A stretch of DNA of 32,000 nucleotides from Thermoproteus tenax Kra 1 (GCF_000253055.1 NC_016070.1:1110001-1142000), one strand, 5' to 3'. Positions 1-32,000 are shown, counted from the stretch's first letter. The notes: a model not told the origin generated them from the letters alone. Numbers and translations: made by a program.

Positions 1-928
1 TGGTCTCCACGTTGTTGACGACGGTGGGCTTTCCATAGAGCCCCCTCTCCGTGGGGTACGGAGGCCTCACCCTCGGCTCCCCCCTCCTCCCCTCCAGCGC
101 CTCCAACAGCGCTGTCTCCTCGCCTACTACGTAGGAGCCGCCCACGGACACGACGCTAATTGGCGGGGCCGCCGCGCCCCTCGAGGCGAGGAAGGCCCTC
201 AGCTCCTCCAGCGCTGCCTCCAACACTGCCCTCGCCGCCTCGTAGTCCTCCCTCACTGCGATGATGGCCTCGTCGACGTCCAACACCAGCGACGCTATGA
301 GCGTCCCCTCCAAAAGCTTGTGTGGGTTCGACTCTACGAGCTCTCTGTCCTTGAAGGTGCCGGGCTCCCCCTCGTGGAAGTTCACCACGAGGTACTTGGG
401 CCTGTCGGGGTTGGACAACAAAGAGCGCCACTTGGCCGCCGTGGGGAACCCGGCGCCCCCCAGCCCCCTCAAGTTCGCCCTGTCGAGGAGCGAGAGCACG
501 AAGGATCTGTCCCGCTCCTCCAAGAGCCTCAGAGCGGCCGAATAGCCCCCCTCTTTGACGTAGGCGTCGAGCCTTTTGTAGGCCCTCAGAGCCTCCTCCT
601 TCCCCGGTATCTCCTGTAGAGAGCCGCGGTATGTATAGAGCCTTCCTCCGATCTTAACTACGGGCCCCTTGTCGCAATAGCCCAGGCAGTAGGCCGTCGA
701 GAACTTTACGCCGCGTCTCTCGAGCTCCTCGGCCGCCCGCCTCGCTCCCTTCAGAACGCAAGGGAGGCCCATACAGACTTGGTTCTCCTCTCGCCCTAGA
801 TAGAACGTGGCGATCCCCTTCAGAGCTGAGACGGGCACATTGTACCTCCGGGCCGTCTCTCTGAGGCCGGAGGACCGCCCCTCGAGCACCTCTCGGGCCG
901 CCTGCCTGAGCCTCGAGTTGTAGTCCAC
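1..928 (-). CDS. NuoE/NuoF-like fusion flavoprotein (NADH-binding 51-kDa subunit family), N-terminal part; C-terminus runs off the window
   Basis: Absent from the ORF track because it has no stop inside the window. Reverse-strand translation from GTG at 928 (in-frame TGA just upstream near 955) gives VCMGLPC...CLGYCDKGP, a NuoE-type C-x4-C / C-x3-C 2Fe-2S pattern. It continues with LRGLGGAGFPTAAKW, GEPGTFKDRELVE and GGSYVVGEETALLEALEG, the FMN/NADH-site motifs of the NuoF family. Start codon is uncertain. Confidence 0.75.
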   Translation of the reverse strand, partial: MDYNSRLRQAAREVLEGRSSGLRETARRYNVPVSALKGIATFYLGREENQVCMGLPCVLKGARRAAEELERRGVKFSTAYCLGYCDKGPVVKIGGRLYTYRGSLQEIPGKEEALRAYKRLDAYVKEGGYSAALRLLEERDRSFVLSLLDRANLRGLGGAGFPTAAKWRSLLSNPDRPKYLVVNFHEGEPGTFKDRELVESNPHKLLEGTLIASLVLDVDEAIIAVREDYEAARAVLEAALEELRAFLASRGAAAPPISVVSVGGSYVVGEETALLEALEGRRGEPRVRPPYPTERGLYGKPTVVNNVET

Positions 929-1408
929 GGACTCTTGGAGGAGCGGAATAAAACGTTTTCATCGTTGTCGATGGGCGACAGATGCCGAGAAGTTTGAGAT
1001 CGACTGCGAGTTCGTCTCTCGTCTGCGTCCGACTTGGGGCCATCGCGACGTTCTCCTAGTGCTGGCGCAGAGCTTCACCGCTTCCGACGCCGCCGAAGGA
1101 AACCCAGCAGAGGACAACGCTGACACTGCTTGAGGGCCGCGGCCAGAGCCGTCTCCCGCTTCTCCGGAGTTTAAGGCCAGATGGAGCGCGTAAGTGCGCT
1201 GAGATGATCGTCGGAGATCGCAACGCATAGCCTTGGGCGCCTAGATCGACGCCTATGTAATACGTCATATCACGCCTTGATGAATTGTTTTTAGCTATAA
1301 TCACTATAGATATTGTGATCAAAAATTTATGTAATTTTACACTTTACTCGGGGCTTGCATCGCCGCAATGCGCTAAAAGCAGCTCGGAAGACGGTACCAT
1401 GTGGAGCA

Positions 1409-2815
1409 TCATTTGGGGAAAAATAAAGTGACTAGTAGGAGCGCAATGAGTATCACCACGATGCGCGCGATGCCGAAGGAGATGAATAGGTTCCACACCT
1501 TGTACTGTTTCATTAACGAGAAGCGTGTGTTCAGCCCTATCGCTATGAAAGTCAGCCCGAACAACAAGACTCTAAATGGATCTGTGCCTTGCAACACTAC
1601 CACTGGAACTACGGCCTTTGTGGCTGCGTCGATCGGATTCGGCTGAGCGGCGAAGGCTGAGCCGGCCAAAGCCGCAATGAGCGCAGAGACTGCCAGACTG
1701 GTGAAGAAGTAGCCTAGGACAAACTTTGGAAATCTAAACCAGAGCTCCATAGGCGAGGGCCTCCTCCGCGCCGACTGAGCGCCCCCCGAGCGCCTCGGCT
1801 CTACGAAGAAGGCCCATATCAACGCGAGGACGAAGGCCACTACGCCGATCCAGATGTCTATCAACATCTTGGTCATTACTCCTATAGTCAACGGGGCATC
1901 TAGCCCCACCCCCCTGGCCACTATCTCCGCCGATGCGGCCGCGGCTCCGTCCGTCTTGACCGAGAGCCCCATCCATGCTCCGGCGGCAGCCGGCGACAGT
2001 ACGCCGGCCTTAACCATGCCGATGGCTATCCAAGGCAATATTACAAGCTCAACTGCGGCGAATATTAACACAGCGGCCGAGACCATGGCCGGATATATCG
2101 CAGGCGCATTTATCGCGCCGGCGGCTGCTATGGCCGCGGCCACGCCGCAGATGCTGGTGCCTGCTGTGGCCACCACGCTTAAATCGGTATTTCTAGTGAA
2201 GAGTTTAAATAGGGGGAAGGTGAGGAACATAAACGCGGGGAAGCCTATCAGCACCATCAGAAGGACAGTGCCGCCGTATCTGATCCAGTCTGTGAAGAGT
2301 ATCTTAGCGCCGAGCAGAACCAGAGCAGTCTTGATAAACCACTCGCCCCTCGCTGAGTTCAAGAGCCACTGAGGCACCTTGGGCATATTGCCTATAATGA
2401 GGCTGATGAGGAGGGCGAGCGTGAAGGTGAACTCTGTGGTCACTGCGTTGGCTATGGGCTTATACCCAATGATTATGGCGCTGATCCACCACAGCCAGTA
2501 TATCACAGTGAACCCTTTAACCCACTCAGAGGGCCTCACGCCGATCAACTTCGCAGGGCCCATGAGCAACAACATGAGCGCGATCCAAGCGACAACCAGG
2601 TTCACCCAAGGCGAGCCCAAAACCAACTTTGGATTTGGCACAGCGACAGGCGACGAAATATCGGTCCATGCCTTCCATGTGGGCACCCAGCCCAAGATAT
2701 CTCTGAAGGAGAAGAAGCCGACAAGCGAGTAGAAGAACAGCGCAAGTCCTAACCAGAGCGCCCACCAGTCCTCTTTTTTATAGAGAGGTCTCCAATCGAT
2801 CTTCTGCGAGGACAT
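1409..2815 (-). CDS. Multi-pass membrane protein, YeiH/UPF0324 (putative sulfate exporter) family-like
   Basis: The 468-aa ORF is hydrophobic throughout with more than 10 predicted TM segments. GTSICGVAAAIAAAGAI resembles the conserved G-x-SICG-x-SAI motif of UPF0324/YeiH proteins. An AT-rich promoter region lies immediately upstream (2816-3030). Family call is from motif memory only. Confidence 0.6.
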   Translation of the reverse strand: MSSQKIDWRPLYKKEDWWALWLGLALFFYSLVGFFSFRDILGWVPTWKAWTDISSPVAVPNPKLVLGSPWVNLVVAWIALMLLLMGPAKLIGVRPSEWVKGFTVIYWLWWISAIIIGYKPIANAVTTEFTFTLALLISLIIGNMPKVPQWLLNSARGEWFIKTALVLLGAKILFTDWIRYGGTVLLMVLIGFPAFMFLTFPLFKLFTRNTDLSVVATAGTSICGVAAAIAAAGAINAPAIYPAMVSAAVLIFAAVELVILPWIAIGMVKAGVLSPAAAGAWMGLSVKTDGAAAASAEIVARGVGLDAPLTIGVMTKMLIDIWIGVVAFVLALIWAFFVEPRRSGGAQSARRRPSPMELWFRFPKFVLGYFFTSLAVSALIAALAGSAFAAQPNPIDAATKAVVPVVVLQGTDPFRVLLFGLTFIAIGLNTRFSLMKQYKVWNLFISFGIARIVVILIALLLVTLFFPK

Positions 2816-3078
2816 AGAGAGCTGTTCTATATCTTTTTAAAACTTTTATTACTATTTCTTGAGTAATAATTTTTCAAATATAATTATTTATTTAAGAATA
2901 AAATAATTATTTTAACAAAAAATTATAAAAATCTGATTACAGATTATTTTTAATAAGAATTATTAAATTTTATTTATTTTTAAGCTAATTTTATGTGTTA
3001 ATCTTAAAAAATAACTAGATTTTAATAATCATTGATAACAGTTAGTAAGAGAATCTCGTTCTATTTGAGCCGTCGGCC

Positions 3079-3888
3079 CTACGCCGACCCAGCCGCCTTG
3101 TTTCCCTCCGCCGCCTTCCTTCCGCCGCAATCCAGAGGGGTCGCCCTCACGGCCCCCAACCCCATGGTCCGGCCCGTGCCGACGTTCAGAGCCTCCATGA
3201 GCTTGATCACTGTCCAGAGGTCCCTCAAGCGCCTCCTCCCGAAGGATCTGTAGAGGGCCCAGCCCACGAAGCCTCTGGCCAGCCCTCCGCCGGGCAGCTC
3301 CACCGTCACTACGCACCTCCTCCGGCAGCCGAAGTCCGTCAGTGCCACGTAGGTGTGCACCCACTTCAAGAAGGGCGTTCCCAACTTCGTCAAACCCAGC
3401 TGCCTCCCGTGTCTCACAGCCGACTTGAAGAGGGACAGAGGACGCGGCAGAAAGTCGAAGAGCGCCCTCCTCCTCCTGTAGATGGGAGGAACGGCGAATC
3501 TGAGCGGGGTCAAGAACTCGAGTTTGAAGCACTGCGCCTCCGGCATCTGGAAGAAGGCGCTTTTGACCTCGACGGCCTCCACCGAGAGCCTCCTCCCGAA
3601 GAGCTCCAAGCTCCTCCCCACAGACTCGGCGAACTTCCTAGCCATGTCCTCGTCGGCGAACCCCGCCCTTATTTCGAGCAGGTCCCCCGGCGCCACCGCC
3701 GCCGCCGACAGCACGGGCCTCCCGTTGTGGAGAAGGGGCCAGACCGAAAACGGCTTCGTCCTCGCGTCGTGTAGGTCGGGCCTCTCAAGGGCCTTGATCA
3801 CGAGGGACTCGACCACAGTCCCAGTGAACCCCACTATTATGACGAGCTCTTGGGCCACGGCGGATATTCTGACTATCTCGACGTCCAC
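3079..3888 (-). CDS. cas6: Cas6-like CRISPR RNA endoribonuclease (RAMP), stand-alone
   Basis: 269 aa with a GTG start. It has HDARTKPFSVWPLL near the N-terminus, FKLEFLTPLRF in the second ferredoxin-like half, and a C-terminal glycine-rich loop ALNVGTGRTMGLGAV. That loop parallels the Cas6 G-x-G-x5-G-x-G loop (as I recall it, P. furiosus Cas6 has GYEVGFGEKNSLGFGMV). Length is typical of Cas6. Confidence 0.7.
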   Translation of the reverse strand: MDVEIVRISAVAQELVIIVGFTGTVVESLVIKALERPDLHDARTKPFSVWPLLHNGRPVLSAAAVAPGDLLEIRAGFADEDMARKFAESVGRSLELFGRRLSVEAVEVKSAFFQMPEAQCFKLEFLTPLRFAVPPIYRRRRALFDFLPRPLSLFKSAVRHGRQLGLTKLGTPFLKWVHTYVALTDFGCRRRCVVTVELPGGGLARGFVGWALYRSFGRRRLRDLWTVIKLMEALNVGTGRTMGLGAVRATPLDCGGRKAAEGNKAAGSA

Positions 3889-3902
3889 GTCTCAAACGAC
3901 CG

Positions 3903-3913
3903 GTTAATAAAAA
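3903..3913. promoter_or_regulatory. Shared A/T box (TTAATAAAAAA) in the 25-bp divergent spacer between cas6 and the beta-helix gene
   Basis: This is the only A/T-rich element between the divergent starts at 3888 and 3914. It lies about 15-25 nt upstream of the cas6 GTG. It is too close to ATG 3914, which argues that the beta-helix gene may start at ATG 3956 instead. Confidence 0.3.
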
Positions 3914-4609
3914 ATGGCGATACAACGTTTTTTAGATAGAATTAATTTTTGTTTTATGGTCAAATGGCTCATCATAGGCCTCACGGCGTTGTTCGCGATA
4001 CCTGGCCTGTTGTTGCTCTGGCTCATACTCGCCCAGGGAGGGTCGGGAGGCCTCTACTATATATTTAGCGCGCCTTACGTCGTGCGGAGCCCCGGCTACT
4101 ACAACGTGATGGCCGATCTGTGGGTCAACGGCACTGCGATAGTGGTTGAGGCAAGCAACGTGGTCATCAACGGCTGGGGGCACAAGATCAGAGGGACCGG
4201 CTACGGGATATACATAGCGCCCGGCGTCTCCAACGTGACTGTGGCCGACTTAGCCCTCGAGGGCTTCAGATACGGAGTGCGCGGAGAGGGCGTCAATTAC
4301 GTCGCGCTCTACCGCGTGAATGCCTCGGGCGGCGGCGTCGGCATCTCTCTGTCGGGCAATTACATCTCCCTAGTCTCAGTCAGCGCCGACCACAACTCGG
4401 GCGACGGAATAGACTGCGCCGGCAACTACATATATGTCGCCTCCTCGAACGCCGACTACAACGGAGGCTACGGCGCGTTCATCTCGGGCAACTATATCGT
4501 AGTGAAACGCTTCAACGCCACAGGCGATCTCAGACAGGGCCTGCGGATCGAGGGCTCCCACGTAGTAGTCCAGGGAATAAACGGGAGCGCCCTCTCGATA
4601 GGCTGGTGA
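3914..4609 (+). CDS. Secreted or membrane-anchored right-handed parallel beta-helix repeat protein
   Basis: It has an N-terminal signal-anchor (MVKWLIIGLTALFAIPGLLLLWLILA from the alternative start at 3956). Short ~22-aa repeats follow with the G-x-G-I / N-x-V pattern (GYGIYIAPGVSNVTV, GGVGISLSGNYISLVSV, GDGIDCAGNYIYVASS, GYGAFISGNYIVV), typical of PbH1/NosD-like beta-helices. Several N-x-S/T sequons are present. Confidence 0.65.
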   Translation: MAIQRFLDRINFCFMVKWLIIGLTALFAIPGLLLLWLILAQGGSGGLYYIFSAPYVVRSPGYYNVMADLWVNGTAIVVEASNVVINGWGHKIRGTGYGIYIAPGVSNVTVADLALEGFRYGVRGEGVNYVALYRVNASGGGVGISLSGNYISLVSVSADHNSGDGIDCAGNYIYVASSNADYNGGYGAFISGNYIVVKRFNATGDLRQGLRIEGSHVVVQGINGSALSIGW

Positions 4610-4630
4610 GGGGGACGCGCAACCGTTATA

Positions 4631-5137
4631 TTGGGGAGGCGCCGGGCGTATATGTATAAGCTCTGGGCGGCATTGATCCTGTCCGCCTGGGCCGCGTGGG
4701 GCTTCGCCATAGCCAATGTGACCTCGCCGGCCATTTCCGCCGCCGCTTACAACGGGAGCGTCTACCTCTACTACGTCGGAATGGCCAACGCCACGGCGCC
4801 GGGCATTGAGGGGGTCATCGTCGGCCCTCCGCAGCGTCCAGCGCCCCTCCCTCCCTCGCCGGCCTTCACTGCAGGCCCCTATCTGCGCCTTTTGGACAAC
4901 GGCTCGCTGGCCCTCCTCTGGACGTCCATCGAGCTGGGCCCCGTCCCAGCCGCCGTGCTCAAGATGTCGGTGTTGGGCAGAGGCGGCTGGGGTCCCCCGG
5001 CGCTCCTGACCGCTAACGGCACAGTCTTCAACTACGCCTCGGACGGAAGATATATCTACGCGCTCTGGAGCCCCCTCTTCTCGCCCGTGCCCATAAACGC
5101 CACAGTGCTCATGTTCTCCGCAGACGGAGCTCTCCTG
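4631..5137 (+). pseudogene. 5' fragment of a surface-protein gene (signal peptide plus repeated Y-L-Y/W blades) interrupted by IS sequences
   Basis: It has the signal peptide MYKLWAALILSAWAAWGFA and recurring motifs GSVYLYYVG, GSLALLWTS and GRYIYALWS. The reading frame runs on into tnpB-related sequence from about 5138. The tail of the track ORF (to 5290) is read-through, not genuine protein. Confidence 0.55.
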
Positions 5138-5270
5138 CGGCTTTGCGGCGGACAGAGGCGATGTGCCCGCGGCGTGGGCCGAGAGGCGCTACTGGGAACT
5201 CCTCCAGAGGGCAAAACAATAGTTTTTCCCTGCTCCCTTTACTTTTCACGTGCATCTAGCTTTTCTTCCC
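5138..5270 (+). mobile_element. Diverged relic of the 3' end of a second tnpB (OrfB) copy
   Basis: 5141-5222 aligns with 6428-6510, with roughly three of four bases identical by eye and an 8-nt gap. In its own frame it reads GDVPAAWAERRYWELLQRAKQ*, versus RDNVPVIWAEKRYWEILQKAKQ in the intact gene. Weaker similarity continues to about 5270 (TTTTCC, TTTAC/TTTAAC, TTTTCTT blocks). Confidence 0.6.
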
Positions 5271-5286
5271 CGCGCCATATACGCGT

Positions 5287-6552
5287 ATGAGCCAAGTCTA
5301 TAGGGCGTTGAAGATCAGAATTCCATGGTGTCTCGTCGAGGAGCGGCCGGACGTCCTCGACCTCACTGTGCGTATGCATCTGGCCGCGGAGGAGTACGCC
5401 AGAAGACTGTTGAAGGAGCTGACGGGGCAAGAGGAGCCGAAGCTCACGGCAGAGGAGCTGGACCGCCTGCTCACTCCCGAGAGGCGGGAGCTGGCGCGCC
5501 GGATAATAGAAGAGACATTCCCCAAGTACGGCCTCAAGAAGTACTTCATAGACAAAGCAAAATTCTTCTGGCGCGACGTGGCGTTCTACAGGGCGGTTCC
5601 ACTTGACATCCAACTTAGGATTGAAAACGAGAGAGACGTGAGTAGGGCAGTCTTCGTCGACCTAAAGAAGGGCGTTCTCAGAGTGCGTAAGCTCGGCATA
5701 CCCTCTTTCGCCGTTGAGTTGAAGAAGAGCAACGTCACTTGGATAAGGGAGAGACTAGAAGAGGGCGCTAAATTGAAGTTAGCGTTCCTCGGCGTTGAGA
5801 AGAGAGGTGGTGAGAAGGAGCCGACATTCGGCGGCCTATACGTCGCCCTTGTGTTCGCTAGGGAGGTGGCGCAGATAGCGCCTAGGGCGCTCGTCGTTGT
5901 CGACGTAAACCGGTTGGACCACTACATAAAGGTCGGCCTCGTGACCGACGGCCGAGCCGTGGAGCTGCGGAAGTTCCCCAAGAGGGAGCGTATACGGAAG
6001 CTTGAGAGGATCCACGTCCACATCAGCAGACTTAGCAGAGCCCTCGCGCGTGTGAACGAGGACATAGACCCGCGCAGAGCCCTCGACATCCAGAGACAGC
6101 TGTGGAAGCTTGAGACGAAGCGCTACGGCATAATCCGCGAGATAGTGGTGGACGCCGCCCGCGAGATCATAAAGCTGGCAAGGGAGCATAAGGCCGCCAT
6201 AGTCGTCGACACGATGGAGGACGAGAGCTACCGAGAGCTGAAGGAGAGGAGCGGAAACGGCATGAGGAAGCACCTCCTAGACGGTCTCGGACAACTGAGG
6301 AGGAGGTTGAAGGAGTTATCCCAGTGGTATGGGTTGCCGTATCTAGAGGAGCGGTTGTACTCAACTGCCTGTCCCCGTTGTGGCGCTAAGATGACAAAAG
6401 AGGAAGGCCGCTTCGTGCGTTGCCCCACTTGCGGCTTCAGAGCGCACCGCGACAACGTGCCGGTGATATGGGCAGAAAAACGCTACTGGGAAATCCTCCA
6501 GAAGGCAAAACAACCCGCTTTTCCGGCGACCGCCACATTTTTAACTTCGTAA
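5287..6552 (+). CDS. tnpB: TnpB / IS605 OrfB-family RuvC-like RNA-guided endonuclease (transposon accessory protein)
   Basis: 421 aa. RuvC-I-like VVVDVNRLDH, an acidic RuvC-II-like IVVDTMEDES, the zinc ribbon CPRCG-x15-CPTCG, and RuvC-III-like AHRDNVPVIW are all in the order expected for TnpB/OrfB. Confidence 0.85.
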   Translation: MSQVYRALKIRIPWCLVEERPDVLDLTVRMHLAAEEYARRLLKELTGQEEPKLTAEELDRLLTPERRELARRIIEETFPKYGLKKYFIDKAKFFWRDVAFYRAVPLDIQLRIENERDVSRAVFVDLKKGVLRVRKLGIPSFAVELKKSNVTWIRERLEEGAKLKLAFLGVEKRGGEKEPTFGGLYVALVFAREVAQIAPRALVVVDVNRLDHYIKVGLVTDGRAVELRKFPKRERIRKLERIHVHISRLSRALARVNEDIDPRRALDIQRQLWKLETKRYGIIREIVVDAAREIIKLAREHKAAIVVDTMEDESYRELKERSGNGMRKHLLDGLGQLRRRLKELSQWYGLPYLEERLYSTACPRCGAKMTKEEGRFVRCPTCGFRAHRDNVPVIWAEKRYWEILQKAKQPAFPATATFLTS

Positions 6553-6721
6553 GTTTTCTTATTTCATGAACGACGCATGGCCCTTGGGGCGGTTGACGGG
6601 GGCGTGCAGAAGGCGAAAACCGGCCGTTAGACGCCACGTCCCCCGTATGACCCGCCCCCTCGCCCCGGTGTACCCGGGGCGGGCCCTTGAGTCCCCCGGG
6701 GAGGGGCCAAGAGAAAGATAG
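6430..6721 (+). ncRNA. Candidate TnpB guide-RNA (omega/reRNA) scaffold overlapping the tnpB 3' end and the transposon right end
   Basis: In characterised TnpB systems the guide RNA comes from the tnpB 3' end plus the right end. Here an imperfect long hairpin pairs 6587-6606 (GGGGCGGTTGACGGGGGCGTG) with 6635-6658 (CACGTCCCCCGTATGACCCGCCCC). A perfect 8-bp hairpin follows at 6661-6681 (CGCCCCGG-TGTAC-CCGGGGCG), then GGCCC...GGGCC at 6682-6707. Extent and ends are not determinable from sequence. Confidence 0.35.
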
Positions 6722-7249
6722 GGGGACGTGTACGAGCTACTGGACCTCTGGACAGGCTCCGTGGAGCCCCTCGGGAGGTTCGCCTTGGCGGGCGCGGCAG
6801 GTCCCTACCTCTTCGCCTACTCCAACTCCACTCTAACGGTGTGGAACAAAACCGCCGAGCTCCGCCTGCGCGTCCCAGCCCTCGCCGCGGCCTTCGTCGT
6901 CCTAAACGGCGTTCCCCTCGTGGTCGCCGTCAACGGGACGCAGAGCGGCTACGCCTTTATAGTCTACTCCCTCGGCGGAGCTCAGATAATGGAGTGCGCC
7001 TCGGCTGAGCGCCCCCTCTCGTTCGCGGCAGCTCTGCTGGGGGACAGACTCTACCTCTTCTGGGTCGCTGCAAACGGGACTTTGTTGGGCTGTTCGTCGC
7101 GCCTCGCCTTCAGCGCTGCGCCTCCTCCGTCAACGCGGCCGGCCTCCCCCGCGCTGTGGATAATCTCAGCGCTGGCAGTTGTGGCGCTCGGAGCCGCCAT
7201 CGCGGCTCTGAAGTCTAGGCAAAGAGACAGCCGGGGCCTAGCCCGCTAG
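6722..7249 (+). pseudogene. 3' fragment of the interrupted surface-protein gene (blade repeats plus C-terminal TM anchor)
   Basis: It is open from just after the in-frame TAG at 6719. It carries the same motif style as the 5' fragment (GPYLFAYSN, GYAFIVYSL, DRLYLFWVA). It ends in the TM anchor ALWIISALAVVALGAAIAAL followed by the basic tail KSRQRDSR. The track ORF starts at GTG 6728. Confidence 0.55.
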
Positions 7250-8251
7250 GTCCGGCCAATAGGTCTCGTACAGCCTCATCCAATACCCGCTGACCAGCCT
7301 GTTCTTGCCCACCACGTCCACTATGGGAACATAGGCTATATCCCCGTTGCTGTAGGCGACCATCACTCCGTACCTGCCGTTCTCCACCGCCTCGTAGGCC
7401 GCCGTGGCGTACCTTACGGCCAAAATTCTGTCGAACGCCGTCGGCGGCACGCCTCTGATTGTGTGCCCAAGCACCACGGCCCTCGCCTCGATCCCGGTGC
7501 TCCTCTCTATATACTCCGCCAGCTCGTTTCCGACGCCCCCCAGCCTCGAGTGACCGTATTCATCCTTGGGCCCTCCGTACTCCTTGATCCCCTCGGAGAC
7601 CACTACAAGGGCCCAGCGCCTCTCGTTGTAGGCCTCCTTGACTCTCTTGGCCACCGAGTCCCAGCTCGCCGGCCTCTCAGGTATCAACACGGCGTCGGCC
7701 ATCGTCGACAGCCCCGTGAACAGCGCTATCCAGCCGGCCTCTCTGCCCATAACTTCGACGACGCCTATCCTTTCGTGGGAAATCAACGTGGTCTTGAAGG
7801 ACTCAGTCGCCTCTATCGCGGCGTTCACCGCCGAGTCGAAGCCTATGGTGTAGTCGGTGCCGTATACGTCGTTGTCTATCGTCTTCGGTATACCCACTGC
7901 GTCGAGTATGCCCCTCCTCTGGGCCTCTCCGGCGGCGCCCAACGTGTCGTCGCCCCCTATGGCCACTACGACGTCGAGCCCAAGCTCCTTCACGTTGCTC
8001 TCAAGCAGCCTCGCCCTCTCCTCGTCTTTGAACGGGTTGGTCCTGGACGTCCTTATGTACGTCCCGCCGGAGAAGGCGAAGTCCAACAAGTCGCGCGACG
8101 AGACCCTCTTGACCTCCTTATTCAACAGCCCCCTCCACCCGTGATATATCGCGTACACCTCGTGCTTCCTCTCGGCGAGTTTCACGAACGTGTAGACTGC
8201 TATGTTGAGGCCCGGGGCGTCGCCGCCCCCCGTCAGAACTCCTATCTTCAT
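7238..8251 (-). CDS. pfp: Pyrophosphate-dependent 6-phosphofructokinase (PPi-PFK)
   Basis: 337 aa. It has the PFK family N-terminus MKIGVLTGGGDAPGLN, plus IGGDDT and PKTIDND motifs. Its start overlaps the fba stop by ATGA (8248-8251). Length and context match the PPi-PFK I recall from Thermoproteus tenax. Confidence 0.9.
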   Translation of the reverse strand: MKIGVLTGGGDAPGLNIAVYTFVKLAERKHEVYAIYHGWRGLLNKEVKRVSSRDLLDFAFSGGTYIRTSRTNPFKDEERARLLESNVKELGLDVVVAIGGDDTLGAAGEAQRRGILDAVGIPKTIDNDVYGTDYTIGFDSAVNAAIEATESFKTTLISHERIGVVEVMGREAGWIALFTGLSTMADAVLIPERPASWDSVAKRVKEAYNERRWALVVVSEGIKEYGGPKDEYGHSRLGGVGNELAEYIERSTGIEARAVVLGHTIRGVPPTAFDRILAVRYATAAYEAVENGRYGVMVAYSNGDIAYVPIVDVVGKNRLVSGYWMRLYETYWPDLAG

Positions 8252-9039
8252 ACGTTCAGAGGCTCGGCCAGCTTCTTTCCGCCGTACACCAACTCTGCAA
8301 GCGCTCTGGCGAACTTGAGGGCGTCCCTCCTCTGCCAGACGTTTCTGCCGACGGCAATGCCCAAGGCCCCCGCCTCAAGGACTCCCTCCACTTGTTTGAG
8401 GAAGTCCTCCTCAGTCTTCGTCTTGGGGCCTCCGGACATAAGCACAGGCACTTTGCCGGCCACTTTGACGGCCCAGGAGAAGGTCTTGGGATCTCCCGTG
8501 TACTTTATCTTCATAGCATCTGCGCCGAGCTCCAGGGCTATTCTCGCCGCGTAGGCGACGATCTCAGGCGCCGTCTCGTTGACGACTTTCCCGCCCCTCG
8601 GGTACGACCAGACCACCAGGGGCAGGTCGAATTTAACGGCGTCCCTCTTAATTCTGGCCAGCTCCTCAAACATCTTCCACTCAAAGCCGCTGCCTGGGTA
8701 TATTGTGTAGCCCACGGCGCTTGCGCCGAGGCTTACGGCCTCCTCGACGCTACAGTTGGCCACCGACACAGGCTCGCCGTTGTACAACGTCGTCTTGCCG
8801 TTGAGCTTCAATATCAGCGGCACGCTCCCGTCGTAGTACTTCTCGGCGATGCCCCTCTGGAACACAACTCCGTCGAAGCCGGCGTCCCTCGCGAGCCTCA
8901 GTATATACTCCGGGTCGGCTGAATCCGGGTTGTCCATGAAGTCCGCGGGCCCGTGCTCAATGCCGTGGTCGTAGGCCAGTATTATGGACTTCCCCCTCCT
9001 CGCGAATATCCTTAAGAATTTCTCGGTGAGGTTTGCCAT
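8248..9039 (-). CDS. fba: Archaeal class IA fructose-1,6-bisphosphate aldolase
   Basis: 263 aa, DhnA/FBPA class IA-like TIM-barrel sequence (ILAYDHGIEHGP, Schiff-base region AMKIKYTG). It lies immediately upstream of pfp and is translationally coupled to it. Confidence 0.9.
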   Translation of the reverse strand: MANLTEKFLRIFARRGKSIILAYDHGIEHGPADFMDNPDSADPEYILRLARDAGFDGVVFQRGIAEKYYDGSVPLILKLNGKTTLYNGEPVSVANCSVEEAVSLGASAVGYTIYPGSGFEWKMFEELARIKRDAVKFDLPLVVWSYPRGGKVVNETAPEIVAYAARIALELGADAMKIKYTGDPKTFSWAVKVAGKVPVLMSGGPKTKTEEDFLKQVEGVLEAGALGIAVGRNVWQRRDALKFARALAELVYGGKKLAEPLNV

Positions 9040-9057
9040 TGATCCTTGAGCAATTAT

Positions 9058-9072
9058 CCATTTTAATATCTT
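9058..9072 (-). promoter_or_regulatory. TATA-like box for the fba-pfp operon
   Basis: The minus strand reads ATATTAAAA (plus-strand TTTTAATAT at 9061-9069), centred about 26 nt upstream of the fba ATG at 9039. This is the spacing expected for a leaderless archaeal transcript. Confidence 0.45.
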
Positions 9073-9264
9073 TTTGTCTAAAGTATATTATTAAGTAGAG
9101 CAATTAATATAATGGGATATGAGTTTTATGATTTTATTGAAGTATATCTCTTGGATGCGCGTTAAATCGTTATATCGAGTCGACCGACGCCGCCATTGAG
9201 GCGGAGCCCCTCGGGCGGCTCCGCCCGCGTTAACTCTATAAACAAGAGTCCGAAAGAGGGGTCC

Positions 9265-10119
9265 ATGCTCAGAGGGGCTATATCGGCGGTGTTGTCGTCG
9301 GACGAGGCCAGGGCGCGGGAGATCGCTGAGAGGCTCGGCAAGAGGGCCAGAGGTGAGGAGGGCGTGTACTACAGGAAGGTCGGCGAGCTTGTCAGAAGCG
9401 TCCTCGTGCCTGGCAACGGGAGCTTTCTTGATCTGGCGCGGGCTGTGTCGATATCTTCGTCTTTCTATCTCTATATGCCCCAGTTCACTTGGGCCGAGGG
9501 AGAGCTGGCTCTTCTCGTCGAGGCGGCGGGGATCCAAGGGGTCGTTATGGCCGAGGACAGACGAGCGTTCTCCAAATACTTCGGGGAGTTGGCTATGTCG
9601 AAGTATCTCTCGGACTTCAGAGAGTTGGACGTCGAAGTTCCCGACGTCGGGATAGTCTACGTGGACAGAGCCTTCAACGTGAGAGGGGTCGGGCTGGTGG
9701 CGCTCGGCTACGCTATGACGCAGATCGCCGTGCACGACGAGCTCGTCGCATTCCCAGGGGGCAAAAGGGTCGAGGTAAAGAGCATACAAGTGTTGGATGA
9801 AGACCAAGACGCGGTGGGACCCGGCGCGAGGGTCGGCTTGGCTCTCAAGGGGGCCAGCCTGGAGGAAATAAGGGAGGCGCAGGCGCTCCTCAAGCCCGGC
9901 GTCAAGACCGCGAGGGAGCTCAAATATGTGAAGTTCAAATGGAGCGAGGAGCCCAGAGACGTCCACGTGTTCATCAGAGGCGTCAAGGCCATGGGGAGGG
10001 CCGAGGGCGATACAATAAAGCTGAACGGAGAGATCCCGGCGGCGCCCGGGAGGGCCTTGGTAGTCAATGTGAACGCCAGGCCGAAAAAGCCCAGAGTTGT
10101 CGGCTACGCCGAGTTGTGA
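9265..10119 (+). CDS. EF-Tu/SelB domain-II-containing protein with a degenerate (P-loop-less) N-terminal G-like domain
   Basis: VDRAFNVRGVGLVALGYAMTQIAVHDELVAFPGGKRVEVKSIQVLDEDQDAVGPGARVGLALKG aligns convincingly with the translation-factor beta-barrel domain II. The N-terminal ~130 aa has no GxxxxGK[ST]. The track ORF starts at 9196, but ATG 9265 (MLRGAISAV) removes a basic, low-complexity extension. Confidence 0.6.
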   Translation: MLRGAISAVLSSDEARAREIAERLGKRARGEEGVYYRKVGELVRSVLVPGNGSFLDLARAVSISSSFYLYMPQFTWAEGELALLVEAAGIQGVVMAEDRRAFSKYFGELAMSKYLSDFRELDVEVPDVGIVYVDRAFNVRGVGLVALGYAMTQIAVHDELVAFPGGKRVEVKSIQVLDEDQDAVGPGARVGLALKGASLEEIREAQALLKPGVKTARELKYVKFKWSEEPRDVHVFIRGVKAMGRAEGDTIKLNGEIPAAPGRALVVNVNARPKKPRVVGYAEL

Positions 10120-10124
10120 GGGAG

Positions 10125-10556
10125 CTATCTCGTCTCGCTGACCATCTTTAAATTCTCCTCCATACAGCTGCCCATATGCTTCAAGAGGGTCAACATTATG
10201 CCCATAGCCTTTTGGACCTCGGGATCGCCCATCGCCTTCAACAGACCGAAGAGGCCCACTTTGGGCGCGCCCTGCTCAGCTATCTGTCTCAAGGCCTTGC
10301 TCGTGCACTGGACTCCTCCCTGCATAGCGGCGCCCATGGCGTTGATGTCGGCCGAGTCCATTATGGCCAACATAGATATCGCGGGCGCCGCCACTTTGAA
10401 CACTTGGATGTCGGCCATTAGGTGGGGCAGCTTCTCCAAGACGATCTTGAGGGGCAGAAGCAACGAGCTCAGCTCCTCGACCTCCTTCCTCAATGCCTCC
10501 ACTTGCGCCAGGAGCCTCTCGTACTCGGCCTTGGGTATAGTCACAACCTCGGTCAT
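10125..10556 (-). CDS. DUF1641-domain protein (partner of SQR/NADH-dehydrogenase-like flavoproteins)
   Basis: 143 aa with a coiled-coil N-terminus. The C-terminal GLFGLLKAMGDPEVQKAMGIMLTLLKHMG matches the DUF1641 signature as I recall it. Its ATG overlaps the upstream flavoprotein stop (ATGA at 10553-10556). Confidence 0.65.
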   Translation of the reverse strand: MTEVVTIPKAEYERLLAQVEALRKEVEELSSLLLPLKIVLEKLPHLMADIQVFKVAAPAISMLAIMDSADINAMGAAMQGGVQCTSKALRQIAEQGAPKVGLFGLLKAMGDPEVQKAMGIMLTLLKHMGSCMEENLKMVSETR

Positions 10557-11713
10557 GGCACTACGCCCAACAGCCAGTTGAAGTACACTTTCTCGAACAT
10601 CTCTTTGAATATCCTAGTCACAGGCGACGGCGGCAGGAACATACAGTCAGGGTAGGGCTTGAGCTTTTTGACGTACGGAGTGAAGTCGCAGGCGGCGGCC
10701 ATTCCGTAGGCTCCGACGTCTAGGGCGCAGGTCCCCACGATTCTGAACGGCGGATTCCCAATGGAGACGCCCGCCACGTCGGCCACTATGTTGTTGACGA
10801 CCCAGGGGGCGTAGGAGTGCAGTATAGTGCCAGCCATGCCGACCGGCAGGTTGGGGGCCACTAGGTCGCCGATGAGGTACACGTCGTCGTACTTCTCGCT
10901 GCGGAAGTCGCCGTTGGGCGGGCTCCTGATGGCGCCCCAGCCGTTCTTGGCCAAATCCGAGTTCAAGACTGCGTCCGGCGCCTTGTGCGGCGGGACGATG
11001 AACGCGGCGTCGAACTTGACTCTCTCGCCGGTGGCTGTCTCCAGCTCGTTTTTGCCCAACGACTTAATGGCCGGGTTCTGGCCCACGCCTATGTACTCCA
11101 CGCCCAGCTGTTGTAGGAAGCTGGTCATCCATTTGGCGGCCACCGGCCCGAAGTTCTCGAAGGGCCTCTTCATGGGGTGCACCACCACGATCTTCACTTT
11201 GTCCCTCAAATTCCTCGTGAGGTAGTAGAAATGCGTCAACATCGCGAGCTCTATGGGGGCGGGCGGGCAGCGGTACGGCATACTGTGGACGCCTATGACG
11301 ACGGTGCCCTGTTTCACATTGGCCAGAGTCTCCGCCACCTTCAGAGAGGGCTCAAGCTCCCACGTATGCGGAAAGCCTGTGTCGATAGTCTCGGCGCCTA
11401 ACGCCACTATGAGGACGTCGTACGCCATATCGCCCGCGGTGGTCTTCACCTTTCTATTGGCTGGGTCGATCGCAGTGACCTTCGCTTTGACGAATTTAAC
11501 TCCATATCTCTCAACCAACGATAGAGGCGCCGATATCTGCTCCGGCCTTCTGTACCCGAACGCAACGTAGAGGTAGGACGGTCTGAACTCGGTTCTGTCA
11601 TTCATATCGACCAGAGTTATCTCTGCGTCTTGCGGCCCGAGCCTCTCCCTTAGCTCCTTCGCCATTATCAAGCCGCCAGTCCCTCCTCCGAGTATCAATA
11701 TTTTTTTAGGCAT
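10553..11713 (-). CDS. FAD-dependent pyridine nucleotide-disulfide oxidoreductase, sulfide:quinone oxidoreductase-like
   Basis: Starting at the internal ATG 11713 gives MPKKILILGGGTGGLIMAKEL (Rossmann GxGxxG). It also has candidate redox cysteines in PYRCPPAPIE and VGTCALD, and a second dinucleotide motif near YLIGD. The longer track ORF (to 11890) overlaps the upstream gene and is rejected. Confidence 0.75.
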   Translation of the reverse strand: MPKKILILGGGTGGLIMAKELRERLGPQDAEITLVDMNDRTEFRPSYLYVAFGYRRPEQISAPLSLVERYGVKFVKAKVTAIDPANRKVKTTAGDMAYDVLIVALGAETIDTGFPHTWELEPSLKVAETLANVKQGTVVIGVHSMPYRCPPAPIELAMLTHFYYLTRNLRDKVKIVVVHPMKRPFENFGPVAAKWMTSFLQQLGVEYIGVGQNPAIKSLGKNELETATGERVKFDAAFIVPPHKAPDAVLNSDLAKNGWGAIRSPPNGDFRSEKYDDVYLIGDLVAPNLPVGMAGTILHSYAPWVVNNIVADVAGVSIGNPPFRIVGTCALDVGAYGMAAACDFTPYVKKLKPYPDCMFLPPSPVTRIFKEMFEKVYFNWLLGVVP

Positions 11714-11783
11714 ATCGGGCGAGAAAGAGCACATAAACTTAAGCTTAGCTATAATCTGTGTACATAAATAGACGTATAGCTGG

Positions 11784-12236
11784 CTAGGCAGATGAGAGGC
11801 CGCAGTCCACGTATAATATATCCTCGGCCTGCTCCGTCCTGCAGCCGACTCCGTCCATGAGCCCCTTGATGGTGGCCAGAATGGCGGCATCGGAAGATCT
11901 GAAGGCGTTGCCCGCCCTGTGAACCCCGAAGATCTGCGGGCCCACCCTCGTCATCACGTCGAGAAACTCCGCCGGGCCGTAGTAGGCGCGAAGGAGGGCG
12001 CCGGCCTTTAGCCCAACTTCGTATCCCCCTCTCCCCAAGCCCAAGGCCCGGGCGATTCTACACACATGTGGGACGTCCACTGGGTCGACGCCGTGGTCGA
12101 CTAGGTCCAACGCCGCTCTGACCAACGCAGTAACGACGTCTGTGTACCTCCTGCCTATCTTTTTGAGCCTCTTGGAGAGCTCCTCGGCAAGCCCCTTCTC
12201 CACGGCGAGCCGCGCGTACTTCGGAGCCATGTACAC
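11784..12236 (-). CDS. Hypothetical protein with an N-terminal ribbon-helix-helix-like segment (paralog B)
   Basis: 150 aa. ARLAVEKGLAEELSKRLKKIGRRYTDVVTALVRAALDLV fits a beta-alpha-alpha RHH pattern. The C-terminal GVGCRTEQAEDILYVDC resembles EFGCRAEVKAAGLAVEV in the neighbouring protein. Confidence 0.5.
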   Translation of the reverse strand: MYMAPKYARLAVEKGLAEELSKRLKKIGRRYTDVVTALVRAALDLVDHGVDPVDVPHVCRIARALGLGRGGYEVGLKAGALLRAYYGPAEFLDVMTRVGPQIFGVHRAGNAFRSSDAAILATIKGLMDGVGCRTEQAEDILYVDCGLSSA

Positions 12237-12251
12237 AAATGTTCACTATTT

Positions 12252-12809
12252 TTAATTGCAACGCGCCTTCACCTCGACGGCCAGCCCTGCCGCCTTCACC
12301 TCAGCTCTGCAGCCGAACTCGCCGGCCGCCTCCTCCACGAAATAATAGAAACACTTCTCCAGCCCCTCTCCCGGCGCAGTGAAGGCGATCCTCCACTCTT
12401 GGTCGGACCGAGACGCGGTTATCTTCACGGCAGGTAGATAGGAGAAGAAGACCACCGCCGTGGACACAGCCTCGGAGAAGGAGCCGTACACTGAGGCGGC
12501 CAGTCTGCCGAACTTTCTGCCGCTGTCCCTCAACACCTCCTGAACATCTCTGTCCTCACATATGTTCCACTTATGCGCCAGAGTCTGGAGCAGGGCGAGC
12601 GGGGCGGGGATTATATCGAAGGCCAACAGGAGCTCGAAGAATTTGTATAAATCGAGCGCCTTAGTGGGCGTGACGCCCCTCCTCAGCAGGGCCATGGCCA
12701 ACTTCAGCGAGTCGGAGACCACCTTGCTCTCTTGGAGCCCTTGGGCCTTGGCGGCGGCTGAGACCTCCTCTGCGATGTCCTTGTCCACAGGTAGACTCGT
12801 CTTGGACAT
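12252..12809 (-). CDS. Hypothetical protein with an N-terminal ribbon-helix-helix-like segment (paralog A)
   Basis: 185 aa. SLPVDKDIAEEVSAAAKAQGLQESKVVSDSLKLAMALL fits an RHH pattern. It lies 15 nt upstream of paralog B and 23 nt downstream of nadE. Confidence 0.5.
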   Translation of the reverse strand: MSKTSLPVDKDIAEEVSAAAKAQGLQESKVVSDSLKLAMALLRRGVTPTKALDLYKFFELLLAFDIIPAPLALLQTLAHKWNICEDRDVQEVLRDSGRKFGRLAASVYGSFSEAVSTAVVFFSYLPAVKITASRSDQEWRIAFTAPGEGLEKCFYYFVEEAAGEFGCRAEVKAAGLAVEVKARCN

Positions 12810-12832
12810 AAAATGGGCCGGCTCCCCGCCTT

Positions 12833-13660
12833 TTAGAAGCTTCTCCTCACTACGTACTGTTTTGCTTTGTCGAGTTGGGCGACGGGCGGAGGGGCCCGTT
12901 TGTGGGCGTTCTGTCTCACCCTCCTGAGGATCGTCTCCACCTTCGTCTTAGACACGCCGGTCTCCCTGGGGATATCCTCCTTGGGTATACCCAGCTCGTA
13001 AGCGTAGAGCACTAAGTCCACCTCTCCGTACTTTAGGCCCAGCTCCCCCTCGGCCGTGTGGCCTGCCCACAGCCTGGGCGCTGAGGGCTTCAGCGCTATA
13101 GACTCGGGGAGGCCCAAGAACTTCGCCATCTCTCTCACTTGCGTCTTGTAGAGATCGCCTATGGGCAATATGTCCACTCCGCCGTCTCCGTATTTGGTGA
13201 AATAGCCGAGCATGAGCTCGCTCTTGTCCCCCGTCCCGACGACGAGGAGGTTGTTCTTATTGGCGTAGTAGTACAACACGGCCATCCTTATCCTCGCCAT
13301 TAGATTGCCCCGGGCGACTGCGTCGTTCTCGTCATATATGGGGAGGTAGGAGAAGGCCGACAGAAGCTGGTCTATGGATATGACGTAGTGCCTCACGCCC
13401 AACCTCTTGGCGAGGGCGACTGCGTCCTCGACGTCTTGTCTGGGGGTGAAGCCGCTCGGGAGGACCAGGGCGGTGACCTTCCTAGGGCCGAGGGCCTCGG
13501 CGGTCAGAGCGAGAGTCGTACACGAGTCTACGCCGCCGCTGACGCCGACGACAGCCCCCTTGACTCTAGCCTCGGAGATGTACCGAGCTATAAAGTTCGT
13601 GATCTCATCCTTCGCTCTGCTGTAGTTTATGGCGCTGATTACGTCGGCCAGAGTTATCAT
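12833..13660 (-). CDS. nadE: NH3-dependent NAD+ synthetase
   Basis: 275 aa with the PP-loop GVSGGVDSCT. It has no glutaminase domain, so it is the ammonia-dependent type. Its start overlaps the glnK stop (ATGA at 13657-13660). Confidence 0.85.
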   Translation of the reverse strand: MITLADVISAINYSRAKDEITNFIARYISEARVKGAVVGVSGGVDSCTTLALTAEALGPRKVTALVLPSGFTPRQDVEDAVALAKRLGVRHYVISIDQLLSAFSYLPIYDENDAVARGNLMARIRMAVLYYYANKNNLLVVGTGDKSELMLGYFTKYGDGGVDILPIGDLYKTQVREMAKFLGLPESIALKPSAPRLWAGHTAEGELGLKYGEVDLVLYAYELGIPKEDIPRETGVSKTKVETILRRVRQNAHKRAPPPVAQLDKAKQYVVRRSF

Positions 13661-13983
13661 GCAAGCCTCTCGCCATTTCTAATTCTCCACGCCTCGAGCA
13701 CCGGTATAACGAAGATTCTGCCGTCCCCCAAGTGGCCCGTCCGGGCCGCCTCCATTATGACCTTGACCACCTTCTCGGCCTTGTCGTCCTCAACGGCGAC
13801 CTCGACCACCGCTCTGGGCAGAAGCGCCTCATACTTCCTCCCGCGGATAGTTATAGCGCCGCTTTCGCCTCCCATGCCGCCGACATCTCTATATACCGTC
13901 GCGCCCGTGAACCCCTCCTTGACCAACGCGTCAATGACGTCGGCGACTTTGTCCTCCCTTATCACCGCGCGGACTAGCCTCAT
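13657..13983 (-). CDS. glnK: PII nitrogen regulatory protein
   Basis: 108 aa with PII fold motifs: a Tyr at position 51 in RGRKYEALLP and the B-loop TGHLGDGRIFV. It is translationally coupled to amt (ATGA at 13980-13983). Confidence 0.85.
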   Translation of the reverse strand: MRLVRAVIREDKVADVIDALVKEGFTGATVYRDVGGMGGESGAITIRGRKYEALLPRAVVEVAVEDDKAEKVVKVIMEAARTGHLGDGRIFVIPVLEAWRIRNGERLA

Positions 13984-15215
13984 GGCCTGATAACGCCGTG
14001 GTCTACGGCGTCTAGTCCCACCAGCTCCTCCTCCTCAGTGACGCGGAAGCCCAGCTTGGCCAACGCCCAGAAGAAGGCTGCGGTGGTGGCCACTACGAAC
14101 GAGAGCGCGATGGCCATGCCAAGCCACTGGACCAATACCCAGCCCACAGGTCCTCCGTAGATCAAGCCGGCCATCCCGGCGACTTTGGGCGACGACAGTA
14201 TCGGAACCAAGGCGCTCCCCAAGACTCCGTTGAAGCCGTGGGCGGGGAGGCCGCCGACGGGGTCGTCTATGGGTATAAACCTCTCGACAAGCTTAGTGCC
14301 GTAGAAGGTGACGGCCCCCGCCAACGCCCCCACCAGAAAGGCTGAGGGCACTTCCACGAACCCAGCGAGGGGAGTTATCATGACGAGACCGCCGATCACT
14401 CCGCCTATGGCCTGGACGGGGCCCCAGACGCCCTCGCGCCTCGCCAGAAGTAGCGAGACGAGGCCGCCGAGAGAGCCTGCTATCGCCGTGTTTGCTATTG
14501 CGTAGCCGGTCTGCGGCGAAACGACCAGCGTGGAGCCTCCGTTGAAGCCGAACCATCCGAAGAACAATAGAGCGGTGCCCACGATGGCGTAGGGGAGCTC
14601 GGCCTTTCTGTACTCTATGGCCTCCTTGTAGGCGAAAGTGTGGTCCTCTCCGTTTAGGGCGGCGCGCTTGAGGAGGGAGTGCCCCAATATGGCCGTGGCC
14701 ACGGCCCCGGCGAGGCCGGCGTACGCGTGCACCACAGTCCCTCCGGCGAAGTCGCGCACACCATACCCCGGAACGCCGAGGTAGTTGCCCAAGTTGTACA
14801 AGAAGCCGTTCCCCCATATCCAGGAGGCCACTAGCGGCCACTGAACTGCCGAGAAGAACACAGCATATGCCAGCCAGCCCCCAAATTTAAGCCTTTCCGG
14901 CGCCCCAGCGAAGATCAACGCCAATGTCACTGCTCCGAAGGCCCCCAGGAAGAAGGCGTACACCAGATCGGGTATGCCGGCGTCGGACCCCACCGGCAGA
15001 TAGCCGTCCTGGAGAACCCCCGAGAAGTAGAACGGGAAAACTAGGAACCAGATAGGGAAAAAGACCATGAAGGCCAACATGCCCTTCATCATGGCGTTGA
15101 TGACGTTGGACCGGCGCACTAGGCCCGCCTCAAGAAAGCCTATTGCTGGTATCATTAGAAAGACCAATATGCCCCCCACGGCGGTCCAGATAGTGGCGCC
15201 CACGTCGATCTGCAT
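13980..15215 (-). CDS. amt: Ammonium transporter (Amt family)
   Basis: It is polytopic, with Amt motifs (FLEAGLVR, DFAGGTVVHAYAG, GFNGGS, HGFNGVLG). Start ATG 15215 (MQIDVGATIW) is preferred over the track start 15263 because a TATA-like box sits about 28 nt upstream of 15215. Confidence 0.85.
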   Translation of the reverse strand: MQIDVGATIWTAVGGILVFLMIPAIGFLEAGLVRRSNVINAMMKGMLAFMVFFPIWFLVFPFYFSGVLQDGYLPVGSDAGIPDLVYAFFLGAFGAVTLALIFAGAPERLKFGGWLAYAVFFSAVQWPLVASWIWGNGFLYNLGNYLGVPGYGVRDFAGGTVVHAYAGLAGAVATAILGHSLLKRAALNGEDHTFAYKEAIEYRKAELPYAIVGTALLFFGWFGFNGGSTLVVSPQTGYAIANTAIAGSLGGLVSLLLARREGVWGPVQAIGGVIGGLVMITPLAGFVEVPSAFLVGALAGAVTFYGTKLVERFIPIDDPVGGLPAHGFNGVLGSALVPILSSPKVAGMAGLIYGGPVGWVLVQWLGMAIALSFVVATTAAFFWALAKLGFRVTEEEELVGLDAVDHGVIRP

Positions 15216-15235
15216 AGGGCGCGTTCTCCGAGCTA

Positions 15236-15249
15236 ATAAATATATTTCC
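15236..15249 (-). promoter_or_regulatory. TATA-like box for the amt-glnK-nadE unit
   Basis: The minus strand reads AAATATATTTATTA, centred about 28 nt upstream of ATG 15215. Confidence 0.4.
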
Positions 15250-15433
15250 GGAAGAAAGTTCATATAACCTGTGATCTATTGGTATATTTTACATTTCTAT
15301 TCGTTGCCTATAAAAATGCTCCACATTATAACGAATCCTAACCCGAAAAAAGTTCCTTCTTAACTTAGAAAAGTTTGTCAAATAATATATAATCTATAAA
15401 GAGTTTTCAAAAAAGTATATAGGCTGATCTCAA

Positions 15434-17020
15434 TCACTTAATATATGTGCCAGCCCGGGGGGCCAGCTGGAGCCCGACGCCTCCGTGGCGCGTCCACCTA
15501 TCGCCGACCTTTATGAGCAAAGGCAGTGAGACCGAGACGCCGGTGATTAGGGCCATGTCCTCGTCGAGGCCTCTGAGCTGGTATGGATCGTCCAGATGCT
15601 CCGCCGCTGCGGCGACATATCTGAGGTCCACAGGGTTTATTATCCTCTTGAATATCTGAGTCATACACTGGGAGAGAGCATCGGGGTCCAGCTTGGTGGG
15701 CCTCTGCGAGATGAGGCAGAGGCCTACGCCGAACTTCCTCCCCTCTCTGGCGATCTTGACGGCGTAGGGCTTGCTGACGGGGGACTCCCTCGCCGGCACA
15801 AAGTTGTGCGCCTCCTCCAATACGACCAACGTCGGCACATTGAGCCTCCTCAGAGCCGCCTTGTAGATGCCGTCCAGAGCTACGGCTAGGAAGATCCTCT
15901 GGTCGAACAGATCCAGGCCGGAGAGGTCGAACACCCTCACTCCGGGCGAGGAGACCGCTTTGACGGGATCGAAGAGCCTCACGGGCTCTCCCGCGTAGAC
16001 TTCGCCGTATCTCTCAAGAAAGACGGGGCTCCCCTTGAACAAAGCCCTGAGCCTCCCGGCCAGCCCTCCCAGAGCCATCTCCCCCGCGTATCCCGCCGGA
16101 GCGGCCGCCTTCCCCTCCTGGATCACCTCATCTATCAACTCCTCAACGTCGGTCAAAGGCTGTCTATCGCCGTAGGAGGTCGCCCTCTGCCAACCCTCCT
16201 CGAGGATCCTCCTCTGGGCGTCGGTGAGGCCGTAGGAGGACTCCAGAAGCCTCTCCAGAACCCTTAGGGGGAGGGAGCGCGGGTTTATGCCGACTCTGGT
16301 GTAGCGGCGCACAGCTCCGAATTTAGCCTCGAAGGCTCTGTCCTGCGCTGATACGTCCACTTTGCCGACGACGTAGAGCTCAATCTGTTCCGACACGGCC
16401 TTGCCCTCCTCCGACTGCGGAATCTGCATAGCCGAGTACTCCCCGTGGGGGTCGAAGACGAGCACAGACACGTTGGCCGCAGCGGCGAGGCGCTCTATGA
16501 TGACTCCGGCGAGCCAAGACTTACCAGCGCCCGTGCTAGCCAATATGGCGCAGTGCTGCGAGACCAACTTGTTGGCGTCCACCAACGCCGGCACGTCGTA
16601 GCCCCACACTCTGCCTAGCTCTATATAGGGGCCCTCCCCCTTAGGCGTCAACAGCTTGGCCACGAGCTCCGGCGGCGCCTTGTAGACGTAGTCCAACGGC
16701 TTGAGCGGCCTCAGAGGCCTCCCCAGCCTCTCGCCTCTCACCACCCCCAAGATCACCGCCTTGGCCTCTGTGTAGTACAACGCAGCGTCGATGTTAAGTT
16801 TATCTCTAATGTATTTGACCGACTCCAAGTCGTCGAGCTGCGCCACCAGTCTGGCGTCCATGACGACGCTCCTCCTTCTGACGGCCACAGTCTTGGCCAA
16901 CACCTGCTCCCCCGAGCCGGCCAGCACAAGGGAGCCGCCCTCGGCCTCGACGTTCAAGAAAGTTCTGAATATGAAGTGGGTGGTCGAAGGCGCCTTGACG
17001 ACGACGCCTATGGGCTCCAC
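15434..17020 (-). CDS. HerA/FtsK-like (DUF87, COG0433-type) P-loop ATPase with an N-terminal HAS-barrel-like domain
   Basis: 528 aa. It has an N-terminal beta-rich segment (MEPIGVVVKAPSTTHFIFR...), Walker A ILASTGAGKSW and Walker B LVVLEEAHNFVP. It also has KIAREGRKFGVGLCLISQRPTKLD, typical of HerA-clade ATPases. Confidence 0.75.
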   Translation of the reverse strand: MEPIGVVVKAPSTTHFIFRTFLNVEAEGGSLVLAGSGEQVLAKTVAVRRRSVVMDARLVAQLDDLESVKYIRDKLNIDAALYYTEAKAVILGVVRGERLGRPLRPLKPLDYVYKAPPELVAKLLTPKGEGPYIELGRVWGYDVPALVDANKLVSQHCAILASTGAGKSWLAGVIIERLAAAANVSVLVFDPHGEYSAMQIPQSEEGKAVSEQIELYVVGKVDVSAQDRAFEAKFGAVRRYTRVGINPRSLPLRVLERLLESSYGLTDAQRRILEEGWQRATSYGDRQPLTDVEELIDEVIQEGKAAAPAGYAGEMALGGLAGRLRALFKGSPVFLERYGEVYAGEPVRLFDPVKAVSSPGVRVFDLSGLDLFDQRIFLAVALDGIYKAALRRLNVPTLVVLEEAHNFVPARESPVSKPYAVKIAREGRKFGVGLCLISQRPTKLDPDALSQCMTQIFKRIINPVDLRYVAAAAEHLDDPYQLRGLDEDMALITGVSVSLPLLIKVGDRWTRHGGVGLQLAPRAGTYIK

Positions 17021-17055
17021 ATAATGGCGCCCTCAAGCAAATATCAACCCATTAG

Positions 17056-17880
17056 TTATTCATACTCAAGCTTCGGCAGATCCTCCTCCTGTCTCACCTC
17101 CTTCGTCCTCCCCTCCACGTAGTACGCCCGCCAGCCCGCCCTCAACGCGCCCCTCAGGGCGAAGCGCGTCCTAAGCTCTGCTATAACCATGACGGGCGAC
17201 TTGGCCAAGCGCTCCAGGAGGTTCAGCGCCAGGTCGTAGTAGAGCGAGGATTCAAAGTCCTCTATCAGGAGGAGCACGTCCTTTCCCAAGGCCTCCTTCG
17301 CAAGAGCGGCCGACTCCGCCGACGCCGCCAGCTCTAGAGCCCTCCTGAAGCCCGCAGAGAGCGATCTAAACGGCATCCATCTCCCCTCCCACTTGACGGC
17401 GAGTCCGTCCCTAACGGCGGCAAGGCCGCCGAAGGCTGGCCCCAAGATCGATGGAGCGGCTTGCTCGATGCGCTCTAGGAGCTCGCCGCTGAGGGCCTCC
17501 TCGAGCCTCTTGGTAGCGTGCGCCGCCCCATCGTCGACAGTTAGATATTCGCCGGCCCAGAGCACGGCGGGCGCCTGGGGGATCCAAGGAGGGCTGAATC
17601 TGCCGGGCGCCACCTCGGTGAGGGCCGGCTCGCCGGGGGGCCTCGGCCGCCTCCGCAGTCTCCCCGGTATAACGAGCCTCCAGCCTCTGTCGGACTCCAC
17701 CAAGGCGTCGTCGGTTCCCCAGCCCACGTCATCCCGGGCGACCTCACCCCCTTGGAGGAGGAGCGCGACGGCCCTCATGATGGAGCTCTTGCCTCCTCCG
17801 TTCGGCCCGAAGAGGATCGTCTTGCCCAGCTCCAGAGTGGCCTCCTCCACCGCTCTAAAGTTGAGTATGCGGACCCGCAT
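17056..17880 (-). CDS. Small SMC/RecF/Rad50-head-like ABC ATPase without a coiled coil
   Basis: 274 aa. The N-terminus MRVRILNFRAVEEATLELGKTILFGPNGGGKSSIMRAVALLL has the SMC/RecF-type start and Walker A. It has the signature-like LSAGFRRALELA and an atypical Walker B, VLLLIEDFESSLYYD. Only about 150 aa separate Walker A from the signature motif, so there is no coiled-coil insertion. Confidence 0.65.
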   Translation of the reverse strand: MRVRILNFRAVEEATLELGKTILFGPNGGGKSSIMRAVALLLQGGEVARDDVGWGTDDALVESDRGWRLVIPGRLRRRPRPPGEPALTEVAPGRFSPPWIPQAPAVLWAGEYLTVDDGAAHATKRLEEALSGELLERIEQAAPSILGPAFGGLAAVRDGLAVKWEGRWMPFRSLSAGFRRALELAASAESAALAKEALGKDVLLLIEDFESSLYYDLALNLLERLAKSPVMVIAELRTRFALRGALRAGWRAYYVEGRTKEVRQEEDLPKLEYE

Positions 17881-17903
17881 TTAGACTAAGGAAAAAATAA
17901 GTT

Positions 17904-19343
17904 TTATTGTTTGCCTTGGTTGTTGGCCTGGCTGGCGAAGGCGAACTCGTCGTAGGCCACCTCGCCGTGCAGAGCTTTGTCGCCCACCTTGAGGTCGGCC
18001 TCGGGCGCCCGTAGCGGTGTTATTTTGCTAATCAGCTTCAAAATCAGAAAGGTCACAGCTGCGTCATAGGCAACCACTACGGCGGCTCCGAGCAGCTGGA
18101 GCAAGACTTGATAGGGGTTGCCGTAGAGCGCGCCGGTCAGCCCCGGAAAGACGTACTGTGTTATGCTCGGGTCTGCGAACACGCCAGTGAGGATGCCGCC
18201 CACTATTCCGGGCACGGCGTGATCCGAGAAGACGCCCAAGGCGTCGTCAATATGCTTAAGATATCTGAGTTGGAAGAAGTTGAGGGAGTACCACGCGGCG
18301 GCCGAGGAGGCGGCTCCTATCACAATCGCGCCTATCATGTTCACGTAGCCGGCGGCGGGCGTTATGCCGACGAGCCCGGCCACGGCGCCGGCGGCCGCGC
18401 CCGTGAGGGTAGGTTTGCCAAAATAGGCGGTGTCCAACAACATCCAGACTACTGTCGCCACGGCCGTGGCCACGTTCGTGGCCAACACGGCTATCGCTGC
18501 GTCCACAGTGGATCCGTACGGGTCTCCCCCATTGAAGCCGTTCCAACCCAACCAGACTAAGCCGAGGCCCGCGGCCACTTGAGTGAGGTTGTGAGGCGCC
18601 AGCCGCCTCTCCTCGATCAGCCTCGGGCCGACCATGGCCGCCGCTATGAAGGCCGCTATGCCTGCGTCCACGTGTATCACATAGCCGCCGGAGAAGTCCA
18701 CCACGCCGAGCTGCATGAGCCATCCTCCGCCCCACAGCCAGAAGGCCACGGGCGAGTAGACCAAGAGGCTCCAGAGGGGGACGAAGAGCATCCAGGCTTT
18801 GAAGTTCATCCTCTCGATGAGCGCGCCGACTATCAAGGCCGGGGTAATGGCGGCGAACACGAATTGGAAGAAGATGAGGGTCGCCATCACTATGTTGGGG
18901 TACGCCTGTGCGGCGGGCACCGCTGCCTGGCCCGCGGTGGCGTTGGCAGTGACTGCGGGCATCGGAGTGCCCAAGATGTAGTAGTTGCCTATCTTCAGAA
19001 GCGGCGGGCCGAAGCCGAACTCGTAGCCGGCGAGGATCCAGACTATGAGCACGACTGCGAAGGCGTAGAGCACCATCATCATAGTGTTTATGGCGTACTT
19101 ACGCTTGGTCATGCCGCCGTATAGGAGCATGAGGCCCGGAACGCTCTGTAGACCCACCAGGGTGGCGGCAGTCAACATCCAAGCGTTGCTACCTGTGTCG
19201 AGCCAAGTCGGAACGGCGGCGCTGGGATAGCCGGTGGTCCAGGGAAGCTGGGTCGCGTTGGACGTCGTCTGAGCGAGCGCTCCGCCAGCTGTCAATAACG
19301 CGAGCGCCATCAGCGCCTTCCAGAGACCTCTTCTTTTGTCCAT
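17904..19343 (-). CDS. amt: Ammonium transporter (Amt family), second paralog with a cleavable signal peptide
   Basis: From the internal ATG 19343 it reads [24 protein letters not shown] (signal peptide). Amt motifs follow ([44 protein letters not shown]). The track start 19430 adds a non-native-looking 29 aa. No PII gene is adjacent. Confidence 0.8.
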
Positions 19344-19845
19344 GGGCTGTGGAAGGGGGCCCCCTATGTAGATTCTATGTACATACGGCGGAAGACTATA
19401 TAGAAAAAATAGTAGCTGTGCAGAGGACATGTCCTTAAGCGTAGACTATATTCACCACTTTATCAAATTGTTGATTGAGTAAAAATTCAAAACCTAAAAT
19501 ATATATAGCATTATTCTTTAAAATTAAAAATAAATTGATAATAATGTTAAATAAAATATTAAATTCTGTAGATAGGAGGAACGGTAGACAATTTTTCTCT
19601 GTTTTTACATTTTTCCAGTCCTATTATATCTTCTTCCGGAGGGCGTCGATGGGCTCTAGCTCCTCAGTCGCTTGACAAAGATACCAAGCGCCCGACGTAG
19701 TAGTCCCGATCGGAGTCTTTTTTGCACTGCTCCATCGCCTGGGTTTGAACATATCGTCCTCCGCCTCTGCGACGCTATGGGGCCGGCTCTGATCGCCGCA
19801 GCTGTCTGATCGCCCCTCTCTGCCCCCAAAAAAGGCCGCGTGAGC

Positions 19846-20280
19846 CTAGGATCGGCCCAACGCCCTGGCTCTATAGGTTCTCCCCCCTCTGAACAAAAGG
19901 ACCGGCGCATTGCAGTTCAACTCCAGCGCCCTCCTTAAGGCGTCGTAGTCCCTGGTCACCACGGCGCAGCCGTCGCGGCACGCCAGCTCTACGGCGTATT
20001 CCTCGGCCGGCCTCCGCTCAGAGAGGACGCACTTCAGTCCCCACTTGGCGCAGAGCTCCAAGTACCTCCTCGCCAGCGGCAGATGTGCCTCCTCCCACGC
20101 GTCGATCACAAGGGTCGCGTCGAGGCCCGACTCGGCGAGGCCTCTGAAGAGCTCCTCCCGATCGCTGAGCGCGCCGGCGACTGAGAAAGCGTCCACGTAG
20201 AGACAGGGGTAGTTAGCCGGCGAGTCCGGCGAGAGCTCCACGTCGAGGGACCCCCACCGCTTCCTCGCGCGTCTCCTCAC
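19846..20280 (-). CDS. Small PIN-like (Fcf1/Nob1-style) domain protein, hypothetical
   Basis: A GTG start at 20280 gives 144 aa. It has PCLYVDAFSV (first PIN Asp context), acidic DAWEEAH, and C-terminal AVVTRDYDALRRALELNCNAPVLLF, which resembles the T-x-D-x-x-L...PV motif of Fcf1-type PINs. The longer track ORF overlaps the divergent phosphoesterase gene. Family call is tentative. Confidence 0.4.
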   Translation of the reverse strand: MRRRARKRWGSLDVELSPDSPANYPCLYVDAFSVAGALSDREELFRGLAESGLDATLVIDAWEEAHLPLARRYLELCAKWGLKCVLSERRPAEEYAVELACRDGCAVVTRDYDALRRALELNCNAPVLLFRGGRTYRARALGRS

Positions 20281-20325
20281 GGACTCTAGATCGCAAAAAA
20301 TTTTATTTGAAGTCGTCTGGAGGAC

Positions 20326-20946
20326 ATGCGCCTCCTCATAGTCTCCGATGTGCACGACGCCTTCGATAAAATATCGTCTATACCTGGCACCTACGACGCA
20401 GTAATTGCCGCCGGGGACTTCACCTACAAGAGGAGCATGGAGCATGTGAAGACGGCGCTGTCGCTTCTCTCCCGCATCGCCCCTGTGTACTTCGTGCCGG
20501 GGAATATGGATCCGCCGGAGGCGCTGGACTACGAGGCGCCGGGGATCCGCCCGCTCCACGGGAGAGTCCTCGAGATAGGCGGATACAAAATAGGCGGAGT
20601 GGGCGGCAGCCCTCCGACGCCCTTCAGAGACCTCATAAGGTTCACTGAGGAGGAGATATCCTCGGTGCTACAACGCCTCGGCAGAGTCGACATACTAGTC
20701 GCCCACTCGCCTCCGAGGGGGATCTTGGACAGAGTCGGCGGCTCTACGCCTGTCGGCAGCACCGCCGTGCTTAAATACGTCGAAGAGAATAGGCCGATCC
20801 TTTCAGTCCACGGACACATCCACGAGGACTACGGCGTCGTCGAAAGGGGCGGCACAGTCTTCGTAAACCCCGGGCCCCTCCTCTGGGGACAGTACGCCGT
20901 GGCTGAGCTCGGAAGCCCAGTGAGGGTGGAGCTGAGGCGGCTCTGA
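20326..20946 (+). CDS. Metallophosphoesterase (calcineurin-like)
   Basis: 206 aa with the motifs SDVHD, AAGDF, GNMD, VAHSPP and HGHIHE in canonical order. Confidence 0.8.
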   Translation: MRLLIVSDVHDAFDKISSIPGTYDAVIAAGDFTYKRSMEHVKTALSLLSRIAPVYFVPGNMDPPEALDYEAPGIRPLHGRVLEIGGYKIGGVGGSPPTPFRDLIRFTEEEISSVLQRLGRVDILVAHSPPRGILDRVGGSTPVGSTAVLKYVEENRPILSVHGHIHEDYGVVERGGTVFVNPGPLLWGQYAVAELGSPVRVELRRL

Positions 20947-20955
20947 GCCGGCGCC

Positions 20956-23900
20956 GTGCGCCCAGCGCTCCTCCCCCTCCTTCTGTTGGCCGCCTCCGCT
21001 CTGGCCCTCCAGCTCTCGCCGGGTTCGTGCTACACCTACTTCAACTTGACCATCTCCAGCGCCCCCGCCTACCTAATCGCGTATAACTACAACTCCACCT
21101 TTCTCTCAGCCTATCTGATGACGCCGCAGCAGGTCTCCGCCTTCGTAAACGGGCAGAGCGTGAGCCCCCTCGCGTCCTACCAACTGCCCCCATACTCGCC
21201 GTCGGCCTTCGAGGTAAATCAGACGGGCAATTATAACTTAGTCGTCTATCCAGTCCCCTGTAGCCAGAGGCTCCTCCTATATCTATCTTCCCCGCGAGGG
21301 GGCCTCCCCGTGGGTATAGCCTCCTATCCCGCGGAGCTTTTGTCGACTCAAGAGGTCGCAGGGTTCTTCAACATCACATCTATATCCGCCTACAACCCCA
21401 ACTTCAACCCGAGCGACGGCGCCTCTCTACAGTTGAACGCAGTGGTTCAAGTGCGTCTGGCCGATGGATCAACGCAGTACTACTGGGTCCAAGACATAGC
21501 CTGGTTCGAGACCTCCAGAGGCCAGGTGAACTTTGGAGACAACGTATGGAACTCCACCTCCCCCAGCTCCTCGGTGTCCCCCTCATCTATCAGCGGACAG
21601 GGCTCAGTCAACAACGGCGTTTACCTGTACGGGACCTACCTCCAGCCCTACGCTCTGCCGCTGGCGGGGTTCCTCGCGGTCAGAGCCTATGCGGCTAACG
21701 GCGCTGTCCACGTGGACTTCGGCTATCTGATCGCCCAGAACGGGGCACAGCTGTCCCAGAGCGGCGCCACGTGGTTCGACCATGTGACGATAACGCCCTC
21801 GCAACCGGCTGTCTCAGTCCAGATAGTCGTCACTACGACGTTCCCGACCAGCGGTGGGAACGCCCCCGACGTCGAGCTAGTGTTCGGCGGTATTGGAAAT
21901 GGGGAGATCACTACTTTCAACTCGCTTCGGGCGAGCCTCGGCCTATACTACCTAAACGGCTCTTCTTGGGTCCCTCTGCCCTACTTGTACACGTATGGCG
22001 CAGATACAGCGGAGGGAGCCACCGACCTGGCCACCTCTTGGGGCAACGGACTGGCCTCGGTCGCCGTAGGCCCCCTCAGCCCTGGCCGGCTGAGCCCCAC
22101 GTGCGTCCAAACGCCGCAGTCTCTGAGCTCCCCCGTCCAGTGGTCGCTCTATTGCTACGCCTCGGTCAAATACCCAGTCTCTATAACAAGCCCCATACCC
22201 ATCTACGTCAACGGCACCGAGACTACGTCGTACTCGGCCTATCTCCCCGCCGGCGCGGCCCTAGTGATCCAGGACGGCTACGCGCGCTACCCCAACGGCA
22301 CTATGTTCGTCCCCTCTGTCGGCAACGAGACGATAGTGGTCTCGGGCCCCATATCCTTGGCCGTGTCGTGGACGCCCTACTACCTAGTGAGAGTTAGCTC
22401 TCCGATCCCAGTTGAAGTGGACGGGCAGAGTGCGACTTACTTCTCTACATATATCAAGGCGGGGTCCTCCCTCGTGGTGCAGGCCCGGGAGGTCTATCTG
22501 CCCAACGGGACAATGCTGAGGCCGGCGCCGTCCTACCTCTCGTTGACTGTGGAGGGCCCCCTCAATATAACCGTCTCTTGGAGCAAATACTACGAACTCT
22601 ACGTGAAGAGCGCGTTTCCGGTCTACGTCAATGGATCCTCTGCGGCCGGCCCCGTCTACCTCCCGGCTGGGTCGCTCGCCGTTGTGACCGCGTATAACGT
22701 CACTTTGCCGAACGGAACAATGTTCGTCCCCTCGCCGCCCAGCGCAGTGGTGGATATGTCGGGCCCCGTCGTTCTTGAGGTGGACTGGGCGCCTCTGTAC
22801 CTCGTCTCTATATCCTCGCCTCTGCCCGTGCTGATCAACGGGACAGCTGCAGAGAGCTTCTCGAAGTACTTGAGACCGGGCTCCAGGCTGGCTCTGCAGA
22901 CCTCCAACGTAGTTCTGCCTAACGGAACAATGTTTGTGCCCAACGTGGGGAACTCCACAGTAACTGTGTCCGCCCCTCTGGCTATCTCTGTGGAGTGGAC
23001 GCCCTACTACCTAGTGAGGGTGGAGAGCCCGCTGCCCGTCCTTATCAACGGCACGGCCGCCGCCTCGGCCTACGTCAGACGGGGCTCCCTTGTGTACATA
23101 CGGGCCGTGAACATCACTCTCCCCAACGGCACTATGTTCGTCCCCTCGGTCGGCAACGAGACATTGGCGGTCACAGCGCCCTTGACGATCTCGGTGGAGT
23201 GGACTCCGTACTATCTGGTGGCGGTGAGGAGCCCGCTACCGGTGCTGGTCAACGGGACGGCGAGTGTGGACTACGAGCGGTACCTCAGAGCCGGCTCGAG
23301 GCTAGTCGTGTCGGCCGGCCCGGCCAGAGTGGGCAACGGCACCATGTTTGTGCCGGCCCAGCCCAACGCCACGCTCTTGGTGGCCGGCCCAGTGAACTAT
23401 ACCGTCGGCTGGATACCGTACTACCTCGTTGAAGTGGAGAGCTCGGAGCCTGTGTACGTCAACGGGACTGCGACCGTTAACTACACGGAATACGTGAGGG
23501 CGGGCTCGGCGCTCTACGTCGCGGCCCGCGCGATCTATCTAAGGAATGGTTCAGCGCTCTTCCCCTCGCCGGGCAACCTCACTCTCATAGTGAGGAGACC
23601 TGTGCAGCTCGCCGTCTCTTGGAGGGTCTACCACCTGGTCTCAGTGAGCTCGCCGTTGCCGGTCCTCGTCAACGGCTCGCGCGCCCAGTCCCTCTACGTT
23701 CCCGCGGGCTCTGTCGTTGTCGTGTCGGCCCATAGAGTAGTTCTGCCGAACGGCACTATGTTCGTCCCCTCGGTCGGCAACGAGACGATAGTGGTGGAGG
23801 GCGCTCTGAACATCGCCGTCAGCTGGACGCCGTACTACCTAGTGGAGGTCTACAGCCCTCTGCCGGTCTTTGTGAACGGGACCGCCGCCACGAGGTACGC

Positions 23901-24351
23901 GCAGTACGTGAGGGCGGGCTCGGCGCTGGCCTTGGGCGCGCCCCAGCGCGTTGTGTTCGACAACGGCACTATGTTTGTGCCGGCCGTGGGCAACGAGACG
24001 GTGGTGGTCTCCGCGCCGGCGAGGCTGGCCGTGTCTTGGATCCCCTACTACCTCGTCCAGATCTCGGGCCAGAGGCCGGTGCTCGTGAACGGAGTCTCCA
24101 CAGCGAGCTACGAGCAGTATCTGCGGCGCGGATCCAGTCTGTCCATAAGCGCAGAGCCAGTGCCGGAGTTCGGCGGGCTTATCGTGTTGGAGCCGAACGT
24201 CACACGGATGAATATAACTGTGGAGAGGCCTATAAAGGTCGGCGTAGTATATGCTCCGGACTACTCACGCCTTGAGGCCGTAGCCGCTGCCGCCTCGGCC
24301 GCCTCAGCCGCGGCGTCGCTGATACTACGCAGAAGACGCGCCGTCGCCTAG
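20956..24351 (+). CDS. Thermopsin-family (peptidase A5) domain fused to ten tandem ~70-aa repeats and a C-terminal TM anchor; surface glycoprotein or protease
   Basis: It has the signal peptide MRPALLPLLLLAASALA. The N-terminal ~390 aa match thermopsin blocks as I recall them (PVGIASYP, FNITSISAYN, SLQLNAVVQV, YYWVQDIAWFE, FGDNVWN, VELVFGGIGNGEITTFNSL, LGLYYLNG, LYTYGADTAEGA). Ten repeats follow, then AAAASAASAAASLILRRRRAVA. Confidence 0.8.
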   Translation: MRPALLPLLLLAASALALQLSPGSCYTYFNLTISSAPAYLIAYNYNSTFLSAYLMTPQQVSAFVNGQSVSPLASYQLPPYSPSAFEVNQTGNYNLVVYPVPCSQRLLLYLSSPRGGLPVGIASYPAELLSTQEVAGFFNITSISAYNPNFNPSDGASLQLNAVVQVRLADGSTQYYWVQDIAWFETSRGQVNFGDNVWNSTSPSSSVSPSSISGQGSVNNGVYLYGTYLQPYALPLAGFLAVRAYAANGAVHVDFGYLIAQNGAQLSQSGATWFDHVTITPSQPAVSVQIVVTTTFPTSGGNAPDVELVFGGIGNGEITTFNSLRASLGLYYLNGSSWVPLPYLYTYGADTAEGATDLATSWGNGLASVAVGPLSPGRLSPTCVQTPQSLSSPVQWSLYCYASVKYPVSITSPIPIYVNGTETTSYSAYLPAGAALVIQDGYARYPNGTMFVPSVGNETIVVSGPISLAVSWTPYYLVRVSSPIPVEVDGQSATYFSTYIKAGSSLVVQAREVYLPNGTMLRPAPSYLSLTVEGPLNITVSWSKYYELYVKSAFPVYVNGSSAAGPVYLPAGSLAVVTAYNVTLPNGTMFVPSPPSAVVDMSGPVVLEVDWAPLYLVSISSPLPVLINGTAAESFSKYLRPGSRLALQTSNVVLPNGTMFVPNVGNSTVTVSAPLAISVEWTPYYLVRVESPLPVLINGTAAASAYVRRGSLVYIRAVNITLPNGTMFVPSVGNETLAVTAPLTISVEWTPYYLVAVRSPLPVLVNGTASVDYERYLRAGSRLVVSAGPARVGNGTMFVPAQPNATLLVAGPVNYTVGWIPYYLVEVESSEPVYVNGTATVNYTEYVRAGSALYVAARAIYLRNGSALFPSPGNLTLIVRRPVQLAVSWRVYHLVSVSSPLPVLVNGSRAQSLYVPAGSVVVVSAHRVVLPNGTMFVPSVGNETIVVEGALNIAVSWTPYYLVEVYSPLPVFVNGTAATRYAQYVRAGSALALGAPQRVVFDNGTMFVPAVGNETVVVSAPARLAVSWIPYYLVQISGQRPVLVNGVSTASYEQYLRRGSSLSISAEPVPEFGGLIVLEPNVTRMNITVERPIKVGVVYAPDYSRLEAVAAAASAASAAASLILRRRRAVA
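22165..24256 (+). repeat. Ten in-frame tandem repeats (204-213 bp, 68-71 aa) inside the thermopsin-like gene
   Basis: Unit consensus is YYLVxVxSPLPVxVNGTxxxxYxxYxRAGSxLxxxxxxxxLPNGTMFVPSVGNETxxVxxPxxxxVxWxP. Unit starts are near 22165, 22378, 22588, 22795, 23005, 23209, 23419, 23629, 23833 and 24046. Near-identical DNA stretches AACGGCACTATGTTCGTCCCCTC(T/G)GTCGGCAACGAGAC occur at about 22294, 23124 and 23748. Confidence 0.9.
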
Positions 24352-24588
24352 CCACTGGGAGGCCCTCTTTATGATCCACGCCAGGATCAACGCGGCCAGA
24401 CCGCCGCAGAACATCGACGCGAGGGTCCACCCGATTATCTCCAGGACGTCCTCGACCTCGGGAACTGTGAGCAGCCTCATTATGGAGGTCATTAGCCACC
24501 ACCCCACCGTCCATATCATCAACATAGTGGCCACAAACAAGAGCCCTATCAGCGCAGCCTCAAAGATAGTGCGCAAGAGCCTCGCCAT
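24325..24588 (-). CDS. Small membrane protein (2-3 TM), hypothetical
   Basis: 87 aa with hydrophobic helices (AALIGLLFVATMLMIWTVGWWL, GWTLASMFCGGLAALILAWII). It starts 22 nt downstream of the AOR stop on the same strand. It overlaps the convergent thermopsin-like gene end by 27 nt. Confidence 0.45.
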   Translation of the reverse strand: MARLLRTIFEAALIGLLFVATMLMIWTVGWWLMTSIMRLLTVPEVEDVLEIIGWTLASMFCGGLAALILAWIIKRASQWLGDGASSA

Positions 24589-24610
24589 ATATCCTTCTGC
24601 ATAGATATAT

Positions 24611-26428
24611 TTATTCTTTAGACGGCGTCGACAGCCGTCGGAGCTCCTCCGCCACCTCGCCGAGCCCGAGCTCGGACAGAGCGGCGGGCCTGGGGAGTCC
24701 GCGTTCGTCCCACCCTCTTAGTTCGTAGTACTTCCTCAACGCGTCCTCCACCTCCTCTCTATTCAGCTGTAGAATCCTATCGCCGAATTTCACAGGCTTA
24801 TACCACCTTTCAGGTAGCCCATCCCCAGGGTCGCCCATCATTACGTTGAGGGCTCTCGTCAAATTTATAACCCTCAGCGCCGATTCTCTGACCAGACCGG
24901 CGGTCCACCCATCGCCTGTGACGTCGGAGAGCAGCCGCGCTATAGTCTCGAGGCCTCTGCCTCCGGGATAGAGATCGTAGACGCCGCGTCCGAACTTACA
25001 CAAAACGAGGGAGTCCATTATAGCTGCGACCTCCTCCATGTGCGCCACGGCATGTATCTTCTCATCTCCCAAGCTCTGCGGGCCTCCGGCCATCCCGGCG
25101 TAGTCGATGGCGTAGGCCATAGTGGCGAGGTGGTCGGCGCCCCGATAGCCTATGGCGTAGCCTAGAGCCATGCCCTTCAGAGCTCTCGGGTCGTAGCCCG
25201 CCGGCTCCAGCCCTCTGACGTGGACTGCGATCTCGCGAGCTCCTATCTTGGCCGCCGCTGCCGCCACTCCCTCTGCTAACAGATCGCCGAGACCTCTCCT
25301 GTACGCTATATCCACTGCAAGCCTCTCGGCCGTGTCGCACCCCCACTCCAGAGGCGGCAGTTTGCCCAATCTGGAGGCCTCAACGGCGAAGGCCACGACG
25401 TTCCCCAGACTTATTGTGTCCATCCCAAGGCGGTCGGCCAGGTCGTTCAGCTTGATCACCTCATCTGGGTCGAAACATCCGACGAGCCCTCCCAAGGCGA
25501 ACACAGTCTCGTAGTCGAGGTCGACCGACACGCCGTATTTTCCCGATCTGACGAGTCTGTGGCACGCCGCAGGGCAATGTAGACATGCTGCCGGCCTTAG
25601 GAGGTACGACCTCAGCGTCGGCCACGCCAGCCTCTCCCACCCATCGGCGGACGTCTGTCCCCAGTAGTAGCTCGGGAAGAAGCCCATGATGTTCCCCAGC
25701 TCCACCAGCCTCAAAGTGCCGGCCTCGAAGAGGGACTTCACGCTTTTATCTCCTATGAAGCGCGGCGTGAAATCTCTCAGGAACTCCTCCAGCCTCTCTC
25801 TATGTGCCACATCGACATCTCTCTTGTCCGGCACGAAGACTATCGCCTTCAGCCGCTTGTACCCCATCACTGCGCCGCCGCCCGTCCGCCCGAACTGGCG
25901 CCAGAGGTCGTGGTTTATCGACGCGAACTTGACCAAGTTCTCCCCCGCCGGCCCTATGGCCGCTACAGCGGCCCTCCTCCCGTGCTCCCTCGTGAGGATC
26001 TCCTCGGTCTCAATGGCGTCTTTACCCCACAGGTCCGCCGCATCTCTCACTTCGGCTCCTCCATCTTGTATCAATAAATAGGACGGCCTCTCGGAGCGGC
26101 CCACTATAACCAACGCGTCTACCCCGCTGTATCTCATCGCAGGGCCCAAGCGCCCTCCCACGTTGGAGGCGCCCAGAATGCCCGTCAACGGCGATCTGAA
26201 CACCGCGGCCGCCCTGCTCGACATGGGGACGCCGGTGCCCGTCAGAGGGCCCGAGGCCATTATCAAGGGGGCCTCCGCCGGCTCCAATCTGTGGCCCCCA
26301 AACCTCCAAAACAGATATGTGGCTATCCCCCTTCCGCCTATAAAGAGGGCAGTCTCGCGCTCGAGGGCCAACCTTCTCGCAGTTTTTGTGCCCAAGTCCA
26401 CAACTAAAACGGTGAGGCGCACTGGCAT
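24611..26428 (-). CDS. Tungsten-containing aldehyde:ferredoxin oxidoreductase family protein
   Basis: 605 aa. It has an AOR N-terminal domain (FIGGRGIATYL) and the 4Fe-4S cysteine motif CLHCPAAC (CxxCxxxC). AOR-family blocks (GYAIGYRGADH, DSLVLCKF) run throughout. Confidence 0.85.
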   Translation of the reverse strand: MPVRLTVLVVDLGTKTARRLALERETALFIGGRGIATYLFWRFGGHRLEPAEAPLIMASGPLTGTGVPMSSRAAAVFRSPLTGILGASNVGGRLGPAMRYSGVDALVIVGRSERPSYLLIQDGGAEVRDAADLWGKDAIETEEILTREHGRRAAVAAIGPAGENLVKFASINHDLWRQFGRTGGGAVMGYKRLKAIVFVPDKRDVDVAHRERLEEFLRDFTPRFIGDKSVKSLFEAGTLRLVELGNIMGFFPSYYWGQTSADGWERLAWPTLRSYLLRPAACLHCPAACHRLVRSGKYGVSVDLDYETVFALGGLVGCFDPDEVIKLNDLADRLGMDTISLGNVVAFAVEASRLGKLPPLEWGCDTAERLAVDIAYRRGLGDLLAEGVAAAAAKIGAREIAVHVRGLEPAGYDPRALKGMALGYAIGYRGADHLATMAYAIDYAGMAGGPQSLGDEKIHAVAHMEEVAAIMDSLVLCKFGRGVYDLYPGGRGLETIARLLSDVTGDGWTAGLVRESALRVINLTRALNVMMGDPGDGLPERWYKPVKFGDRILQLNREEVEDALRKYYELRGWDERGLPRPAALSELGLGEVAEELRRLSTPSKE

Positions 26429-26592
26429 CTCTAAAATTATAATTTAAATTTCTCCCACCTATTTTCTCTCATAAATTTTACAGCAGATATCCTTTTATTT
26501 TTATTAAACTTCTATTTAAATATTAATTTTTATAATAAATTAAATTATTGTTTTAAAAGATAATCAAATAAAAATTCAATACGATATTATTT

Positions 26593-27930
26593 ATGGACTT
26601 TGAAGAGAGGGCGAGGAGGGTCTATCTGGACACTGGAACTAAGTTCCAGAGGCCTATTATCTGGAGCATGGGGCTCATCAAGTACGCGGCCGCCTACGCC
26701 AACGCCGAGCTGGGCCTCCTGCCCCGGAGGCTGGCCGCCGCCATCATGGGGGCCTCCCTGGAGGTAATGGAGGGGGTCCACGACGCTGAGGTTTATGTGG
26801 ACGTCTTTCAGACCGGCTCTGGCACAGGTCTCAATATGAACATCAACGACGTGATTGCGCGGAGAGCCTCGGAGATCGCAGGCTCCAGAGTTCATCCTAA
26901 CGACCACGTTAATATGGGCCAGTCCTCCAACGACGTAGTGCCGAGCGCCGTCAGAATCGCCGCGATCAAGACGGCGGAGGACGAGCTGATGCCTGCGTTG
27001 AGCGCCTTGATAGGCCGCTTGAGCGAGAAATCGGCCGAGTTCTCCAAAGTAGTCAAGCCCGGCAGAACCCACTTAAGAGACGCCTTGCCCGTCACGCTCG
27101 GCCAAGAGCTGGGCGCCTATGCGGACGCTCTTGCTCACGGCTGTCGGGAGCTACGAGACGTACTCGCCTATGTCGGAGAGATACCGCTGGGGGGCACTGC
27201 CGTCGGCACAGGTTTCGGGACGCATCCCCGCTTCAGACGTCTGGCTATTGACGCCATAAACAAGACCTCGGGCCTGCGGCTCTCCGAGGGGAACACGTTC
27301 AGAGGAATGAGGCTCTTGACCGATGTATTGTATCTATCCGCAGCGCTCCGGAACATCGCGGTAGAGCTCATGAGACTAGCGCAAGACGTAAGACTCATGT
27401 TCTCCGGTCCTACTGCGGGCCTCGCCGAGATCGACCTCCCCTCGCAGGCTGAAGTGCCAGGGAGCTCTATGATGCCCGGCAAAATAAACCCAGTCACGGC
27501 CGAGGCCGTTATGTTGGCCGCGGCCCAGATCGTCGGACTGGACCACGCGAACCAAGCCGCCGCCGGCCTAGGCGAGTTTGAGCTCGCCATGGGCATCCCG
27601 TTGATAGGGTACAACGTAGTGGCCCAGATTAACCTCCTATCTGAAGCATCGGGAAAGCTCTCAGAGCTCGTAATAGCCGATATGAAGCCGCGGAGAGACC
27701 GCTTGAGGGACCTCGCAGAGAGGTCGCCCGCGTTGGCCACAGCTCTGGCGCCAGCGTTGGGATACGAGGGGGTCTCCCAGGTTGTAAGGAAGATTTCCGA
27801 GGGCAAATCCATCAGAGTGGCCTTAGAGGAGGTGGGCCGCCCGGATCTGGCGCAGGAGATCCCCGACGTCGATAATATGGCGCAGGCTCCGGAGGCGGAG
27901 AGGCGGATCGATTGTGATAGCTACAAATAG
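26593..27930 (+). CDS. Class II fumarate hydratase / aspartate ammonia-lyase family lyase
   Basis: 445 aa with GSGTGLNMNINDVIA, SSNDVVPSA and the family signature GSSMMPGKINPV. Sequence alone does not separate fumarase from aspartase. Confidence 0.8.
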   Translation: MDFEERARRVYLDTGTKFQRPIIWSMGLIKYAAAYANAELGLLPRRLAAAIMGASLEVMEGVHDAEVYVDVFQTGSGTGLNMNINDVIARRASEIAGSRVHPNDHVNMGQSSNDVVPSAVRIAAIKTAEDELMPALSALIGRLSEKSAEFSKVVKPGRTHLRDALPVTLGQELGAYADALAHGCRELRDVLAYVGEIPLGGTAVGTGFGTHPRFRRLAIDAINKTSGLRLSEGNTFRGMRLLTDVLYLSAALRNIAVELMRLAQDVRLMFSGPTAGLAEIDLPSQAEVPGSSMMPGKINPVTAEAVMLAAAQIVGLDHANQAAAGLGEFELAMGIPLIGYNVVAQINLLSEASGKLSELVIADMKPRRDRLRDLAERSPALATALAPALGYEGVSQVVRKISEGKSIRVALEEVGRPDLAQEIPDVDNMAQAPEAERRIDCDSYK

Positions 27931-28070
27931 ATCCTAATAATTTATCGATATTAATAAATTAGTATAATTATAATTTATAATAAAATGATGTAAAAAGATT
28001 TTTTATAACGATATTTTCAAAAATTATATTATTTAATATTATTTTTAACAAAATATTAAAGTCAATCTTA

Positions 28071-29419
28071 ATGCCAAAAATACAGTGGAGCCCAGAACAC
28101 TACAAATGGCCTCCGAAGGCGTGGATGGCCATTTCGTCGCAATTTATCGGCTTTATGATGGATGCCTACGACCTAATATTAGTCACGGCCCTCACGCCTA
28201 TTTTGGCCGCAGTGCTTCTGCCTCCCAGCCTATCGAAGACCACCGTGGGACTGCTCATCACCCTCGTGGGCTACGCGTTCGCCTTGATTGGGAGACCTCT
28301 GGGCAGCGCCATATTCGGCAATTACGCGGATAAGATAGGCCGGAGGGATACGTTGATGATAACTATACTGGGCTACGGCATTATGAGCGCCCTCACGGCG
28401 GCGATTCCGACCTACGCCCAGGTGGGATGGTGGGCGTTCTGGATATATGCGGCGCTGAGGTTCATATTCGGCATATTTGTGGGAGGCGAGTACGCGGCGG
28501 GGCACCCCTTCGCTATGGAGTATTCAGCCCCCAGATGGCGCGGTTTCGTCAGCGGCTTGGTACAAAGCGGCTTCACTTGGGGGACTGCGTTGGGCGGATT
28601 TGTAGTCTCCTCGTTCTACGCCATCTTTGGGCAGAGCGCCATGCAGGCCTACGCTTGGAGATACGTGTTCCTCACGGGCCTTGTGCCAGTCGTGATCGCC
28701 TTCATTATAAGGGTAACTATGCCGGATACGCCTGTGTTCACCGAGGCCAAAGAGAAAGGACAGCTGGAGAAGATACCCTTCTTCAGCCTTTTCAGACCGC
28801 CCGTTCTGTGGACGTTTCTGCAGGTGTTCCTGTTGATGACCGGGCTCTTCTTCAGCTCCTACACTCCCTGTTTAATTTTGCAACGTTAATATATACCAAG
28901 GCGGGTCTGACGGGCGGAGAGGCGGCCTTCTACTACGGCCTGGCGGGAGTCTTTGCCGCCATATCGGCGCTCATCTGGGGGTTCGCCAGCGACTTCATAG
29001 GGAGGAGGACGGCGTTTTTGATCGGGGCTGTTGCCACGGTCGTGATGGCGGTGCCCTCTTTCTATCTGGCGTACTACAGCGCAGCCGTCCGCGATGTTGT
29101 CCTCCTTGTGCTTGGCGCCGTGCTCACCGGTTGGTTCACTCAGTGGGTATGGGGCCTAGTGCCCGTTTACCTCTCAGAGCGTTTCGCCACACAGAGGAGG
29201 GGCAGCGGAGTTGGCTTCGGCTACAGCTCCGGCCTATTCATCAGCGCGTGGATGGGGCTCTACTCGATACCCTTATACTCGCTCTTTAAGCCCATAGAGG
29301 GCGACAATGTGTGGTTTATCGCCGCATTCTGGCTTATGGTGGCGGCTCTGTTGTACGGTATTGGCGCGTTTATAGGGCCGGAGACTCTTGGGGAGGATCT
29401 GAGACAAGTCAAAGAGTAA
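28071..29419 (+). pseudogene. MFS transporter (metabolite:H+ symporter-like) disrupted by a frameshift near 28860-28866
   Basis: The N-terminal half is in the frame of 28071 (GNYADKIGRRD motif, 6 TM) and stops at 28889. The C-terminal half (HSLFNFATLIYTKAGL...DFIGRRTAF..., 6 TM) continues in the frame of the 28427..29419 track ORF. Removing 2 nt from TCCTACACTCCCTG restores ...FFSSYSLFNFATL... Confidence 0.7.
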
Positions 29420-29426
29420 CCCCCCA

Positions 29427-29432
29427 TTTTTT
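29427..29432 (+). terminator. Oligo-T tract downstream of the MFS gene
   Basis: TTTTTT lies 8 nt after the stop codon. Oligo-T is the usual archaeal termination signal. Confidence 0.3.
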
Positions 29433-29439
29433 GACTTTT

Positions 29440-29900
29440 CTAAGATCGACCTAATCCTCCGGCTGATCTGAGGCTTGCCTGTTGCTTCAGAGCTCCCTTA
29501 GGGTTGGTAGCAACAGCTAGCTATCCGTCTCGATATTCTGCCCCGCCGGCCCGCCAAATACGAGGACAACGCTCCGGGGCTCAGCCTATGAATTACCGCG
29601 CTCCAGCCCTAAAGGGCGAGGCTTTCAGTTATAAAGGGTTTAAGCGCTGGCAACTAATCTGAGGTAGGTGCGATCTACATCGACGGTATGCCGAAAGGCT
29701 ACGTCGCATAGACAATGACAGCATAGGAGGCTGTATTAAAGTATGAGGGCTGAGGGCTTGGAGGCACGGGCGTATACGTGCGCCGCAGAGGAGCGCGCGG
29801 TGTGGGCTCCACCGGCTCCGAGTTCATCCAGCCCTCTGCGGGGCCGTCGACGGGCGGGGCTCCGGGGGTCCAATTAGGCGGCCGCAAACAATTAAATATT
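29440..29900. other. GC-rich ORF-free island; candidate structured RNA(s) or decayed gene
   Basis: There is no credible ORF on either strand, and GC is similar to coding DNA, unlike the other spacers. Local hairpins: CTGTTGCT/AGCAACAG at 29479-29515, GCCC-TAAA-GGGC at 29606-29617, and CGAC-G-GTA-T-GCC-GAAA-GGC-TAC-GTCG at 29681-29706. GAGGGCTG (29744-29751) can pair with CAGCCCTC (29829-29836), and CGCGCTCC (~29598) with GGAGCGCG (~29790). Confidence 0.25.
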
Positions 29901-29942
29901 TTTTGCCGCAATAATATTTAAAGGAGAACTGAGCGTTTCCCT

Positions 29943-30872
29943 GTGGAGTTTGAGAATTTGATAGTCCCCAACATGGTCTTGGAGCTCCTCGGCCCCAAGT
30001 CCGTCGTTGAGGCTCCCCCGGGCTTCAAGGCCTTGGCGATGGAGCTAGCCAGGAGGACTGGGTCCAAGGTGTCGGGGAGGGCCGTGTGGGGGAGCTGCGA
30101 TGTGGGGTTGGACGAGGCCAGAGCTCTGGGCGCCGAGAGGATCGTCCACCTCGGACACGGCGTTCCCCCCAACATCGCCTATCTGTTGAAGAAGAACACA
30201 GGCGGCAGAGTGGAGAAGATAGACACAGACACATACGTCCTCAGGGCGCAGGGGATCGAGGCCTACTTCGTCCCTGTGTACTATATGCCGCCTGAGGATC
30301 TCCCCTCGCCGCCGTTGGGCAAACTCTACTTCCCCGTCCCCTACCGCTTGATAGCTGAGGAGCTTGCTGCGCGGTACCGTCTGGAGCTCGCGGCGGAGCC
30401 CATCACGGGCTGTTGGGTGGGAGAGGCGCCTGCGGGCTCCGCAGTGGTGGTGTCCCCAGGCTATTTCTACGCGTTGGCTGTGAAGCTCTTCTACCCCGAG
30501 GCGCAAGTGTGGGCGCTCGACCCGTTCAACAGACGCGTTGTCCCAATAGAGTCTGAGTACAGAAGGCTCATGGGACTGAAGGCGAGGGCGTATCTTGCCA
30601 GGAGAGATAAGGTGATAGTGGTGGTCTCCAGGAAGCCCGGCCAGATGCAGAGGGAGGCCGCGGAGAGAGCCGCCGAGAAGCTCGGCGGCATAGTAGTCGA
30701 GCTGGACGAGGCGTCGCCGGAGCTCCTAGACGACCTACAGGCCGATCTCATAGTGAATACCGCCTGCCCCAGGATAGGCTTCGACGATTTGGACAGAATC
30801 AAGACCCCCGTGATTAACTTGAAGGAGCTCGAGGAAGGGTTCAAGCCCCAGAACATCATAAGGCTGATCTAG
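29943..30872 (+). CDS. dph2: Diphthamide biosynthesis protein Dph2 (2-(3-amino-3-carboxypropyl)histidine synthase)
   Basis: 309 aa. WGSCDVGLDEARALGAERIVHLGHG matches the Dph2 motif (GxCD...HxGH). It has a three-subdomain length and the C-terminal NTACPRIGFDD. The start is either GTG 29943 or ATG 29973. Confidence 0.75.
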   Translation: MEFENLIVPNMVLELLGPKSVVEAPPGFKALAMELARRTGSKVSGRAVWGSCDVGLDEARALGAERIVHLGHGVPPNIAYLLKKNTGGRVEKIDTDTYVLRAQGIEAYFVPVYYMPPEDLPSPPLGKLYFPVPYRLIAEELAARYRLELAAEPITGCWVGEAPAGSAVVVSPGYFYALAVKLFYPEAQVWALDPFNRRVVPIESEYRRLMGLKARAYLARRDKVIVVVSRKPGQMQREAAERAAEKLGGIVVELDEASPELLDDLQADLIVNTACPRIGFDDLDRIKTPVINLKELEEGFKPQNIIRLI

Positions 30873-30976
30873 CCGCAGTTCAGCGTCGTCGACCCCTATT
30901 GTCTATAGAGAGAGACTTCGGACCACAATTTAAAATTACCGGTGCATTCTTTAAAAAGAGACGACCACCGTATTCT

Positions 30977-32000
30977 GTGAAGATCAAAAGATATGACCTA
31001 GACTTGAGGGTTAAGTTCAACGAGCTCGCCTACGACGGCTCGGTCCTCATCGACGTAGAGTCCCAAGAAGATCTCTCCATCGACGCAGTGGGCCTAGCCG
31101 TGAGGGCAGTGGAGGTTGACGGAAGGCCGGTCCAGTATAAATACGATGGATCCTCCATAAAGGTCGGGGGCCCCGTCTCGGGCCGCGTGAGAATCGAGTT
31201 CTCCGGCAAAGTGTCCGAGAAGCTCTTCGGCATATATAAGGCCCCCTACGCGGGCGGATACATTATATCTACGCAGTTCGAGCCCACGGGGGCCAGACAG
31301 TTCATACCGTGCGTGGACAGGCCGGACGCAAAGGCCCCCTTCAAGGCCAGAGTGGCGGTCGACGGAGACTACGACGTCATATTCAACACGCCGCCCCTGA
31401 GAGTCTATTGGGAGGGCGGACTCAAGGTGTTCGAGTTCGCTGAGACTCCGCCCATGCCCACATATCTGCTCTACTTGGGCATCGGCAAATTCTATGAGGC
31501 TAGGGAGAGGCTGGGCAATATAGAGCTCATATTCGCGACGCCGGTGAAGGAGCGGCTGGACGACGGGCTCTTCGCGCTCTATGTGGCTAAGAGGTCTTTG
31601 GAGTTCTTCGGCTCCTACTTCTCCTACCAGTACCCATTGCCCAAGCTCCATCTGATCCACGTGCCCGAGTTCGCCGCAGGCGCCATGGAGAACTTCGGGG
31701 CTATAACGGGCAGAGAGACTGCGCTGCTCGCGGGCAGGGAGAGCTCGGAGCTCGTCAAGAGGAGGGTGGCCGAGGTGGTGGCGCACGAGGTGGCCCACCA
31801 GTGGTTCGGAGATCTGGTCACTCTGAGGTGGTGGGGCGACCTCTGGCTCAACGAGTCCTTCGCCACGTTCTTGAGCTATAAGGCCTTAGACGCGATCTTC
31901 CCCGAGTGGAGCCCCTGGCACAGATTCTTGGTCGACGAGACTATGTCCTCGATGGTCAGAGACTCGCTCCTCAGCACTCACCCCGTGAGGGTCCCCATAA
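30977..32000 (+). CDS. M1-family zinc aminopeptidase (tricorn-interacting-factor/leucyl aminopeptidase-like), N-terminal part; runs off the window
   Basis: Absent from the track because it has no stop in the window. Translation from GTG 30977 gives VKIKRYDLDLRV... and contains the exopeptidase motif AAGAMENFG. It also has HEVAHQWFGDLVTLRWWGDLWLNESFA (HEXXH-x18-E). Confidence 0.85.
   Translation, partial: MKIKRYDLDLRVKFNELAYDGSVLIDVESQEDLSIDAVGLAVRAVEVDGRPVQYKYDGSSIKVGGPVSGRVRIEFSGKVSEKLFGIYKAPYAGGYIISTQFEPTGARQFIPCVDRPDAKAPFKARVAVDGDYDVIFNTPPLRVYWEGGLKVFEFAETPPMPTYLLYLGIGKFYEARERLGNIELIFATPVKERLDDGLFALYVAKRSLEFFGSYFSYQYPLPKLHLIHVPEFAAGAMENFGAITGRETALLAGRESSELVKRRVAEVVAHEVAHQWFGDLVTLRWWGDLWLNESFATFLSYKALDAIFPEWSPWHRFLVDETMSSMVRDSLLSTHPVRVPI

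Follow-up and report, generated by a model that had tools for sequence, protein, structure and literature searches.

Two adjacent ATPase genes of Thermoproteus tenax, an off-locus Cas_RecF family member and a NurA-less herA paralog, probably juxtaposed in a single lineage

Two ATPase genes that adjoin each other between ammonium transporter genes of Thermoproteus tenax Kra1, in the 32,000-nt stretch of DNA analyzed here (the window), are not a recurrent system, and both belong to families that have already been catalogued. With moderate confidence, the locus can be interpreted as a T. tenax-lineage-specific juxtaposition of two genes with separate histories that do not form a conserved system, the adjacency probably having arisen by chance rather than representing a new system. 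Under this interpretation, the 528-aa gene would be a HerA paralog of the Thermoproteales, inherited vertically and under strong constraint, which works without an adjacent NurA and which moved from an xpd-topoisomerase-dph2-herA arrangement, the putative ancestral order, while keeping its own TATA-like element. The 274-aa gene would be a divergent, off-locus Cas_RecF paralog, with neither an RFas partner nor a nearby cas cassette, that lost two near-invariant histidines, evolves near-neutrally between strains and could be a remnant in decay or functional drift, with a presumed loss of function.

Both ORFs are located on the minus strand where the preliminary description placed them: the small ATPase (CCC81922.1, 274 aa, ATG start) at 17056..17880 and the HerA-like protein (CCC81921.1, 528 aa, GTG start) at 15434..17020. 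Both are exact matches to T. tenax Kra1 entries and are intact in at least three strain-level sequences (the window, the sister strain L001 and Logan contigs). The stop codon of amt2 (17904..19430, minus strand), a flanking gene outside any module, and the 23-nt spacer that follows it were read directly from the sequence (17881..17907, minus strand) and lead to the ATG at 17880, whereas 35 nt (17021..17055, minus strand) separate the two ATPase genes; both distances agree with those given originally. The spacer to the downstream amt1-glnK unit (13657..15263, minus strand), previously put at ~210 nt, holds as an approximation only, because alternative amt1 starts yield 170 nt (to the first ATG), ~218 nt (start at Met17) or ~266 nt (the 395-aa gene called in L001, vs 427 aa here). 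All sequence motifs claimed for the two proteins are present. The interval between the amt genes contains no ORF for a nuclease or an effector, as had been proposed, and domain and fold searches detected no hidden nuclease domain in either protein.

The small ATPase contains the Walker A (GPNGGGKSS, residues 25-33), signature (LSAGFRR, residues 174-180) and Walker B (LLLIEDFE, residues 203-210) motifs, and its matches to the AAA_21 (E=1.8e-10) and AAA_15 (E=1e-9) profiles are far beyond chance. The arrangement of its N-terminal beta-strand and Walker A is typical of AAA_15, AAA_21, AAA_23 and SMC_N, and residues 76-126 form a low-complexity region that is predicted to be disordered. The best PDB matches of the AF2 model (pLDDT 80.4, pTM 0.79) are Rad50 heads, PtuA, an SMC head and RecF, with query-normalised TM of 0.5-0.6, so that the model and the structure search bear out the original description of a Rad50/SMC/RecF-type head ATPase lacking a coiled coil. 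The ABC-type head fold is thus shared with Septu PtuA, the Rad50 head and RecF. Unlike these proteins, however, CCC81922.1 lacks both an insertion (coiled coil or dimerisation element) and a nuclease partner of the PtuB or Mre11 kind, carries Glu in place of the Walker B Asp and has no H-loop His; furthermore, its sequence similarity to them is confined to the first ~45 residues. Indeed, the RecF model TIGR00611 matches only residues 2-44, with 31.9 bits against a cutoff of 172. The protein most likely still binds ATP and may form a head-to-head dimer. Searches of phage and plasmid proteins yielded only Walker-A-region matches to enterobacterial AAA ATPases and accordingly give no indication of a viral or plasmid origin.

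Judging by its sequence, the small ATPase is a member of Cas_RecF (Vestergaard et al., 2014, PMC3973734), the family that forms cluster 17 in Shah et al. (2019, RNA Biol, PMC6546367). A word-indexed search returned nothing but a 98% strain variant; relatives were collected by an exhaustive all-against-library HMMER search, which produced 88 sequences, mostly of 250-330 aa, with the shared motifs GPNGxGKS, L[SA]YGxRR, hhhhE-x-F-E..LH.DL, ETH and GW.VYYV. The best library matches, P0122 (9.5e-27) and P0125 (5.1e-17), are both encoded inside Cmr loci, embedded in type III-B cassettes of Thermoproteales, and a family HMM scores CCC81922.1 at 231.5 bits, the model having been built with this protein included. 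Among the six relatives with readable genomic context, four (P0122, P0125, P0126 and P0128) reside inside type III cas cassettes, where they adjoin RAMP, Cas10 or Csx1 genes and are each followed by small RFas ORFs of 140-210 aa. From its position, P0125 appears to be the Pyrobaculum calidifontis gene adjoining Pcal_0278, which is annotated as 'cas_RFas, cluster 17 associated' (PMC6546367). The T. tenax protein resembles Cas_RecF in its size class (270-330 aa), its single coiled-coil-free head and the motifs GPNGxGKS, L[SA]xGxRR, hhhhE-x-F-E and C-terminal GW.xYYV. The Walker B that had been singled out as unusual is real, yet hhhhE-x-F-E is the norm across the entire family. In contrast, overall identity to the cassette-embedded members is only ~30%, and the middle region of CCC81922.1 is shorter and of low complexity.

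The surroundings of the gene differ from such a cassette. The scanned ORFs of the window include neither a Cas10 nor a RAMP gene, no CRISPR-like repeat family occurs anywhere in it, and the sole cas gene is a stand-alone cas6 (3079-3888), 13 kb from the small ATPase. RFas, a protein of about 160-180 aa, is described as always associated with Cas_RecF (Vestergaard et al., PMC3973734). No RFas ORF is found beside CCC81922.1, where the gaps of 23 nt to amt2 (upstream) and 35 nt to herA (downstream) leave no room for a small ORF.

The T. tenax protein is also divergent at key positions. The family-invariant His214 is replaced by Tyr (His in 62/64 family members) and the H-loop His237 by Arg (His in 60/64), whereas E207 and E210 of the Walker B are retained. 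Both replacements, to Tyr and Arg, are also present in the fragment P0124, and the His-to-Arg change recurs in P0140, so that they may be features of a divergent subfamily that is functional and not signs of decay; the genomic contexts of this subfamily (L014 and L100) contain unannotated ORFs only. Comparison of the small ATPase with its counterpart in L001, a strain that is 98.9% identical, shows six nonsynonymous and three synonymous changes (pN/pS 0.68), compared with two and 17, respectively, in herA (pN/pS 0.039; Fisher p=0.005). Because the six amino acid changes are conservative (I/V, D/E, K/R, M/T, R/H) and the counts are small, the apparently relaxed constraint may be that of a fast-evolving rather than a decaying gene.

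These observations bear on the possibility that the small ATPase is a functional CRISPR accessory acting in trans with the T. tenax type III (Csm/Cmr) systems, its position next to herA being irrelevant. Besides the family membership, such a role is compatible with the existence of a canonical T. tenax type III region that includes Csx1 (TTX_1228) and cas_RFas (TTX_1229) (PMC3973734, PMC6546367) and with the scattering of T. tenax cas6 genes away from the cassettes (PMC4005679), one such gene being located in the window. It is also compatible with the Cas-association score of 24.7 for cluster 17, compared with 66-89 for the RFas partners (PMC6546367); the lower value could stem from a greater number of copies outside cas loci. 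The description of Cas_RecF as invariably paired with RFas (PMC3973734) and the lack of an adjacent RFas-like ORF here, together with the loss of two near-invariant histidines, the pN/pS of about 0.7 and the limited identity to the cassette-embedded members, speak against this role, which we consider conceivable but unlikely.

The second gene has a different background. In CCC81921.1, the Walker A GAGKS(W), the Walker B LEEAH and REGRKFG are intact, and the protein consists of a HAS-barrel, a RecA-like core with a helical insertion, and a C-terminal region. The Pfam match to the DUF87/HerA central domain is strong (E=1.8e-36), and that to the HAS-barrel (E=0.0012) is below Pfam's cutoff. The structural model (pLDDT 89.4) aligns along its full length with HerA of T. 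kodakarensis and of S. solfataricus (TM 0.70-0.80), and the protein is predicted to act, most probably as a hexamer, as an ATP-driven dsDNA translocase. The full-length fold and the motifs are those of the HerA subunits of the archaeal HerA-NurA (Mre11-Rad50) end-resection system (S. solfataricus 4D2I; T. kodakarensis 9X1L/9X1M); identity to the operon-encoded HerA of euryarchaea, such as that of the Ferroglobus mre11-rad50-nurA-herA operon (L099), is ~30-35%. The orthologs are 81%, 59% and 47% identical to the T. tenax protein, tracking the genus tree. CCC81921.1 is a HerA paralog that is conserved across the Thermoproteales, strongly constrained and devoid of a NurA partner. There is no nurA, mre11 or rad50 in the window and no NurA Pfam label within 6 kb of herA in the orthologous loci L003, L005 and L006, an absence read from Pfam labels, a one-sequence NurA jackhmmer search over all retrieved loci having matched only its own query. 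Given that no NurA adjoins this paralog, any partners would be encoded elsewhere.

Several known classes of HerA can be set aside. The canonical HerA involved in double-strand break repair is ruled out by the scores of the equivalog models, which are well below their cutoffs (NF040819, canonical HerA, 159.4 bits vs 970; NF040937, the Thermoproteales DSB-repair HerA, 143.3 bits vs 800), and by the lack of a NurA/Mre11/Rad50 context. The anti-phage HerA proteins of SIR2-HerA (Nezha) and DUF4297-HerA share the HerA-type ATPase fold with CCC81921.1, but are likewise ruled out by model scores (NF042943, 102.7 vs 800; NF042944, 89.9 vs 850) and by the absence of an adjacent effector ORF. Another parallel is the NurA-Csm6-HerA cluster, a CRISPR-associated cluster of the Thermoproteales (Bernick et al., 2012, PMC3396285) corresponding to clusters 57/58 of Shah et al. 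(2019, PMC6546367), in which a HerA family ATPase is tied to CRISPR biology in the same order of organisms; in T. tenax, similarly, a CRISPR-family ATPase adjoins a HerA-family gene. However, the CRISPR-linked HerA paralogs match S. solfataricus HerA with BLAST E-values of about 1e-5 (PMC3396285), compared with a phmmer E-value of 1.8e-32 for CCC81921.1. The CRISPR-linked HerA is ruled out by the PADLOC profiles, of which the 'Type III coevolved' HerA PDLC01055 scores 57 bits vs 144 bits for the best model, PDLC04105, and there is no nurA, csm6 or CRISPR array nearby. Table A2 of Bernick et al. (2012, PMC3396285) contains a fourth group of HerA without a NurA partner (PAE2998...Tneu_1732). The P. 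neutrophilum ortholog of the T. tenax protein, ACB40650 (59% identity), maps at 1.525 Mb with no NurA nearby, and score or position eliminates the remaining three groups of HerA; by elimination and map position, CCC81921.1 most probably falls in this NurA-less PAE2998/Tneu_1732 group.

The two genes do not travel together. Full-length matches to the Cas_RecF family HMM, which was run on all HerA-ortholog loci, were obtained only in the window and in contigs of near-identical strains. Outside the T. tenax lineage, none of the 20 ortholog loci, drawn from Thermoproteus, Pyrobaculum, Vulcanisaeta and related lineages, contains a Cas_RecF-like ORF near herA (flanks of up to 6 kb per side, contig permitting), the contexts of herA in L003, L005 and L006 differ, and a HerA gene is found beside the relatives of the small ATPase in none of the six readable contexts. 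Because the genes are not conserved neighbours, the inference of a two-ATPase module in the preliminary description fails.

That inference can be phrased as a nuclease-less DNA-processing or defence module in which the HerA translocase would be loaded or regulated by the SMC-head ATPase, which would itself act as a sensor or clamp of DNA. The tight same-strand spacing and the integrity of both ORFs in several T. tenax-like strains are in line with a module, as are the occurrence of head ATPases (PtuA, AriA, GajA) and of HerA (SIR2-HerA, DUF4297-HerA) in defence and the place of both Cas_RecF and HerA/NurA among the accessory families of type III CRISPR systems in the Thermoproteales (PMC6546367). 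The pairing of the SMC-like ATPase mad3 with the HerA-like ATPase mad8 in MADS also resembles the T. tenax pair, but the mad3 model matches CCC81922.1 in the Walker A region only, and the T. tenax genes are surrounded by housekeeping genes (amt, glnK, nadE, phosphoesterase) with no effector. Together with the failure of the adjacency to recur in either set of contexts (0/20 and 0/6), the conserved promoter-like box of herA itself, the very different selection on the two genes and the assignment of CCC81921.1 to neither the CRISPR nor the phage-defence type of HerA paralog make a module of this kind quite improbable.

The juxtaposition interpretation is further compatible with the gene order in relatives. 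In nine of these, P. neutrophilum and eight Thermoproteus-like loci, herA is located directly downstream of dph2 in the order xpd-topoisomerase-dph2-herA, and in several genomes the NurA-less HerA is linked to xpd and a type IA topoisomerase. In the window, by contrast, dph2 (diphthamide synthesis) is found at 29943..30872 on the plus strand, 13 kb from herA and in the opposite orientation, which marks a rearrangement. A single inversion separating dph2 and herA was considered but is not supported, given that neither flank of dph2-herA in the relatives is syntenic with the window. Within the 35-nt spacer, a TATA-like box, TTGATATTT, precedes the herA GTG by about 18-25 nt, and its position is conserved in the orthologs compared (alignment of the window, L003, L019, L022 and L005). 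Since orthologs without an ATPase gene upstream also keep the box, it is likely to be the herA promoter, as far as can be judged from the alignment. Co-transcription and a functional link of the pair within T. tenax are nevertheless possible because of the 35-nt same-strand gap and the intactness of both ORFs in at least three strain-level sequences. A more elaborate scenario, to which we assign only an outside chance, is that the T. tenax Cas_RecF paralog, off the cassette and without RFas, was co-opted to regulate or load the NurA-less HerA, giving rise to a new two-ATPase DNA-handling unit. If so, the His-to-Tyr and His-to-Arg changes shared with P0124 would mark a functional non-CRISPR subfamily of Cas_RecF and not decay.

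The flanking genes are of the Amt family, with glnK, according to Pfam labels, and amt2 (PF00909) matches the ammonium transporter of T. tenax at 100% identity. The identity between amt1 and amt2 is 29%, so that these are old paralogs and not products of a recent duplication; with this divergence, and with herA downstream of dph2 in nine relatives, an insertion between duplicated amt genes, as initially suggested, is unsupported. The spacer between herA and amt1, of at least 170 nt, is AT-rich and contains many promoter-like matches. Between amt2 and the small ATPase gene, AATAAAAC, with its centre about 25 nt before the ATG, is followed by a T6 run; these elements could promote a leaderless transcript, terminate amt2 through the oligo-T run, or do both. 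A role of the small ATPase as an ABC ATPase of the transport type, serving amt2, would draw on an ATG 23 nt past the amt2 stop on the same strand and on weak, Walker-A-only matches to ABC transporter models, but is hardly credible and in effect refuted by its fold and family, which are SMC/Rad50/PtuA-like, the ABC_tran score being 17.2 bits vs a cutoff of 25 (residues 21-49 only), the relatives residing in cas cassettes, and an oligo-T run and a TATA-like box lying between the two genes. To our knowledge, Amt channels need no ATPase.

We know of no experimental study of either Cas_RecF or the NurA-less HerA paralog family. The T. tenax copy of Cas_RecF, located outside any cas locus, bears on roles of accessory ATPases beyond CRISPR, and the NurA-less HerA, being order-wide and strongly constrained, may merit study in its own right. 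Separately, the RFas partners of Cas_RecF were observed to bear a PD-(D/E)xK-like motif. This observation may prove more useful than the original finding: if the motif is confirmed, Cas_RecF and RFas would constitute an ATPase-nuclease pair of the kind known from Septu, Gabija or OLD.

The best-supported reading of the locus is a lineage-specific juxtaposition of a NurA-less HerA paralog and a stray paralog of the Cas_RecF family. Both genes belong to a minus-strand array that comprises, in gene order, amt2 (17904-19430; 100% identical to a T. tenax ammonium transporter), the small ATPase (17056-17880; 274 aa, CCC81922.1, ‘Predicted ATPase’), the HerA paralog (15434-17020; 528 aa, CCC81921.1), amt1 (13980-15263), glnK (13657-13983) and an NAD-synthase-like gene. 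The small ATPase gene is separated from amt2 by 23 nt and from herA by 35 nt, and herA and amt1 lie at least 170 nt apart, with an AT-rich spacer between them. Both ATPases are exact matches to Thermoproteus tenax Kra1 entries, and the coordinates, lengths, spacings and motifs of the two ORFs reported in the preliminary description are all correct.

With 35 nt between them, a shared strand and intact reading frames, the two genes may be functionally linked in T. tenax, although this is improbable. The broader proposal of an uncharacterised two-ATPase module does not survive: the underlying observation and the structural descriptions hold, but the genes are not conserved neighbours. When all ORFs in 80 metagenomic loci with HerA relatives and in loci from three genomes were searched with the family HMM, full-length Cas_RecF matches were obtained only in the window and in two near-identical strain contigs (L001 and L002), so that among the HerA loci searched the pair is confined to the T. 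tenax lineage. The weak matches in distant loci come from large Rad50-like ORFs that follow a canonical herA. Both genes fall in known families, and the small ATPase is atypically placed.

Twenty Thermoproteales loci with a herA ortholog come from outside the T. tenax lineage, and in nine of these (P. neutrophilum L005:669-7575 and Thermoproteus-like metagenome contigs L019-L026) herA is preceded by genes for an xpd-type helicase, a type IA topoisomerase and Dph2, in that order. Because this order is common to two genera, it suggests, but does not prove, an older arrangement, and it also hints at a role of the NurA-less paralog in DNA metabolism. In the window, dph2 (29943-30872) is located 13 kb from herA on the opposite strand, and its flanks are not syntenic with these relatives; the region has therefore been rearranged in T. 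tenax. A single inversion fails to explain the separation of dph2 and herA, given the non-syntenic flanks. The 35-nt spacer upstream of herA contains a TATA-like box, [CT]T[AG]ATA[TA], approximately 18-25 nt before the GTG start, and the box occupies the same position in four orthologous loci (L003, L019, L022 and L005), all without an upstream ATPase gene; hence we infer that herA came with its own promoter. A AATAAAAC element in the amt2 stop region, approximately 25 nt before the ATG of the small ATPase, precedes a run of six T; these features could represent a separate promoter for the small ATPase, a terminator, or both.

The 528-aa protein contains a DUF87/HerA central domain (Pfam, E=1.8e-36) and a sub-threshold HAS-barrel match. 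NCBIfam models assign it to the HerA superfamily, although its scores are far under each equivalog cutoff: 159 bits against 970 for helicase_HerA (NF040819), 143 against 800 for the Thermoproteales DSB-repair HerA (NF040937) and 103 against 800 for the anti-phage HerA (NF042943). The AF2 model (pLDDT 89.4) fits the HerA of T. kodakarensis and S. solfataricus along its full length (TM 0.70-0.80), with no extra domain, and therefore no nuclease is concealed in this protein. The paralog is likely to be a hexameric dsDNA translocase. Identity to its orthologs tracks the organismal tree, falling from 81% for those of other Thermoproteus to about 59% for Pyrobaculum and about 47% for Vulcanisaeta, Caldivirga and Thermocladium. 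The next tier, at 30-35% identity, takes in canonical HerA, including a Ferroglobus homolog encoded within an mre11-rad50-nurA-herA operon. The HerA proteins of Pyrobaculum form four groups, three of which are paired with NurA, whereas the fourth (PAE2998, Pcal_1112, Tneu_1732 and Vdis_0944) lacks a NurA partner (Bernick et al., 2012, PMC3396285, Table A2). ACB40650, the ortholog in P. neutrophilum, maps at 1.525 Mb and has no NurA gene within 6 kb; judging from this map position and from the exclusion of the other groups, the window HerA probably belongs to the fourth. With this placement, the term ‘nuclease-less’ is accurate but describes an order-wide property of the paralog rather than a peculiarity of this locus. 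A constrained, order-wide, NurA-less HerA paralog is the best-supported assignment.

Profile matches of the small ATPase are generic and mainly cover the first ~45 residues (AAA_21, AAA_15, AAA_23, RecF, Rad50, OLD, AriA and PtuA). Its AF2 model (pLDDT 80.4, pTM 0.79), in which residues 76-126 are disordered, resembles the heads of Rad50 and SMC as well as PtuA and RecF, which makes ‘mini Rad50/SMC head’ a fair label. A word-indexed search retrieved a single match, a 98% strain variant; an exhaustive HMMER search yielded 88 relatives, mostly of 250-330 aa, that share the motifs GPNGxGKS, L[SA]YGx[RK][RK], hhhhE-x-F-E-x-x-L-H-x-D, E-T-H and G-W-x-x-Y-Y-V. In an alignment of 64 Cas_RecF-like proteins (compared at window residues 203-216 and 235-237), the Walker B acidic residue is Glu, in place of the usual Asp, in 59; the ‘inverted’ Walker B is thus real but is the norm for the family. 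The following position, that of the canonical catalytic Glu, is mostly occupied by G, N, A or S in this alignment, which suggests that ATP hydrolysis is slow or altered throughout the family. The family is already catalogued, as cluster 17 or ‘Cas_RecF, SMC ATPase’, with 31 members of about 330 aa (Shah et al., 2019, PMC6546367); the literature found on it consists of computational descriptions alone, and public annotations label its members ‘AAA family ATPase’.

The genomic context is readable for six relatives (seven family members with the window). Four of the six (P0122 in L007 and L008; P0125 of P. calidifontis in L009; P0126 in L015 and L016; P0128 in L017) are located within or beside type III cassettes, next to RAMP, Cas10/Cmr2 or Csx1 genes, each followed by at least one ORF of 140-210 aa. 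In P. calidifontis, the order runs from Pcal_0272 (cas10) to Pcal_0277 (csx1), then a 191-aa ORF and the ATPase; Table 2 of Shah et al. (2019, PMC6546367) gives Pcal_0278 the label ‘cas_RFas, cluster 17 associated’. Cas_RecF has been described as invariably paired with RFas (Vestergaard et al., 2014, PMC3973734). The aligned RFas-like ORFs directly downstream of Cas_RecF (L015:1408-1929, L007:4461-5024 and L017:2446-2952) share a P-D-x(15-20)-E-x-K pattern. Such a pattern is the signature of PD-(D/E)xK nucleases, and two RFas-like ORFs show weak independent Pfam matches, RE_endonuc (E=0.098) and Herpes_UL24 (E=0.0021), both of which we take to be families of this nuclease class. For RFas proteins of clusters 83 and 108, no profile matches were reported (Shah et al., PMC6546367). 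If the motif is real, Cas_RecF and RFas would constitute an ATPase-nuclease pair, and the orphan gene of T. tenax would encode just the ATPase component.

The T. tenax small ATPase has no RFas neighbour, no Cas10 or RAMP gene was found among the scanned window ORFs, and a CRISPR array was likewise not detected in the window. The single cas gene there is a stand-alone cas6 (3079-3888, minus strand; TIGR01877, 74.8 bits, above cutoff), in agreement with the location of T. tenax cas6 genes far from cassettes (PMC4005679). This cas6 adjoins two ORFs without a family match and a TnpB/Cas12f-like gene, in a stretch that includes ORFs at 3914-5290 and 5287-6552 (both plus strand). Position 214 is Tyr in the T. 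tenax copy and His in 62 of 64 family members, and the H-loop position 237 is Arg instead of the His present in 60 of 64. Compared with the 98.9%-identical contig L001, the small ATPase shows 6 nonsynonymous and 3 synonymous differences and herA 2 and 17, respectively, so that pN/pS is 0.68 versus 0.039 (Fisher p=0.005; one strain pair, small counts); the replacements in the small ATPase are conservative. Both His replacements recur in the fragment P0124, and the His-to-Arg change in P0140; the T. tenax copy may belong to a divergent subfamily instead of simply decaying. No HerA is encoded in the contexts of P0124 (L100) and P0140 (L014), where all ORFs are unannotated. The best-supported interpretation is a stray, divergent Cas_RecF paralog under relaxed constraint, devoid of an RFas partner and cas context. 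P0140, a Cas_RecF-like protein of the subgroup with the His237-to-Arg change, is embedded in ~12 kb of ORFs (L014:1-11796), none of the 10 scanned having a Pfam match; this metagenome scaffold could belong to an uncharacterised mobile element, a virus or a defence island.

The suggestion of an insertion between duplicated amt genes is inapt because amt1 and amt2 are only 29% identical and are therefore old paralogs. Outside T. tenax, the closest relatives of amt2 are from Vulcanisaeta (79-82%), followed by Caldivirga and Sulfolobales, with none of the top matches labelled as other Thermoproteus or Pyrobaculum, a pattern that suggests patchy retention or horizontal transfer. All four nonsynonymous differences of amt1 from the sister strain fall in its first 25 codons (15188-15263), and the gene is called as 395 aa in the sister contig compared to 427 aa in the window; amt1 thus probably begins further downstream than listed, which would lengthen the spacer to herA.

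Elsewhere in the window, a 1131-aa ORF (20956-24351, plus strand) includes several internal repeats of 136-153 nt, with start-to-start spacings of ~200-630 nt and a recurrent ‘LPNGTMFVPS’ peptide. With a hydrophobic N-terminus and numerous N-x-S/T sites, its product is probably a surface glycoprotein.
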